A stretch of 64,000 bases of DNA from a virus: positions 96,001 through 160,000 of IMG/VR virus record IMGVR_UViG_3300028840_003271; one strand, 5' to 3'. The first letter of the stretch is position 1. Every line of letters begins with the position of its first letter. Below are positions 1 to 64,000 of the stretch, piece after piece. The notes below the pieces were generated by a model. That model was not told the origin of the DNA. It ran no database searches and saw only the letters and a program-made list of their open reading frames with translations. Position numbers and translations under genes: made by a program.

Positions 1-2
1 GT

Positions 3-218
3 ATGAAAGTTGAGGGTGAGAGTTCTGAGGATCAGGATGATGATGTAGACGATACTCCTGCTGATTCTACTGACCTCGATAAAACTCAAGCTGAAAACGA
101 TGTTGATTTAACTTCTGCAACTGAAGTTGAAAATGAAGACGATGAAGTTACAAAAGTTCGTAATGAAATGGCTACGGCTTTTGCTGCTTTGAATCCAAAA
201 GAGAAGGGAGATAAATAA
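3..218 (+). CDS. Acidic C-terminus of a probable prohead protease/scaffold protein (likely 5'-truncated by the window edge)
   Basis: D/E-rich ORF directly upstream of the capsid genes; stop overlaps the next ATG. Positional inference. Confidence 0.45.
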   Translation: MKVEGESSEDQDDDVDDTPADSTDLDKTQAENDVDLTSATEVENEDDEVTKVRNEMATAFAALNPKEKGDK

Positions 219-799
219 TGGCGATTAAAACTAATCGAAGTTACATGCCTCACGGAACTGATATCTCCTTTTTCATGAATGAGACTGGTGAAAAAGGTGA
301 AGTTCTCGTATTTAACACTGGTGGTTCCGGTGCTTCAATGGATGACGCTAATGCTGTTGTGAAAACTCCTGCTACTCTTTCTGGTTCAATTCCTGCTGGT
401 ATTTTAATGAATGATGTGGTTAATCTTGATTTAACTCGTCAGCATTTAAATCAGCATAAAGACGAAGTACAGCTAGGTGGTAAAGTTACGCTAATGCGTC
501 ATGGTGTGGTTGTTACGAACGTAATTCATACTGGTGCTGGTGGAGCTTGTAAGGAGAACGGTGTTAGTGTTCCTGCTGTTACAATCGGTGCTCCAGCATA
601 TCTAGGTCGTGGTGCAATTACGTCTGGTGGAACTGTCCAGGGGTGGCTTTCTACTCTACCCCCGCTTGACCACCGTTGGGAAGGTGCTGACGGAACTAGT
701 CCAAATGCTACCGATGTTGATCTATTGTATCGTGTTGGAACGTTTTTGAGCGTAAAAGATAGTGATGGTTACGCTAAAGTAGAAGTTAATATACCATAA
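218..799 (+). CDS. Capsid decoration/cement protein
   Basis: 193 aa, Gly/Val-rich, ends 'VGTFLSVKDSDGYAKVEVNIP' as in head decoration proteins; immediately precedes the capsid gene. Confidence 0.6.
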   Translation: MAIKTNRSYMPHGTDISFFMNETGEKGEVLVFNTGGSGASMDDANAVVKTPATLSGSIPAGILMNDVVNLDLTRQHLNQHKDEVQLGGKVTLMRHGVVVTNVIHTGAGGACKENGVSVPAVTIGAPAYLGRGAITSGGTVQGWLSTLPPLDHRWEGADGTSPNATDVDLLYRVGTFLSVKDSDGYAKVEVNIP

Positions 800-810
800 G
801 GAGGTTTATA

Positions 811-1812
811 ATGAAGATTAAAGCTACTGAAAAAATGCGAAAGCTCTTAAAAACCTCCGGTAATAGTAATCCTGATATCGCATTAGCTGCTTTTCGTGAA
901 ATCGTAAAAGCTCTACAAACACCCCTTCGTCAGGGTGTGTTAGATGGTGATATTATTGGAGGTTTGTTCGAAGTCGAGGAGCTTCCTCCGGGTCACGGTT
1001 CAACCGTTGAATATCCGTTGGATTTTATTGCTCCTGGAACTGAAAAAGATTATGTGGCATACACGCTTCCTAATCATGGTGCAATTCCTCACCAAACCGT
1101 TGAGGGTGATTATGTAATGATCCCCACGTACGATATTGGTGCTGCACTTGATTGGAATCTAAAATATGCTAAAAATGCTCGTTGGGGTGTTGTTGAGCGT
1201 GCATATAATGTGCTTCGTTCACAGTTTGTTAAGAAAATGAACGATGATGGTTTTCATACTATTATCACTGCTGGTGTAGACCGTAACTTGGTGGTTGCTG
1301 ATAGTGATGCTGCTGCTGGTCAATTTACGAAGAGACTTGTTTCTCTAACTAAAACCGTTATGCGTCGAAATGGTGGTGGAAATAGCTCGTCTGTAAATCG
1401 TGGTAAACTTACTGATTTATGCGTGAGTCCAGAAGCGGTAGAAGATATTCGTAACTGGAATGTAGATCAGGTTGACGAAATTACTCGACGTGAGATTTAT
1501 GTTGCCGAAGACGGTACTTTAAATCGTGTTTTCCAAGTCAATTTACGTGATCTTGATGAACTTGGTGAGGGTCAGGAGTATAATAAATTTTATACTAATA
1601 CTCTTTCTGCAAGTATTCCAACTGGTGACGTGGAGATTGGTGTGGGTCTCGATCTTTCTAAGGGTGACACTTTTGTGATGCCTGTTCAGGAAGAACTTGA
1701 GATTTATGAAGACTCAAATCTGCATCGCCAAAGAATGCAGGGAATCTACGGTTGGCAGACACAAGGATTTGGAGTTCTTGATAACCGGCGTGTAGTTCTT
1801 GTTTCAATGTAA
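811..1812 (+). CDS. Major capsid protein (probable HK97 fold)
   Basis: 333 aa, strong SD (AAGGAGG), followed by a strong terminator; C-terminal 'GIYGWQTQGFGVLDNRRV' resembles HK97-fold capsid ends. Confidence 0.8.
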   Translation: MKIKATEKMRKLLKTSGNSNPDIALAAFREIVKALQTPLRQGVLDGDIIGGLFEVEELPPGHGSTVEYPLDFIAPGTEKDYVAYTLPNHGAIPHQTVEGDYVMIPTYDIGAALDWNLKYAKNARWGVVERAYNVLRSQFVKKMNDDGFHTIITAGVDRNLVVADSDAAAGQFTKRLVSLTKTVMRRNGGGNSSSVNRGKLTDLCVSPEAVEDIRNWNVDQVDEITRREIYVAEDGTLNRVFQVNLRDLDELGEGQEYNKFYTNTLSASIPTGDVEIGVGLDLSKGDTFVMPVQEELEIYEDSNLHRQRMQGIYGWQTQGFGVLDNRRVVLVSM

Positions 1813-1826
1813 AAAATAAAAATATT

Positions 1827-1872
1827 ATCCCCAAGGACAAAATCGGTGCTTTGCTCTTTGGGGATTTTTTTT
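1827..1872 (+). terminator. Rho-independent terminator after the capsid gene
   Basis: ATCCCCAAGGACAAA...TTTGCTCTTTGGGGAT stem followed by a T-run. Confidence 0.8.
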
Positions 1873-1936
1873 GGATTTTTTTGGTGTAGATGGATGACAG
1901 AACCATAAATATATGGATAGACTACTTACAACATAA

Positions 1937-3361
1937 ATGGAGAATAAAATGCTACTTATGTCGGAAACTTTAGAAAAATATGGTTATTCTTATGACGAAC
2001 TTAGTTATGGTTCTAAAAAACCAATCATTGTTCAGTGTGATTATTGTAATAAAATTTATGAAACAAATAAAAAACGACGACTTAAAGCAAACGAATTAGT
2101 AGATAAAGACGCTTGTATAAATTGTAAATTCAAAAAGCGTGCTGATATAAGTATGTGTAAATATGGAGTAGATAATATATCAAAATTAGAGAGTGTGAAA
2201 AATAAAATACGAAACAAAAATCAAGATAGATTGAAATCTGAAGAATATAAACAACAGCACAAGAAAATTATGTTAGAAAAATATGGTGTAGAATCAGCAT
2301 TTCAAAATAAAGATTTAAAGGAGAAACAAAAGAAAACAATGTTAGAAAGATACGGTGTTGAACATTTTGCTCAAAATAAAGAACGACATAAATTAACTAC
2401 AAAAAAAATGATTGAAACAAAAATAAAGCGTGGAAAAATCAAACTATATGATGGTAAAACACGACCGACCATTGCTAAAGAACTTGGATTTTCTCGTTCT
2501 CATTTTGGTAAAATGGTAAATAAATATGGATATGATAAAGCAAAATTGATGACACATTATGAAACCAGTTTAGAAAAAATGTTTAGAGAATGGGTAGACA
2601 CTTTAGAAATAGATTATCAAAAGCAATTTCGGGTAGAAAATAAAGTGGCCGACCTATATTTTTCTTCTCATAAAATAATTGTTGAATTGGATGGTTTATA
2701 TTGGCATTGCGAATTAACCACACCAGATTATCTTTATCATTATAATAAATACGAGTGCTATATTAAAAACGGTTATTATCCATTATTTTTCCGTGAAGAT
2801 GAACTTACAAATCCAATTAAATTTAAGATAATTCAATCTATGGTTTTGAACAAGTTGGGACGAAGTAAAAAATTAGGAGCAAGGAAATGTGATATTTTAA
2901 TGTTAGATAATAAAAAAGATATTGAAGAATGTAGAAAATTTGTTAACGAAAACCACTTAATGGGAGTTGGGGCTGGACAATATTTTATACTCAAATACTC
3001 TGGACAAATTATGTCTGTATTATGTTTAAAGAGAAAAAAAGAAGATGAATATGAAATTTCACGCTTTTGTTCTCGTCGAGACTATTCTATAACCGGAGCT
3101 TTTTCTCGTCTTTTAAATTTTGCTGAAAATCGTGTAAAAATGTCGTCGTTGTCTACTTTTATTGATCGAAGATATGGAAGTGGAAATTATTTACCAAATT
3201 TGGGTTTTATAAAAAAGACAAATTATCCAAGTTTTAAATGGACTGATGGGTTGGAGACTTTTCATCGAATGAAATTTCCAAAAAACACTGGCTATGATAA
3301 AGGATTGGTAAAATTATGGGATTGTGGACAGGTAAGGTGGACCAAAGAATATGGTGTATAA
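1937..3361 (+). CDS. Free-standing homing-endonuclease-like protein (Zn ribbon, KYGV repeats, Vsr/DUF559-type nuclease, C-terminal GNAT/Mom-like domain)
   Basis: CDYC...CINC; repeated (K/R)YGV(D/E); 'ADLY..SHKIIVELDGLYWH' nuclease motif; C-terminal 'NENHLMG...YEISRFCS...GAFSRLL...IDRRYGSG'. Very AT-rich insertion in the head module. Confidence 0.7.
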   Translation: MENKMLLMSETLEKYGYSYDELSYGSKKPIIVQCDYCNKIYETNKKRRLKANELVDKDACINCKFKKRADISMCKYGVDNISKLESVKNKIRNKNQDRLKSEEYKQQHKKIMLEKYGVESAFQNKDLKEKQKKTMLERYGVEHFAQNKERHKLTTKKMIETKIKRGKIKLYDGKTRPTIAKELGFSRSHFGKMVNKYGYDKAKLMTHYETSLEKMFREWVDTLEIDYQKQFRVENKVADLYFSSHKIIVELDGLYWHCELTTPDYLYHYNKYECYIKNGYYPLFFREDELTNPIKFKIIQSMVLNKLGRSKKLGARKCDILMLDNKKDIEECRKFVNENHLMGVGAGQYFILKYSGQIMSVLCLKRKKEDEYEISRFCSRRDYSITGAFSRLLNFAENRVKMSSLSTFIDRRYGSGNYLPNLGFIKKTNYPSFKWTDGLETFHRMKFPKNTGYDKGLVKLWDCGQVRWTKEYGV

Positions 3362-3362
3362 T
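3353..3362 (+). promoter_or_regulatory. Putative phage late promoter motif GGTGTATAAT
   Basis: Same 10-mer or a near copy recurs upstream of structural genes (13575-, 15646+, 15664-, 17869+). Confidence 0.6.
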
Positions 3363-3405
3363 TTAATATAATATGACGATATAACACTTTTATAGGACTA
3401 GAATT

Positions 3406-4125
3406 ATGACCCCTTTTTTTCTCTATAAATATAAGTATGGATTATTTATTTTGTTGTTTTTAACATTATTATTACCTTCTTTTGGTTTTACGCAAGGTAT
3501 TACTCCATTACCAAGCTTAGATCGTTCTTATCGTGGAGGTGGTACGGTTACGGTAGATATTTCTAATGTGGTTTGGAATATGACGAGTACATATGATTTT
3601 TTGGTTCAAGATGATGGAACAACTTTTTTTAGAATTATTGATACTGGTGATATTGAAATTCCTTTAGATGATGCTGAAATTCGATTTGGTACTGGTTCTG
3701 ATGCTTATATAACTTTTGATGGTGATAGTTTAAATATTGTTGCTAATAATGTTACTGCTACTGATGATTTTAGTATAACTGCTGATACAATGGTAGTAAA
3801 TTCGGAAGTGGCATACACTCCTTCAAGTGATCAATCTCAAGCTAATGATTCAGCTATTACTGTAACTAAACGAGTTATGAGAGTTGTGGGAGACGGTGGT
3901 GCTGTAGTTTTAGACACTTCTCCTTCTGTAAATGATGGTGAATATGATGGACAAGAGGTGGTTATTCAAGGAACTTCAGATGTAAATACAGTTCAGATTA
4001 CGGATAATACTAATGTTCAATTAGATGAAGACACGGCAGTTACATTAGGTAAGGGTGATACGTTACATTTACTATGGGATTCTGGTGATTCTGATTGGTA
4101 CGAGTTGGGTCGTTCGGACCCTTAA
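3406..4125 (+). CDS. Acidic beta-rich protein with N-terminal signal peptide/TM; possibly virion-associated or secreted
   Basis: Hydrophobic 'YGLFILLFLTLLLPSFGFTQ' then a D/T/S/G-rich body. Confidence 0.5.
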   Translation: MTPFFLYKYKYGLFILLFLTLLLPSFGFTQGITPLPSLDRSYRGGGTVTVDISNVVWNMTSTYDFLVQDDGTTFFRIIDTGDIEIPLDDAEIRFGTGSDAYITFDGDSLNIVANNVTATDDFSITADTMVVNSEVAYTPSSDQSQANDSAITVTKRVMRVVGDGGAVVLDTSPSVNDGEYDGQEVVIQGTSDVNTVQITDNTNVQLDEDTAVTLGKGDTLHLLWDSGDSDWYELGRSDP

Positions 4126-4127
4126 AT

Positions 4128-4160
4128 ACCCCCCCGGCTTTTCCTGGAGCTGAGGGGGTT
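4128..4160 (+). other. GC-rich intergenic hairpin
   Basis: ACCCCC-C-CGGCT...AGCTG-A-GGGGGT inverted repeat with no long T tail. Confidence 0.45.
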
Positions 4161-4186
4161 GGAGCAATAACAGGAGATGGTGATTC

Positions 4187-7153
4187 ATGATAAATAGAAT
4201 AGTTATATTTATTGTTATGTTATTAGTTCCGACAGTTGCTGTTGCTGGTTGGCGAAATTCATCTTGTACTGTATATCATGTTACGAGTTTATCTGGAGAT
4301 GGAACAGGAAGTGGTACATTTCGAGATGCTGTTGCTGCTGATGGAGACGATATTGATACACCAAGAATTGTAGTTTTTGATATTGGTGGAATGATTCGGC
4401 CGACTAGTAGAATTAGTATTACGCGAAACAATTTGTATATCGCAGGTCAGACTGCACCAGGTGGAATTACGATTGCTGGAGCGGAAGTAAGGATACCTGG
4501 TACGTTTCATGCCGATGGAGAGCGGGATGAAGGAGATAATACTTATCACGATATTTGTATTCGTCATGTTCGGTTCTATTGTAATCACCTCGATACATCT
4601 TCTCAGCGGGGTAGTCTCCGCAGTTTTTCAGCAATCAACGCAGACCGGTTGATTCTTGACCATTGTTCGTTTATGGGGTCGTCGGATGAGTCGCCTGGAT
4701 TCTATCTCTGCGACGACGTTACGCTGAGTCATTGTGTCATCTTCGATCCGGCTCTTTGTGGTCAGGGCGGGGGATACCATGACGAGGGCAATCACCACTT
4801 TGGTCCTCTGTTCTCGTATTCCGACTTTGGCCAGTATGACGTACATCATTGCCTGCTCGCCAACGTCTACTACAGGATGCCTAATATCGCGGTGCCTGAT
4901 GGTTTGGGCTGCGAAATGATTAACAACGTGTTCTTCAACTGGGAGGCACTTGGTCCTTGGGTGATGTGTAATCATGCTGAGGCTTATTGCAACTACGAAG
5001 GCAACTCGATGATTGCTGGGGCCAGTAGTGTTGCCGCAGGCAAGAAGAAGTTCATGTTCTCGCCAGACGGATCGTATGATCTTTTACTTTATCGTAATGA
5101 TAATGATTATCATATCGACGGGAGCTGGGAGGATTGGACTGCTACACACAGTGTTGATATGTATGATCCCGATGGTGATAAAAATGAACAGGAATCGCGA
5201 TGGACAAGTCCAACATTATGGCCTATTACAAGATCTGCTAGAGCAACTGCTTATACGAACGTACTAGCAAATGCTGGGGCTTGGCCGAGAGATGCGGCTG
5301 TGCGAAAATTGGTTGCTGATGTAGCTAATCTTCAATCTGGTGGTTCAATGGGATTAAAGTATCCAATTGAACATTTTTCGAGTGATAGTGATGGGCCAAC
5401 TGCTGCTGCCAATGACGATGATCGTGATGGAATGAACGATACTTGGGAAGACGAAAATGGGTACGATAAAACCGATGCAACTGATTTTAAAGAATTTGTT
5501 ACTAGTGGTGAGTATGATGGTTTTATGGCAATCGAGTGGTATCTTGAGACGCTGCACGATGCGAAAGAGGCGGTTGATGGTACGCTGCGTACCCTGACGC
5601 TTTCCAAGACCGGAACCGGGGCCATCTGTCCATCATATGGTCGCATTACCCAGGATGGTCTATTCGCCTGGGGTGGACGCGACATGGGGCAGTGGTATGG
5701 GCAGATTGATCTCGTCACCAACTCTCCCTACAGTTACAACGATGGCTCGATTGTTGTGTTACGGGCACGTCCGACTCGCAAGCCGGGTTACGATGATAGT
5801 GTTGCTGGTACGGTCTTTAGCAAATGGGACTGTGACGGCGAGGACATAGATGAACAGACCGCACCTCACATCGAATTCCCGATTGGAAAAGATCTGACAA
5901 TTGATGCCGTTTTTACCAACGCTACTCAACGAACTATTACTACGACTGTTGATGGGACTGGGACTGTATGGGGTGGTGGTGATTATGATGATGGTGAAGT
6001 GGTAACACTTATTGCTTATAGTACTGGTGGTACACACGACTTTAAACAATGGAACCAAACGGCTGGAGATGCTCATGCAATGGATGGGCATGACGGACCA
6101 ATTCTTCAATTTCATGCAGATGGTGATTATACGTGGGAAGCCGAATTTGAGGCAGGTTCGGCCGATGACGTGTTGATCGACGACTTTGACGACCAAGACC
6201 TAAGCGATACGGAATGGGGTAGTTTGACATGGATTCTTGGAGGTGTGCCTGGTGCATTTGGGGCTTCTTCCGGTTTAGAGCATTATGACTTCGGCGGCGG
6301 TGACTATGGCATTCGATACTATCAGCAGTCAGGCGGGATTGCCAATCTGATCCTGCGAAGGGACACGGCCGAACCTCCGAACGGACTTGGGGTAGACCCA
6401 TACTACGAGATTCCCGATGGCACGGTCGCCTTGGCATTTGACATCCACAACAAAGATGACGGGGCCGATGTGGCTAAGCTCGATCCCCAGTTGTCGCCAT
6501 ATGGTAGAAGTTGTCCGTTTGAATATGCAGACAGATTTTATGTGGCATGGAAAGTCGGCGATAGTAGTTGGGGTTGGGACGACCGCGAGGACAATCGGTT
6601 TTGGCACCACTTCAGCGACAGATGGAGGGTGCCAGAGATTGCAGTAGACGCCAGCCATACTGTGGTGATCCCGCTGATTTTCTTAAATGGGCACACTTAC
6701 GATACCGATCATCAGGTCACAGATCAATCCAAGTTTGGCGTATTCTGGGCGGAGTATTTTCTGCATGCCCGCGTTTGGGATGATGCCTGGGTAGTCATGG
6801 ATGATATTCGGTGGTTGCGGGCTGATACGGCCGCGTTGAGTTGGTCGGACGTGACGCCCGTTGCTCACGCGGGAGCTGACCAGACCACAAAGGACTTTGA
6901 TTCATCCGGCGGTGAGACTATTCTTTTGGATGGCACGAAGTCGATTTGCCCAGATGGCGAGATGATTGCTGAGGCAAACTACGATTGGAGTTGGACGGAC
7001 GAAGGTGGGGAGAAGACAGCGGAAGGACCAACTGCACTGGTGACAATTGAGGAAGATGACGGTGACACGGTAACTGTTACTCTTACAATTACGGATGGAG
7101 ATAACGATACGGATACAGATACCGTAGATATTACAATAGCGGCTCCGCCATAA
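4187..7153 (+). CDS. Secreted pectate-lyase-like (PL1-type beta-helix) protein with InlB-B-like repeats and a C-terminal PKD/Ig domain
   Basis: Signal peptide; 'VYHVTSLS..GSGTFRDAV...PRIVVFDIGG', 'IAGQTAPGGITI', 'LDHCSF...DE', 'YRMP', 'DDDRDGMNDTWE', 'PVAHAGADQT...LLDGTKS'. Confidence 0.75.
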   Translation: MINRIVIFIVMLLVPTVAVAGWRNSSCTVYHVTSLSGDGTGSGTFRDAVAADGDDIDTPRIVVFDIGGMIRPTSRISITRNNLYIAGQTAPGGITIAGAEVRIPGTFHADGERDEGDNTYHDICIRHVRFYCNHLDTSSQRGSLRSFSAINADRLILDHCSFMGSSDESPGFYLCDDVTLSHCVIFDPALCGQGGGYHDEGNHHFGPLFSYSDFGQYDVHHCLLANVYYRMPNIAVPDGLGCEMINNVFFNWEALGPWVMCNHAEAYCNYEGNSMIAGASSVAAGKKKFMFSPDGSYDLLLYRNDNDYHIDGSWEDWTATHSVDMYDPDGDKNEQESRWTSPTLWPITRSARATAYTNVLANAGAWPRDAAVRKLVADVANLQSGGSMGLKYPIEHFSSDSDGPTAAANDDDRDGMNDTWEDENGYDKTDATDFKEFVTSGEYDGFMAIEWYLETLHDAKEAVDGTLRTLTLSKTGTGAICPSYGRITQDGLFAWGGRDMGQWYGQIDLVTNSPYSYNDGSIVVLRARPTRKPGYDDSVAGTVFSKWDCDGEDIDEQTAPHIEFPIGKDLTIDAVFTNATQRTITTTVDGTGTVWGGGDYDDGEVVTLIAYSTGGTHDFKQWNQTAGDAHAMDGHDGPILQFHADGDYTWEAEFEAGSADDVLIDDFDDQDLSDTEWGSLTWILGGVPGAFGASSGLEHYDFGGGDYGIRYYQQSGGIANLILRRDTAEPPNGLGVDPYYEIPDGTVALAFDIHNKDDGADVAKLDPQLSPYGRSCPFEYADRFYVAWKVGDSSWGWDDREDNRFWHHFSDRWRVPEIAVDASHTVVIPLIFLNGHTYDTDHQVTDQSKFGVFWAEYFLHARVWDDAWVVMDDIRWLRADTAALSWSDVTPVAHAGADQTTKDFDSSGGETILLDGTKSICPDGEMIAEANYDWSWTDEGGEKTAEGPTALVTIEEDDGDTVTVTLTITDGDNDTDTDTVDITIAAPP

Positions 7154-7212
7154 TGATAAGATATATTATGAGAAAAAAACAGCAGTTTTGTTATTATATG
7201 GTATTTAACAAT

Positions 7213-9198
7213 TTATGCTGTTTGTGGTATAGCCCATTTATTTCCATCTGTATTCATACAAATCAAGTTTGCACCATATCCAGATGTTAGCACTAAGTTT
7301 CCAGCTCCGACATCTAAATTAGCACTATCATTTAATGTACAACTTCCGCTAAAAGCTACTAAACGAACTTGTTGTCCACGCCAACCATTAGTAAGAGTAT
7401 TAATACTACCACTACCAGTTAAATATATTAAATAATTTGGACCCATAGCAGTTTTTACAGACACGGTTGATGATATTGGAATTTTAATACCGTCGCTATA
7501 AAGATAATTTTGATATCTTAATTTACTAGCATCGAAAATGTGTGGATTAATGTATGTTGTATACGAACCAGAATTTATAACATCTTGTATTGGTCTTGGA
7601 TAATAGACCCACCAATTTTCTGCCAAATTAGCACCGTCTGTTTTTGCATATATGGATTCTACATAAGTGTAGAGACAATTAGTATCAATAGAAACAAAAC
7701 ACTCATAAAAATTTCGACCTCTTACATTTTTAACAGAACAAGCATTGCAATCTATTAATTCGACACATCTTCTTGGTGCTCGTCTTTTTACTGCACTGAT
7801 AGCATATAATCTGGCTGTACCACCATTATCACCACCTGGATCTTCGTTTAATGTTACAACACCACCAGTAACACCAGATATAGTATAAATTCCTGGTGTA
7901 ACACCAGTAGCAATACTATCCCAAAGATAGACTTCGTCTCCATTTTCTAACATAGTAGATGCCCAACTAGATCCAACATCTTGCACTGTTTGATCAATTT
8001 GGTCTACTTTTAGGCTTGGTTTAGAGGCTGCTGTACCTATCGTAATTGTTGTACTTACGTTTTCTATTGAACAATTTTCTGCTTTTTCCATACGTATAAA
8101 TGTATCAGCCAATGTTAATACGTCCGCTTCTTCATATCGTATGTCACGCAAAGTTACGTTGTCTCCATGTATAATAGATAGTGGATAATAATTTGTTGTT
8201 AAACCAGAAGAATTAAAATTAACTTCTTCAAAATGTAAGCTGTTTACACTCATTGAATCGCAATTGAAATATGTTCCACATCGTAAATCGTATTTAGGAT
8301 CAGAAGCTAAATCAATGTCTAAAGTATGTGTTGAAGATTCACCAGTAATAGTTTCATTTTCATCAAAATCACCACTACCGCTTGGATGATGTACAACAAT
8401 TTGGGTACTGGCAGGATGAGCACTCCATCCTAGAAAGATACCCGCATTACCACTATTTCCAGAAAGTTTTTCTAATGGCCAAAAAGTGGTTTGAAAAGCA
8501 CTTTCACTCCAATTATCAACATTATAACTTTTAATAACAGGTACTTGTGTTGCAGATTTACCAAATACAGATAATTGTTCAGTTTTACAACCATTTGCTC
8601 GTAAAAACATTGTTCCCATACCGTTAGCGTTTGAAATATTAATGTGTTTATAGTTACCAAACCATGCATCATTAGCTATTAAACCACAAAATTTAGAATT
8701 ATGTATATAAACTCGATATAACATTCCTTTATTTAAACGATTGGTATATATTCCAGCAATTTTACCATTACAATTTAACATAATATTGGATAACACACGA
8801 CCAACATATTCGGCGTCTGGAGAAAAGTTTATAAAAAACGTGTTCATATGTGGTTGATCGGCTCCACCCCAATTTAACCACACATTGCCTTCACCACGTA
8901 ATGTACAACCTGTTTTTTGATTTGGTCTCCAGTGTCCATTACTTTGTGAATATCCAATGTATAAAGGTGAGCCTATAGCATATTGTCCTGCTGATAATAT
9001 TATTTCTGGAGAAAAGAATCCTTCATTGGCTCCCCAATCATAAATAGACGATTGAGCCTCGTTAATAGCTGCTTGAATTTCAATATGATCATTTACATTG
9101 TCACAAACATAATCAGCACCACATTTAATACGATCACTAGCATTATTAGCTGCAATATAAATTTGACCAGTTTTTTGTTTTGTTGATTTTAAACCCAT
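7213..9198 (-). CDS. Tailspike/fibre-like right-handed beta-helix protein
   Basis: 'ADYVCD..NDHIEIQAAIN...IILSAGQY' opening typical of pectin-lyase-fold spikes; repetitive N/I/S beta strands. Confidence 0.65.
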   Translation of the reverse strand: MGLKSTKQKTGQIYIAANNASDRIKCGADYVCDNVNDHIEIQAAINEAQSSIYDWGANEGFFSPEIILSAGQYAIGSPLYIGYSQSNGHWRPNQKTGCTLRGEGNVWLNWGGADQPHMNTFFINFSPDAEYVGRVLSNIMLNCNGKIAGIYTNRLNKGMLYRVYIHNSKFCGLIANDAWFGNYKHINISNANGMGTMFLRANGCKTEQLSVFGKSATQVPVIKSYNVDNWSESAFQTTFWPLEKLSGNSGNAGIFLGWSAHPASTQIVVHHPSGSGDFDENETITGESSTHTLDIDLASDPKYDLRCGTYFNCDSMSVNSLHFEEVNFNSSGLTTNYYPLSIIHGDNVTLRDIRYEEADVLTLADTFIRMEKAENCSIENVSTTITIGTAASKPSLKVDQIDQTVQDVGSSWASTMLENGDEVYLWDSIATGVTPGIYTISGVTGGVVTLNEDPGGDNGGTARLYAISAVKRRAPRRCVELIDCNACSVKNVRGRNFYECFVSIDTNCLYTYVESIYAKTDGANLAENWWVYYPRPIQDVINSGSYTTYINPHIFDASKLRYQNYLYSDGIKIPISSTVSVKTAMGPNYLIYLTGSGSINTLTNGWRGQQVRLVAFSGSCTLNDSANLDVGAGNLVLTSGYGANLICMNTDGNKWAIPQTA

Positions 9199-9199
9199 T

Positions 9200-9673
9200 T
9201 TATACCTCTATTAACCATGTTCCTTCTTGTGATAATGTATACCAACAACCGGTTGTAGCAGCAAATAAAGTGATAATAGATCCTATTCCAGTAGAACTGA
9301 TATATCCACCTTTAATACCAGAAATGGTTCCTACCCATATATGATCTACATCATTAGCTGTAACTTTTAAACCGTGTGTTGTATTAACAATAAAAGACAT
9401 TTCTACTCCACCAGATGCTACTGGTAAATTAAATAAAACATGTTCAATAGCATTATTAGTATTAAACATATAATTTTGATGAGTATAATTTAATGCATGT
9501 GTTCCAGATGCTATACCAGAAATTGGAATTGAATGCATAGAACCCGTACTGGCAAGATGATCACCAATTAATTGAAAATTATCAGTTAAAGCTTGACCAC
9601 CATCTCCTTCTAATGGTTCTGGACGAACAATTTTTATACCAGTATGATTATATGTAACTAATATAACACTCAT
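9200..9673 (-). CDS. Virion fibre/appendage accessory protein (paralogous to the C-terminus of 9673-10878)
   Basis: Start better placed at ATG 9673, coupled to the upstream TAA; shares 'G.AL.DNF.LI.DH', 'NLP....G.E..F.V' and 'GYI.S...GS.I.L.A'. Confidence 0.55.
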   Translation of the reverse strand: MSVILVTYNHTGIKIVRPEPLEGDGGQALTDNFQLIGDHLASTGSMHSIPISGIASGTHALNYTHQNYMFNTNNAIEHVLFNLPVASGGVEMSFIVNTTHGLKVTANDVDHIWVGTISGIKGGYISSTGIGSIITLFAATTGCWYTLSQEGTWLIEV

Positions 9674-10878
9674 TATGTTGATATACTCCAATGACCTAAT
9701 GATTTTCTTACTATCCAAGTGGTGGTATCTATAGCAACCAATCTAATAACAGACCCTTTATTAGATGATTCTATATATCCATTACTATTACTTACTATTG
9801 TACCACTTCTAATTATGCTATTATTAGTAGCTGTTGCTCGTAATGTTTGACTATTTTTTTCAACTAAAAAAATAAATTCGTCTCCTATTACGGGTGTTGG
9901 TAAATTTAAATTAATAGATGTTGTAGCATTTCGATTGGAAAATATTTGTTGGCGTTGATTACTAACTAAATTAGTATTGTTTGCTAATACATGCGTTTTT
10001 CTATAATGTGGATTATTAGTTGTAACCATATGATCGGCTATTAAAATAAAATTATCATTTAATGCCATGCCAACATCGGTAGTTGTTCTACCACGAACAT
10101 ATTTAATACCACTATTATTATATCTATCCAAAGTCGGTTCATCGATAGATCTAAAACTTTGTAGAGGATAAAAAAGTATGTGTGGATTTGTGGAGTGTTG
10201 AATTATTTCAGATTGTGATAATGTACGATTATATATAGCTAAAAACAATAAACCACCATTTAAACAATAAGAAGCATTATTACCATGTTTACCTATTTTC
10301 CAACTTTCAGTAGAAGTGGCCACGCTTTTTGTTTTGGTTTTTATACCATATTGTTTTCCATCTCGATAAAAAACTACACGATTATTAGAATTAATTGTTA
10401 CACCAATACATATCCATTTATTAGTTGTATAATTTAAACATACATTTGAAGATCTTAAATCGTCAGCCGCACTACCATCACCTAAGATTAATTTTAAATT
10501 GGCTGGGGTGGCTGTTGATAAATTTAATCTATGTGTAGCGGCTGTAGCACCCTGGCTATTACTTATAATGCCATAATTACTGGCAAATGTATTCCATTTT
10601 ATCCAAGCAACAATACTAAGATTAAAATTACCTACAGCTAAAGTGTCTAAAATAGGAAATTGGTCTAAATCAATCCAACCATTAGAATTTGGTATATTAA
10701 TAAAAGGACCATATTGATGAGTATTCCAATTAATTCCAGTAGAACCTTTTTCTATGCCGTGGTTATCATATCCAGAATAGTCTCGAATGAATTTATGAGT
10801 ATTGCATAAAAACGGAGCATAACATGCTACTAAACCTTTCCATAAATTAGATTTTGGATAATGATAGGTTGTTAACAT
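9673..10878 (-). CDS. LamG/concanavalin-like domain virion protein
   Basis: 'GLVACY..', 'RDYSGYDNHG', 'SIVAWIK', 'KWICIGVT...VVFYRDGK', 'IYNRTLSQSEI'. Confidence 0.75.
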   Translation of the reverse strand: MLTTYHYPKSNLWKGLVACYAPFLCNTHKFIRDYSGYDNHGIEKGSTGINWNTHQYGPFINIPNSNGWIDLDQFPILDTLAVGNFNLSIVAWIKWNTFASNYGIISNSQGATAATHRLNLSTATPANLKLILGDGSAADDLRSSNVCLNYTTNKWICIGVTINSNNRVVFYRDGKQYGIKTKTKSVATSTESWKIGKHGNNASYCLNGGLLFLAIYNRTLSQSEIIQHSTNPHILFYPLQSFRSIDEPTLDRYNNSGIKYVRGRTTTDVGMALNDNFILIADHMVTTNNPHYRKTHVLANNTNLVSNQRQQIFSNRNATTSINLNLPTPVIGDEFIFLVEKNSQTLRATATNNSIIRSGTIVSNSNGYIESSNKGSVIRLVAIDTTTWIVRKSLGHWSIST

Positions 10879-10884
10879 TATACA

Positions 10885-11325
10885 TTATATGCTAAATGGT
10901 GTAGATTTTTGGCCAGAAGCACTATTAAATACTATTGCTGTTACGAAATCGGCGTCTTTTTGTATGTCAGATTCAGCTTTGTCGTTTGGCCATGTTGTTC
11001 CAGCATCGATTGAGTGTTCTATATATAATTCTACGGTTCCGTTAGCAGTACCACTAGTATGTGTTACATCAAAAATTCCGTGTAGACCTAAATCTACTTC
11101 AGATGAATTATCTTGAGACGATCCTTTTTCAGATCCACTAATTGCTAAAATGTCACCACCACCAAACGTATTTAATGCTCCAGTTATAGCGGTTCCATAA
11201 ACTAGTTGACCATTACTATTAAATCTCCAAGGCATGTAGCTTACACCTATAGAACATCCTGTATTACGATGCATATCTACGCCACTATTATTAAAAGCTA
11301 TAAAACGAAAAGTTTGTGGTAACAT
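10885..11325 (-). CDS. Hypothetical virion structural protein
   Basis: 146 aa, G/S/T-rich beta protein within the structural block. Confidence 0.45.
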   Translation of the reverse strand: MLPQTFRFIAFNNSGVDMHRNTGCSIGVSYMPWRFNSNGQLVYGTAITGALNTFGGGDILAISGSEKGSSQDNSSEVDLGLHGIFDVTHTSGTANGTVELYIEHSIDAGTTWPNDKAESDIQKDADFVTAIVFNSASGQKSTPFSI

Positions 11326-11334
11326 TTTAATTTC

Positions 11335-11871
11335 CTATAATCGAGTAGTAGAACCATAATTTGTTCGACTTCTATTATTTTCTGTAATTCCAGACAAATT
11401 AGTTGGATCAAAGTCGTTAGAAACAAACGGTGACATAACGGCTTTAACAATTTCAGCATTACCAAATATCCACGATTGTTTTAATTGTTCATAAGCAGCA
11501 CACGGACCTCTTTCTAATAAAGTATTAAATCCATCTAAATGTTTCAAAGTGTCAAGCTGTGTTGGTCCACATTTTGCTTTAATTCCAGCTAAAAGTGCTT
11601 TTGAACGATACGTACTCCAGTCCGTAAGACATGCGGCTTTTAAACAAGTAAAATTAACAAATGCATCGTCATCAAGTGATACTGGATCTGGAGAAATTGT
11701 AGGAGGAGCAAAAGTAATAGTATATGTATTAGCAAAATCCATTTCAAGGTCAACATATTGTGCAGCAACTACAAGAATTTGTTCTAAGCGTCGATCAGAA
11801 TATGTAGGAGTAGTTCCTAAATCACTAATTAAAACTCGTAAAATTTCAATCATAGAGTCTTTCCAAGCCAT
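11335..11871 (-). CDS. Head-tail adaptor/connector protein
   Basis: 'ILRVLISDLG..PTYSDRRLEQIL' N-terminal helical motif typical of gp6/gp15-type adaptors. Confidence 0.6.
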   Translation of the reverse strand: MAWKDSMIEILRVLISDLGTTPTYSDRRLEQILVVAAQYVDLEMDFANTYTITFAPPTISPDPVSLDDDAFVNFTCLKAACLTDWSTYRSKALLAGIKAKCGPTQLDTLKHLDGFNTLLERGPCAAYEQLKQSWIFGNAEIVKAVMSPFVSNDFDPTNLSGITENNRSRTNYGSTTRL

Positions 11872-11880
11872 TGTTTTCTC

Positions 11881-12186
11881 CTAAGTGTCGCTTACTTGTA
11901 ATAAACCGTCGCCTTCTAATATTTGACTATTACTTGTAACTATTAAAATCTCAATTCTATAAACTCGTCCGTGTGTACCACCAGCGATATTAAAAGTAAC
12001 GGTTTGTGATGATATTGATTCTCCACTAATAGTTAGATTTCCTGTGCCACCACCGCGATATTCGTTTGTAATACTAGTAATACTTGAAATTGTTTCTCCG
12101 GTAGACATTTTTCCACCAAAATTCATGGAAAAAGATTTGGTTTCACTAGGTTGTTTTTCTAAAATTCTTGGAGCGGTTTCAGACAT
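11881..12186 (-). CDS. Small virion protein (fibre-tail adaptor-like)
   Basis: 'KQPSE.KSFSMNF...GETI...IAGGT.G..Y.I...VTS'. Confidence 0.55.
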   Translation of the reverse strand: MSETAPRILEKQPSETKSFSMNFGGKMSTGETISSITSITNEYRGGGTGNLTISGESISSQTVTFNIAGGTHGRVYRIEILIVTSNSQILEGDGLLQVSDT

Positions 12187-12968
12187 TATATTGTTGATCC
12201 ACTAACTGTTAATGTATATGTTGATTTTGTAGCAGCCGTTCCAGCAGCTAATGTTAGTTTAAGCCATACACCAATAGCTTCTTCAGTATCTAAATCAGTA
12301 TCATTATTTAAGCTTTTAGTATTACTATCAAATGTTGGACTTCCTTGCATGCCGCTTGCTGCCGGAGCTGTTCGACGATTTGTACTTGTAGTACTTCCGT
12401 CTACATTAGCATCTAAATCAAAAGTAATATATCCAGTTGGATCTGCATTTTCACTAATTTGTGCTGATAATAGAGCATTAGTAGCATTATTATTTTTAAT
12501 AAACACTTTTTCATAATAATCGCGGCTACTACCACCAGATGCTTCTGCTGACACATTATAAAATGGACGACGTACTGTTGTTACACCTGTTTCAATATCA
12601 ACTAAAGTTGTATTTGTATCAGTATCTAAAACACGAACTGTTCCTGTAGGTGATCCGCTTGTAACTACACATTTTAATATTCTTTCAAAAGTAGAATTGC
12701 CATTTTTTTGTACTTTATTTGCTAAAAGTTCAATATCTTCACTGATAATTGAACCAGCAGAATTTCTTCCCGTCACTCTTATATTTCCAGTGTCAGCAGT
12801 ACCAAATCCGCTTACAGAAATTGCACCTGGACCAGGATCGTTTGCGATTGTTGAACTATCAAATATTACCCGAGTAGTTGTATCAATAGTTCCACCTTGA
12901 GTACCACTATCGGATTCTTGCATATTAGCACTGCCATATACTACAATATCGCTTGATGTAACTGACAT
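12186..12968 (-). CDS. Hypothetical virion structural protein
   Basis: 260 aa, S/T/G-rich; 'YEKVFIKNNN', 'IGVWLKLT'. Confidence 0.5.
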   Translation of the reverse strand: MSVTSSDIVVYGSANMQESDSGTQGGTIDTTTRVIFDSSTIANDPGPGAISVSGFGTADTGNIRVTGRNSAGSIISEDIELLANKVQKNGNSTFERILKCVVTSGSPTGTVRVLDTDTNTTLVDIETGVTTVRRPFYNVSAEASGGSSRDYYEKVFIKNNNATNALLSAQISENADPTGYITFDLDANVDGSTTSTNRRTAPAASGMQGSPTFDSNTKSLNNDTDLDTEEAIGVWLKLTLAAGTAATKSTYTLTVSGSTI

Positions 12969-12993
12969 TTATTTTTTTCCTCTATAATTAATT

Positions 12994-13542
12994 TTATGGA
13001 TCATATGATATATTAGTACGATTTCCATCATTATCTACTGTAATAGTGATTCGATCTGTACTTCCATCTAAACCTTTAAATGTTTCTGTACTTGTACCAG
13101 CTCCAGATGGAATTTTTCCAGCAATTACAGCACCCAAATATCTTAAAGTTTGTCTAACTGTTTTTGTATCAATAGTTCCTGCTAAATCTAATAATGCCGT
13201 TCCAACATCGTTTTTTTCTTCTGGAGTTAAATTTACAATTCCAGTACCGTCCCAATTTATATTAGATTGACCAATTGGAGGAAAATCTCCTTCTCCCAAA
13301 TTTGTTCCAGTTTGATTAAGCATATATGCTTGATATTTACCAGCTTTAACTGTAGGTACTGTAAAACTGTATATTGCTGTATTACCAATTTCTGAACCAG
13401 TAATAGCATATTTTGACACATTTCCTACTGAATAACTTTCAAAACTTGTACTATCTGTATTATACCAATTTGTATTTTCATCTAAAACAACTATTACTAA
13501 ATTTAGTCCAGTTGTTAATACTCCTGTTAATTTATTTCCCAT
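12994..13542 (-). CDS. Hypothetical virion structural protein
   Basis: C-terminal 'TVRQTLRYL.AV.AGK...TETFKGLDGSTDRITITVDNDGNRT'; preceded by the late motif. Confidence 0.5.
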   Translation of the reverse strand: MGNKLTGVLTTGLNLVIVVLDENTNWYNTDSTSFESYSVGNVSKYAITGSEIGNTAIYSFTVPTVKAGKYQAYMLNQTGTNLGEGDFPPIGQSNINWDGTGIVNLTPEEKNDVGTALLDLAGTIDTKTVRQTLRYLGAVIAGKIPSGAGTSTETFKGLDGSTDRITITVDNDGNRTNISYDP

Positions 13543-13574
13543 TTTTTCTGCTTATTTGTATTGTAAGTTGTAAT

Positions 13575-13584
13575 ATTATACACC
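13575..13584 (-). promoter_or_regulatory. Putative late promoter motif GGTGTATAAT
   Basis: ATTATACACC on +, about 33 nt upstream of the ATG at 13542. Confidence 0.6.
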
Positions 13585-13592
13585 GAAATTGT

Positions 13593-15092
13593 TTATTCAA
13601 GTATCCAAGTTGTAGGATGGTTTGACAATGTCCATTGTGTTGGTTGAGTGTTTAAAGTCCATTTACTTGAATTAGGTAATTTTGGTACGACATTAATTTC
13701 ATAAACTAAGATTTCATTAAAAGTGGTTGGTGGTATAGTGACTGATTTTAGTTCTATATTTAATTGTTTATTTTCTTTAATAATATTTTTAAAACTAGTT
13801 GGTAAAACTTTATTTTGTTCGATTATTTGTGGAAAAGAAAATGTAAAATTGTGTGTAGATAATGATGCTAGTTCTTGTATAAAAGAAAGATTATGTATTT
13901 TTGATGTAGATAATATTTCTATCCAAGAATAATTTAAAATTGTTGTTTTGAGCAAGGTACATAACCAAGATAAATTATAAATTTTTGATGTTGATAGGGT
14001 TTTAGTAAATGATATTGGTAATATATTTAAAGATGATAAAGTTTGTGTCCAAGAAAAATTTTTAATTTTATTAATCGATATAGTATTAATAAGATCCAAA
14101 TTAAGTTGTTTGTTTAATGTTGGTAATGGTGTAGATATTCCACGAAGAGTTTTTGTTCTAAAAGTTAGTGGTTTGAATGTTGTTGGAGCAAAAGTAAGTT
14201 TGTTTTGTCCTATACCATATATTATATTTTGTAGATTTTCAATATTAGATGTTTTGTTTGATATTAAGTTAGAATACCAACTTACATTAGGAACTTTATT
14301 TTCTGATAATGTAGATGACCAACAAACATTATAAATATGTGATTTTGAAACCGGAGTTGATGAAGTACCACCACACAAATTAATTGGTCGAGAAGGATAA
14401 ATTATAGGTGGATGATCGGCTGTTGATGGAGTGTTATAGGGAGTCATATTATAACCACCTATTATATCATGGTCTCCATCATTTTTATCATAAATTCCAC
14501 CTAATGGCCAATATCCAACTAGACCTTGTCGAAAAAATAATGGTGAATAACCAGCAGCTAATGCTGGAACGGCTAATCTTTCAAATTCATCTGCTTTATC
14601 TGATGCTGTATTACCTGGCCAATTACTTAAGTTCCAAATTGCTGTTTCTGCAACACGACCAGAAAAATAATATGATACACCTCCATTCCAACGAGAAGCT
14701 CCTATTGTTGTATTATCTAAACCACCTGGTGTTTTATCTGTATTGTTTGTTCCTTTTGATCCACCATTTAATAAAACGCGACGATCAGTACCAGAAACAA
14801 ATAATCCAATAGCATGGTGCCACTTGTTTGTTGTATATGCAATACTAGAATCTGCTGCTCCTGCTCCTGCTGCTTCCCATGTCCAAGCTCGAACGGGATC
14901 GTTTGTTACACCGCCCATTATAGAAAGAGAGTGAACATTAGTCCATGAAGCATCTCCAATACTAAGAATTGTTTGACTAACTATTAAAGTATCAGTATAA
15001 AACCAGCCACATAATACAAACGGTGGTGATGATATTACAGCAGCATTATGATGTAAATATTCGTTACTACTATCATTAAATAGTCGTGCCAT
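13593..15092 (-). CDS. LamG-domain virion protein with a repetitive C-terminal stalk
   Basis: 'LCGWF', 'NKWHHAIG', 'TIGA...YFSGRVAETAIWN', 'GLVGYWPL'; C-terminal N-x-S-(W/F) repeats. Confidence 0.65.
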   Translation of the reverse strand: MARLFNDSSNEYLHHNAAVISSPPFVLCGWFYTDTLIVSQTILSIGDASWTNVHSLSIMGGVTNDPVRAWTWEAAGAGAADSSIAYTTNKWHHAIGLFVSGTDRRVLLNGGSKGTNNTDKTPGGLDNTTIGASRWNGGVSYYFSGRVAETAIWNLSNWPGNTASDKADEFERLAVPALAAGYSPLFFRQGLVGYWPLGGIYDKNDGDHDIIGGYNMTPYNTPSTADHPPIIYPSRPINLCGGTSSTPVSKSHIYNVCWSSTLSENKVPNVSWYSNLISNKTSNIENLQNIIYGIGQNKLTFAPTTFKPLTFRTKTLRGISTPLPTLNKQLNLDLINTISINKIKNFSWTQTLSSLNILPISFTKTLSTSKIYNLSWLCTLLKTTILNYSWIEILSTSKIHNLSFIQELASLSTHNFTFSFPQIIEQNKVLPTSFKNIIKENKQLNIELKSVTIPPTTFNEILVYEINVVPKLPNSSKWTLNTQPTQWTLSNHPTTWILE

Positions 15093-15101
15093 ATTTAAGT
15101 T

Positions 15102-15617
15102 TTATCCATCGTCTTGAATTTCTAAACAACTAATAAAAAGGTCGCCAGACGCAGTATCTCCTGGAGAATCGGTATCTCGTCGAAGACCAAATCTTACCAA
15201 ATCTCCAACAGCCATACTATCGTTGTTATTTAAATCAATTTCTAAAGTTAAAGGATTAGTACCATCACTACTTAAATCTTTAATTCCACTATTAACAGAA
15301 TCCCAAGAAGTAGCAATATTCATATTTAAAGTATCAGAATTGGGAGTTTTGGATTCTACAAACACATCTAAAACAACTCCATTACCATCGTTTTTATATT
15401 CACTGTATAGATATATTACAGCCTTTGGTCCGCTTCCAGTATATTGAGTGGGTACAGCTACCTCTGGAGTAAGAGCTGCTTCTTCATTTGTAGCATCAAA
15501 TGCTAATGCTGGTCGTCCACTATGAGATACGAAATTTGCTCCAGCGTCTTCATTTACTAATTGTTCATTTATATCTGGAATAAAACTTGAGGCTGGAAAT
15601 TCTAATATTGTAGCCAT
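15102..15617 (-). CDS. Hypothetical virion structural protein
   Basis: Acidic 171 aa; first gene of the leftward block. Confidence 0.45.
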   Translation of the reverse strand: MATILEFPASSFIPDINEQLVNEDAGANFVSHSGRPALAFDATNEEAALTPEVAVPTQYTGSGPKAVIYLYSEYKNDGNGVVLDVFVESKTPNSDTLNMNIATSWDSVNSGIKDLSSDGTNPLTLEIDLNNNDSMAVGDLVRFGLRRDTDSPGDTASGDLFISCLEIQDDG

Positions 15618-15645
15618 TTAAAGTTCATTTTCCTTATTTTATTGT

Positions 15646-15673
15646 GGTGTATAATCTATATATATTATACACT
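15646..15673. promoter_or_regulatory. Palindromic bidirectional late promoter (GTGTATAAT-N8-ATTATACAC)
   Basis: Perfect 9-bp inverted repeat between divergent structural operons. Confidence 0.65.
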
Positions 15674-15683
15674 ATGGAGATGT

Positions 15684-16220
15684 ATGGTGACTAATCCTTT
15701 TTCTGGAATAATTACGTCGGACTTAAAAGCTTTATTTACTAATGCTATTGATGCTTTATTGGAAGACGATGCCTGCATGATAAAATGTAAATTAATTTAC
15801 GGAGATACAAAATGGTCTAATTGTTGTAATTGTATTTTTGACGCTACTAAAAATCGTTCATCAAATAAATATAAATCCGGTGGGCCGACTCCTTTTTATC
15901 ATGGTGTGTGTCCACATTGTAAGGGAGTTGGTAGAGTGGCTACAGAATCTACAGAAGATATTTATTTATTACCTTTATGGAATTATCGAGATTGGATTAC
16001 GTGGGCTGGGTCGGCGGAAAAAAGTCGTTATCCAGAAGGTTCTGTACAAACAATGAGTAAAATGAATACTTTAGCACAATTATCGAGAGCAAAAGAAGTA
16101 ATAATTAACACGGATATTACACATTATGAGCACCACAAATTTACACGAGCAGGAAAACCAACACCAATTGGATTTGGAAATGATGCTTATATTTTTACTA
16201 TGTGGGAACATTTAAAATAA
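15684..16220 (+). CDS. Probable head-closure/neck protein with Zn-ribbon motifs
   Basis: Start moved to ATG 15684 (SD GGAG); C(C)NC...CPHC; precedes neck and terminator genes. Confidence 0.5.
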   Translation: MVTNPFSGIITSDLKALFTNAIDALLEDDACMIKCKLIYGDTKWSNCCNCIFDATKNRSSNKYKSGGPTPFYHGVCPHCKGVGRVATESTEDIYLLPLWNYRDWITWAGSAEKSRYPEGSVQTMSKMNTLAQLSRAKEVIINTDITHYEHHKFTRAGKPTPIGFGNDAYIFTMWEHLK

Positions 16221-16879
16221 TGTCAGAAGTTACAGCAGCACAATTAGAAATTAAATTTAATGTAAAGTCGATGAAAAATTCGGTTATTTTGAAGATGTTG
16301 GCTCAAAAAATTAAACCAAAATTAGATACAATTGCTTATAAATTGTCTGAAGAAATTAAAACTCAATTTAAACATTTAATTTTTACTCATCCAGTAATTA
16401 CAGCAATAATGAATGATAGATTGGGTGGTGAAGTGGGCGTGGATTATGCTGAAAGTAGAATGGATTATATTATTCACGTTTGGACTAATGGTTTAAAATT
16501 AACTACAAAATCCGTAACGACCGGACATAATGAATTAAGAGGTGGTTTTACACTTCAAATGGTTCGTTCAAATTATGATGAAGTTTTAACTATTCGAGAT
16601 GCTATAATTAAAGAAAGAACGGTGAGACCTTTACCATGGTTACAATGGTTATTGACTGAAGGAGATAGGGCTGTTGTTCAAAATTATGATTTTGTTTTAC
16701 AACATGGAACCGGTCGAACTGGATGGGGGCATATGAGAAAAAATTGGAATCGTAAACAGTGGAGCGTTCCTACAAACGCGGCTGGTACGTCTGACAATAA
16801 TTTTGTGACTGATGTTATTTCTGTTCTCCATAAAGATTTATATAAAATGATAAAACAGGAATTCAAACGAGTGTTTTAA
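16220..16879 (+). CDS. Neck/tail completion protein
   Basis: ATG overlaps the upstream TAA; basic 219 aa between head closure and terminator genes. Positional inference. Confidence 0.45.
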   Translation: MSEVTAAQLEIKFNVKSMKNSVILKMLAQKIKPKLDTIAYKLSEEIKTQFKHLIFTHPVITAIMNDRLGGEVGVDYAESRMDYIIHVWTNGLKLTTKSVTTGHNELRGGFTLQMVRSNYDEVLTIRDAIIKERTVRPLPWLQWLLTEGDRAVVQNYDFVLQHGTGRTGWGHMRKNWNRKQWSVPTNAAGTSDNNFVTDVISVLHKDLYKMIKQEFKRVF

Positions 16880-17862
16880 TGGCTACGAGCTACGATTATA
16901 CTGAATTTCAAGGAGTTACGAATTTTGGTGAGACCCAACTTTTAACAGAATTGGAAAATAATTTAAAAGCATATTTAGATTGGTCTTTTTTGAGAATTGG
17001 TGCTTGGACTAATGTAAATATTTCTTCGACTGGTGGATTGGATTTATATGGTGGTTCGCCAGAGACTCTAAGGTGGGTTGATAATCCAGCTTATGCTGAT
17101 GGACAGGTTTGGCAAGGATTTCGTAAAGACTGGATTTATGAAACTGGAGTTAATTTTTCTTATAGTGGGCAAGATTATGACCCAATTAATGTGATGACTT
17201 CTGGTGTGGAAATTAATGGTACTTTTCAAACAACTGGTTTTTTTGTAAATTATCCACAAGGTCAAATAGTTTTTAATGATAGAATTCCTACTGGAAGTAC
17301 TGTAAAAGCACAATTTAGTTATCGAAATGTACAAGTAAATATTGCTGATGATGTGCCGTGGTGGAAAGAAATTCAATTACAATCATGGAGATCTGATGAT
17401 ATTCATTTTACTCAAGACCATCGTACTGGAGATTGGTCTTTAGGAGGACATCATAGAATTCAATTGCCGACTATTGTGATTGAAGCTGTTCCACGAGGTA
17501 GGTCGTTGGGTTATGAATTAGGAAATTCGGCTTTAACTGTTGAACAAGATGTTTTATGTCATATTTTGGCTGATAGTCGTGAAATGAGAAATAAATTAGT
17601 AAGTATTTTAGAAACTCAAAACGAACATACAATTTGGCTTTGGGATAGTGATGCCGTAGCTGCTGCTGAAATTACACCATTGGATTATCGTGGTGAAAGA
17701 GTACATACAAATGTTTATCCAGATATTGTTGCAGATTCCACTTATCGGTGGAAAAAATGTAGATTAAAAAATATTATGGTATCAGAAGTTGGAGTAATTA
17801 ATCCACTTTTATATGAAGGAACTGTAAGAATCACTTGTGAAGTGGTTTTTGGAACAATTTAG
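16879..17862 (+). CDS. Tail terminator/completion protein
   Basis: 'QLPTIVIE...GYELG...QDVLCHILADS...RNKLVSIL'; directly precedes the tail tube gene. Confidence 0.55.
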   Translation: MATSYDYTEFQGVTNFGETQLLTELENNLKAYLDWSFLRIGAWTNVNISSTGGLDLYGGSPETLRWVDNPAYADGQVWQGFRKDWIYETGVNFSYSGQDYDPINVMTSGVEINGTFQTTGFFVNYPQGQIVFNDRIPTGSTVKAQFSYRNVQVNIADDVPWWKEIQLQSWRSDDIHFTQDHRTGDWSLGGHHRIQLPTIVIEAVPRGRSLGYELGNSALTVEQDVLCHILADSREMRNKLVSILETQNEHTIWLWDSDAVAAAEITPLDYRGERVHTNVYPDIVADSTYRWKKCRLKNIMVSEVGVINPLLYEGTVRITCEVVFGTI

Positions 17863-17868
17863 CAAAAT

Positions 17869-17878
17869 GGTGTATAAA
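17869..17878 (+). promoter_or_regulatory. Putative late promoter motif variant GGTGTATAAA
   Basis: Intergenic, upstream of the tail tube gene. Confidence 0.55.
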
Positions 17879-17906
17879 TTAATGGTGAATTTAGGAGAAT
17901 ATCTAA

Positions 17907-19076
17907 ATGGCTAATGATAGAATATGGTACGCCGTTCAACAAGTTGGAATGAAGGCTTTGAACGGCGATAGTTATACTGCTGCTCACGGTGTCCAAAGTT
18001 TTGGAATGACTACAAATTTTAATTTAGATCAAGTATTCGAATTAGGACAACAGGAAATTTATGAAAATATTGAAGAAATTCCAGATGTTGAAATTACAAT
18101 GAGTAAAGTTTTGGATGGTTATCCGTTACTTTACCATTTAGCAACTAAAGGTGCTGCTACTACCGCTCCTACTTTAGCGGGTCGTCAAAATACAAAAACT
18201 TTTGTTGCTGCTGCAATTTTTCCTGACACAAATACATCGTGCGACGGTGTTGCAGATTCAATCGTAGAATGTTCTGGAATGCGAATTGGTAGTGTGGGAT
18301 ATAATTTTCCAGTTGATGGCAATTTTTCTGAAGACGTAACTCTTGTTGGAAATGATAAAATTTGGAAGGGTGATTCGAACATTTTACATACCGCTACACA
18401 AACTCGTCGAAATGCTATTAGTTTTGATGGTGCTTTTGGTAGTGAAGATTCACCTCTTGCACCTAATGTTGGAGTTAATCGTAGGCAAGATTTAATTTTT
18501 GGTGCTGGTAATGGTGAAGCAGATACAAACGGTTCATTAGATGATCCAGATGTAACGGTTTTACCACAAGAGGTTTATGGTATCACAAGTAGTGGTACTA
18601 ATGAAAAAACTAATGATGTTTATGGTGCTCACGTTTCTAACATTTCTGTTTCAGTGGATTTTGGTCGTGAACAAATTAATGAATTGGGTCGTCGTGCTCC
18701 TTATCACCGATTCGTAAACTTTCCTGTAGAAGTAACAACTGAAATTGAAGTAGTTTCAAGTAGTGGTGATATGGTATCAGCAACAGAAGATGGTATTTTG
18801 ACTGTTGGTGCTGGTGGATGTTTAGATGCTGGTAATTTGAGCCACAGAACAATTCGTATTGCTGTTTGTGAAGGAACTCGAATTTATCTTGGACGAAAAA
18901 ATAAATTGTCTTCAGTGAATTATGGTGGTGGTGATGCTGGAGGAGGAAGTGTTTCTGTATCTTATACCTATACAACTTATAGTGATTTTACAGTGATGCA
19001 TTCTGGTGATCCACATGCTAATGGTTCAACGTGGTGGGCAAATCGTGAAACTAATACTTACTTAGTTGAAGATTAG
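17907..19076 (+). CDS. Major tail tube protein
   Basis: 389 aa, acidic; 'GVQSFGMTTNFNLDQVFELGQ..IYE', second repeat 'SVDFGREQINELGRRAPY.RFV.FPVEVT'; SD AGGAG. Confidence 0.65.
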   Translation: MANDRIWYAVQQVGMKALNGDSYTAAHGVQSFGMTTNFNLDQVFELGQQEIYENIEEIPDVEITMSKVLDGYPLLYHLATKGAATTAPTLAGRQNTKTFVAAAIFPDTNTSCDGVADSIVECSGMRIGSVGYNFPVDGNFSEDVTLVGNDKIWKGDSNILHTATQTRRNAISFDGAFGSEDSPLAPNVGVNRRQDLIFGAGNGEADTNGSLDDPDVTVLPQEVYGITSSGTNEKTNDVYGAHVSNISVSVDFGREQINELGRRAPYHRFVNFPVEVTTEIEVVSSSGDMVSATEDGILTVGAGGCLDAGNLSHRTIRIAVCEGTRIYLGRKNKLSSVNYGGGDAGGGSVSVSYTYTTYSDFTVMHSGDPHANGSTWWANRETNTYLVED

Positions 19077-19111
19077 TTTATATATAAATTAGGATTTTTT
19101 AGGAGAAAAAA

Positions 19112-19324
19112 ATGGACGAAACACAGGAACTTTATGCTCTAATTGGACGATTATATACCGAAAATTATCGTTTAAGAATGGTTTTGAAACAGTCTCAGGA
19201 CCATATTAACAAACAAAACGAAGAATTGGAAAAGTCGAGAAGTACGATTAAGGATTTTCATCAAAGGGTTGTGGTAGAGGATCATGCAGGACCAACAAAC
19301 CTTAATTCCAAGTCTAATAAATAG
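19112..19324 (+). CDS. Small coiled-coil hypothetical protein
   Basis: SD AGGAG; helical 70 aa. Confidence 0.5.
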   Translation: MDETQELYALIGRLYTENYRLRMVLKQSQDHINKQNEELEKSRSTIKDFHQRVVVEDHAGPTNLNSKSNK

Positions 19325-20309
19325 AATTATGTCTGGTCAATATTATTTGACTAGGTGTGGTTCTAAATATCTTATTAAACAACCCCCTCCTGCTTTACGA
19401 GCAAAAGCTCAGGTTTATTACGAAGAAATTTTGGATAAAAATAGGTTTTCAAATTGGATTACTCAACCACAGTGTCTTGCTAAATTAATTAATATGGGTG
19501 TTTTATCACCTACATATTCACAAGAATTATCCAACCTTAATAAAACTTTAGACAATCTTAAGCTCGATTTGTATCATAGTGGTTTTAATGAAAAAAAAAT
19601 GAAAAATTTAAAAAGATTAATTGGTCAAACTAAAAATAAACTTGAACGACTTTATAGTAATATGTCTTTATTAAGACCATTTACTTTAGAAGGCTATGCT
19701 TCTTTGTGTAGGCAGGAATTTTTGTGGTTAAATAGTGTTTACACATTAGACGACAGGCTTGTTTTTAATTCTTTAAATGTAGATTCAGCATTGGCTTATC
19801 GTATTTTTTCTTCTATTGCAGACCATACATTATCTATGGAACAATATCGTACAATTGCTAAACATCCAGAGTGGTATAATTATTGGAAAATTGTTCAAAT
19901 GAATTCAACTTTTCCCCTCTGTAAAGATTTAACAGAAGAACAAATTTATTTATTGAATTTTAGTAAAATGTATGATAGTGTTTATGAAAGTTATGATTGT
20001 CCATCAAGCGAAATAATTCAAGATGATGACATGTTAGATGGTTGGTTTGTTGAACAATCACGTAAGCGAGAAAAAGAAAAACGAGAAAGTATGGCTTCAA
20101 AATTAAGTGCAAAACATAGTAATGCTGATGAAATTTTTGTTGTAGCAAATTCTGAGCAGGATCGTCAAAGAATTGCTGCTATGAACAGTGCTGCTGCTAG
20201 AGCAACTAAACAAGAGAGAACTAGGTTATTAAAACAAAAAGGTGAAGCTAAGGATTCTGAATTATTACGAAACAAATTAAAGAGGAAAAATACATATGGA
20301 CGACCATGA
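19284..20309 (+). CDS. Hypothetical protein (tail assembly region)
   Basis: 341-aa ORF between tube and tape measure genes. Confidence 0.5.
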   Translation: MQDQQTLIPSLINRIMSGQYYLTRCGSKYLIKQPPPALRAKAQVYYEEILDKNRFSNWITQPQCLAKLINMGVLSPTYSQELSNLNKTLDNLKLDLYHSGFNEKKMKNLKRLIGQTKNKLERLYSNMSLLRPFTLEGYASLCRQEFLWLNSVYTLDDRLVFNSLNVDSALAYRIFSSIADHTLSMEQYRTIAKHPEWYNYWKIVQMNSTFPLCKDLTEEQIYLLNFSKMYDSVYESYDCPSSEIIQDDDMLDGWFVEQSRKREKEKRESMASKLSAKHSNADEIFVVANSEQDRQRIAAMNSAAARATKQERTRLLKQKGEAKDSELLRNKLKRKNTYGRP

Positions 20310-20682
20310 AACTTTACAAAGACGATATAATGCTTATAAAAAATTACAAGAAGATAGATATCTTGAAAGTTGTAAAAAGCGTCTGACTACTCTTATACAG
20401 AAAAAAATTCAAACAACAATGATTGGTGCTTTAGCAGAATTTGAACAATTGTTTGGATATTTATGGGGTATGGGTAAGGATGATATTGATTTAGACGAGG
20501 ATGAATTGAATTTTCGTCGTCAATGGGATAAGGCGAGAACAGAAATTTTAAACAATGGAAATAGTCAAATACGAGCATGTGTAGAAGAAATTGCTCAATA
20601 TACTATTAAATGGAACCGTTATCATACTGAATTTATTGTAAAACCTAAAGAAATGAAAGATAAAGAGGAAAAAAATGGATAA
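20296..20682 (+). CDS. Hypothetical protein (tail assembly region)
   Basis: 128 aa, SD GAGG, overlaps both neighbours. Confidence 0.5.
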   Translation: MDDHETLQRRYNAYKKLQEDRYLESCKKRLTTLIQKKIQTTMIGALAEFEQLFGYLWGMGKDDIDLDEDELNFRRQWDKARTEILNNGNSQIRACVEEIAQYTIKWNRYHTEFIVKPKEMKDKEEKNG

Positions 20683-21544
20683 CACAAAAGAACAGAAATT
20701 TGAGGAATTTAAAATTACTCTGGATGATAAAGAAGTGGAATTTCGAGTCAATCGACCAAGTTTGGCTGACCAACGAGAAGCAAATAAGGTTCGTAATAGA
20801 ACTTTTACTGAAATGTTAAAATCTGGTGCTCCATTACGCCGTGAGTTACAAAATGAGTTAAAAAAGAGAGGAACTTGGAATGATGTTGTAGATAAACAAT
20901 TGAACGAATTAATTGAAAAAATAAATAATGGTGAAAAAAGATTGGCTCAGGGTGGATTTGATTTAGACGATGCTAAAGAACTTGCTTTACAAATGCGACG
21001 TTGGAGGCGTCAACAACGAGAATTGTTATTTGAGTTAAGTGAGCTTACAGACGCTACTGTTGAGGGGCAATCTGATAATATGGCGTTTAATTATCTTGTT
21101 TCAGTATGTACGGTGTATAATATAGATGGAAAATGGAAAAAATATTTTAAAGATTTAGATGATTATTTGGAAAAAATTACGACAGAAGTTGCTTTTACAT
21201 CAGCAAGTAAGTTAGCAGTTTTAACACAGCAAATTAGTTATGAGACAGATGCAGATTTAGCAGAAAATAAATTTTTGGTAGATTTTGATTTTGCTGATGA
21301 AAATTTAAGATTGGTAAACGAGGATGGAAAATTGGTTGATGAAAATGGTAGTTTGGTTGATGAATTTGGTAGGTTGATAGATGAAGAAGGTAATTTAGTG
21401 GACGACGAAAAAACACCAATAACTGAAAGTGGAGATTTTAAGGTTGAAAATAAGGGATTTTTGAAAGGCGGAAAAGTTGTGTTTGGAAAATCTCATAAAG
21501 AAAAAGTAGAAAAAGTAGAAAAAACCAAAAAAGAAAAAGATTAA
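20675..21544 (+). CDS. Probable tail assembly chaperone
   Basis: Directly upstream of the tape measure gene; acidic/helical; five L(V/I)(N/D)xxG heptad repeats. Confidence 0.5.
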   Translation: MDNTKEQKFEEFKITLDDKEVEFRVNRPSLADQREANKVRNRTFTEMLKSGAPLRRELQNELKKRGTWNDVVDKQLNELIEKINNGEKRLAQGGFDLDDAKELALQMRRWRRQQRELLFELSELTDATVEGQSDNMAFNYLVSVCTVYNIDGKWKKYFKDLDDYLEKITTEVAFTSASKLAVLTQQISYETDADLAENKFLVDFDFADENLRLVNEDGKLVDENGSLVDEFGRLIDEEGNLVDDEKTPITESGDFKVENKGFLKGGKVVFGKSHKEKVEKVEKTKKEKD

Positions 21545-21555
21545 TAAACGGATAG

Positions 21556-21621
21556 GCGTGTTCGGATAGTGTTATTTTTATAATAATTTTACGGACACGC
21601 TATATTTATATATTTTTTTTT
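21556..21621 (+). terminator. Intergenic stem-loop/terminator before the tape measure gene
   Basis: GCGTGTTCG...CGGACACGC arms around an AT-rich inner stem, then a T-rich tract. Confidence 0.45.
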
Positions 21622-21643
21622 CTCAATAAAAATTTAAGATAAA

Positions 21644-24600
21644 ATGGCTGAAGCATTTCAATTAACGGCACAGGTGGTTCTTAAAGGACCAGATGTAAAT
21701 AAATTAAAGGGAGATTTGGAAAGAAAACTTAAAGGTAAGTTGGTATATCCTATTCGATTTAAATTGCCCGCCGCTGCTGATTTGAGAAAAGCTATAAAAA
21801 AGAAGTTGGGTTCTCTTCAGTATAATGTTCGACTAACCTTTCCTAAAAATGTAAAAACAGATGTTGATGCTGTTACCGGCAGTTTTGAAAAATTAACAAA
21901 GCAAATTAGTAATACTGCTTTGACTAAAGACAAGTTTATAAATAACTTAAAGACTCTTCAGAAGAATCTTAATTTAACTGTTCGTCAACAACAAAAAGCT
22001 ACGACATCTACGCAGAAAAACGCAAAATCTATGAAGGAGGGTGAAAAGGCCGCTCAAAGTTTTGCTCATGGCATTTTTCTTGCAGGTTCTCGTTATGCGA
22101 AATTCGTAATTGCTACTGGTGGTGCTGTTATTGCATTACGAGAATTAAAGGAGGGGTTGTCTCAAGCAGTAGAATTTGAAAGATCATTATTAAGAGTTGC
22201 TCAAGTTGGTGGGGTTTCACTAAAAACTATTCGTGGATTAGGAAGTGAAATTCGTGACGTTGCTATTCAATATGGTGTGGCTGGTCAAGAATTAGCTGAA
22301 ATTGGTTTGATTTTAAAACAATCTGGTTTTTCAATGGAAAAGGTTGGTCAGCTTCTTCCTGTTTTTGCTAAGGCTAAATTGTCTCCAACTATTTCAAATC
22401 TACAAGACGTAGCTAATGCTGTTATTTTGTTACAAAGATTTGGTCAGACAGATGTGGGTGAATTAGAGCGAAGTTTGTCTGCAATTAACACTATTGCTGG
22501 ACAGTTTCCGGTTGAAGCTCAAGACCTGATTACTGGACTATCTCGTGCTGGTGGTGCATTTTTAAACACGAGTGATAGGGTGAGAGAACTTTTATCTCTA
22601 CTTGGAACTCTTCGGGCCACTACTCGTGAAAGTGCTCAGGCTTTGGGTGTTTCTTTACGTACTGTTATTACTCGACTACAAAGATTAAGGTCTATTCAAA
22701 CCGCTCGTAAGTTAGGTGTGGAATTTGTTGAAGGTGGGCAATTTGTTGGTGTTTTTGAAGCGTTTAAACGGTTGTCAGAAGCTCAGAAGCGTTTTCAAGG
22801 TCGTGGACAGAATCTTTTCTTTACTCAACAATTAGAGCAAATTGTAGGTTTAAGACAAGTTTCTCGAATGTCATCGCTTATTCAAAATATGGCGATGGCT
22901 CAAGAAATGTTAATTGCTTCACAAAAAGAAGGTAATACTCTTGCTAAAGATGCTGCGACTGCTCAAGAGGCTTTAGCTGTTCAATTAACAAAGGTTCGTG
23001 AACGGTTGTCGAAGGTTTTTGATGAATTTTTGGCTAGTGATAGGGTGAGAGAATTCACACGAAGTATTATTGATGGTGGTAATGCTTTAATTAGTTTTGT
23101 TTCTAAGTTAGATAATGTTGCTGGTAGTTTAGCTGATGTTGCTCCACTATTGGCTGTTTTGTTTGCTAGTAATAGATTAGGTGGATTTATTCAGGCTGGT
23201 AAATTGCCTGGTGGTAAGTTACCAAGTGCTTCTGCAAATTGGGCTGGAGTTGGTGGTAAAACTGGATTTTTTAAAAATACAGTTAAAACTTTTGGTCCTC
23301 GTGTAGACACTCCTCGTAATTTGAGACTTTCACAGCCTTTGATGGGTCATATGGGTATGAGTTTTGTAAATCAACCTCGTATTTTACAACGTCGTTTTAC
23401 ACCTTGGCGTGGTATAAAAGGTTTAGCTGGTAGAATGGGAGAAGGTTTAGGTCAAGCAGGACAGGCTTTAGGTCGGTTAGGTCCAGGAGCAATGGTTGGT
23501 GGTGCTGTTGGTGCTCAAGTAATTGCTCAACAATTTGAAAAATTAGAACATCCGATTGCTCATGGTATTTTAACTGGAGTTACGAATGGATTGTTGGTAG
23601 GCATGGTGAATCCATTAGCTGGAGCTGCCGTTGGTGTAACTTCAGCTTTTAATGAGTTAATTGATACTCTTGCTGATAAAGACATTGCTAAATTATTTGC
23701 TGGTATGGAGCAAGAGTTAATTAACTTTAAATTTGGATTACGTGAAGCTGGTGGTAGCAAGGAAGAAATTAGAAATCTTGTTTTAGGTCGTATTAGAAGT
23801 ATTCGAACTCGTTTGGGTCGTGCTGAAAGTTTTGAACCAAGTACAGCATCTTTTGTAAAAGCCTATCGTCAGAGTGGTGGGTGGGCAAGAAAATGGTTAA
23901 CTCCAATACAAATGATTAATGAATTTGCAAGAGGTGAAGGCGGAGGTATTAGTAGAGATATTAGACAACAAATTAGATTGCAGGCAAGGGAGAAGATAGT
24001 GGGACAAACATTATCTACTCCAGAGGGTCGTCAATTATTAACGGAAACCCGTGACACTTTTGCTACTTTGTTTAAGAGTTTTAAAGAATTTGAAGCTGAT
24101 GAACTTGGTAGTCAATTAATTTCATTAGCTGTAGAAGCTGGTATTAATGAACAAGCGTTTATTAAAAATACTAAAGAAATTATTGCTAATGCACAAACAG
24201 TACGAGATAATACTAAAATACTACAAACTTCACAACAGTTTTTATCTGCTGGAACTTTTGCTTTACGTAGTCGTTTAAATAGACAACCTAGATTAAGAGA
24301 TATTACTAATCCACAAGGTTCTACAGCAGCGTTGTTTGGTAATGTTGGTAATACTTCTCAAATACGTGAGGGTTTAAATAGATTAGGAGTTAATAGAGGA
24401 CAGAGAAGCTGGGGTATAGGTATTTCTAGTGTAATACAAGGTTTGACAGCCAGAGGAACTGTTGGAGACGATGTAACAAATGCAAATATTCAAAAAGATA
24501 TATCTAATCGACTTATAAATAGTTTATATCTTGAAGGAATCGATAAAGAAGTTCGTGAATCTTTAAATTCTTTAGTAACGGAAGCATTTGAGGGTGCGTC

Positions 24601-25750
24601 TTCAATGGAAAATGTTATAAAGAAATTTGAAACTTTAACTTCTGGTAGAATTGAGGCTTTAAGAAAAACAGCACAACGAGAGGATGAAGAACGACAAAAT
24701 ATTATTCGTAATTTACGTAGTTATTATTCACAAGCACAAACAACAAGAGGAGCTATTTCTGCTGCTCGTGGAGCTGAATTTGCTTTAGAAGAAACACGAA
24801 GTAGATTTGCTAATCGGTTTGCATTGCCTAAAATGGGATTTAGAGGTGTAGATGTTGGTAATATAGACGATATTATTATGCAATTACGACGAGTGACTGC
24901 TGAATATGTGAGAACACAAGATCAAGAACTTCTTCCAGTAGTGGATGATTTGAAAAATAGGTTAAGACTTTTAGCAGATACATCTACACGATTAAAAAAT
25001 GCTCAAGAAATATTATCTAAACTTGAAGAGAGGAGACAGGCTCGATTGTCGTTACGAGGAAGCTATTTTGGTGCTGATATTCAACAACGACAGCAAATGT
25101 TAAGAAATGCTATGATGGCAAGGTTGGCTGTGAAAGTTGGCGATTTAAGAAAATTGAGTCCGTGGCAACAACAAGGAGCAATGAGAGGATTTCAATCTTT
25201 GGGTAATATACAAAATCTATTTGGAACAGGTAAATCACGAGATCAATTATTAGATGAACTTTTGTCTAAATCTGGTGGAAGATTACCAGAGGATATGCAA
25301 ATTAAAAGAGCACAAGAAAAAGTGTTGGCGGCTATGACTGAGGCTGCTAAAGCACAACGAGAATTGGCCGAACAAGAAAAACAAATGCAAGCACTCTTTT
25401 TTAATAATTTAGCACAACAACATGGAAGTTTTTTACAACGGCTTGAAGCAATTTTGAAAGGTTTTGGAGGAGGAAAAGTAGCAGGTAATGGACCGTTTGT
25501 ACCTGAAAATGTTCAGCATAAATTTAATGGTCAGGTAGCCGTAAACATAAATGGTCATCAAGTAATGGGTGAATTACAGGATGCTATTGGAGATATTGTG
25601 AATAAGGCTGTAGCTCAAGCGGTAAAAGATACGGTTAATCCCGTTACTGGAGAAACGAAAGAGCAAAATCCAGTAGGTAATTGGCGTGGTCATAGATCTA
25701 GACCGTGGTGGGAATTACAACCACACACAACGTGGAAACCAAACGTGTAG
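21644..25750 (+). CDS. Tail tape measure protein
   Basis: 1368 aa, helical A/L/Q-rich; TP901-type core ('AVEFERSL.RVAQV', 'LKQSGF', 'ESAQALGVSLRTVITRLQ'). Confidence 0.85.
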   Translation: MAEAFQLTAQVVLKGPDVNKLKGDLERKLKGKLVYPIRFKLPAAADLRKAIKKKLGSLQYNVRLTFPKNVKTDVDAVTGSFEKLTKQISNTALTKDKFINNLKTLQKNLNLTVRQQQKATTSTQKNAKSMKEGEKAAQSFAHGIFLAGSRYAKFVIATGGAVIALRELKEGLSQAVEFERSLLRVAQVGGVSLKTIRGLGSEIRDVAIQYGVAGQELAEIGLILKQSGFSMEKVGQLLPVFAKAKLSPTISNLQDVANAVILLQRFGQTDVGELERSLSAINTIAGQFPVEAQDLITGLSRAGGAFLNTSDRVRELLSLLGTLRATTRESAQALGVSLRTVITRLQRLRSIQTARKLGVEFVEGGQFVGVFEAFKRLSEAQKRFQGRGQNLFFTQQLEQIVGLRQVSRMSSLIQNMAMAQEMLIASQKEGNTLAKDAATAQEALAVQLTKVRERLSKVFDEFLASDRVREFTRSIIDGGNALISFVSKLDNVAGSLADVAPLLAVLFASNRLGGFIQAGKLPGGKLPSASANWAGVGGKTGFFKNTVKTFGPRVDTPRNLRLSQPLMGHMGMSFVNQPRILQRRFTPWRGIKGLAGRMGEGLGQAGQALGRLGPGAMVGGAVGAQVIAQQFEKLEHPIAHGILTGVTNGLLVGMVNPLAGAAVGVTSAFNELIDTLADKDIAKLFAGMEQELINFKFGLREAGGSKEEIRNLVLGRIRSIRTRLGRAESFEPSTASFVKAYRQSGGWARKWLTPIQMINEFARGEGGGISRDIRQQIRLQAREKIVGQTLSTPEGRQLLTETRDTFATLFKSFKEFEADELGSQLISLAVEAGINEQAFIKNTKEIIANAQTVRDNTKILQTSQQFLSAGTFALRSRLNRQPRLRDITNPQGSTAALFGNVGNTSQIREGLNRLGVNRGQRSWGIGISSVIQGLTARGTVGDDVTNANIQKDISNRLINSLYLEGIDKEVRESLNSLVTEAFEGASSMENVIKKFETLTSGRIEALRKTAQREDEERQNIIRNLRSYYSQAQTTRGAISAARGAEFALEETRSRFANRFALPKMGFRGVDVGNIDDIIMQLRRVTAEYVRTQDQELLPVVDDLKNRLRLLADTSTRLKNAQEILSKLEERRQARLSLRGSYFGADIQQRQQMLRNAMMARLAVKVGDLRKLSPWQQQGAMRGFQSLGNIQNLFGTGKSRDQLLDELLSKSGGRLPEDMQIKRAQEKVLAAMTEAAKAQRELAEQEKQMQALFFNNLAQQHGSFLQRLEAILKGFGGGKVAGNGPFVPENVQHKFNGQVAVNINGHQVMGELQDAIGDIVNKAVAQAVKDTVNPVTGETKEQNPVGNWRGHRSRPWWELQPHTTWKPNV

Positions 25751-25759
25751 GATAATTTA

Positions 25760-27280
25760 ATGTCTACTACAATGACGTATGGAACTTATAGTTTTTCACC
25801 AGTTCCTATGGTGAATATTGCTAAAGTATATCATAAAACAGAAGATGGAACTCAAATTGGAACGACATTTAATATGGATTTGAATGGAGTGTTGACTCCA
25901 TTACCTACTGGTACGGCTGGTATTACTGAAACCATGCATTATATGGATGTTTTAAGACATGCTTTTGCTACTGATGGATGCCCGTTTGTAATTTCTTGTA
26001 ATGACGATGTTTTGTGGAGTGGAAATCCAAGAGTAAATGATATTAGTTTTGAAGAGAATGGAAATAATTGGGTGAACACAATTGATTATACGGTTTCTTT
26101 AAGCTTTGATACTGAAGACAGTGAAGAAGACGACAGTTTAGCACCTCCACATATTGAAAACGCAAGTGAGACGTGGAGTGTAGAGTTTGCCGATGGAATT
26201 AATCGGTTTTCTATTGATTTACCTACTGCTGGTGTAGATGCTAGTCCATATGTTTTAAATATGTCCCATACCATTAGTGCTAAAGGTAAAAAACACTTTA
26301 TTAGTTGTAATACTACAGATAAAGAACCGTGGGAATATGCTCGACAATATGTAATAACAAAATTAAGTACTGGAGCTGATTCAGCTTTTAATACACAATT
26401 GGAGGGATCGGGCGTTATCAATCTTCGCTATGATCTTTATTCCTCCTATAATCATATGAGAGTTCAAAATACAGATAAATTGGGTGGGTCTTATTCTGTA
26501 ACAGAAAATTGGTTAGTAATGAATACTGGTTTAGGTATTCCTGGAAACAGTTTAGAAGATTTTACAATAAATGTAGATAAAAGACATGATTCAGCTTTTA
26601 CTACTGTTACGGTTGATGGTACAATTCGTGGAGTGGAAACAAGGTCATATGGTTCAGATCCACGAGATTTTACAACTACTGAAACAAAATATGATGCAGC
26701 TTCGGGATATTGGAATACGGTTAAGGATCGTATTTTTTATCGAGCACAACTTATTCATCGAGATCAAAATGCTGGTGAGATTAATGTTTTATCTTTAAAT
26801 ACAGATACGGTGTCGGAAAGAGTAGGTCATAGTCCATCTCAGGGTGTAATTACATATAGTTATACTTATAATAATCGACCGTCGAATTGTATTACTGGTG
26901 CTTTAACTGAAAATATTAGTATTGTAGACAACAATCCCGCTGATGTTTTTGCTTCGGTTATGGTATTGGGTCGTGCTAATGGACCTGTGCTTCAGAATCT
27001 TAATACTCAAACTGTTGCTTCAAGAGAAATTTCTATAGAATTGTTATGTCGTCCTTCTACAGCTTGTACGGCAGTGGATTTACGAGTACCTAGTCATTTT
27101 GTACAAGACGATGTTCGGCATTTATTGTGTGAATTTCAAAATGATCTAACAGATAATTACGATCAAGTATTTAAAACAGCAGATTCGGAATCGTGGAATC
27201 CAAAAACTGGTCAATATTCACGTCGAGTGGGCTATACATATCAAAGTTGTACTGCTATGAGTGGAACTACAGTCTGCTAG
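25760..27280 (+). CDS. Distal tail/baseplate protein
   Basis: 506-aa beta-rich protein immediately after the tape measure gene. Confidence 0.55.
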   Translation: MSTTMTYGTYSFSPVPMVNIAKVYHKTEDGTQIGTTFNMDLNGVLTPLPTGTAGITETMHYMDVLRHAFATDGCPFVISCNDDVLWSGNPRVNDISFEENGNNWVNTIDYTVSLSFDTEDSEEDDSLAPPHIENASETWSVEFADGINRFSIDLPTAGVDASPYVLNMSHTISAKGKKHFISCNTTDKEPWEYARQYVITKLSTGADSAFNTQLEGSGVINLRYDLYSSYNHMRVQNTDKLGGSYSVTENWLVMNTGLGIPGNSLEDFTINVDKRHDSAFTTVTVDGTIRGVETRSYGSDPRDFTTTETKYDAASGYWNTVKDRIFYRAQLIHRDQNAGEINVLSLNTDTVSERVGHSPSQGVITYSYTYNNRPSNCITGALTENISIVDNNPADVFASVMVLGRANGPVLQNLNTQTVASREISIELLCRPSTACTAVDLRVPSHFVQDDVRHLLCEFQNDLTDNYDQVFKTADSESWNPKTGQYSRRVGYTYQSCTAMSGTTVC

Positions 27281-27302
27281 GAAAATTAATGAGGAAAAAA
27301 AT

Positions 27303-30300
27303 ATGGGTAATCAAGTAAGTCGAGGAAGTTTCTGGGACGCTCAAAGTTTTGCAAATTGGGCAGGACTTACCAGTAATGAATGGAATTTACTCAAAGCAGA
27401 TAACTGTCTTCCCACATCTGTTTTCGGTCCTTTTCCTCAATCTTTATTTTTAGGATGTAGTGTTTCTAATTTTTCATGTTCTGTTGGTTGGAATGAGCAA
27501 GTTAGTGAATTAACAGTTAATCTTGTTCAAGATCCTTGTGAAGGTACAAAAGTATATTGGGATGATAAGCTTTTTATTCGTGTGTTAACCGGAGCTGATC
27601 CTGGTTTTATTGGTGAGTCTATTGATATTATTGGGTCACCTGCTTATTTTCGCGTAGGTAATTTTGAATATACTGGAATAATTCAGTCTTGGGAAAAGAT
27701 TTCAAGTTCAAGTATTTATCCTGGATACACTGTTAAATTGGTTGATCCACGAGATATTTTAAGAGGAACGCAAATTATTATTGGTGAATATGCTGGTGGA
27801 ATTGGATGTACTGGATTTGCTACCGGTATGGGTCCGTATAACTTATTTAATGTTTACGGTTATCTTGAGTCTTTAGGTTCATCGTGTCCTCAACGCTCTT
27901 TGACTACTCTTACTGCTGGTAATCCTTATCCTAATAATACAGATTATGTAACGAGCAATAGTGGTCCAGACGGGTCGATGTTTGGAGCACCAGCTAATGG
28001 ATTTGGTGGTGCTGGAGTAAATAATAATGGAATGAGTTGGAATAATATTTTAAGTGGGGTTAATTCTCTTGTAAATAAAGTTCCGTGCGTGTCTAATGTT
28101 TTTTCTCCTCATGGAAGGGTTTTGTTTCGTGCAACAAATAGTTCTTTTGGATATGGACTTCTTCCTGGAGATCGTTTAGATGTATTGGGTCCATTTACGA
28201 GTTTGGCAAGTTCGAGATGGTTGGCTGAGTATTTTATAGATTTATCTGAAATTCCCATTACTCCTACATATTGGAGATTAAGTGGAAGCAATACTTCATT
28301 ACTTGATGTTATTACTCAAGTTTGTGAAGATGCTGGATATGATTATTATATTGAATTAATTCCGGTAAGGGGGGTGTCGTCTTTAGTTGCTCCAAGTGGA
28401 ACTGCAAAATTTATTAAAATTAGAACCGTTAAAAGACTATTACAACCCGTATTAGGACAATTAGCCAATTTTATTGATAGTTCTGAAGGTGTGGTGAGTA
28501 AAAGAGTAGGTACTGAGCTTCGTAACGAGCCGACTACTTCATTTTTGATTGGAGGTAAAAAGAACACATATTATCAAATTGAAGAAGAAGATGTTAGTGG
28601 TGATGATGCTGAAGGAAATAATTTTAGTGACAATACTATTATTCCGTATTTTGGAGTGGATAGTAATGAAGATGTAATTATACCTACTAAAGTTGAGGGT
28701 GGAGATGGAACTTTATGGTGGCATTTTGATGCTGATGCAACTTTTCTTGATGAGACCTTACAGAGTATTGATATTTCAGCAACGTTAGGTAGTTTAACCG
28801 TGAATATTGGAGAGAGGGAGCTTCAAGCTGCTTTGGGTGGATTTGATTCGTGGGTAATGTATGTTGATACGATGGAAACTGATACTGGACAAGTGTTGAA
28901 TGATAATGATATTGGAGCAATGTGGGATTGGGATAAATTTGAGGCTTTTGTTAATGGAGAAGATGCAGATAAATTATTTGCTCCTGATATGATTAATCAA
29001 GCATTTGCTGCAAATCCATTTTGTGGTTTGGCAAATGATGATGAAGGTACGAAACTTATGGAAGATGCCCAAGCTATTTTTGATTGGGTATATCAATTTG
29101 CAACTGAATTTTATGGAAAACAGTATCAGGTAAGAGTGCCATATGTTTGTGCAAGAGTGGATAGTGAAAGTGGACAAATTCTTACGAGCGAATCTCCTAC
29201 GTCTACAGGATGGACCGACCAAACTTATATTTTAGGAATGGTTAATGGTTCGACTATTCATAGTTATTTTCAAGATGAAGACGGTCGAACTTTGGCAATG
29301 GTTCGTATGGATGATTTAGATATACTTAATGTGTCCCAACTTGATCCAGATGATTTTGCTGTTTTGGGTGATAGTTATTTTATCAAATGTGATGTTGCAG
29401 ACGAATATGTTTATACCGATAAATCTACACGAACAAGTCCACGAGGAGTAATTTCATTACCCGCACCAGTATTTGAGATTTTGAGTTCTGCACAGCCCGC
29501 TCAAAGTAATTCTCTTATGGAAAGACTGGTAATCGAAAAAATTGATGCTGGAAAACAGGCCGATGCTAATGCTGCTTTAGCTGAAATGCAAAAAAATATT
29601 GGTAATAAAGAAATTTTTGCTCCTATGGCTTTTCCATTTCATATGCCTGATGCTGCTGGATTTGGAGTACAAAGTGACGTTTTAACGTATGGACCTTGGG
29701 TAACAATGGGGCCTGCTGGAACAGTAAGAGTAGACCATGATCCAGGGCTTGTGCCTTGGGAATATGGTGGTGTAACGACAATGAATTTGGCTGGAATGTC
29801 TAAAGCAAATGCTGGTATTACTTATCAACAAGTAAGTGAAAAAGGTAATATTGTGATGCCGGGACATCCAATACTTCCATTGGGTGCTGAAATTGGAGCT
29901 ATTGGAGGTAATTTTTATGGTACGGCCGGTGTTCATTTAGTTGAAAATCGAACAACAGGATCAGCAGGTAATATAACTGTTGGTATTGGAGGATGGGTTG
30001 GAACATACGGACCAAATGTAACAAGTATTGATGTAAGCGTTGGTAGTGATGGTATTGAAACTACTTATGATTTTCGTACACACACTCCTAAATTTGGAAA
30101 CTTTGCTAAATATAATGCTAATCGATTAAGAGAAATTGGAAAACATCGATTAAGATTCAATCGTGATTTAAGAGCTTTGCAATTTAGATTACGAAGTCGA
30201 AAAGTTTTACACGATTTAAGAAAGAATCCTAAACAATTTCAATTTATTGGTAGTGGTCCAAATGTAAGTAAAGTTGTAGATCATAAAACGTGTCCACACC

Positions 30301-31931
30301 ATTTATTAGTTGGATCTTTAACAGATTGGCAGGGTGATTCTAAACGAACTCAAATTGCTACATTAGAAGTTAAAGAAATTACAACTCAATATGAGAATTT
30401 TGGTACAACAGCTTTTGCAGGATGGGAAACATTAATTCGTCCAGTGTCAATGGATGGAGACGGTAATCTTCCACAATATGCTACTGCTTTATCTGGTATT
30501 TGTAATAATTATACTCCACAGGGTGCCCACCCTGTTATTTATAAAGATAAAAATTTAACACAGTCTGCTTATGAAATTAGTGTGCATAATAATTATTTAA
30601 ATCCATTTTCAAATCCTGCTGGTAAAGAAAGAGATGATGTTAGTGAGAAAGCACCTAGTTCGAGTGATTATGTTGGACACGATATGGATTGGTTGGGAGC
30701 CGAAAGCGAACCACCACAAGGAACTGATGGTGATGGAATTAATATGCGAATTGCTGGATATAACGATTCCGATTTAGCCAATTATTCTGATGACTATCGA
30801 ATGTTTGCTTTACGAGGACCTCTTTTATTACAGAGTTGGGGTTATGATTTGGATGGTAAACCCGTGCCTAATGAAGTAGATACTGATAGTGCAGCAGAAA
30901 ATGGTACTTTTGAGTCTACTTCACTTACGAAAAAATTTCTATCAAAATGGTTACATAAACCTCATACGTGGCCAGTTGCTCCAGTAGATTTGAGATTTGA
31001 TCGTGAGCGAGGAGTGTGGGTATCTCCACCACCATATCGATTATTATATGTGAGTTTGTTGGAGGATTTGTGTGCTGCTTCATCTGCAAAAGCTCAAGTT
31101 TCTACATCTTTGACAGAAGTGCAGTCATATGATGACGAAGGTAATAATATCGACGATGGATTTATTCGAGTATATGATCACACTCTTAATAATTGGGCTT
31201 CAGGAACATTTTTAACAGTATATTATGATCCATATAAATGTGAATATGTTCCACTTGAAGGACCAGGATTAGGTGTTTATAATATTAGTTGTCGTGGTAA
31301 TGAACATTCACCAAGTCCAATTAAATATGCAACACAAATTGTTTTTGGTACTGGTATTTATGCACGAGCAGCAAAAGAAAATTGTGCTCGTGTTTTAGTA
31401 GATAGTAATCAATGGATTGGAAGTGGAAACGATGGACCGGCAGATGCTAAACCTTGGGAAACACTTATTTTTCGTAAAAATCTTAAAGTAGAAGGTAACG
31501 AAAGTACTTGTACTTATTATGTTGATGCGTCTGGTGGTGATGGTAGTGGTGTAAATTTATTAAATATGACAGGATGCCCAAACATTGACACACCGGTTGA
31601 TGGTGATAGTTATAATACAATATGGATTGGTGGCGGATTACATGGAACACATATTAGTGACGATATTGCTCAAATTGATTTAAGTTTTAGTTTTGGTGGA
31701 GTTGATAATATTACTAATGTTGCTGTAGATCATCCATTTGAAGCGGTACCAACCGGAAATTGTGGAGCATTATTGAAATTTGATGACGATTTTCTACCTA
31801 CTGGTACTGGATGTCCAGATAAAATTTGGTATGTAACTGATGTTTATTGTAGTGGTTCGGCTTTAGTGGTTGAAAAATCGTGGTTAGAATTTAATAAATA
31901 TGGAATGTTACAAGATTGTGGTGACGATTAA
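27303..31931 (+). CDS. Large tail tip/baseplate hub (central fibre) protein
   Basis: About 1542 aa from ATG 27303 (SD GAGG); hub-like N-terminus ('SLLDVITQVCEDAGYDYYIEL'); Cys-rich C-terminus. Confidence 0.6.
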   Translation: MGNQVSRGSFWDAQSFANWAGLTSNEWNLLKADNCLPTSVFGPFPQSLFLGCSVSNFSCSVGWNEQVSELTVNLVQDPCEGTKVYWDDKLFIRVLTGADPGFIGESIDIIGSPAYFRVGNFEYTGIIQSWEKISSSSIYPGYTVKLVDPRDILRGTQIIIGEYAGGIGCTGFATGMGPYNLFNVYGYLESLGSSCPQRSLTTLTAGNPYPNNTDYVTSNSGPDGSMFGAPANGFGGAGVNNNGMSWNNILSGVNSLVNKVPCVSNVFSPHGRVLFRATNSSFGYGLLPGDRLDVLGPFTSLASSRWLAEYFIDLSEIPITPTYWRLSGSNTSLLDVITQVCEDAGYDYYIELIPVRGVSSLVAPSGTAKFIKIRTVKRLLQPVLGQLANFIDSSEGVVSKRVGTELRNEPTTSFLIGGKKNTYYQIEEEDVSGDDAEGNNFSDNTIIPYFGVDSNEDVIIPTKVEGGDGTLWWHFDADATFLDETLQSIDISATLGSLTVNIGERELQAALGGFDSWVMYVDTMETDTGQVLNDNDIGAMWDWDKFEAFVNGEDADKLFAPDMINQAFAANPFCGLANDDEGTKLMEDAQAIFDWVYQFATEFYGKQYQVRVPYVCARVDSESGQILTSESPTSTGWTDQTYILGMVNGSTIHSYFQDEDGRTLAMVRMDDLDILNVSQLDPDDFAVLGDSYFIKCDVADEYVYTDKSTRTSPRGVISLPAPVFEILSSAQPAQSNSLMERLVIEKIDAGKQADANAALAEMQKNIGNKEIFAPMAFPFHMPDAAGFGVQSDVLTYGPWVTMGPAGTVRVDHDPGLVPWEYGGVTTMNLAGMSKANAGITYQQVSEKGNIVMPGHPILPLGAEIGAIGGNFYGTAGVHLVENRTTGSAGNITVGIGGWVGTYGPNVTSIDVSVGSDGIETTYDFRTHTPKFGNFAKYNANRLREIGKHRLRFNRDLRALQFRLRSRKVLHDLRKNPKQFQFIGSGPNVSKVVDHKTCPHHLLVGSLTDWQGDSKRTQIATLEVKEITTQYENFGTTAFAGWETLIRPVSMDGDGNLPQYATALSGICNNYTPQGAHPVIYKDKNLTQSAYEISVHNNYLNPFSNPAGKERDDVSEKAPSSSDYVGHDMDWLGAESEPPQGTDGDGINMRIAGYNDSDLANYSDDYRMFALRGPLLLQSWGYDLDGKPVPNEVDTDSAAENGTFESTSLTKKFLSKWLHKPHTWPVAPVDLRFDRERGVWVSPPPYRLLYVSLLEDLCAASSAKAQVSTSLTEVQSYDDEGNNIDDGFIRVYDHTLNNWASGTFLTVYYDPYKCEYVPLEGPGLGVYNISCRGNEHSPSPIKYATQIVFGTGIYARAAKENCARVLVDSNQWIGSGNDGPADAKPWETLIFRKNLKVEGNESTCTYYVDASGGDGSGVNLLNMTGCPNIDTPVDGDSYNTIWIGGGLHGTHISDDIAQIDLSFSFGGVDNITNVAVDHPFEAVPTGNCGALLKFDDDFLPTGTGCPDKIWYVTDVYCSGSALVVEKSWLEFNKYGMLQDCGDD

Positions 31932-31980
31932 CATAAAAACATAAAAACACAAAAACACAAAAATACTAAAACACTAAAAC
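31931..31980 (+). repeat. Degenerate 8-bp tandem repeat (ACATAAAA-type), 6 units
   Basis: ACATAAAA ACATAAAA ACACAAAA ACACAAAA ATACTAAA ACACTAAA. Confidence 0.8.
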
Positions 31981-31995
31981 GGGATAATGTAGGAT

Positions 31996-32496
31996 ATGGT
32001 AGTAGTAATTCATGATTGTGGTTTTACGTGTCAATGTTGTAAGGGGTGTGCTGCATGTGTACCACAGGAAATGTATGTAACATTTGAAGGAGTACAGGTT
32101 TCTGGATGTGCTGATTGTAATGATTGGAATGATAAGTTTAAGTTAACATTGGTTGATAACAATATGTATGGAACTTGCATGTGGCATTCCAATAGTGGAA
32201 CACATTTTCCGTGTGATGGTTCGTATGTGTCATTAGAACTTTTTTGTCAAAGTGGTGACGATCTTGGTTTTATGGGAACTTTAGGTGGTGATGAAATTTA
32301 TTATGAAGCCGCAATTTGGGAAGATGGAATGCTTAAAGGTGACTGGAGACGATTGGATGTGGTTGGATATGAGCAAGCAGCAGATTGTGCAAATGATATT
32401 GGTACTTTAGGTGATTTTGTACCAAGTGCTGATTTTGTGTTAAATGGTGCTGAATGTGAATGGAGGGGATCTACAGCAACATTTTCAATTACATAG
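31996..32496 (+). CDS. Cys-rich acidic hypothetical protein (tail tip region)
   Basis: 'CGFTCQCCKGCAAC' N-terminus. Confidence 0.5.
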   Translation: MVVVIHDCGFTCQCCKGCAACVPQEMYVTFEGVQVSGCADCNDWNDKFKLTLVDNNMYGTCMWHSNSGTHFPCDGSYVSLELFCQSGDDLGFMGTLGGDEIYYEAAIWEDGMLKGDWRRLDVVGYEQAADCANDIGTLGDFVPSADFVLNGAECEWRGSTATFSIT

Positions 32497-32511
32497 AGGT
32501 ATGGATTTATT

Positions 32512-32958
32512 ATGTTAATACAAATTGAAGATGTTGATGGTTATCACGCATATAAATGTAAAGGATGTGGTGTTGTAATTGTTAATCGTTCAAAATTTCC
32601 AGATGAAAAAATTATTCAAAGACATAAATGTCAACCACCGTCATTAATTGCACGAGGAAGAAGTTTTTTAGAGGAAAGAAAAAGATGGCACCGAGAAAAA
32701 AAACCAACACGAACGGACGAAGAAGTGGAGCAACTTTACAAGAAATTTTGTGAAAATTGTGAATATCGAAGTGGAAAAATTTGTAGTATTTGTGGGTGTT
32801 TTTTGCGGTTGAAGCTTAAATGGAGAACTACATCATGTCCTTTAAATCCTCCAAAATGGAAGTCGGATATAAATGTTGAAGATATTGAACCGAAACCCAA
32901 ACTTAAAAACAGGAAAAAACCAAAGAAAAGGAAAGGTGGTTGTGGGTGTTCGAAATAA
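32512..32958 (+). CDS. Cys-rich metal-binding protein (DUF6171-like CxxC...CxxCGC...CP...KW)
   Basis: 'CENCEY....CSICGCFL..K......CPLNPPKW'; ends GGCGCSK. Confidence 0.6.
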   Translation: MLIQIEDVDGYHAYKCKGCGVVIVNRSKFPDEKIIQRHKCQPPSLIARGRSFLEERKRWHREKKPTRTDEEVEQLYKKFCENCEYRSGKICSICGCFLRLKLKWRTTSCPLNPPKWKSDINVEDIEPKPKLKNRKKPKKRKGGCGCSK

Positions 32959-33520
32959 AGAAGAAATTGAACGGTTTTATGAAAAATATTGTAAAGATTG
33001 TGAACATCGTATTGAAAATATTTGTGGTATTTGCGGTTGTATTTTAGATTTGAAACTTAAATGGAGAAATGCTTCTTGTTCTGCAAAACCACCAAAATGG
33101 TTACCAGAACAGCATTCGAGAAAACGAAAACAAAAACATAGTGGTGGTAAAGAAATAGAAGAAGAAAGAAAAAGGGCTCAAAAGGCTTTGGATAAATTTC
33201 AGTTGAAAATGAAAAACGAAAAAGAGCAAAGGCGAAGAGAAAACCAAAAACAAAAAGAAAAATTACGACGAAAACAAAAGCAAAAATTGGAACAGAAGCA
33301 AAAACAACAACAACAACAACAACAGAAGCAACAGCAACAGCAACAGGAAGAAAAACAACAATTAAAACAACAACAGCAACAACAACAAGAAAAAGAACAA
33401 AAATTGAAACAAAATCAAATAAAAAGTAAAGAAGAATTACAGAGAGAAAAAATACGAAGATTTAAACAGATGAAAATTGAAGAAGATGGAAGAAATAGGA
33501 AACATGGTTGTTCGAAATAA
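32936..33520 (+). CDS. Tandem paralog of the Cys-rich protein with a poly-Gln/Lys coiled-coil tail
   Basis: 'CKDCEH....CGICGCIL.LKLKWR..SC..KPPKW'; also ends GCSK; start uncertain (GTG 32936/32942 vs 32873). Confidence 0.55.
   Translation: MVVGVRNKEEIERFYEKYCKDCEHRIENICGICGCILDLKLKWRNASCSAKPPKWLPEQHSRKRKQKHSGGKEIEEERKRAQKALDKFQLKMKNEKEQRRRENQKQKEKLRRKQKQKLEQKQKQQQQQQQKQQQQQQEEKQQLKQQQQQQQEKEQKLKQNQIKSKEELQREKIRRFKQMKIEEDGRNRKHGCSK
33294..33400 (+). repeat. (CAA/CAG)n poly-glutamine microsatellite
   Basis: Runs of CAACAACAA encoding QQQQQQQKQQQQQQ. Confidence 0.85.
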
Positions 33521-33530
33521 AAACAAAAAC

Positions 33531-33566
33531 AAAAACAAAAAAAAGCACCGGCTGAAAACCGGTGCT
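33531..33566 (-). terminator. Rho-independent terminator (minus strand) closing the TnpB-like transcript
   Basis: Minus strand AGCACCGG-TTTTCAG-CCGGTGCT followed by a T-run. Confidence 0.85.
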
Positions 33567-33844
33567 GGATAACCTTTCATTACCTTGACAGTACTTCTCA
33601 GTATGTTTGTTAAAGTAGACTTATATCAAAACTGTAGAAACACATATTTAAAATTGTAATACAGTCCCATGGTTTTTTATATCTTTATAAGATTAATAAT
33701 AAAAACCGACAATTTTGATACAAGTAGAAAAAAGTATAAAAAATCGTATTGGTTAGAATAATATATATTTTTATTTTTACTCAACCATTACTTTTTACAT
33801 CTATTTTGTTTATAGATTATAATAAAAGTAGAACCAATACGAAA
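33567..33844 (-). ncRNA. Putative omegaRNA-like guide RNA scaffold plus 18-nt guide
   Basis: ORF-free; 11-bp stem 33832-33842/33744-33754; 17-bp stem 33709-33725/33619-33635 whose two imperfect pairs are G-U only on the minus strand; nested hairpins; ends GTCAA then 18 nt then the terminator. Confidence 0.6.
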
Positions 33845-35347
33845 TTATTTTAGTATGATGTATCCAAATCTTGGACTCTTTTCGTTTTTTGGATTTATTG
33901 GTTTCAAATTGGAAGATTTAATATTTTCGTATTTTTTCCAATTCCAACCTTTTCTTCCTAAATGTACGTATTCATCATAGTTCCATAACCACCACCCAAC
34001 TTCTTTATGATTTTGAGCAGCATTAATATCTGCATGACTTTTATATCCACATTTAGTACAAACAAATTTTTTCTTATTACGATTATCTGGATGAACATAT
34101 CCACACTTCAAACATCTTCGTGATAAGTATCTTGAAGGTATAGATATATATGGAATTTTTTGATTAATACATTTACGAATTAATATACGACCAAGGGCTT
34201 GACCAAATTCTCCGTTTGTAACACCGGTTGTAATATTATCAATACATAAAAGCAACTTGTTTTTAACAACATAAGCAATAATTTTGTTTGCTATGGGTTC
34301 AAGTAATCTTTCATGCTCTTTTAATGTATCTTGAACTCCACGTCTTAATGAAGTTCGTTCTTTTGTAGTAACTGCTTTTGGATTACGAATTCTTTTACCA
34401 TTTTTCAAACCCTTTTTATATAAACGAGCACCAATTTTTTGATTAAGCTTTTGTCTTTGTGAACGATTATTCAACATTTTTTCTGTAGCTTTTTCAATAT
34501 CTATTTGGTCAATTGAAGATGAATAAGCAACAAGCGTTTCTTTATCTTTTCCAATATCTATACCAAAAGAACCTTGTGGAGTATAAGACCAAACAATTGG
34601 AACGAGAATTTTAACATTCAAAGTGAATTCATTATTTAATTTATTATGATGTAGTTTTGGAACGAGATTTCCACCACCCCACACGATCATATTTTTAAGA
34701 TTAGGATATGCTTTACGAGTACGGCTTGGAATACTATAAGCCATTTTAATAAAAGTGTCGTCACCAACATAAAGTTGCATTAAACCTTTAGTTGGTTTTT
34801 CTGGAGTGAGATCTACCCAAATACTATCAGCTTTAGCTGAATTTTTTGTTTTTGGTAATTTAGCATCGCTACATCTTAGTGTATATTTACGAATATGATT
34901 ACCATGCTGTGGAATTTTTTTGTTTCGTCCACCGTATCCACTTTTATTACCATGAACAGCATAAGTAACTATATTTTTCGCAAAATTTGTACAAAAATTG
35001 TATTTATCAAATATGGGTTTATATTCTTCATATGTTTTTGATAAAGTTTGTTTATAAAGATATGCTGGTGTATCTTTTTTACAACTATTAAGTGTAACAA
35101 ATTTGATATTACTAACTTTTTCATTACCTTTTTTGTCAGTATAAACAATTGTTGTAGTTTTCAATTTACGATGTAATAATGTGCTAATTTCTTGAGCACA
35201 TTTTTTTTGTTGTTTTAAAAAGCGATGTATTGTTGGAAGCTGTCTTTTAGACGGATGAAGATTAATAGCCACGTCTTTATATGACCACCCCATACATTGC
35301 CAAGAGGTTTTACCGAGTTCAAATTGAGCTTGGTTTTGATTGTTCAT
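33845..35347 (-). CDS. tnpB: TnpB/Cas12f-like RNA-guided RuvC protein (no transposase nearby)
   Basis: RuvC-I 'FGIDIG' (D264), RuvC-II 'LCIDNI' (D370 at the usual Glu position), Zn finger CLKC...CTKC, RuvC-III 'HADINAAQN' (D440); SD AGGAG. Confidence 0.8.
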
Positions 35348-35524
35348 TTTTTTTCTCCTAAAAAGTTATATGACCTCATAGATTCAAGTAGTGTTATTAC
35401 ACACTTTTGATAAATCTGACAGACACATGTCTGTAAATAATAAACAATAAATAATAACAAAATTTGAAGTAAAATATTATGTTGTTATAGATTTAATAAT
35501 CTTTTATTAAGAAGATATTTGGCT

Positions 35525-35640
35525 AAATTTGAACATCCTTAGAGATGTTAAAAGTTTTTTTGTAAGTATACATAACCATGAATTTAGTAGTCTTACTAAG
35601 ACACATAAATAAAATTCGAACATCTAACGATGTTAAAGTT
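35525..35640. repeat. Two degenerate hairpin direct repeats upstream of tnpB
   Basis: AAATTTGAACATCCTTAGAGATGTTAAAAGTT (35525-35556) and AAATTCGAACATCTAACGATGTTAAAGTT (35612-35640), each with an AACATC/GATGTT stem. Confidence 0.7.
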
Positions 35641-35644
35641 ATAG

Positions 35645-35980
35645 TTATACCATTTTCTTTTGATTTTTATCCCATTTCATCCAACCACCATCAGGCAACC
35701 AATTTCCATCAGGATCTTTACGTCTTGGAAATAGTCCACCACCCTTCTTATTAGCACCAAACGATAATCTTGCAAAACAATCTAAACATTTAACTTCGTA
35801 GTATTTATTTTCGTCCTTATCATTACGAACAGAGAATCGAACATTGTTTTTACCACATTTTCCACAAGTGTTGTGACTAAAAACTTCCTCAACTTGAGAC
35901 AATTCTTCAAACATATCTCTTTGAGTATCGGATTCAATTTCTACCCACAAACTGTCTGTTACACGATATTTAACTTTCAT
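35645..35980 (-). CDS. Zn-finger protein (CGKC...CLDC) next to the annealase
   Basis: 111 aa, two CxxC motifs. Confidence 0.55.
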   Translation of the reverse strand: MKVKYRVTDSLWVEIESDTQRDMFEELSQVEEVFSHNTCGKCGKNNVRFSVRNDKDENKYYEVKCLDCFARLSFGANKKGGGLFPRRKDPDGNWLPDGGWMKWDKNQKKMV

Positions 35981-36004
35981 TTTTTAATCCTAAACCTTTC
36001 TTTT

Positions 36005-36685
36005 CTAGTTTTCGTAACCTTTAATTTCATCTGAAACCACTTCAGATTTGTTTTGGAAACTTGTTAATTTTGCATTTATTTTCAAAGCGTCATCATACGA
36101 TAAATTGTTAATATTTTTACAACCCTCCGTTTCAAGAAACTTTTGTACATTAATATCTAAACGAGACGCCATAAGTTCAATAAATCTTATTTGTGTTGGT
36201 GTAATTTTTTCCGTGTTTACTGTTGGTGTAACATTCATTTCTTCTGCACTATTAACGTTTCGTAACAACAGAGCACGTTTTAATGCTCGACCTTCAGCAC
36301 GGGTTTCTGCTAAAGCAACTGGATGTTTATCGTATGGTGGTTTACTATTTACAGAACTTGCGTCAGCAGCACCAGAATATTTACTTTCACCAATAATAAG
36401 TGTGACGACAACGACAGCACGATCACCAGTATTAGGATTTGGAGGTTGAACAACGTGTGTTAAGCACTCATCAATATGACCAATTAATTCCGTAGTCACT
36501 CTTCGTAATCCATCAACTGTAGGACTACCTTCATATAGTTCGTTTTCAGCAAAAAGTGATAATACATAGTCACTCCATTCTGGATCGGTTGGAGAAATAG
36601 CTTTTTCTACACCATTTTCGTTTTCGTCGTTTACTACATCAAAATCTTCTTCAAAATTTACGTCATTATCGTGTTTATCAGCCAT
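36005..36685 (-). CDS. Single-strand annealing recombinase (Sak/Rad52-like)
   Basis: 'PTVDGLRRV', 'ALAETRAEGRALKRAL', C-terminal 'ITPTQIRFI' helical domain. Confidence 0.55.
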   Translation of the reverse strand: MADKHDNDVNFEEDFDVVNDENENGVEKAISPTDPEWSDYVLSLFAENELYEGSPTVDGLRRVTTELIGHIDECLTHVVQPPNPNTGDRAVVVVTLIIGESKYSGAADASSVNSKPPYDKHPVALAETRAEGRALKRALLLRNVNSAEEMNVTPTVNTEKITPTQIRFIELMASRLDINVQKFLETEGCKNINNLSYDDALKINAKLTSFQNKSEVVSDEIKGYEN

Positions 36686-36694
36686 TTTATTCTC

Positions 36695-37441
36695 CTAAAT
36701 TTTTAGAGTAACTACCTTAGATTCAAAATCACCTTCTAACACATTTAAAACTTGTTCTAAAATTAGTTTACTTCGATAAGTAGATGGAGTTTTTTCAAAT
36801 CTTATTCGAATTATTCTCCAACCATTACCAATAACCAATCCATTTTTTTGACGGTCTGCTGCTTTAGTTTGTTTTAATTCTTCTACACCCCATATGGGTA
36901 AAAAGTGTGACGGTCCATCAATTTCAATAACAGTTTTTTCACGAGGAAGAAAAAGGTCAAAGTGCAATTTGTCGTTTTTGACTTTATGTTCAGCGTGTAA
37001 TTGAACATTATATTCTTTTTGTAATTCTTGATGTAAAAATCGCTCAAGACGTGATCCATCTTTAAGTGTTTGAAGTCGAGCTTTTGTTGCTTTTGTATGA
37101 ATTCTTTCTTTATCTTTAGCGTCTCGATTATTCCATTCTTCTTTATGTTTGTTGGATATTTCTTGTCGTTCTTTATCTGAAAGATTTTCCCAAGATTTTG
37201 CACGACTTCGAGCAATTTGGTCTTTTATTTTTTGAGATCGTTTTTTACCTTTTGTAGGATGTGGGGTTCTTTTTAAAGCATCTTTTTGTGCTTGAGACTT
37301 ATCTTTGATTGGAATACCTAATTCTACCATCTCTTTTTTAAGTTTAAATGGAGATGTTTTAAGTTTATTTGCTATCCAGGCAATACTATAACCTTGATTA
37401 TGATACCAGTCATTTATTTGTTTTTGTTTTTCGGATGACAT
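36695..37441 (-). CDS. Homing-endonuclease-like protein (HTH/NUMOD3-like plus Vsr/DUF559 nuclease)
   Basis: 'HPTKGKKRSQKIKDQI', 'SRLERFL', 'FDLFLP...VIEIDGPSHF', 'GWRIIRI'. Confidence 0.65.
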   Translation of the reverse strand: MSSEKQKQINDWYHNQGYSIAWIANKLKTSPFKLKKEMVELGIPIKDKSQAQKDALKRTPHPTKGKKRSQKIKDQIARSRAKSWENLSDKERQEISNKHKEEWNNRDAKDKERIHTKATKARLQTLKDGSRLERFLHQELQKEYNVQLHAEHKVKNDKLHFDLFLPREKTVIEIDGPSHFLPIWGVEELKQTKAADRQKNGLVIGNGWRIIRIRFEKTPSTYRSKLILEQVLNVLEGDFESKVVTLKI

Positions 37442-37913
37442 TTAAAATTTCCTGATAGTTAAAGTTTTCAATAGTAGCAATGGGTTTTTTCCAACATTCT
37501 TCGATTAATTGAGCGTGTTTTTTTGATCGAGCAATCAATTCAATTTCTGGATGAGTGTAAAGTTGTAAATCTTTATATAATAAATCTTTTGAATTAAATG
37601 AGGTTGTTGGATTTCTTAATATCCATTCTAAATCCATTACATAGAATAATTTTCGTTTACAACATGGTAAATTGGCTAGTAACTTTGCAGATGCTAAATT
37701 GGTTGCAATTACTGGATGTGGAAACGTCCACGCTTCTACGTCAAGCATACAAGAAAATTTGGGCTGTGTAAAAGATTGGTAATATTCTTTATAAAAAACA
37801 ACGGGGTTGACATATATTTCTTTACTCACTAATTTATTGAGTTCTGTTAATATCATTACTCCAGTTTGTGATACATCTAGAGCGTTAACTAAAATTCCAA
37901 AAGTTGTTATCAT
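37410..37913 (-). CDS. Glycosyltransferase-like accessory protein
   Basis: 'VIATNL.SA', 'KLFYVMDLEW' resemble a GT-B N-terminal lobe; lies in the GT cluster. Confidence 0.4.
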   Translation of the reverse strand: MITTFGILVNALDVSQTGVMILTELNKLVSKEIYVNPVVFYKEYYQSFTQPKFSCMLDVEAWTFPHPVIATNLASAKLLANLPCCKRKLFYVMDLEWILRNPTTSFNSKDLLYKDLQLYTHPEIELIARSKKHAQLIEECWKKPIATIENFNYQEILNVIRKTKTNK

Positions 37914-38737
37914 AAAATAACCTGTTCGTGATGAGATATAATTTTTTCACATTGTTCTTTAGCAGAGGTTCGTATATCTTTGTCTATTCCACTAAAAACA
38001 TTTCTTATGATATGATAGTAAGTATTATTTTTTGCTGCTATATATGCTTCATTACTATTTTGAGAATTTGTTGATATAATTTTTGATAAGTCTTTAATAA
38101 AATTTTCAACTGTGACTATTTCGTGTGGATTAGAAATACAGTTTCGTTTATGAAAACCAGCATCCCATAAACTGTTTTGATTATAATCCAGTATACAACT
38201 AGATGATGCTATTAAATTCGACGTTTCTTTAACACCTACTTGACCAATATATTGTGGTAGTGGAAGTGGATTACCACACACTTTTAATGAAAAATCGGAT
38301 TTTGATATTTCTTTCAAAAATTGTAATATTTCTGGTGGTGTTGCAGTGTTTGAAAGATATAACACATCACTTTTATCTTTTTCTGAAAAAACTCCACTAT
38401 TATATTGAGCAATGTTTGCTGCTGGTCCAACTAAAGTGTATGGAACATTATTTGTTGGTGGTTTTTCTGTGCATAATTTAATAGGTTGAATTGTTGGTGG
38501 ATAACGATCTCCAAACAAAATTAAATCTGTCTTTTTTTCTTGTAATGCTGATATTAATGAAGATGTGAAATCTTGAGTTGTGCAAATAAAAATATCTGGA
38601 GAAACTTCATCAAACATGTCCCATAAAGATTTGTAATCTGATAACCAGATAAAAGTTTTTGGATTTACAGTATTTAAAGTAATAACTGTTCGATAAAAAA
38701 CTAAATTTTCTGGATGGTGAGTTGCTATAATTTTCAT
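37910..38737 (-). CDS. Divergent GT-B-like protein
   Basis: 'DEVSPDIFI', 'SDVLYLS', 'LKVCG...YIG', 'NNTYYH' (CgeB-like layout). Confidence 0.4.
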   Translation of the reverse strand: MKIIATHHPENLVFYRTVITLNTVNPKTFIWLSDYKSLWDMFDEVSPDIFICTTQDFTSSLISALQEKKTDLILFGDRYPPTIQPIKLCTEKPPTNNVPYTLVGPAANIAQYNSGVFSEKDKSDVLYLSNTATPPEILQFLKEISKSDFSLKVCGNPLPLPQYIGQVGVKETSNLIASSSCILDYNQNSLWDAGFHKRNCISNPHEIVTVENFIKDLSKIISTNSQNSNEAYIAAKNNTYYHIIRNVFSGIDKDIRTSAKEQCEKIISHHEQVIL

Positions 38738-39462
38738 ATTATTGTTCTTGCAAATGTTAAATCCTTAGACGAATCTATATCTGTTACTTTGAGTAAATAT
38801 GGAGATAGGGTTTTAAGTTTACCACCCATATTTAGAATTTCGTTAAAACTTTCAAATAGAAAATAATTGTAATATTGTTCATTCCAACATATTTTTTTAC
38901 AAAGTTCTAATTCTTTACCTGTTAAAATAGCAACCTGAGCCCATTTTTTAGGTAGTGTATAATCAAATCTTTCTACAAACTGATTAACTGTAGTACATCC
39001 AACTTCTTTAGATTTCATAGTAAAATTTGTATCTAATACCACACTTGAAGTTTGTAAATGTGATAATTTTAAAGAGGAAAAAATATATTTATTGAATACC
39101 AAATCACCATGTAAAACTATTACTGTTGGAGTGTGAATTGCTCGTAAAGCCATTCCAAGACTTCGTGTTGCGTTTGTGTTTGAGTGATTTTCGTTTTCAA
39201 TTTTAACTATAGAGTCGGGTGTGGAATTCATTACTTTATTAGCTGATGAACCTACAACAAGAACAATTGATTCTAAACAAGATTGTGGTAAATGTTTTAT
39301 AATTGAAAGTTGATGATCTAAAATTGTTTTTTTGTGATTAAGTTTTAATAATGATGTTGGACCATACGATTTCATATATAAGTGGGTGCCGGCTGCTAAA
39401 ATTATTACCGAGTATGAAAACGGTTTTGTTATACCAATGTTTCTTTTAGCTGGATGACTCAT
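38734..39462 (-). CDS. Sugar/choline-phosphate nucleotidyltransferase-like (NTP_transferase)
   Basis: 'VIILAAG....MKSYGP.SLL', 'VLHGDLVFN', 'DIDSSKDL'. Confidence 0.75.
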   Translation of the reverse strand: MSHPAKRNIGITKPFSYSVIILAAGTHLYMKSYGPTSLLKLNHKKTILDHQLSIIKHLPQSCLESIVLVVGSSANKVMNSTPDSIVKIENENHSNTNATRSLGMALRAIHTPTVIVLHGDLVFNKYIFSSLKLSHLQTSSVVLDTNFTMKSKEVGCTTVNQFVERFDYTLPKKWAQVAILTGKELELCKKICWNEQYYNYFLFESFNEILNMGGKLKTLSPYLLKVTDIDSSKDLTFARTII

Positions 39463-39991
39463 ATGTTTTTAAAATATATTGTAGTTCTGTTTGTAAACGA
39501 CTTGAGTCTTGTTGAATCGATTGTATCTCAAATAGTGGTTCAGCAATATGCCAACTTAAATGACGGCGGTTGAGTTGACACAAGTAATCATAGTTATATA
39601 AATATTGTAACTGTTCATTAAATTGAAGATTAACTTGTGAATTAATAAATAGTGGTATATTCATAATGTGTTTTTTACATATTTCATAATTCCACGACGA
39701 AAAATGTGTTGAATTATCATCTATAATACAATCAGCATAAACACAACAAACTCCAGGATATTGAATAAATATATTTTCAATTTTGGTTAGAGCGTTGTCG
39801 TCAATAATTTGTGTTTGCGACGGTAAATATCCATAAATATCACCATCGTCCTTTTCTTTTCTTTTCTCATTAAATATTTTTGGTGGACATTCTTCCAAAG
39901 AATATGGTTCTGTCCACACATTAGTGTAGTTTATTGAACTTGATATTGGTTCTGTTGAAAATATAATTATTCGCTTGGAAAGTTCGGACAT
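39446..39991 (-). CDS. Degenerate GT-A (family 2-like) protein
   Basis: 'GDIYGYL', 'CVYAD', 'FNEQL..LYNYDY', 'HIAEPLF'. Confidence 0.45.
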   Translation of the reverse strand: MSELSKRIIIFSTEPISSSINYTNVWTEPYSLEECPPKIFNEKRKEKDDGDIYGYLPSQTQIIDDNALTKIENIFIQYPGVCCVYADCIIDDNSTHFSSWNYEICKKHIMNIPLFINSQVNLQFNEQLQYLYNYDYLCQLNRRHLSWHIAEPLFEIQSIQQDSSRLQTELQYILKTYESSS

Positions 39992-40530
39992 ATGTCTGTT
40001 ATTTTGTGTATTGGTACGTGTTTTTTAATTTTACTATAAAGCGTATTTTCAGAATTTCCAGAATAGATTTTATGTAATACATAATTTACAACTAATCCAT
40101 TTTGAGTAGCGTTTGGTAAACAGTATAAAATTGGATCTTTTTTATCGTTTTCATCTTTTATAGAGATATTGTGTTGAAATATTTTATCTGCTTCAGTAAA
40201 AAATTGTTGAAAAGTATCTTTAGGAACAATAAAATTAGACCAAAAAACTGAATAATATGGATAAGTTACAATATCTATTGTCATATCAATTGCTGCTTCG
40301 TGTGACACTTCTGGATTAACTAAATTTTCCACTCTCCATGGAATTTGTAATGTTTTGATAAAATCTACCAGTGTAGATGGTTTAATTCGTCCACGATATG
40401 GATTTATAATTGTAATATGTGATGGTAGATGTGTTTGCTGTAATAATGACATTACCGTTTTTTTTGTTGCTGTAAAAGAAAACATGTCAGCAAAAACAAT
40501 CGCTTGATATTCGTAATCTTGATAACTCAT
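39967..40530 (-). CDS. Degenerate GT-A-like protein
   Basis: 'TVMSLLQQTHLPSHITII' GT2-like N-terminus. Confidence 0.4.
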   Translation of the reverse strand: MSYQDYEYQAIVFADMFSFTATKKTVMSLLQQTHLPSHITIINPYRGRIKPSTLVDFIKTLQIPWRVENLVNPEVSHEAAIDMTIDIVTYPYYSVFWSNFIVPKDTFQQFFTEADKIFQHNISIKDENDKKDPILYCLPNATQNGLVVNYVLHKIYSGNSENTLYSKIKKHVPIHKITDICPNFPSE

Positions 40531-40545
40531 ATTTTTTCTCCAAAA

Positions 40546-40977
40546 TTAATTTAGTTGTGGTTTTGGTCTCATTGCTCGTATTGAATACTTATGTTGCATG
40601 AGACGGTTAGAAATGATTGATAAACCAAATTGTTGAAGTTGTGTTTTAGCAGTTTGAAAATCTACACAATTTGTACGACCATAAAAAAGTAAAGTAGACA
40701 CATCTTCTAAATTTAATTCTCCACGAACAATAGCATATGCTGTATCAATATAATCGGTTCCTTCAACAATAATATGTCCTCCATATCTTAATTTAGAAAT
40801 CGCAACTTGTAAAACTTGAAAACGGTTTATCAAAAAGTCACAACAATTACCTAGATGTAAAAGCATACAGCTTGATGGTTCTAAATCATTTAATCTTTCT
40901 GGTGGAACCATTTCACAATCTTCAAATTGTGCTGTCATGTTTGAGTGTTGTGGAATAACAATTTGTATTTTATTCAT
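40546..40977 (-). CDS. SAM-methyltransferase-like fragment
   Basis: 'SKLRYGGHIIVEGTD' resembles the class I MTase 'LKPGG.l' motif; no clear SAM-binding GxG. Confidence 0.4.
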   Translation of the reverse strand: MNKIQIVIPQHSNMTAQFEDCEMVPPERLNDLEPSSCMLLHLGNCCDFLINRFQVLQVAISKLRYGGHIIVEGTDYIDTAYAIVRGELNLEDVSTLLFYGRTNCVDFQTAKTQLQQFGLSIISNRLMQHKYSIRAMRPKPQLN

Positions 40978-40979
40978 AT

Positions 40980-41891
40980 TTATCTCGTATAAACATAGTT
41001 ATAAATTGAGTTAAAAATTTCATTCCATTTTTCTAAATTAGATATTGGAAAAGTTTCAGTAATATATTGTTGATTATCAATTGGTTGTAAATTGTCTATT
41101 CTTTTAAGTAGTAATATGAGTTCGTTTTGACTAGTAAATGAATAATAACGTTTCTCAGGTAATAATGGAGTTTCGTGATGTAATGGAGTACATCCAAAAG
41201 TCATAGCATATATTGTTGGTAATATCGTATCTTTATTTAAATTGAGATAAAATTTACTTTCTTTTAGAGTATTAAGATAATCTTCTTGTGTATGGTTTTC
41301 CAAGGTGTTAATAACTTTAACTGGTAATTTGCTATATTCTGATATGAGAATTAAATCTTCTTTATTTTCTAACTTACCATATACTAAAATTTGGTCTTTT
41401 TTTGGATAGGATTTTTGTAGAGGAAAAAAATAATCAGCAAGAGTATAGTTTACTTTCCAAGTTTGGTTGACCGTTTTTGATGTAGCAACGTAAAAATGTG
41501 CTTTTTTTTCTCGTTCTAATAAGAAAAGGTCTTCTGTTTTTACTACGTCTGGTGGTGGTAAATGTTCAATTAGTATGAGTGGTATATGTAAGTTGTGTGC
41601 TAATATTATTGCTTTATCATAGTTTTTTAGTTTACCTTGGCAGACCACAACATCATAATCTATCATTAAAGATAGACTGTTATGTGCTACTAAAGTATAG
41701 AAGTTTTCTGGTGGTGGTGATGTATTGGTGTCCCATGGAACACACTCTATGTCGTGAGCACCGTAAAATTTGTGTGGTAAGTTTGGTAATAATAAAGTTT
41801 CAAAAAAACCATCATATGGAAACCAAAGAATATTAAGTGGTTCGTTAGTACGGGTTGCTGAACGAATTATGTTATTTATTGGAATAGACAT
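40980..41891 (-). CDS. Glycosyltransferase (GT-B, family 4-like, divergent)
   Basis: 'YDVVVCQ', 'IPLILIEH', 'LKESKFYLN', 'YAMTFGCTP'. Confidence 0.55.
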   Translation of the reverse strand: MSIPINNIIRSATRTNEPLNILWFPYDGFFETLLLPNLPHKFYGAHDIECVPWDTNTSPPPENFYTLVAHNSLSLMIDYDVVVCQGKLKNYDKAIILAHNLHIPLILIEHLPPPDVVKTEDLFLLEREKKAHFYVATSKTVNQTWKVNYTLADYFFPLQKSYPKKDQILVYGKLENKEDLILISEYSKLPVKVINTLENHTQEDYLNTLKESKFYLNLNKDTILPTIYAMTFGCTPLHHETPLLPEKRYYSFTSQNELILLLKRIDNLQPIDNQQYITETFPISNLEKWNEIFNSIYNYVYTR

Positions 41892-41893
41892 TT

Positions 41894-42118
41894 TTATTTT
41901 TCAACCACTTTTAATGGTGCTGGAGCCATAATATCTATTTTTAATATTTGGTCTCGTGTTTTGTTTAATACGGGTTTATTATTTTCGTCAAGTCGAAATT
42001 TAACTATATGTCCTGTTTTAGTATCACACTCAATAACATAAAAATGTTCTTTATCTTCAGCATCAAAAATACGCATTGGTTTATTAGTTCTTGCTATATC
42101 ATCAACGGTATATATCAT
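41894..42118 (-). CDS. Hypothetical protein
   Basis: 74 aa, coupled to neighbours. Confidence 0.5.
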   Translation of the reverse strand: MIYTVDDIARTNKPMRIFDAEDKEHFYVIECDTKTGHIVKFRLDENNKPVLNKTRDQILKIDIMAPAPLKVVEK

Positions 42119-42369
42119 TTTATATCTTCTGGATCTTTATTATAAGTTGGGCTTTCAATATTGGGATTATCCATAGCATCAATAAGTGCTAAACGAATAT
42201 CATCAAATCCAGTACGATTAAAATTCTGAATTTCTCCTAATGATGTTTCGTGAAATCTCCATCCACGACCAGTAACAGAATATCTAAACATACATAGGCC
42301 GGTATAGGACTTTTTATTGTTTTGTTCTTGTATCCAATCTAAAATTTCTGTGTCGGTATATTTATACAT
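42115..42369 (-). CDS. Hypothetical protein
   Basis: 84 aa; 'TDTEILDWI...DIRLALIDAM'. Confidence 0.5.
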   Translation of the reverse strand: MYKYTDTEILDWIQEQNNKKSYTGLCMFRYSVTGRGWRFHETSLGEIQNFNRTGFDDIRLALIDAMDNPNIESPTYNKDPEDIK

Positions 42370-42378
42370 TTTTCTTCT

Positions 42379-42918
42379 CTATAAATAATCTTTTCGAATT
42401 TTTTCTACATCTAATGTTTTTAGATTATTATTAATACGATGAATGGCATGACGTAATCCTATATTGTCATTTTGAGTTCGTGCTAAACACACTTCTAAAG
42501 GAGTTGGTATAATTATATATTGAGCGTTTCTATCAATTTCAAAAATACGACGAATACTCCATTCTGTAGAATTTGTTTCGTCAAATAAGATACGATATTT
42601 ACGATTATAAAACGTTCGTAGTGTCGTTAAAATTGCCATTGATACAGCACATTCTCCATTACCACCCTGAACATCACAACCATCTTTATAAGGCTCTGGT
42701 CCATATACAGCTTGACGAAACTCATCACCACATATTACTATATCTTTAGGTTTTTTTTCCCAAAAGTTTGCGAAGGTAGTTTTGCCACTACGGGGCAGAC
42801 CGATTGTAAAAAATAAACCAAATTCCTTTACAAAATCATTCCACCTATTTGAATATATATTTGTTTTATGTGTGTTGTTTGTGTTATAATGTTGGAGTAT
42901 TAATTCATGAATAGTCAT
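42379..42918 (-). CDS. P-loop kinase (polynucleotide-kinase/AAA_33-like)
   Basis: 'GLPRSGKTT', 'ICGDEFR', 'FDETN', 'TPLEVCLAR'. Confidence 0.75.
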   Translation of the reverse strand: MTIHELILQHYNTNNTHKTNIYSNRWNDFVKEFGLFFTIGLPRSGKTTFANFWEKKPKDIVICGDEFRQAVYGPEPYKDGCDVQGGNGECAVSMAILTTLRTFYNRKYRILFDETNSTEWSIRRIFEIDRNAQYIIIPTPLEVCLARTQNDNIGLRHAIHRINNNLKTLDVEKIRKDYL

Positions 42919-44054
42919 TGTGTTTTCTCTAAAAATTCATTAAATTGTTGTCCTATTTTTTCATAAGAAAATTGTTTTACATGAGATTGATTAATTTGAG
43001 AGGTTTTTATTTTTGTAAGCTCGTCTTGCTCATAAATCTGTCTCATAGCTTTTTGTAGTTCTAAAATAGAAATGGATTGCCAAGTTTCTCGTGCTGTATA
43101 TAAATAAGGTAGTGGTCGGTTATTAGTAACTACTGGTGTTTCAGTGCTTGGTATTATTTTATTAATTGGGTTAATGTAATCTACCATACCCGTATTCTGT
43201 GTTACTATTACAGAATTACCAAATCCAGCAGCATCTAACATTGGACGACAGCACGCTTCTCCATGAGAAGGCATAACAAAACAATCGCAAATTTGGTGTA
43301 AAGCACATAATTTATCTTGTGGTAAATGTTCGGTTATAATCCATTCTTTAATATATTGGTCGGTGTTTTGATAAATACCTAAATTTTTCTTAAATTGTAA
43401 AATTTCATTATCTAATTTATCTAAAAGTTGTTGAGGATGTAATCCGGCTTGACTCGTTTTGATAAGTAGACCAACCGGTTCATTAAGTGAAAATTCACGA
43501 TGAAATGCTGTTAAAAGTGCTTTTAGGTTTTTACGAGGTACATGTTCTCCTACAAAATAAAACAAAAATAGATTGTGTAATCCATGCTCCTTCCAAGGTG
43601 CTAAATTATATTCTTGTTCGTATTTTTGAATATCTATTGCTTCATGTATTACTGATATTGGAGTTGTTACATCACTTTTTTCCAAATTGAGTTTATCCTG
43701 ATGAGAAGGAGAAATAATATATTCCATTTGGTTAAGATGGTATGGCCAACTTGTGTGTTGTAAATAAGCAGTTTCAGCAATACCAAAACCAACATATTTT
43801 GAATTTGTGTCATTAGGAAATTCTAATAAATTTGGAAGAACTTTTTGTATTATTACGTCATAGTGTGATGATTTATTTTGTTCTGCTAATACAATTTGTG
43901 GAGGAATGTTTTCATTTTTTTCAATACTTGTTGACATATAGATGGGTCGTAATGTGATATTATGTTTGGTGGTGAGTAAAGATAAAGCATAAGCACGAGC
44001 AGCCTCACCCCACCCATCAGCAGAACGATAATTACCTATAAATAGAATGTTCAT
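42915..44054 (-). CDS. Glycosyltransferase family 4 (GT-B)
   Basis: 'GWGEAARAY', 'RKNLKALL.AF', 'CDCFVMPSHGEA...PMLDAA.FG'. Confidence 0.85.
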   Translation of the reverse strand: MNILFIGNYRSADGWGEAARAYALSLLTTKHNITLRPIYMSTSIEKNENIPPQIVLAEQNKSSHYDVIIQKVLPNLLEFPNDTNSKYVGFGIAETAYLQHTSWPYHLNQMEYIISPSHQDKLNLEKSDVTTPISVIHEAIDIQKYEQEYNLAPWKEHGLHNLFLFYFVGEHVPRKNLKALLTAFHREFSLNEPVGLLIKTSQAGLHPQQLLDKLDNEILQFKKNLGIYQNTDQYIKEWIITEHLPQDKLCALHQICDCFVMPSHGEACCRPMLDAAGFGNSVIVTQNTGMVDYINPINKIIPSTETPVVTNNRPLPYLYTARETWQSISILELQKAMRQIYEQDELTKIKTSQINQSHVKQFSYEKIGQQFNEFLEKTQ

Positions 44055-46909
44055 TTGTTAAGTTGCTCTTTCATATGAGCATATTCAATAAAGTCTTCTT
44101 GAGGTAACGAAATGTGACCACAACGAATTTTTTCAGCAATATTATGTTCTTTTACTCTATTAAGAATAGATTTAAAAATCATCTCACGATTAATCGATTT
44201 TGGTTTACTACCACCAGTTGAAGCTCCATAGTTTAAGTCGCGTAAAACAGATAATGTGGAATATGTATTAAGTTTTTCTGGTTGACCAAGCAGGTCTCGA
44301 AACAACCAGTTTATAAATTTAACATTGCTCAATCCAGACGGAATTGATGATGGTTCTGGACGAAAATTTGGAGGAGCAGTGTTCCATTTTCCTTGTAAAC
44401 CTGTGAGTTCTACACTGTCAAAATATTCAGACCAAATACGAGCATTTTTATCCCAATTATATTCTTTTTCAGCACCTTGCCTTGCTCGTTTTTTGTTTTT
44501 CTCTCTAAATTGTTCGTCTTTAGTGAAATATTTGTAAAGCTGTTTTGCTAAATAATCATTACTTGGTAGTGCTCGAAGAGAGCGAGTATCGTGTTCGTGA
44601 AATATTCTTTCTACTTTCAAAGGAATACCATAGGTGTTTCGTACTACATCAGATATTGCTGTAAAATCTGTACCCATTATTGGTATGCCTGATGCTGCTG
44701 CTTCTAACATTGGAATGCCAATTCCCTCACACTGGGGGGTTACACCTATTTTTGTAGTCATAGTATGATCATCTTGAACTTCAATATTCCATACGCCGTC
44801 TTGATAATCAATTTCTTCAATATTTTTAATTTGTAAAAGATGATAGTTGTCAATATAAACATTTCTACTATTTGATCGTTGTGTATCAAATTCTCCACTA
44901 GCAATATTTCCACGAATTTCAAATCGATATTGTTTTTGTCTATTGTAGTTGTCATAATTTGTATATTTGTCTCTTTTTGAAATAGATATATTATAATTAA
45001 TTCGCAAACGACGCAAAATATATTTAATTTGTATTGCTAATTGTTCGGAAATTGTTGAAAAACTTGATATATTTCTTTGTTTGTAATAACAACCATCACC
45101 CATAAATAAACCAATTAAAATATTTTTTTGTTTTTCTAATGGTAGATTTAATATCCAGCATGGAAACTGTTTTTCTTTTTTCTTTTTGCACATAGATAGA
45201 AATGCATGTTGGTGTAATTTTGAATGAAACATAACATCTATTGCTTTTCTAGATGGATATTTTCTCAATGTTGAATTACCAAATCTATTAAAAATATTAT
45301 TTGCTAATGTAATGTTTTCTTTTTCATTTTTATGACATGTAATTTTCATACCACCCGACATAGTTGCATTACCATCAGCAACATACAATCCTAAAAATTT
45401 ACAAAAATCGTTATCAATTTTAATATATCGTGGATATGTATTACCATATTTTAATTTTATTATATTGGATTCAATGGTATCTGTATTTTTACTATATTCT
45501 TTTAAGTCTAAATATTTTTTATCTTCAACCGTGTTGTCAATTGGATAAATTAATATATCACCAATCCGTAGTTGTGATAACGGTTGTATGTTTTTATTAC
45601 ACAACAATTTAATATAATGTAATTTATTGTTTCTTAAGTCGTTTCCAATTTTTTCTCTTAAGGACCTGTTGCCTTTTGGAAAATCTTTTTGTTGTATACA
45701 ATAAAATTTGTGATTATTAGTAGCAACTAATGTTTCATAGTCTGAATGTATGCTTATTTTTTTAATTGGTTGTTTACTACTGTGAGGAAGATTTTTCCAT
45801 ATATTTATTATTGGTTTCCATTGATGTTTGTGTGTAAATACTAGATCCCCCAATTTAAGTTGTGGGATAGATTTCCATCCTTGTTTAGTTAAAATACATT
45901 CATCTTTACCTAAACAGGTGGCATATTGAACATAAACATCAAATAATTGATAAACTTCTGCTAATTGTTCTCGTATAAATCCTTCTCCAACACTTGGTAA
46001 AACACTAGCAACAGAGTTACAAAATGGACAAACCGTTCGAGCGTCTTGAAAAAACGAACAATATGCTTTTTTACATGCTCGACAAACATAACTAAATATT
46101 ACCTTGTATCCAAGTTCTGTTTCGTTTAGGAGTTGTGGAAGATGCCATCCCAAATCTGGAAAACTGGTATGGATATATAAATAACTTTTTTGAGCAAGTT
46201 CGTCTTTACCATTATCTTTACAGATTTGTAAATATTGACGAAAAGCGTGTAAAAGGTCTGGATATAATTTTCTCTTTTGGTTTCTCATAACCGTACCAAT
46301 AATAAACAAATCGTCTCCCAAATTCCATTTTGCTCGATGTTTTTTAAGATTTTTTGTGGGAGAAAAAAGATTGAGGTCAACTCCAAGTGGATTAGGTTTA
46401 TAAAGTTTAATTTTTCCTCCACCCTCTTTTTTTAAACAATCGAAACTCCAGTCTGTATAAGACAATACTCCGTCTGCGTGTAATAGAGTGTCTATCCACT
46501 CGTTTCTATATGGAGTACTATCATAAGTTGGTTGTTCTACCCAATGAAAAAATCTTCTTAAAGGAGAATCGTTGATGTAAAAATCCATCCAAGGGTCTCT
46601 TGTCGCAATGCATATATCTGGACAAAAGTCCAGTAATACTTTATTTAATCTCCAAAGTCCAAATTGATTAGTAGTGTTTGAATTATATTGTTTATATCGT
46701 GGATGGTTGTCGTGAACAGCATTAGCATAAAATCTCCATTTTACATTACGGTCTCGTGGATCGTTTGTATAGCCATAAGTAGCAAATTCAGCAATGTCAT
46801 ACTTATCCATAGCATGAATACGTTTGATTAATTCATTAGCGTAAACTCCAAAACCAGAATTTGTATAACTAGCTTCAGTTACAAAAAGAATCTTTTTTCT
46901 TGTTTGCAC
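44051..46909 (-). CDS. Glycosyltransferase family 4 with Zn ribbon, interrupted by an intein
   Basis: 'SGFGVYA', 'GVD...F.P', 'RNQKRK', CRAC...CPFC, 'DVYVQYAT|intein|CEGIGIPMLEAAASG'. Confidence 0.85.
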   Translation of the reverse strand: MQTRKKILFVTEASYTNSGFGVYANELIKRIHAMDKYDIAEFATYGYTNDPRDRNVKWRFYANAVHDNHPRYKQYNSNTTNQFGLWRLNKVLLDFCPDICIATRDPWMDFYINDSPLRRFFHWVEQPTYDSTPYRNEWIDTLLHADGVLSYTDWSFDCLKKEGGGKIKLYKPNPLGVDLNLFSPTKNLKKHRAKWNLGDDLFIIGTVMRNQKRKLYPDLLHAFRQYLQICKDNGKDELAQKSYLYIHTSFPDLGWHLPQLLNETELGYKVIFSYVCRACKKAYCSFFQDARTVCPFCNSVASVLPSVGEGFIREQLAEVYQLFDVYVQYATCLGKDECILTKQGWKSIPQLKLGDLVFTHKHQWKPIINIWKNLPHSSKQPIKKISIHSDYETLVATNNHKFYCIQQKDFPKGNRSLREKIGNDLRNNKLHYIKLLCNKNIQPLSQLRIGDILIYPIDNTVEDKKYLDLKEYSKNTDTIESNIIKLKYGNTYPRYIKIDNDFCKFLGLYVADGNATMSGGMKITCHKNEKENITLANNIFNRFGNSTLRKYPSRKAIDVMFHSKLHQHAFLSMCKKKKEKQFPCWILNLPLEKQKNILIGLFMGDGCYYKQRNISSFSTISEQLAIQIKYILRRLRINYNISISKRDKYTNYDNYNRQKQYRFEIRGNIASGEFDTQRSNSRNVYIDNYHLLQIKNIEEIDYQDGVWNIEVQDDHTMTTKIGVTPQCEGIGIPMLEAAASGIPIMGTDFTAISDVVRNTYGIPLKVERIFHEHDTRSLRALPSNDYLAKQLYKYFTKDEQFREKNKKRARQGAEKEYNWDKNARIWSEYFDSVELTGLQGKWNTAPPNFRPEPSSIPSGLSNVKFINWLFRDLLGQPEKLNTYSTLSVLRDLNYGASTGGSKPKSINREMIFKSILNRVKEHNIAEKIRCGHISLPQEDFIEYAHMKEQLNK
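44732..45916 (-). mobile_element. Intein (395 aa) with LAGLIDADG homing endonuclease and C-terminal Gln
   Basis: Starts CLGKDECILTKQGWKSI; 'ATNNHKFY' block B; 'FLGLYVADG' and 'LIGLFMGDG'; ends 'VWNIEVQDDHTMTTKIGVTPQ' before Cys+1. Confidence 0.85.
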
Positions 46910-47369
46910 GATTTACCTTTTTTATCAAGTTGTGGTAAATTTTATTTGACCATCCACGATTTTTATGAAATTTACGATCAATATCACGATAGGAATAATT
47001 TTGTAATTTTAAAGATATGATTTGTTTTTCAAGTTTTGTAAGGTTGTTTGGAAAGTATTCCCAAATATTATGATGTCGAGAAGATTCTGGTTCTTTTACC
47101 AAATTGTTCATATTGTCTCGATATTTTTTTTCTGAGTTCAAATATTTAATTATTGACCAGCGAATATGAAAATATATCCAACTAGATAAGGCAGTATTAC
47201 GGTTTGGATTATAACTTAATACCGCTTCCCACAATCCTAAACAACCACATGAAAAATACTCATCAAATTCTGTATTATTATGAGGAGAAAAAGATTTAAC
47301 AATTTTTGTGACTAGATAAAAATATGAACTTACTAACTCATTATAATTACTAGTCTTGGTTTGGATTAT
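46875..47369 (-). CDS. Phage sigma-70-family factor (regions 2 and 4); start codon uncertain
   Basis: Frame open from 47387: 'ELVSSYFYLVTKIVKSF...FDEYFSCGCLGLWEAVLSYNP...LSSWIYFHIRWSI' and 'LTKLEKQIISLK..NYSYRDI'. First ATG/GTG/TTG is TTG at 47234, inside region 2. Confidence 0.7.
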   Translation of the reverse strand: MIQTKTSNYNELVSSYFYLVTKIVKSFSPHNNTEFDEYFSCGCLGLWEAVLSYNPNRNTALSSWIYFHIRWSIIKYLNSEKKYRDNMNNLVKEPESSRHHNIWEYFPNNLTKLEKQIISLKLQNYSYRDIDRKFHKNRGWSNKIYHNLIKKVNRANKKKDSFCN

Positions 47370-47706
47370 CGTTACGATTACGTCCCATCATTTGAAAATG
47401 TGTAACTCGCACTAACATACGAGATCGTTTTTGACCATCATCAGTTTCCCAACGATGTTCTTTTAACATACCTTCTACAAGTAATGGAGAACCTTTGCTA
47501 AGGTATTTAGTAGCAGTTTCAGCAGCAGTGTCCCACATTTCTAAGGGCACAAAACAAGTTTCTTTAGATGTAGAACCATCAGATTTTTTAAAACTTCGTC
47601 CAACGGCAAGTACAAGATTGCATACGGTTACGTCTCGACCTTTAGCATTTACGACTTTGGTTTCAGGATCTCGTGCTAAATTACCATAAAGAATAACTTT
47701 ATTCAT
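47350..47706 (-). CDS. ssb: Single-stranded DNA-binding protein
   Basis: 'MNKVILYGNLARDPE', 'YLSKGSPLLVEG.L...WETDDGQKRS'; SD GGAG; lacks the acidic DDDIPF tip. Confidence 0.9.
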   Translation of the reverse strand: MNKVILYGNLARDPETKVVNAKGRDVTVCNLVLAVGRSFKKSDGSTSKETCFVPLEMWDTAAETATKYLSKGSPLLVEGMLKEHRWETDDGQKRSRMLVRVTHFQMMGRNRNDNPNQD

Positions 47707-47825
47707 TTAATAATCTCCAATAATAAGTTAAGTGTGTAAGTAAAAAAATGGATATGTATTTGTTTATTTTAACGTTACTTCCCAGTGCGTTATGAATGGT
47801 ATAAACAAAACCACGTTCCTCTATT

Positions 47826-47836
47826 ATTATAGTACC
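47826..47836 (-). promoter_or_regulatory. Putative -10 element (GGTACTATAAT) for the ssb-sigma-GT operon
   Basis: Perfect TATAAT in the 180-bp intergenic gap; no clear -35. Confidence 0.4.
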
Positions 47837-47886
47837 AAGTTTTGAGCAAAAGTGAAGTAACAAAATGAAAATTTTACGAAAATTTC

Positions 47887-49968
47887 TTAAATTTGTAGAA
47901 CATTCTCAACCAAAAATGAATCTTTTTTCTGGTCACCTCTTTTTCCACGAAGCATTACGTGATTATTTTGAACTAATAAACTTTTACATTTTAACCAAAC
48001 ATCTGGAAAAACTACAATTGAAGACAATTTTCCTGTGAGATCTGATCCTTCAACAAATGCCATTTTTTGACCAGGATTTTTACCTTTTTTAGTTTTAATT
48101 TCACGAACTTCATCTACACATATTGGAAGCATAATAATTGGATTAGAATTATTACCAGTCAAAAACTCTTTAATATTACAATTAGCATCTTCAATATTAC
48201 AACTTTCAACACTAGAATGTGTTAATGAAATACCTAATAAAGATTCTTCTAAACCAGCCACCCATTCTGGTGAATCTTTCAAACTATGTGGGGGATGTTG
48301 TAGTTGTTTGACTAAATCTTCAATTTTAGCAACTCTATTTTTATTTGCACACCCCCCATCTTTACCAGCAGAAGTAGTGGATAAGTTTTCAAGCAGTTGT
48401 GTGAGAGAAGAAAATTGTGTAAGTCGTTTTTCACACCATGACTGTTCACGAGATGATAATTTAGAGTAAATTTCAAATTCATACAACATTTGAGACCGCA
48501 ATATTTTCAAATGTGATAATGAACCAACCGAGATGAGTGCTGTAATTGCTTTTGAATTTACATATTGGGATATTTTTACAAGAAATTCTAACCACGTAAT
48601 TTTGTCTGTATTTATTTTTTCTCTCGATAAATGTTTTTGTAATTTAGATATTGCGGATTTACCCACTCCTTTAATGTCTGATAATCCAAAATAGATTTTT
48701 TTATCAATAAGTTTGAAGTGTGAATTTAAATGCATAATTGATGGTGGAAGTATTTCTAAATCATATCTTCGAGTGTCGTTGATAATTTCATTAATTTCTT
48801 GTTGTGGTTTTTGTTTATCTTTAGCATAATATAAATAAGAAGTGTAAAATGCTCGTTTAAAATGTGCTTTACAATAAGCACTTAAATATGTGTTCATGGC
48901 ATAACTTACACTATGGGAATTTGAGGTTGCTATACCATTGGCATAAAATAGGTGTTCGTCGTTGTTGACTTCTATATCTATTGTTGGTGATAATCCTATA
49001 TATTTAACGTCCCCCCAATCAATTTGTCCATCTATTTCATATTCTTGTCCAAAACGGTCAAAGATTTGTTTGTAATATTGAACATTGTGTTTTTTAGAAA
49101 TCTGTTGAATAGATCTAATAATACCATCTTTACAAAGAAATTTATGATCTTTAGTGCATCTAATTGGTTGTTCAAGTCCCCAAAATTTATATTCGTATAA
49201 TTCTTTTTGACCATTATGATATATATTTTTTACTTTACAAAATTGATGTTTATATGGATGATTTTTAACAGGACATTTAATGTAATTACCAATTTTAATA
49301 TCTTTTAATGGTATTAGAATATTATTTGGTTTTTCTACATATGTAGTTTTGGGACATAAACATTTGTTGAACGAGTATCTTTGAGCACTTTCGATCCAAC
49401 TAAAAATTTCTTCTGCTTCTTGTTCGTTTACTACACCCTTTTGTTTAGTACCTTCAATAAATTGTTTTTTGACTTGTGCCATTTTTTCTGGACGTTTTTT
49501 TCCTATGGCCTTTCTTAATAATTCTGCTTGTGTTAAATTAAAACCAGCAACATCAACAGTAATTTGTAAAGCAGATTCTTGAAAGACCAAAATTCCGTAT
49601 GTTTTTTCCAAAGCATTTTTCAATGATGGATGGAAATATTTAATTTCATCTTTACCGTTTTTTCTATCAATATAATGTTCGGTTAGACTTTTACCATCTA
49701 ACTTACTTTCTAATGGTCCTGGACGAAGCAAAGCATTTAGAGCCGCTAATTGTTCAATATTTTGTGGTTTAAGTGCTTTTGCAAAATGTTGACCTAGGTG
49801 AGATTCAAGTTGGAAACACCCTTTAACTAGACCACTACTAATTAAATTCCAAGTTCGACTACAATCGAGTGGTATTTTGTTAATATCTGGTTCAAATTTT
49901 AAAGAAAAGGGATCTTCTGATAAAATTTCAAAAGAACAACCACAATCTTCAAATGTAAATTTTTTCAT
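47887..49968 (-). CDS. dnaE: DNA polymerase III alpha, C-terminal fragment (fingers/HhH/OB) with mini-intein
   Basis: 'GCFQLES', 'LLRPGPL', 'TYGILVFQE', 'LLRKAIGKK', 'YSFNK|intein|SHSVSYA', 'FGLSDIKGVG', 'MAFVEGSDLTG'. Confidence 0.9.
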   Translation of the reverse strand: MKKFTFEDCGCSFEILSEDPFSLKFEPDINKIPLDCSRTWNLISSGLVKGCFQLESHLGQHFAKALKPQNIEQLAALNALLRPGPLESKLDGKSLTEHYIDRKNGKDEIKYFHPSLKNALEKTYGILVFQESALQITVDVAGFNLTQAELLRKAIGKKRPEKMAQVKKQFIEGTKQKGVVNEQEAEEIFSWIESAQRYSFNKCLCPKTTYVEKPNNILIPLKDIKIGNYIKCPVKNHPYKHQFCKVKNIYHNGQKELYEYKFWGLEQPIRCTKDHKFLCKDGIIRSIQQISKKHNVQYYKQIFDRFGQEYEIDGQIDWGDVKYIGLSPTIDIEVNNDEHLFYANGIATSNSHSVSYAMNTYLSAYCKAHFKRAFYTSYLYYAKDKQKPQQEINEIINDTRRYDLEILPPSIMHLNSHFKLIDKKIYFGLSDIKGVGKSAISKLQKHLSREKINTDKITWLEFLVKISQYVNSKAITALISVGSLSHLKILRSQMLYEFEIYSKLSSREQSWCEKRLTQFSSLTQLLENLSTTSAGKDGGCANKNRVAKIEDLVKQLQHPPHSLKDSPEWVAGLEESLLGISLTHSSVESCNIEDANCNIKEFLTGNNSNPIIMLPICVDEVREIKTKKGKNPGQKMAFVEGSDLTGKLSSIVVFPDVWLKCKSLLVQNNHVMLRGKRGDQKKDSFLVENVLQI
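48919..49362 (-). mobile_element. Mini-intein (148 aa, no endonuclease) in DnaE
   Basis: Starts CLCPKTTYV; 'IRCTKDHKFL' block B; ends 'TIDIEV...HLFYANGIATSN' before Ser+1; removal restores FNKSH. Confidence 0.85.
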
Positions 49969-50177
49969 TAATCATATTCCCAAAATTCATATGTAATTTT
50001 GTTCTTTTTTTGTTTTTTTTGTTTTCTTTGTTTTTTTTGTTCTCTTTGTTTTCTTTGTTGGTGTTTTTGTATTGCTAAATATAGTTCTTCATCACAAGTA
50101 CAATGATACATCATTTCTCCACACATATCACAAATTTGATTAAATCTATCTTCATGTTCTTCTGAAATATCACCCAT
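49968..50177 (-). CDS. Small Cys-containing protein with a K/Q low-complexity tail
   Basis: CDMC...CTC; QRKQ repeats. Confidence 0.45.
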   Translation of the reverse strand: MGDISEEHEDRFNQICDMCGEMMYHCTCDEELYLAIQKHQQRKQREQKKQRKQKKQKKNKITYEFWEYD

Positions 50178-50202
50178 TATTTTTACTCTCTATAAATACT
50201 TT

Positions 50203-50439
50203 CTATTTAATAATACATATTACAAACTTATCGGTGTCTAGAAATTTTTTACGCATATGTTCTTTATTGATTTTGTAATATATCCATCCTTTTTTATGCA
50301 TAACTTGTCGAACTAATTTTTGTAAAATTGTATTCATTACATATTCTAATTCATCTTCTGTAAAGAAATTTTGTATGTTTGAAATTAAATTTTGTACACA
50401 ATTATCATTAATATGTTTTATTTTTGAATTAAGATTCAT
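50203..50439 (-). CDS. Hypothetical protein (weakly similar to the upstream ORF)
   Basis: 'DELEYVMNTIL...WIYYKINK' vs 'EIEGILNYVIT...WRYYKINR'. Confidence 0.45.
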   Translation of the reverse strand: MNLNSKIKHINDNCVQNLISNIQNFFTEDELEYVMNTILQKLVRQVMHKKGWIYYKINKEHMRKKFLDTDKFVICIIK

Positions 50440-50719
50440 AATATCTCAGGTCTCCATTTTTTTCTATTGCTTTATTCTCATAAGGTCCAGCAAGACGACG
50501 ATAAAATTCTTGTTTGACACACTCCAATATTCCCATTACACGATTTATTTTGTAGTATCTCCATTTTCCATACGACAACATTGTTTTATTAATAATTTGA
50601 GTAATGACATAATTTAATATTCCTTCAATTTCATTTTCATTAAAAGACATTAATTGTCCTACTAAATCATCAATTTCGTCGTCAATTAATTTTCTATCTT
50701 CTGATTTAATGTATGGCAT
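50429..50719 (-). CDS. Conserved phage protein (DUF6899-like)
   Basis: 'MPYIK..DR', 'G.LNYVIT', 'G.LECVKQEFYRR..GPYENKAIEKNGD'. Confidence 0.65.
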   Translation of the reverse strand: MPYIKSEDRKLIDDEIDDLVGQLMSFNENEIEGILNYVITQIINKTMLSYGKWRYYKINRVMGILECVKQEFYRRLAGPYENKAIEKNGDLRYYES

Positions 50720-51036
50720 TATCTTGGCATTTCTGTTATTAAATGTTCAGGAACTTCAAAAGTAAAATCCGATATTGTATCTTCTGCTTCATTATATATA
50801 TTTAATTGGTCATCACTAAAATATAAACTTTTAAGTTGATAAGGTTCTAAAACAGAAACAACACCTGCTGGACACTTACCCATATAATTACATAAGTCCC
50901 ATTGTAGAATTTTTAGAAATGGTGGTGTACCTAAAATAACAACAATATATTTGTAATTTCTATCCCAAGAATGTAATCTTGCTAAATATATTCCTGGTTC
51001 TGTTGGAGTGTTTTGTGAAATATCATCATTAACCAT
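50719..51036 (-). CDS. Hypothetical protein
   Basis: SD AGGAG; 'PTEPGIY' motif. Confidence 0.5.
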   Translation of the reverse strand: MVNDDISQNTPTEPGIYLARLHSWDRNYKYIVVILGTPPFLKILQWDLCNYMGKCPAGVVSVLEPYQLKSLYFSDDQLNIYNEAEDTISDFTFEVPEHLITEMPR

Positions 51037-51058
51037 TATATTCTCCTTTTCTTATATA

Positions 51059-51340
51059 TTAATACCATGTGCCGTATCTATAAAATCGTGGATAGTAACC
51101 GTAACTATAACCATAACCACGTCCATAATTACCATAATGATAGTGGTGAAAATAATAGGTTCGGTTTACTGGTGGTGAATAACTATACCAAGGTCCAGGA
51201 AATCCAAATGTTCCATGGTTGGAATAGCGATAACTTGCTCGTGGTACGCTTTGTACTGGAGGCTGTGGAAGATAAATTTGAGCAAAAATTGGTGAGGAAA
51301 AAAATAGTGTCAAAAATAGTGTGAAAATTAAAGTTTTCAT
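51059..51340 (-). CDS. Small secreted Tyr/Gly/Pro-rich protein
   Basis: Signal peptide MKTLIFTLFLTLFFSSPIFA; low-complexity YGxGYGY tail. Confidence 0.6.
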   Translation of the reverse strand: MKTLIFTLFLTLFFSSPIFAQIYLPQPPVQSVPRASYRYSNHGTFGFPGPWYSYSPPVNRTYYFHHYHYGNYGRGYGYSYGYYPRFYRYGTWY

Positions 51341-51342
51341 GA

Positions 51343-51681
51343 TTACTCCCATTCAAGTAGTGTTATAGGTGATTCGTCAGTTACATTTAATCGTTCTTTA
51401 AATACTTTTTTAACCTCGGATATAGAATTAAAGCCTGATTTTTGAGCATTTAGGTCTGTTAATTTTCCCATTTTTGTGTGTGTAACTTTGATGAGTTGTC
51501 GTATGATACACCAGTTTAGTCTATTACAACCCAAAAGGATGTTTGTGTTTTCACGAAACGCAACATGGTTTTTAATGATAGCACAATTAGAAATATCATA
51601 TAGTATTTTTTCTCGTAAAGAATTTCCTGCAACAAGTAATGCTTGTAATGGCTGTTGTACTTCTTCATAAAAAGCAATCAT
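51343..51681 (-). CDS. ASCH/PUA-like domain protein
   Basis: 'KMGKLTDLNAQKSGFNSISEVKK...ITLLEWE' resembles the ASCH C-terminus. Confidence 0.5.
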   Translation of the reverse strand: MIAFYEEVQQPLQALLVAGNSLREKILYDISNCAIIKNHVAFRENTNILLGCNRLNWCIIRQLIKVTHTKMGKLTDLNAQKSGFNSISEVKKVFKERLNVTDESPITLLEWE

Positions 51682-52382
51682 TATTTATCCTCTTTAAAAG
51701 CGTTTTTAAAAGTGTTTTTTGTTTTTTCTAAAATACGACGATGGAAATCTAAAAAACGAACAATAATTTTTGTGGTGTCTTTAACATCTTTTAGAGCATC
51801 GTGTCCTCCTTCGTTTTTAAGTCCGAGAAAAGGTCGTAAAACATCCATATTATAAGATTTTGGTTCTGATAAATTTTCAAACCAGAAAAAACATAAATGT
51901 AGTGTGTCAATAATATCACGAGGATAAAAAAGTTCCATTTCTCCTTTTTTGTCTACATGTTTGTATTTTTCACACAATCTTTGTAATATGGGAATGTCAA
52001 AACGGATAATATTTGCTCCACACGCTATTGGTGCTGAAAACTTACTTTTATTATTATTGGTTTTCGTGTGATATTTCAATAAATAATTTTTAAAATTATC
52101 AAACACATCTTTTTCAGATGGAGCATTTTTCCAAAGTTCTAAAATTTTATCTACAGTTGTTTTACGAATACGAGCGTGCCATTCAATAGTATCTCGGTGT
52201 TCATCAAGGTAGTTTTGTTCACCAATAGTTGGTGGGCAAATAAAACTTTCAAAAGTGGAATCTGGTATAATTTCAAGTGTTCGTGGATTTACCATCAAAG
52301 CAGCAATTTGGGTTGGATTTGCTATTTTTGGGTCGGACGAATCTGTTTCTAAATCAAACACACATAGTTTATGAAAGTTCAC
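51681..52382 (-). CDS. 3'-5' exonuclease, DEDDh (DnaQ-like)
   Basis: ExoI 'FDLETD', ExoII 'GANIIRFDIP', ExoIII 'HDALKD'. Confidence 0.85.
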   Translation of the reverse strand: MNFHKLCVFDLETDSSDPKIANPTQIAALMVNPRTLEIIPDSTFESFICPPTIGEQNYLDEHRDTIEWHARIRKTTVDKILELWKNAPSEKDVFDNFKNYLLKYHTKTNNNKSKFSAPIACGANIIRFDIPILQRLCEKYKHVDKKGEMELFYPRDIIDTLHLCFFWFENLSEPKSYNMDVLRPFLGLKNEGGHDALKDVKDTTKIIVRFLDFHRRILEKTKNTFKNAFKEDK

Positions 52383-52555
52383 TTAAAAGTTCTCCTACCT
52401 CGTTGTTTTTTTATACATTCTTCGTGGGTAAATCCTTCCAACAATAATTTTTTTCTCTCTTCAATTTCTTCGTCAACAGATTTCATTTCTTTACCTATCA
52501 TTCTTAAATATTTAAAAGCAGCGTCGGTTGACGGCATTGGATCTGGTCGTGACAT
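52379..52555 (-). CDS. Small hypothetical protein (58 aa, not in the ORF track)
   Basis: MSRPDPMPSTDAAFKYLRMIGKEMKSVDEEIEERKKLLLEGFTHEECIKKQRGRRTFK; fills the gap and its TGA overlaps the next GTG. Confidence 0.55.
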   Translation of the reverse strand: MSRPDPMPSTDAAFKYLRMIGKEMKSVDEEIEERKKLLLEGFTHEECIKKQRGRRTFK

Positions 52556-52556
52556 T

Positions 52557-52916
52557 TTATTCTACTTCCCTTCTAATATCGTAAACATAGGTTAAAAGTT
52601 TATATTGTTTAGCAAGATTAATCATATGGTAGGTTCCTTGACTACCATTCCAAATTGCTAAACAGGCATCTCCTACTTTTGCCATTTCTTCATTACGACG
52701 ATAACCGGCTGATCTGCCATATTTATTCCAATCTGCTGGCATTCTTTTGATTGGAATGTCGTTATTTTTAGCGTAAAGTTCACCTAATTGATCAACCCCA
52801 CGAGCAGTTCCGCTAATTATTTGTGTTATTTTTTTATGTAAATCAAATTTAGTTAGTGCTATTAGTAGAATGTTATAATCGGTAATGTCTCGTGAACCCG
52901 CTATGATTAATTTCAT
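52557..52916 (-). CDS. SLOG-family protein (YspA/DUF2493-like)
   Basis: 'IIAGSRD', 'ISGTARGVDQLGE.YA', 'PADWNKYGRSAGYRRNEEM', 'SQGTYHMI'. Confidence 0.85.
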   Translation of the reverse strand: MKLIIAGSRDITDYNILLIALTKFDLHKKITQIISGTARGVDQLGELYAKNNDIPIKRMPADWNKYGRSAGYRRNEEMAKVGDACLAIWNGSQGTYHMINLAKQYKLLTYVYDIRREVE

Positions 52917-54759
52917 TCTTCAATATCTCCTGTGGCTAAAATACTTGAAATCCCCATAAGTTTACTTAAAAGAGACAATCCTAAAATATCCAATTTTAAC
53001 ATTCCAATTTTTTCCAACTGTTCAAATTCTAAACCAGCAACTTGTTTTTTACTTTTAGTGTCATAGACCATAGGACACATTTCTCTTAAAGGTTTTGGAG
53101 CAATAACAATGCCGGCAGCGTGTTTACTTTGAGCAGTTTTTGTACCTTCCATACGAATTGCCTGTTCAAATTTACGAGCGAACGGACCCTTAAGTTCACC
53201 ATCTTCAATATAACACCAATCTTTTAATTTGTCTGAGCGATTTTCCAGTGCCCATTGAATAATAGATGACTTACCTCTTTCATCTTTCATTTCTTGTAAT
53301 TCACTTGAAATTTTTGCCTCATCTGGAATGTGTTTGGTCATTTCATTCATTTCATAAAACGGAACTCCATATGCTCGTAATACATCTTTAAGTGCTCCTC
53401 GACCTTTCATTGTGGTAAAGGTAATCATTTGAGCAACGTGGTCCTGACCATATTTTTGTGACACATATTCAATTATTTTATCTCTTTTACTTGCTGGTAT
53501 ATCAATATCAATATCGGGTAGTGAGCCTTTACGAGCTTCATTATAAAATCGTGTAAATAATAGGTCATATGGTATGGGATCAACTTGTGTAATACTGATT
53601 AGATATGATGTCAAACAACCTGCTGCTGATCCTCTAGCTGGACCTGGTAACCATCCATTATTTCTAACATATTTGAGAATATCAGCAACAATAAGAAAGT
53701 AACTTGAAAGTCCAGCACCTTGTAAAACATTAAGTTCTTCTTTTATTCTATTTGTATATATTTGTTGATTTTCTTTTGGTATATTATTTTGTATTTTTTC
53801 TTTCCAACCGTTTTGACACAATTTTCGTAAATATTCATCTGGTGTTAAATTGTTAGGACAATCATAGGTTGGTAGTTGTGGTGGTTTCAAAATATCAGTA
53901 TATTCTTCAATTAGAGACGCTACCTTGTTAGTATTTTCCAATTCTTCTTCTGTGTGACCAAAATTTAACATTTCTTCATATGATGGAATGTAATAATTTG
54001 AAGAGGAGAAAAAGCAACTTAAAATATTATTATTTTTTGCTTCTTCAAGCGTGACCGAACCCAAATTACGACATAAAAGTATACGGTGGTCTATAGCATC
54101 TTCTTTATTACAGTAGTGAGCATCGGGTGTTGCTACAATAGGTATTCCCGTTTTTTGGAATAGTTCACGAACAACAAAAGTCAACGTATCCATTTCTGGA
54201 ACATTTTCTTTATCAAAAAGTTGACTTTCAAGATAAAAATTGTCTCTACCAAAAATTTCCCGGTATTGTTCAATAAGTTTGGTTGTTTTAGAAAGTGAAT
54301 TATCGTCGTCTAAAATAGACGTAGCAATTGTTGAACCTAAATGTCCACTAATACCAATAAGATTACCATCACAATATTCTGCTATCTGTTCTAAATTTAA
54401 TCGTGGTTTATAATAAAAATGGTCTGGACTATTTGAATCTGATACGAGTTTTATCAATTGCTTCCAACCTTGGTCGTTTTTTGCTAATATGACTAAATGG
54501 TCAAGCGACCTATTTGAGTCATCTTTAATCTTAGCATCTTTACGACATATATATGCTTCAATGCCCAAAATGGGTTTTACATCTTTCTTTTTTGCTTCTT
54601 CTAAAAACTCTACACAACCGGAAATTGAACCGTGGTCTGTCAAAGCACACGCTTGAATTTGTAATTCTTGGAGTTTTTTGACTATTTGTTTTGGTTGGCT
54701 TAATCCATCAAGTAGACTGAAAAGTGTGAGTGGCAATGAAGAATTGTATAATTTTTCAT
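52913..54759 (-). CDS. dnaE: DNA polymerase III alpha, N-terminal fragment (PHP plus palm); first ~13 codons out of frame
   Basis: 'SLLDG', 'ALTDHG', 'PILGIEAY', 'RGSAAG', 'PDIDID', 'KHAAGIVI', ends after 'KLDILGL'. GGAGG-N6-ATG at 54759 encodes MKNYTILHCHSHF in another frame. Confidence 0.85.
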
Positions 54760-54811
54760 ACCACACCTCCTTTCTTAACTAAAGAAAACATAAATATTTG
54801 TAATAATGTTT

Positions 54812-55129
54812 TTACTTTATTGTTTTATTACACCAATCACATGAAGTTTCACTATCAAGTCCACCACTAGCATTATGGAACCCAGGATAAAACGTAGTTT
54901 CAAAATGTGGACATCGTTCTTGAATTGCTTTTAGTTTTATTCCTAATTGTTTTAATTTTTCGTTGTAACGATATAGTTCAGCCCACACATTATCATTATA
55001 TTTTTTCATTTCTTGTTTAATAAGTTTTTCTTTTTCCAAAATATTTGTAATATAAGATGCTAAACCCGTATCTGTTTTATTATTTTCTGTAAATTCTTGA
55101 ATTAACTTTTGTAGTGTTTCAGTTTTCAT
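54812..55129 (-). CDS. Hypothetical coiled-coil protein with C-terminal CPH...CDWC
   Basis: 105 aa, ATGA coupling. Confidence 0.5.
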   Translation of the reverse strand: MKTETLQKLIQEFTENNKTDTGLASYITNILEKEKLIKQEMKKYNDNVWAELYRYNEKLKQLGIKLKAIQERCPHFETTFYPGFHNASGGLDSETSCDWCNKTIK

Positions 55130-55320
55130 GACATATAATCTCCCAAAACTTTCAATACTGATGGGTCGAGTTGTTTGATTTTGCTTTTACTTGTTTGAGC
55201 AAATTCTTTTTTAAACATTTCAAATTCACCCTTGAGAAAAATCCATACAAGGTCGAGTTCGTCTTCTGTAGAATTTCGTAAATGTTTTACAAGTCGTTCA
55301 AATTTTTTCTTTTTAGTCAT
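55126..55320 (-). CDS. Hypothetical protein
   Basis: 64 aa, SD AGGAG. Confidence 0.5.
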   Translation of the reverse strand: MTKKKKFERLVKHLRNSTEDELDLVWIFLKGEFEMFKKEFAQTSKSKIKQLDPSVLKVLGDYMS

Positions 55321-55329
55321 GAGTTTCTC

Positions 55330-55467
55330 CTACCAAATTATAATAGTGGCCAGAATAGCACAAAATAAAATTACTAAAAATGTTACATTAACTATTATTA
55401 CGTCTGTTACAGTTGGTGATTGACCACCACGAGTCGATTCTAATTCCTGAATTTGTTTTTTGTTCAT
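55330..55467 (-). CDS. Small membrane peptide (45 aa, not in the ORF track)
   Basis: MNKKQIQELESTRGGQSPTVTDVIIVNVTFLVILFCAILATIIIW; ATGA overlap with the upstream gene. Confidence 0.5.
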   Translation of the reverse strand: MNKKQIQELESTRGGQSPTVTDVIIVNVTFLVILFCAILATIIIW

Positions 55468-56027
55468 TTTAAATTTGTTAGAGAATAAAAGGGATTACAA
55501 AATTGAGAAAAATCTTTATCGTAAATACGAACACATAATTTATTTCCAAATTTAGGTTCTTTATAAGAATTGTAAGTATTAAGTATAGTTTGTAATGTAG
55601 CAGGACTTAATAAACCAAAACGAGTGGTATTATAATTTATGTTGTTAATATCTTTTTTTAGATTTCCAGTATTCCAAAATATCAAAATCCATGCTTTTTG
55701 TTCAATATATCTTTCTAAATTATAAACCTTAAAAGTCCATATGTTGGTTGGAGAATTTTTCATCTCTATTAGGTATTCTACATCATCAATGGTAATTTTA
55801 AAGTCAGGAGCACAACTACTTTTTTTAACTATTTTACCCGTGTTATCTATTCCATAATCTTCTACTCTAACTGAAAATCCACGACATTCCATTTCAAGTT
55901 GAAAAAGATTAACTAAAAAATTTTCTTTTTGTGTAGATTTAGCAATATCTTTTATAAATTCTTTTTGACTACGATTGTCACGACGATAATTCAAAGACTT
56001 ATTTGTTTTTGTCTTTATTTTTGTCAT
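55464..56027 (-). CDS. PD-(D/E)XK nuclease-like protein
   Basis: 'APDFKI.....LIEMK'; start probably ATG 56027. Confidence 0.55.
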   Translation of the reverse strand: MTKIKTKTNKSLNYRRDNRSQKEFIKDIAKSTQKENFLVNLFQLEMECRGFSVRVEDYGIDNTGKIVKKSSCAPDFKITIDDVEYLIEMKNSPTNIWTFKVYNLERYIEQKAWILIFWNTGNLKKDINNINYNTTRFGLLSPATLQTILNTYNSYKEPKFGNKLCVRIYDKDFSQFCNPFYSLTNLK

Positions 56028-57000
56028 ATAAATATTCTTTCTGAACAACATCAACACCCTTACGAGCAAATTCAAAAGAAAGCTGTTCACACTTAGTCAT
56101 ATATTTACCGTAATTAGGATGGTCTTCTCGAAACTCAATAATTGGTTTGACACAAGTGTTTTCAAAGGTTGTTTTACCAAAATGACAAAATTTATTACAT
56201 TTCCAGCTTTTACTCAATTTTGGTAATTGAGTAGATTGAATTTCTAAAAATCTATTTTTAATCATTTGTTTTGTTGTAGATACATCTTCTGGACCTAAAC
56301 AAATTGTAAATGGACCACCATCATTAATATAAAAGATGGTTACAAGAACATTTTTTATAGAGGGAAAAAGTAAAGTTGTAAGGTAGTGATAAATTCTTAG
56401 TTGTGGGTCTACCTGTAATTTTTCATATGTTTTTTCTTCATTTGTTGTCCAATTCCAACGACGGCCACTTTTCCAATCTACTAGCTCATATGTATTTTCG
56501 TTTGTTTGTATAACCAAGTCAATAATACCACGAAGAGTAAATTCACCCCATTTTTCTTTTACATCAATTTTAATATATTTTTCTGGTTGAACTATTGTAA
56601 GATTATAAGGATGAAAGCGTCCATTATCAAAATCTAGGGTTTTATGAACCCACAACTTACAATCTTTTAAATCTTTTGGTGACCAAGGATGATAATCTAC
56701 TACTTGAGTGGTGTAATGATTATAAACCTGGGTGGTAAGATTATCTAATTCTGTTGAGGATATTGAAAGTGTGTCAGGCACGCTAATTTGCTCACACATT
56801 TCATCCTCAATAAATTTTTCTCCGTTTTGATAGCCCAACTTAATTTTAGCAAGAATTTCTAATACTTTATGAACAATGCTTCCTTTATCTGCTTTGATAT
56901 TACTTGGCGGTTTCCATTTGAGAAGATATTCGAGAAAATATGCTTGTTGGCACATGTCCCACTGGTTGTACATCGACGAGCTTAATTTGTGTATATTCAT
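55999..57000 (-). CDS. Cas4/RecB-like PD-(D/E)XK exonuclease
   Basis: 'LSSS.YNQWDMC', 'GSIVHKVLE', 'RGIIDLV', 'LVDWKSG', 'QLRIY', C-terminal 'CNKFCHF' cysteines. Confidence 0.8.
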   Translation of the reverse strand: MNIHKLSSSMYNQWDMCQQAYFLEYLLKWKPPSNIKADKGSIVHKVLEILAKIKLGYQNGEKFIEDEMCEQISVPDTLSISSTELDNLTTQVYNHYTTQVVDYHPWSPKDLKDCKLWVHKTLDFDNGRFHPYNLTIVQPEKYIKIDVKEKWGEFTLRGIIDLVIQTNENTYELVDWKSGRRWNWTTNEEKTYEKLQVDPQLRIYHYLTTLLFPSIKNVLVTIFYINDGGPFTICLGPEDVSTTKQMIKNRFLEIQSTQLPKLSKSWKCNKFCHFGKTTFENTCVKPIIEFREDHPNYGKYMTKCEQLSFEFARKGVDVVQKEYLYDKNKDKNK

Positions 57001-57824
57001 GAGTTCGGTGGTAATTCATTCCACGATTGTAGAAGTTTATAAAGTGCTTTATTTTGTTGTTCAATAGTCATGTCTTGATTGTCTAATACAGCATCAAAAC
57101 CAGTATAGTTATCGAGAATAGTTTCACTTTTATGAATATCGGTATATGGACAACGAGTTAGACGAATAACTCTTCCTCCAACCCTTTGCACCCCTTTTAC
57201 TTCGTTTGGAAAGCGGCAATCATCAATAATAGCATATGCTGAATTTTCTGTTTCAATTTTGTTCAGTAATGCTTCAACCCAAATATCATCTTTAATTTTA
57301 CGAAAAATATCTGTTCCTACATATTGTAATAATTCACGAGCAGTCATTTTAGCATTGTTTTTTGGACGATAAACTCCAACATTTTTTTGAGCGTAATCTT
57401 TTCCAGAAAAATTACAAAGTTGTTCATATATTGCTTTATTTGTAAAAATACCCGGCATATCCTTCCATCGATATGAAGTTTGAGTATTTTTCTCTTCGTC
57501 GGTTCCATAACACTGAGAATAAGATAGACCAAAAATCTTAATACACATTACTTTGAGTAAGTCAGCAAAGCTATAAAGCTTGATAAACGGAAAAACATTT
57601 TCTTCAAGATAAGATACTATGTTATCATTATCTCGACGACGCACATCAAAAACTCCACTAATTTCTTCTTTTCCATCAAGTTTATAAACATCAAGCTGTC
57701 CTAAATCATCAATTTTGAAATTTTCAATAAGACCAAGTGCTTGCATATACATTCCAAAAAGGTAGTTACAAGCAGTGTTTTTTCCTGAACCCTTTTTACC
57801 TGAGAATGCTAATATTCTTGTCAT
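56997..57824 (-). CDS. Deoxynucleoside monophosphate kinase
   Basis: 'FSGKKGSGKNT', 'SFADLLK', 'TARELLQYVGTD', 'IIDDCRFPNE', 'H.SE..LD'. Confidence 0.85.
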   Translation of the reverse strand: MTRILAFSGKKGSGKNTACNYLFGMYMQALGLIENFKIDDLGQLDVYKLDGKEEISGVFDVRRRDNDNIVSYLEENVFPFIKLYSFADLLKVMCIKIFGLSYSQCYGTDEEKNTQTSYRWKDMPGIFTNKAIYEQLCNFSGKDYAQKNVGVYRPKNNAKMTARELLQYVGTDIFRKIKDDIWVEALLNKIETENSAYAIIDDCRFPNEVKGVQRVGGRVIRLTRCPYTDIHKSETILDNYTGFDAVLDNQDMTIEQQNKALYKLLQSWNELPPNS

Positions 57825-57837
57825 TTTTTTTTGTTCC

Positions 57838-58107
57838 TTATTTATATTTTGGATTTTTAAGTTCGTAATAAGTTTTATAAAAAGATTTAAGTTCTTTTTG
57901 ACGTTTTTCTTCTTGTTTTTTTCTTATTTTTACTTCTTCAGGAGTTTCTTCTCGTTCTCCAATAATAGAAATTCCTGCATAATCATAATGTATATATAGT
58001 GTTTCATATTCTGAATATTTTTCTTTAAGTTGGATAAATTTTCCAATAAGGTTGTCCAAACTATCATTCATATCAAGATGTTCTATTAAAACAATTTTTG
58101 TTTTCAT
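57838..58107 (-). CDS. Hypothetical protein
   Basis: 89 aa; 'GEREETPEE..R'. Confidence 0.5.
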   Translation of the reverse strand: MKTKIVLIEHLDMNDSLDNLIGKFIQLKEKYSEYETLYIHYDYAGISIIGEREETPEEVKIRKKQEEKRQKELKSFYKTYYELKNPKYK

Positions 58108-59258
58108 TTTGTTAATCCTAAATCTGAAATTGCTTGAGTAATATGTGGTAAAAATAAATCATTAATTTCTTTTACAGTCATTTGACCAACATCGTTTTTA
58201 TTTTCTGGAAGAAAAAGAGGTAAAATGTTATAGTATTTTTTCCAATTTTCAATAAACGCTTCTTTGCCCTTTTGTCCTCCTTTATCATTGTCTAAGAGTA
58301 AAACTACGGTAAAAGTACCAGCACTATCCAATAAAACTTGTTGTCCGTTACTCAATGAAGTTCCAAATAATCCCACGCTATTTTTAATTTCTGCTTCTTC
58401 TAATTTCCAAACATTACCCGGACTTTCTACTACAACAGCAACACCGGTTTGAGAAATATGTTTTTTTGATAACCAATAATTATATAATGAATTTTGTCCA
58501 TCAAATCCATCACTATGTTTCCATTTTGAGTAGAGTTGTGCATATTTTGACGGTGGACAATTTTTACTAATATCGTGCCAGAGTCCACATTTTTCACATT
58601 TTGGAAAAATACTTCTTCCAGTACAACCAATCATATGTTGATAGTTTTCATCATAAATTGGTGTAACCACTCGTTGATACATCTTTTTTTTAGGATTAGT
58701 GCATAATCCGACATCATATCTATCTAAAATTTGTGAAGAATAACCTCGTTTCAAATAAAATTCTGCCGGAATTGTTAATAATGAACGAATTTGTGAGCGG
58801 GTAATTTTTCCGTTATGAGAATTGTTTTGTGGTGGAGTATATATTTTTGAAAACTGTGAACGAGAATTTGAATGTGGTCGAGATTGTAATTTAGATAATG
58901 GAATAGATAAAAATTTGAGTATAAATTCTAATGTTTGTGAAAATGATACTGTTTGGTCTGTTTTATTTTCCCATCCATATTTTTGATGTGATAATATACC
59001 ACGAATTAAACCCAAGATTGTTGGTTGAAAAATTCTTTCACATTGATGAGTATAACACTTCCAATTTCCACGATATGTTTTTCCGTTGTAATACAGATTA
59101 AAAGCACTTGTGTTGTCTCCTCCATGAACCGGACAAGTTCCATAATAGTAAGAATTACTAATAAAAATATCTACTCCTAAATGTTCCAATAGGTCATCAA
59201 TTTTATCCATCGTTCGTTCAGAAAGTAGTTGTAGCTGTTCTGAGTTTAAATAGGGCAT
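58104..59258 (-). CDS. dnaG: DNA primase (CHC2 Zn finger plus TOPRIM) with an extra Zn-ribbon insertion
   Basis: 'CPVHGGDN..AF...WKCYTHQC', 'RVVTPI', 'GCTGRS', 'VVESPGNVW', 'LDNDKGG', 'NDVGQM'. Confidence 0.85.
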   Translation of the reverse strand: MPYLNSEQLQLLSERTMDKIDDLLEHLGVDIFISNSYYYGTCPVHGGDNTSAFNLYYNGKTYRGNWKCYTHQCERIFQPTILGLIRGILSHQKYGWENKTDQTVSFSQTLEFILKFLSIPLSKLQSRPHSNSRSQFSKIYTPPQNNSHNGKITRSQIRSLLTIPAEFYLKRGYSSQILDRYDVGLCTNPKKKMYQRVVTPIYDENYQHMIGCTGRSIFPKCEKCGLWHDISKNCPPSKYAQLYSKWKHSDGFDGQNSLYNYWLSKKHISQTGVAVVVESPGNVWKLEEAEIKNSVGLFGTSLSNGQQVLLDSAGTFTVVLLLDNDKGGQKGKEAFIENWKKYYNILPLFLPENKNDVGQMTVKEINDLFLPHITQAISDLGLTK

Positions 59259-60691
59259 TCTAAATCCTTTGGAACACATAAATCGTCTACGGTTTCTTGA
59301 TGTAAAAGCTCAAATTTTGTTTTTCCTTCAGTAATACGAGCGTGTTCACCTTTCATAGTACAACTAATATAATCTCCAAACGAGGTTCCTGGTCCATGAC
59401 GACTTTTCAATACTACCATTTTTTTATTACCTGCTTTTACTCCATCTGCTGCAATTTCGTCTTCGGACTTGTCTTTGAAAATGGTTAGATTTGAACATAA
59501 CCACACCACTCTATCTGAACCACTTATTACATCCGTACTTTCTTTACCAATACCGTCTCGATTAAGTTGGATAAACGCAAGTATTGGAATATTATATCGA
59601 ACAGCAAAGTTATGTAATGTTGTCATCATAAAACCTAAAACTTGATATTCTTTTAGGTCTTTAGACAGGTCGTTGGTGTTCATAAGTTTGAGATAGTCAT
59701 ACACAATTAAACAATTTTTTGCTATATTTTTGTTTTGAAAACCAACCGATTTAATCAACCATCGTCTCATAAGGGCAATTTGGTCTTCAAAAGGTTTTCC
59801 AGAAATACTTTCGTGAAAATATGGAACCGATTTTAATTGTTCTGCTGATTTTGTGACTTGCAATTTGAGTTCTGGAGATTTTCCAAATTTACCCGTTTCG
59901 ATATTAAATATGTTTATTTGATTTATCATAGCAAGAAGACGATGAATATGGTCTTCTTTAGTCATTTCTGTATCTAAAAATAATACTGGTATGTTAAGTT
60001 GAGAAGCAATGTGATAACCCATATTTTGTCCTAATGTGGATTTACCAACACCACTACGACTACCAATTATATTTACGGTTGCTGGTCGTAAACCTCCACC
60101 GATTGTTTGGTCATATGCTGGAAAATTCGTAGATAAACCAACTTGTTCTACAGGATTATTGCTTAAATAATTTACATAATCTACTAAATCTTTTCCAACG
60201 GGTGTAATATCTTTTTCTGTATCGTGTAATAAAGAAGTAAAGTCAAATATAGCATCTTCAGCAATACTTAAAATTTGGGTAATACTTTCATTACCTTTAA
60301 TTTCAGTAAGTTTGTCTTGAGCAGAACCAAGTTGTTGATGAAGAAGTTTACTTACTTCAAGTTTACGAATTTGAGCGGCAAATCGTCGAACATTTTCAAT
60401 ATTGATGGGTAATTGATAAAGTGTTTTAATGTATTTAATATTCGATGGTTTTTGTAAAATCTGTAAACCTAATTGTTCTGCTATTGCTAACAATGATGCT
60501 AATTCAACCTGTGAAGTAGTCGTATCTTCAATAATATGTGATATACATTGATAAATTAGTGTGTTGATTTCGTCAGTGAAAGTGCTTGGTTGTAATAAAT
60601 CTACAACATCAAAATATGTTTGGTTGCCATATTGACACAATCCTGCTAATACTGCTCGTTCTAATGATGTATTTGAAAAAGCTATACTCAC
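59246..60691 (-). CDS. dnaB: Replicative helicase DnaB-like
   Basis: 'ERAVLAGL', Walker A 'GSRSGVGKS', 'FLDTEM', 'VYDYLKLM', 'QLNR', 'KSRHGP'. Confidence 0.9.
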   Translation of the reverse strand: MSIAFSNTSLERAVLAGLCQYGNQTYFDVVDLLQPSTFTDEINTLIYQCISHIIEDTTTSQVELASLLAIAEQLGLQILQKPSNIKYIKTLYQLPINIENVRRFAAQIRKLEVSKLLHQQLGSAQDKLTEIKGNESITQILSIAEDAIFDFTSLLHDTEKDITPVGKDLVDYVNYLSNNPVEQVGLSTNFPAYDQTIGGGLRPATVNIIGSRSGVGKSTLGQNMGYHIASQLNIPVLFLDTEMTKEDHIHRLLAMINQINIFNIETGKFGKSPELKLQVTKSAEQLKSVPYFHESISGKPFEDQIALMRRWLIKSVGFQNKNIAKNCLIVYDYLKLMNTNDLSKDLKEYQVLGFMMTTLHNFAVRYNIPILAFIQLNRDGIGKESTDVISGSDRVVWLCSNLTIFKDKSEDEIAADGVKAGNKKMVVLKSRHGPGTSFGDYISCTMKGEHARITEGKTKFELLHQETVDDLCVPKDLECPI

Positions 60692-60693
60692 TA

Positions 60694-61131
60694 CTACTTC
60701 CTATTTAGTATACAACGATTACATCGAAATTTTGATGATTCATTACCATCTGTTGGAGGTATTAATTCAGGAGAAACTTCAAATTCTCGATTACATCCTA
60801 CACATCGTACCTTGACTAATGCTAATGGTCGATTTCTTTCACTTGGTATCCGATCTTTCCATAGTTTTTTATCAATTTCTGTATCTTCTTTATGCATACT
60901 TGCTTCTGGCATCGAAAAAAATCTATTCCAATCGTCTTTACCATTATTTTGTTGTGACGACGTGGAAGCATTTTCTTTTTCTTTTGTTGACTGTTTAGTT
61001 TTTCTTGGTCGTCCACGTTTTCTTTTTGGTTTAGGTTGTTCCAATCCTTCTTGTAGAACTTGTGCTGCTGTTTGTAATGCCATAATAGCATTTTGAAGTT
61101 GTTCTTGTGTTAACATAATTGGTCTATCCAT
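60694..61131 (-). CDS. Hypothetical protein with AT-hook-like KRKRGRPRK and a C-terminal Zn ribbon
   Basis: RGRPRK; CVGC...CNRC. Confidence 0.55.
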   Translation of the reverse strand: MDRPIMLTQEQLQNAIMALQTAAQVLQEGLEQPKPKRKRGRPRKTKQSTKEKENASTSSQQNNGKDDWNRFFSMPEASMHKEDTEIDKKLWKDRIPSERNRPLALVKVRCVGCNREFEVSPELIPPTDGNESSKFRCNRCILNRK

Positions 61132-61502
61132 TTATCAGTTGGTTTACGAGTATCAATACATATTAATATTATATTATTTATGTCACACCATTGAGATTTA
61201 AGTTCATCTCTTTTTTTTGATGCTAAAAATCCTAAACGAGTATTATGAAAATGAGGAATGTATTTATAGTGTTGTTCACCCTGAACTTCAATTGCAGTTT
61301 TTATAAGAGGAAGAAAAAAGTCAAAATATAATGTAGTATACGGTCTTGGTTTGAATGATACTTCTTCTAAAATTTGAAGTGTTGGATACTGTGTTTGTAA
61401 GATTAGTTTAACTTTACGATGATTTATTGATGAATGTTCAAGGTTTTTAGAACCTTTTGGTATCCATTTTACAAAACGCCCTGTTAAATCTTCAACTATC
61501 AT
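61110..61502 (-). CDS. Vsr/DUF559-like endonuclease
   Basis: 'FDFFLP....IEVQGEQHY', 'KRDELKSQWC..NNI.LI'. Confidence 0.7.
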   Translation of the reverse strand: MIVEDLTGRFVKWIPKGSKNLEHSSINHRKVKLILQTQYPTLQILEEVSFKPRPYTTLYFDFFLPLIKTAIEVQGEQHYKYIPHFHNTRLGFLASKKRDELKSQWCDINNIILICIDTRKPTDKWIDQLC

Positions 61503-62512
61503 ACAAGTATTTTTCTCAGTTGAGAGTAAAGAGAATTATACACTTCTGGATTTTCTAATAAATAAGCACGAACTTTTTCTGTACCTTGACATTTTTCTCC
61601 AGAAGGTAGTGTGTACCAACCAGCACCACCTTTGGGTAATATACCTAAGTCGGTACAGACATTAATAAGTTCAGTTTCTTTATCAATACCATATCCATAT
61701 CTAAACTTGGATGTAAATTTTCCTCCAGGAGGACAGTTTAATGCTGACGTTGGGCATTCCCAATGAATATCTTGACCAATTTGATTTTCTCCTACTTTCC
61801 ACGGAGTAAAATGTGTTGCTCTTAATTTAACATCTGCTTGATATTGAATTTTTTGACCAGACGCCTCCATCCATTGAGTATAACCCTGTCCTTGATTAGC
61901 AATAACATGTGTTATACCGATAACTACACATTTATTAATTGGGGTTACATTACATATTCTTCGACAAAATCTTGCTAATAACATAGGAGCATCTGCTCGA
62001 TAACGATCTCCAATATCGGCTTTCATTTCTCCTTCTGTACAAAGTGCTGAAAATGAATCGATAATAAATATATCACCAGGTTTGGTATGAATTAATTGTT
62101 CGACTATAGCAATATATTCTTCTGCTGTTAAAATATTACCTGGTGTAGATTGAATAATACTAAATCGTGTTGGATCAAGATTTAAATGGTGAATTCCTTC
62201 AAGGTCTCGTTTTTTGAGACGACCTTCAATATTAGCATAATATACATGACGACCTTCTTTTCTCCCTAAATTACAAGCATATTCAATATCTTGAGCAGTT
62301 CCAGCAAAATCTAAAGCGGTAGCAGTTTTACCAGTTTTGAATTTGCCGGTTAAAATAAAAAAACTACCTTCTGGTATGCCTCCAGTAATCATATCTAAAC
62401 CAGGACTTAAAGGTATTATGACTGGTTGACTATCAATAATTTTATTGCTTGACGATAAATGCTGATTAACATCAAGCTTTGGTTTTTTAGGTTTCTGTTC
62501 GTCAGTTGTCAT
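61499..62512 (-). CDS. recA: RecA-like recombinase
   Basis: 'LDMITGGIPEG', Walker A 'GKFKTGKT', 'IIDSFSAL', 'YGYGIDKETEL', 'GAGWY'. Confidence 0.85.
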   Translation of the reverse strand: MTTDEQKPKKPKLDVNQHLSSSNKIIDSQPVIIPLSPGLDMITGGIPEGSFFILTGKFKTGKTATALDFAGTAQDIEYACNLGRKEGRHVYYANIEGRLKKRDLEGIHHLNLDPTRFSIIQSTPGNILTAEEYIAIVEQLIHTKPGDIFIIDSFSALCTEGEMKADIGDRYRADAPMLLARFCRRICNVTPINKCVVIGITHVIANQGQGYTQWMEASGQKIQYQADVKLRATHFTPWKVGENQIGQDIHWECPTSALNCPPGGKFTSKFRYGYGIDKETELINVCTDLGILPKGGAGWYTLPSGEKCQGTEKVRAYLLENPEVYNSLYSQLRKILV

Positions 62513-62949
62513 TTGTCGTTTTTTTCTGCCTGTTTGAGTATATCAATAAGATTTATAGGAGTTTGTTTAGATCGTGGAACAGAATTTGTTGAACGATTAA
62601 TTACAGTATTGGAAACAGAAGTTTTTGTATTAATTTTTTGTTGTTCTGCTTCAACCATATTGAGAAACCGTTCAGTAAAAATAGAATATGAATTTTGCCA
62701 AGGTTTTGATTGGATCACATTTAGTATTGCTTGTGAGTCAAATTGTTTTAAGAGTTTAGAAATTTGTCGTAAATTTTTTCGATAAAAGTTGGACCATCGA
62801 GGTATTTTCCAAAATTGAATTGGTAATACTTGTTTATCAAAACTTGCTTTGTGTTCACAAATAAGTTCATTAATATATTGAGCAAAAGTAATTTCTTTAT
62901 TTGGTGTTGCTGAATATTTTGAATAATACTTATTCTTATTATTACTCAT
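62509..62949 (-). CDS. Hypothetical protein
   Basis: 146 aa, coupled to recA. Confidence 0.5.
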   Translation of the reverse strand: MSNNKNKYYSKYSATPNKEITFAQYINELICEHKASFDKQVLPIQFWKIPRWSNFYRKNLRQISKLLKQFDSQAILNVIQSKPWQNSYSIFTERFLNMVEAEQQKINTKTSVSNTVINRSTNSVPRSKQTPINLIDILKQAEKNDK

Positions 62950-63508
62950 ATTTTTTCTCTCGAATATTGAAAATATTACCTTTTAAAGATCTAGGAAGAC
63001 CATTAGGAGTTGTATCTGATGCTTCTACTTTTTCAGATGCGGCTTGTGTCATAATTGCTACATTACCTTTACCTCCTCCGGTTGTATGCACCATCATATC
63101 ACCAGCAGTACGACATGCCATTGCCCATACAACCAAAGTATCTTTATCCATAGGTGTACCATTTTGTTTAATTGCACGAGCAATAAGAATTCCAATTTTA
63201 TCTTGTGGTACATTTTGTAAAGCTAATTCTTTAGAAGCGTCTTCCTTAATTTTAGCAAAAGAAGTTAGTTCTTTCTTTTGTTTAGATAATTTTTTAACTT
63301 CCTTTTTTAATTTTTTGTTTTCTTCTGCTTGTACTAGTTGTAATTTTGTTACCTGTTCGTGAATTTTATCAAGTTCACCCTCAACATATTTTTTAATTGT
63401 GGATTGTGTACGACCAAGTTCTTGTGATATTTCTTCAATACTTTTCTTTTGATGCAACATGCCCTGTATAGCATATTTTTCTGTATTAGTTAATCTACCT
63501 TTTGCCAT
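62942..63508 (-). CDS. HTH DNA-binding protein with coiled coil
   Basis: 'LTNTEKYAI...KSIEEISQELGRTQSTIKKYV'. Confidence 0.65.
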   Translation of the reverse strand: MAKGRLTNTEKYAIQGMLHQKKSIEEISQELGRTQSTIKKYVEGELDKIHEQVTKLQLVQAEENKKLKKEVKKLSKQKKELTSFAKIKEDASKELALQNVPQDKIGILIARAIKQNGTPMDKDTLVVWAMACRTAGDMMVHTTGGGKGNVAIMTQAASEKVEASDTTPNGLPRSLKGNIFNIREKKYE

Positions 63509-63510
63509 TT

Positions 63511-63975
63511 TTATTCTCCCATATTTCTTTGTGCGATTGAATATAATACTGGTTTACGAGTTTTTAGAAATTCAATATACTTCTCAAACACGGATTCTGG
63601 AACCGATTTGAATTTCCAAAGAGCAATGTTTGACCGTGTAACATTACTATGTCGAATATTAAGATCTGCTTTTAACGGATTATAAAGTTTATTATTTCTA
63701 TCACATTTAATGTAATAGGTAACTTGATTATTATATCTCACTTTTTTGGCATAAGCATGAATTGAGCGTTCTGCTGAACGAATTTTACCAGTTCGCTTAT
63801 CTATATCATCGTCTAATGCCGGATAGCCTTCCAAGTTAGGATATCCTTCTGTGTCAATATTGATTGTGTGTTCACCGAGAATAGTAAATACTAAAGTATA
63901 ATTAGGTAATATTTCTTCTTTTGGATGTGAAGTACAAATTGAATTTTCTATTTCTTGAGAAGTAAATCTATTCAT
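63511..63975 (-). CDS. Hypothetical protein
   Basis: 154 aa, SD GGAG. Confidence 0.5.
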   Translation of the reverse strand: MNRFTSQEIENSICTSHPKEEILPNYTLVFTILGEHTINIDTEGYPNLEGYPALDDDIDKRTGKIRSAERSIHAYAKKVRYNNQVTYYIKCDRNNKLYNPLKADLNIRHSNVTRSNIALWKFKSVPESVFEKYIEFLKTRKPVLYSIAQRNMGE

Positions 63976-64000
63976 GCTTTTTCTCCAGTTGTTTTAGGTC

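Follow-up and report, generated by a model that had tools for sequence, protein, structure and literature searches.

Phage genomes occasionally carry genes of the Cas12f/TnpB type, and the one described here, encoding a protein of 500 amino acids designated P0001, raises the question of which RNA could guide such a protein, and for what purpose, where neither a transposase nor a CRISPR array accompanies it. It was found in a 64,000-nt stretch of a phage genome, referred to below as the window, to which all coordinates apply. A reading made from the letters of the window alone had proposed a single guide RNA of about 280 nt, downstream of the gene and with a fixed 18-nt guide, kept by the phage as a domesticated module. 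The explanation that we favour, and to which we give somewhat less than an even chance, is a different one, namely that the locus 33535-35634 on the minus strand constitutes a self-contained system of the phage, in which an RNA-guided nuclease has several RNA handles cognate to it.

The nuclease

The initial description of a RuvC and zinc-finger protein of 500 amino acids with its own Shine-Dalgarno sequence was verified in each part, by the open reading frame, by a match of residues 385-446 to Pfam PF07282 (Cas12f1-like TNB domain, E 2.6e-13), and by an AGGAG motif at 35359-35355 preceding the ATG at 35347. Nothing besides PF07282 exceeded the threshold in the family search. The Zn ribbon is intact (Cys412/415/430/433) and the RuvC triad consists of D264, D370 and D440. 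The D-E-D triad of TnpB was not found in P0001, its RuvC-II residue being D370, which aligns in the family profile with the catalytic Glu of Cas12f. Judged from the D-D-D triad and the intact Zn ribbon, the nuclease is probably active. The C-terminal 40 or so amino acids are predicted to be disordered.

An AF2 model of the protein (pLDDT 76.7, pTM 0.77) was matched by Foldseek to AsCas12f, SpCas12f1, ISFba1 TnpB, Fanzor2 and ISDra2 TnpB, with E-values of 1e-13 to 3e-11 and about 450-490 aligned columns and, together with PF07282, these matches reveal the TnpB architecture of WED/REC, split RuvC and Zn-ribbon TNB domains. The earlier impression that the N-terminal 250 or so residues do not resemble canonical TnpB is contradicted by these alignments and, on the evidence of the model, the whole length of P0001, including its N-terminal half, is a Cas12f/TnpB fold. 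Comparison of the family profile with solved structures yielded 2.8e-23 for OsCas12f and 9e-19 for AsCas12f, such that the closest solved relatives are Cas12f proteins both by profile and by fold. The NCBIfam models for TnpB all remained below their cut-offs: guided_TnpB NF040570 scored 43.4 bits, against a cut-off of 100, over the C-terminal 60 residues only, while IS200_TnpB scored 15.5 against 425 and IS607_TnpB 15.6 against 350.

Genomic context

The source phage is complete, with 170,004 bp and direct terminal repeats, and carries the gene in a single copy. The absence of tnpA, recombinase and CRISPR array, first noted for the window, extends to the whole phage, in which neither of the transposase domains PF01797 (Y1) and PF00239 (serine) was detected and a genome-wide repeat scan revealed only two 24-bp tandem arrays, which are not CRISPR and are distant from the P0001 gene. 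The cassette is located at the end of a leftward operon, directly before its terminator, and the gene upstream of it stops at 35645. An HNH gene lies 1.3 kb from the cassette. In blastn and tblastn searches against INPHARED the closest matches showed only 26-29% identity, and scans of IMG/VR with P0001 and with a neighbouring gene yielded no match, as did an exact-protein look-up of P0001.

This setting brings to mind a selfish element, that is, an IS200/IS605-type TnpB cassette lacking TnpA (IS1341-like) which was inserted between the stop at 35645 and the pre-existing terminator of the operon. The trailer would then be the omega-RNA and the flanking terminator region its guide, the structures in the leader would represent a left end or duplications, and the cassette would persist by RNA-guided homing into related phages at co-infection. 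Such behaviour is what TnpB does by default (Meers et al., reviewed in PMC13565253), large phages commonly carry free-standing homing genes, an HNH gene is nearby, and the cassette precedes a terminator that the operon would need in any case. Against it, the phage contains neither a transposase nor another copy, and a hairpin pair marking left and right ends was not found around the cassette, the flanks of which are unique in the genome. Moreover, the GC content of the cassette matches that of the neighbouring genes and the insertion is therefore not recent; a recent insertion was considered and found to be unsupported. We regard this explanation as unlikely, if still one to be taken seriously, and further evidence on both of its sides is given below.

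Structured RNA modules on both sides of the gene

The trailer (33531-33850, minus strand) folds at -72 kcal/mol, compared with -49.1 +/- 4.4 kcal/mol for shuffled sequences (z -5.24, with 0 of 100 shuffles as good). Its opposite strand reaches -60.6 kcal/mol (z -3.85), leaving the gene's strand better by 11 kcal/mol. An 11-bp stem is formed between 33842-33832 and 33754-33744, and a 17-bp stem between 33725-33709 and 33635-33619, in which two G-U pairs would become A-C on the other strand. A highly paired and strand-specific RNA beyond the stop codon, outside the ORF and with a terminator at its end, had been proposed from the sequence alone and is upheld by these results. No Rfam family was found for the trailer, for the leader or for the corresponding units of relatives.

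What did not survive is the notion of one scaffold of about 280 nt, because the trailer consists of three tandem copies of a module (D1-D3) that recurs three times in the 5' leader upstream of the gene (U1-U3; Table 1). Each module follows the plan of a helix (P1), a C, a two-tier hairpin (P2) and AUGR. P2 is about 40 nt long, with an outer stem NNN-TTT/AAA-NNN and an inner stem that is mostly NTCT/AGAN; the single C links it on its 5' side to the neighbouring P1 helix and AUGR is positioned 3'.

Table 1. Features of the P0001 locus in window coordinates
Feature	Position	Strand	Details
Intrinsic terminator	33535..33566	-	Stem 33566-33544 then T-run; 10-bp stem, 6 G-C pairs, 3-nt loop, oriented for the gene's strand; closes the transcription unit
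Module D3	33567..33618	-	C 33618, P2 33617-33581, ATGA 33580-33577, 10-nt tail 33576-33567
Module D2	33619..33725	-	P1a 33725-33709, C, P2 33707-33671, ATGG, 33666-33640 (27 nt), TTCT, P1b 33635-33619
Module D1	33744..33842	-	P1a 33842-33832, C, P2 33830-33789, ATGG, 33784-33758 (27 nt), TCT, P1b 33754-33744
P0001 gene (500-aa Cas12f/TnpB-fold protein)	33845..35347	-	ORF, Pfam, AF2/Foldseek, profile
Module U3	35374..35434	-	P1 hairpin 35434-35419, C 35418, P2 35417-35380, ATGAGG 35379-35374
Module U2	35485..35549	-	P1 hairpin 35549-35532, C 35531, P2 35530-35489
Module U1	35576..35634	-	P1 hairpin 35634-35619, C 35618, P2 35617-35580, ATGG 35579-35576

D1 begins 2 nt past the stop codon, has a T-run after P1b and carries a 27-nt segment of low-complexity A/T sequence that forms a third hairpin. 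In D2 the P1 helix is the 17-bp stem with its two G-U pairs. In both D1 and D2 the 27-nt segment lies within P1 and folds into a hairpin of its own, and therefore looks structural rather than guide-like. The C of D3 abuts P1b of D2, and its P2 has the outer stem TACTTT/AAGGTA and the inner stem TACT/AGTA. In the leader, U1 and U2 share the P1 stem AACATC/GATGTT; U1 is followed by a 26-nt segment (35575-35550) and U2 by a 50-nt A/T-rich spacer. U2 is the weakest, degenerate copy, with one A-C mismatch in P2 and ATAA where the other copies have ATGR. Next to U3, on its 3' side, is the leader of the P0001 gene with its Shine-Dalgarno sequence and ATG.

The six modules are alike in structure and not in sequence. 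Their C-P2-AUGR architecture shows one mismatch in a total of 67 pairs, with three pair types each at outer-stem positions 1-3 and inner-stem position 1, and RNAalifold applied to five modules detected compensatory changes in 10 of 14 pairs, all of this covariation being drawn from paralogous copies within one locus. A descriptor search of both strands (340 kb) yielded 24 matches, a total equal to that in shuffled sequences, of which five fell on the gene's strand of the 2.1-kb locus, against an expectation of about 0.15; the U1/U2 hairpin motif is unique to its site in 170 kb. The fold of the 5' leader as a whole is no better than that of shuffles (z -1.42).

Several other possibilities were tried and rejected. 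By-eye comparison with hammerhead, pistol and HDV-like topologies showed that their core motifs and pseudoknots are absent, ATGG is not consistent as a start codon in the modules of the window, and a similarity of 15 out of 17 nt between the 27-nt segment of D2 and the downstream loop of the closest relative was no better than that of shuffles. TnpB and Cas12 RNAs carry a pseudoknot directly before the guide (PMC10097598), and none was found at the corresponding position before the candidate guides of the window's modules.

The putative right end and the 18-nt guide

On the sequence-only reading, the trailer would be a single omega-RNA of about 280 nt outside the ORF, ending at TCAA, followed by a fixed 18-nt guide and the terminator, and the whole would be domesticated. 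The strong structure of the trailer with a terminator at its end, and the phage without a transposase, agree with this proposal, as do the short fixed guides of TldR and the locus of one relative, P0017 (L014), where a single downstream RNA of about 200 nt ends about 12 nt before a terminator. The main difficulty lies in the modular structure, with three repeats in the trailer and three more upstream. Furthermore, TCAA (33588-33585) falls partly in the 3' bulge and partly in the outer stem of the hairpin of D3 and, because it lies inside P2 of D3, it is not the right end of an IS. The 18-mer (33584-33567) comprises the last 4 nt of this hairpin, AUGA and 10 further nucleotides, and it folds on itself into a 6-bp hairpin.

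The search for phage and host targets of the 18-mer that had been suggested was fruitless. No match with up to three mismatches was found in its own phage and none in IMG/VR, and eight were found in GTDB representatives, all within ORFs that encode VMKGYP, with one homologous gene accounting for three of them; none of the eight extended beyond 18 nt and they are at chance level. Two 20-mer candidate guides had no match in IMG/VR, and comparison of the candidate guides with the phage's own genome produced only chance-level or RBS-like matches. Neither did the candidate guides have a significant promoter target of the TldR type in the phage or in IMG/VR, nor did the 18-mer, the one candidate compared with GTDB representatives, have one there. 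With no convincing target for the 18-mer, what is left of the idea of a short segment between the last handle and the terminator is an altered form of it, the 10 nt at 33576-33567. Nor was domestication borne out; a selfish homing element inserted upstream of a terminator that was already there is an equally good fit. Taken as a whole, the single omega-RNA is highly improbable. The position of TCAA inside a conserved hairpin also counts against the selfish cassette, for which it would have been the right end, and IS ends do not have multiple modules on both sides.

Relatives and their loci

P0001 belongs to a virus-associated clade with a D-D-[D/H/Q] RuvC site; in a set of 150 family representatives, 141 of 143 have Asp at RuvC-II, and RuvC-III alternates between D, H and Q. 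The contigs of the relatives examined are all phage-like, and the clade appears to be mainly viral with single-copy members, a distribution that would suit a selfish cassette. So would the location of two relatives in tRNA regions, reminiscent of T4 SegB; there, Rfam detected tRNAs upstream and nothing else.

Analogous RNA units occur beside the relatives' genes. Structured RNA adjoins the gene in seven of eight loci, repeat units are present in six and they occur on both sides in five (P0002, P0003, P0004, P0005 and P0006), on the same strand as the gene. In all four of the two-sided loci checked, over at most 5-6 kb of flank on each side, the units are confined to the gene's neighbourhood. 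Their stems covary between copies, no open frame was detected within them in a small-ORF check, and the downstream unit starts 2-8 nt past the stop codon, as at the P0001 locus. P0009 has two tandem downstream units, on a contig with 191 nt upstream of the gene, and P0008 (L011) is without any flanking non-coding DNA. A pattern scan of metagenomes for the P0004-type unit gave no match. In two relative lineages, the short segment 3' of the main helix (6-8 nt) exists as sharply different alleles while the rest of the phages is near-identical.

The positions of these units also suggest a different role, in which the modules act purely in cis on the mRNA, as a 5' operator or attenuator and as 3' stabilising or terminating elements, or else as inhibitory RNAs that restrain the nuclease, comparable to the antitoxin pseudoknot repeats of type III toxin-antitoxin systems, with the guide elsewhere or absent. 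U3 abuts the ribosome-binding site. In relatives, about 12-35 nt separate the last unit from the TnpB-like gene or from the gene that follows, and T-runs close many of the units. D1 and D2 form closed three-way junctions in which no segment is obviously free, and the searches with candidate guides yielded no target. This explanation is difficult to reconcile with D1-D3, which are not leaders because nothing but the terminator lies downstream of them on their strand, or with the second unit of L013, which is a separate small-RNA gene as it has its own terminator and a consensus sigma70 promoter (12/12). Moreover, within the fetched flanks the units are found only beside the TnpB-like gene, and a guide RNA is used by every characterised TnpB/Cas12-fold protein of such architecture (PMC10097598). 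We consider cis-acting or inhibitory elements to be an unlikely explanation overall.

A nuclease with several RNA handles

In the multiple-handle explanation that we favour, the P0001 gene and six copies of an RNA handle that is probably cognate to its product would be transcribed together, and we infer that the P2 handles are to P0001 what the hairpin/pseudoknot core of a guide RNA is to TnpB and Cas12f, namely the part that the protein binds. The guide-like, programmable part would be the segment directly 3' of the handle, which amounts to 26-27 nt in U1, D1 and D2 and to 10 nt, ahead of the terminator, in D3; in U3 its place is taken by the leader with SD and AUG. Guides as short as that of D3 would have a parallel in the 9 nt documented for the TnpB-derived TldR (PMC13622181). 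As the ribosome-binding site of the P0001 gene would thereby occupy the guide position of U3, we propose feedback repression of translation by operator mimicry, while the trailer modules would supply the trans-acting RNA or RNAs. The presumed role is in conflict between genomes, where the system would cut or block a competing phage, the host or a mobile element, or alternatively would home into related phages. Points against the handles are the z score of the leader, the degenerate U2, the lack of flanking RNA at P0008 and the failure to find a target for any guide.

A bolder version would see here a third format of guide-RNA locus for TnpB/Cas12, distinct from transposon ends and from CRISPR arrays, in which a fixed set of handles of divergent sequence and conserved structure flanks the genes of a virus-only D-D-[D/H/Q] clade, the guide is a short internal segment enclosed by the handle helix and the structural element after it, and the leader copy autoregulates. 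We consider this doubtful and decidedly less probable than the general explanation; if an internal guide were real, the alleles of the relatives would imply rapid retargeting in conflicts between phages or between phage and host.

Significance

If the modules are the RNAs of the effector, a miniature Cas12f/TnpB nuclease would have several guides at its disposal without CRISPR array, tracrRNA or transposon, which would bear on the uses to which phages put exapted TnpB, whether as weapons, in homing or in regulation, and could provide compact, differently programmed editors. The source clade is large, apparently virus-associated and unusual in its Asp at RuvC-II, and the allele pattern of the relatives is a concrete clue to the nucleotides that set specificity. 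Should the locus prove to be the remnant of a homing TnpB, it would be a clean case of a transposase-free TnpB kept by a large phage of virulent type.

Comparison with known systems

The top match of P0001 is to Cas12f (AsCas12f, OsCas12f and SpCas12f1; PDB 8J12, 9NZQ and 9I8Y), with a Foldseek E-value of 1e-13 over about 480 columns. The two share a size of about 420-500 amino acids and the same WED-REC-RuvC-Zn-ribbon layout, and Cas12f also has a long structured RNA encoded beside its gene. They differ in that the phage has neither CRISPR array nor adaptation genes, RuvC-II of P0001 is Asp and not Glu, and divergent modules on both sides of the gene take the place of a tracrRNA and identical repeats.

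TnpB of the IS200/IS605 family (ISDra2, PDB 8H1J/8EXA; ISFba1, 8IAZ) has the same fold and a same-strand non-coding RNA from the end of the ORF, and a transposase-less, IS1341-like organisation is known. Unlike such elements, the P0001 locus is without TnpA, transposon ends, extra copies and an Rfam match, and it has modules upstream as well. Its 3' structured RNA is built of repeated modules, and no pseudoknot was found before any of the candidate guides.

TldR proteins (PMC10705468, PMC13622181) are likewise TnpB-derived, transposase-free and partly phage-borne, and fixed short guides are encoded beside their genes, with 9 nt in the oppF clade (PMC13622181). Whereas their RuvC is degenerate or truncated, that of P0001 still has three acidic residues, the C-terminal Zn ribbon of the protein is complete, and the clade shows D/H/Q at RuvC-III rather than decay; no promoter target was found.

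Other compact effectors of the TnpB/Cas12 lineage encoded by phages, which are thought to be active in conflicts between mobile elements, include CauTranC9/TranC and the type V effectors Cas12r, Cas-lambda and Cas12p 'hacker' (10.64898/2026.03.27.714800; 10.64898/2026.04.20.719267; 10.1101/2025.01.20.633832). These have CRISPR arrays with identical repeats of 32-38 bp and spacers matching phages or mobile elements, whereas the repeats at the P0001 locus are alike in structure but hardly in sequence, and nothing resembling a spacer match was detected. TranC is defined by a scaffold derived from reRNA together with a CRISPR array, and the P0001 phage is without such an array.

Finally, type III toxin-antitoxin systems (ToxIN-like) resemble the locus in having tandem pseudoknot RNA units upstream of the gene for a nuclease, in some cases separated from it by a terminator, an arrangement with which the P0005 locus may be compared. 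Their nuclease is a ToxN/AbiQ endoribonuclease and their repeats of 34-45 nt are near-identical, whereas at the P0001 locus a protein of the Cas12f/TnpB fold is flanked on both sides by divergent units.

Genomic Context of the TnpB-Like Gene

The source phage genome is complete in the IMG/VR record, with 170,004 bp, direct terminal repeats and 32% GC, and whole-genome searching showed that the gene for the Cas12f/TnpB-like protein P0001 is single-copy. The gene carries an AGGAG Shine-Dalgarno sequence 7 nt ahead of its ATG, and the cassette constitutes the final unit of a long leftward operon on which a rightward gene converges; its GC content of 27–31% is the same as that of the neighbouring genes. 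No Y1 transposase or serine recombinase was found in the complete phage, nor any CRISPR-like array, the sole regular repeats being two 24-bp tandem arrays far from the gene. The rival reading, an ordinary homing TnpB that landed ahead of a terminator already in place, we consider unlikely.

The same operon includes, 1.3 kb upstream of the TnpB-like gene, a gene resembling HNH/homing endonucleases (PHROG 559 and 9084), indicating that this phage region collects selfish or nuclease genes. The two 24-bp arrays (core AATAGTTGCTGAT) are long, carry near-identical units and lie 64 kb apart, outside the window. They are no CRISPR arrays; repeats within the coding sequences of paralogous genes are the probable explanation.

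Coordinates of features at the phage locus and at the loci of relatives (window numbering unless a record or locus is named)
Feature	Position	Strand	Remark
Window	bases 96001-160000 of the 170,004-bp phage record
P0001 gene	33845..35347	-	500 aa
HNH/homing-endonuclease-like gene	36695-37441	-	248 aa
Convergent gene, end	33520		rightward
Trailer	33531-33850	-
Terminator	33566-33544
TCAA	33588-33585		formerly read as right end
18-mer	33584-33567		formerly read as guide
TTTACA-18-TATAAT site	33794-33823	+	promoter-like, 11/12
Mini-ORF at U3	35379-35344	-	11 codons
24-bp tandem arrays	genome 743-1126, 65228-65803
P0004 unit pairs	L006:4860-4990, 6331-6460
P0009 promoter	L013:1597-1625	+	between the two units
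P0005 unit sites	L007:4690-4990, 6491-6560
tRNA near P0005 units	L007:4594-4665		compared with L009

The Protein and Its Family

Sequence libraries recognised P0001 in its C-terminal Zn-ribbon/RuvC-III part only, with an E-value of 2.6e-13 for Pfam PF07282, a score of 43 bits for NCBIfam guided_TnpB, below the cut-off of 100, and further matches to PHROG 'transposase' families. An AlphaFold2 model based on 34 homologues (pLDDT 76.7, pTM 0.77) matches AsCas12f, SpCas12f1, ISFba1 TnpB, mimivirus Fanzor2 and ISDra2 TnpB at E-values of 1e-13 to 3e-11 over about 450–490 columns, and the N-terminal half, which a sequence-only reading of this DNA had taken to be non-canonical, is thereby predicted to form an ordinary WED/REC lobe. 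The closest solved relatives of the family profile were OsCas12f (2.8e-23) and AsCas12f (9e-19), with ISDra2 TnpB far weaker (1e-5).

A HMMER scan of 1.84 billion representatives yielded 1530 matches, 130 of them at <1e-10, the top match sharing 43% identity over the C-terminal half only. Among the top 150 of the 1530, RuvC-I carries Asp in 138/138 and RuvC-II in 141/143 (Glu once), the RuvC-III position is occupied by Asp (72), His (55) or Gln (20), and the four Zn cysteines are kept in 147–148 of the 150. The triad of P0001 is D264-D370-D440, and D370 aligns with the catalytic Glu of Cas12f in the profile alignment. In ESM-Atlas, the nearest clusters are viral throughout (100%), and all eight relatives with fetched contigs lie among phage genes (rIIB, SSB, sigma factors, tRNAs and dUTPase). 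The family is a distinct virus-associated Cas12f/TnpB-like clade in which the active site is altered, not decayed.

RNA Modules Flanking the Gene

The features that the sequence-only reading had observed were confirmed overall: its 11-bp stem, 17-bp stem and terminator are all present as described, and the trailer folds at -72 kcal/mol (z -5.24) compared with -60.6 for the opposite strand. The trailer, which had been taken for one scaffold, in fact contains three copies of a module (D1–D3), with three more in the 5' leader (U1–U3). Three parts make up each module: a neighbouring helix (P1), one C, and a two-tier hairpin (P2) with AUGR after it. P2 comprises an outer stem of 5–7 bp, a 5' internal loop of 6–9 nt, an inner stem of 4–6 bp and a 3' bulge of 2–6 nt. 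In U1–U3, P1 forms a local hairpin on the 5' side of the C; in D1 and D2 it encloses P2 and a 27-nt segment (P1a-C-P2-AUGG-27 nt-UUCU-P1b), and the helix preceding the C of D3 is P1b of D2.

Only 1 of 67 P2 pairs across the modules is mismatched. Three pair types are found at each of four positions, the outermost three and the first of the inner stem; the other pairs are conserved (TTT/AAA, NTCT/AGAN), and RNAalifold detected double changes at 10 of 14 pairs among five module copies. A C-P2-ATGR descriptor gave 24 matches genome-wide, the same as in shuffles and thus without genome-wide enrichment, but five of them fall within the 2.1-kb locus on the gene's strand, against about 0.15 expected. 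The U1/U2 hairpin motif occurs at no other site in the 170 kb. U2 is a degenerate copy, and the 5' leader as a whole is thermodynamically unexceptional (z -1.42).

Two further sites were noted. The promoter-like sequence on the opposite strand within D1 is directed into the TnpB-like ORF from its 3' end and could serve an antisense transcript or have arisen by chance in AT-rich sequence; promoter-like sites show no enrichment in this region. The ATGAGG of U3 starts a mini-ORF whose TGA stop overlaps the P0001 ATG (ATGA); lacking a Shine-Dalgarno sequence of its own, it is probably due to chance, but it could provide translational coupling.

RNA Units of the Relatives

Same-strand structured units flank the gene on both sides at five of the eight relatives' loci (P0002, P0003, P0004, P0005 and P0006) and, in the four of these that were checked, they are confined to the gene's vicinity within the fetched flanks. 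P0002, P0004, P0005 and P0006 have in common a pseudoknot topology in which helix S1 encloses a hairpin whose loop pairs 3' of S1; their stems covary between unit copies, and the downstream unit starts 2–8 nt past the stop codon. At P0003, the closest relative, both flanks show three elements: a hairpin, a 12-nt tail that is conserved, and another hairpin whose loop measures 26–29 nt and which terminates in a T-run. For P0009, a D-D-H member of the family with only 191 nt of upstream sequence on its contig, two units follow the gene in tandem; the second is a separate small-RNA gene, given the perfect 12/12 sigma70 promoter between the units and its own bidirectional terminator. P0017 is followed by one RNA of about 200 nt with a terminator at its end, and at P0008 intergenic space is absent altogether. 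No Rfam family matches the relatives' units. P2 of the window (…ACTTTT/AAAAGT…) resembles their S1-plus-hairpin, and the two are likely to be homologous.

At the P0004 locus, the TnpB-like gene and the gene after it each have the same ordered unit pair and a similar leader (…TACACA..AGGA…) in front, in the arrangement [A B]-gene-[A' B']-gene; the leader cassette looks as if it was duplicated together with the gene.

Allele Turnover 3' of Helix S1

Variants of the P0005 phage were compared from five samples (L007, L008, L009, L026 and L027). Their TnpB-like genes differ by 0–6 nt in 1473 and the flanks are near-identical, and a 6-nt linker directly 3' of S1, together with a 1-nt bulge, is completely different in each of the five pseudoknot units. 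At least three discrete alleles exist; they reappear in independent samples from ENA and JGI, reshuffled from one sample to the next. A like allele difference is present at one unit of the P0002 locus, and the two P0009 units also differ mainly 3' of the main helix. The variable position corresponds to the 'AUGR + variable' segment of the window's modules, which suggests that the programmable part lies there.

In the tRNA just upstream of the P0005 unit array, one variant (the comparison being with L009) carries another, still complementary, sequence in the anticodon stem, with no difference in the rest of the tRNA, a pattern that speaks for mosaic recombination in this tRNA region.

Candidate Guides and Proposed Working of the Locus

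A single omega-RNA ending at TCAA and followed by an 18-nt guide, as proposed earlier, is very improbable. The TCAA straddles the 3' bulge and outer stem of D3 P2, and the 'guide' starts with the final four bases of P2, continues through the conserved AUGA and takes in ten more; the 18-mer folds into a 6-bp hairpin. It has no match in the phage at up to three mismatches and none in IMG/VR. Eight matches were found in 185,579 species genomes, compared with about 17 exact matches estimated by chance; all lie within ORFs encoding VMKGYP, three in one homologous gene, and none continues past 18 nt. The earlier interpretation stands for the Cas12f/TnpB fold, the lack of transposase and CRISPR array and the strand-specific terminator-ended RNA, and falls for the single scaffold, TCAA end and 18-nt guide; a plausible active site, six clustered modules and analogous units by relatives' genes complete what is established.

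Our preferred reading, which taken as a whole falls a little short of an even chance, is that the modules would serve as RNA handles of P0001, each followed by a guide-like segment. At U3 the Shine-Dalgarno sequence and AUG occupy this post-handle position, and binding there may exert translational feedback on P0001, on the principle of operator mimicry for which ribosomal proteins and the T4 proteins gp32, gp43 and RegA are known. From the trailer modules would come trans-acting RNPs directed against other genomes. Three results count against the handle model: no targets were found for the 18-mer or for the other candidate guide segments, the 27-nt segments of D1 and D2 are enclosed and self-paired, and no pseudoknot was found before any candidate guide in the window's modules, such as precedes the guide in TnpB and Cas12 RNAs (PMC10097598). 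Purely cis-acting or inhibitory RNAs, the alternative to be set beside these results, we regard as improbable, marginally more so than homing insertion.

Comparison with Known Systems

The P0001 locus differs from IS200/IS605 elements in HMM score, in the D-E-D triad and in transposon ends or TnpA. CRISPR-Cas12f and TranC require an array and, since none is present, the locus belongs to neither; nor is P0001 a TldR, because it retains the RuvC site that is inactive in those proteins. Functional analogues exist in the type V and TranC systems carried by phages (Cas12r, CauTranC9 and Cas12p), but these have true CRISPR arrays. In its way of working the locus comes closest to a Cas12f or TnpB with a natural single-guide RNA.
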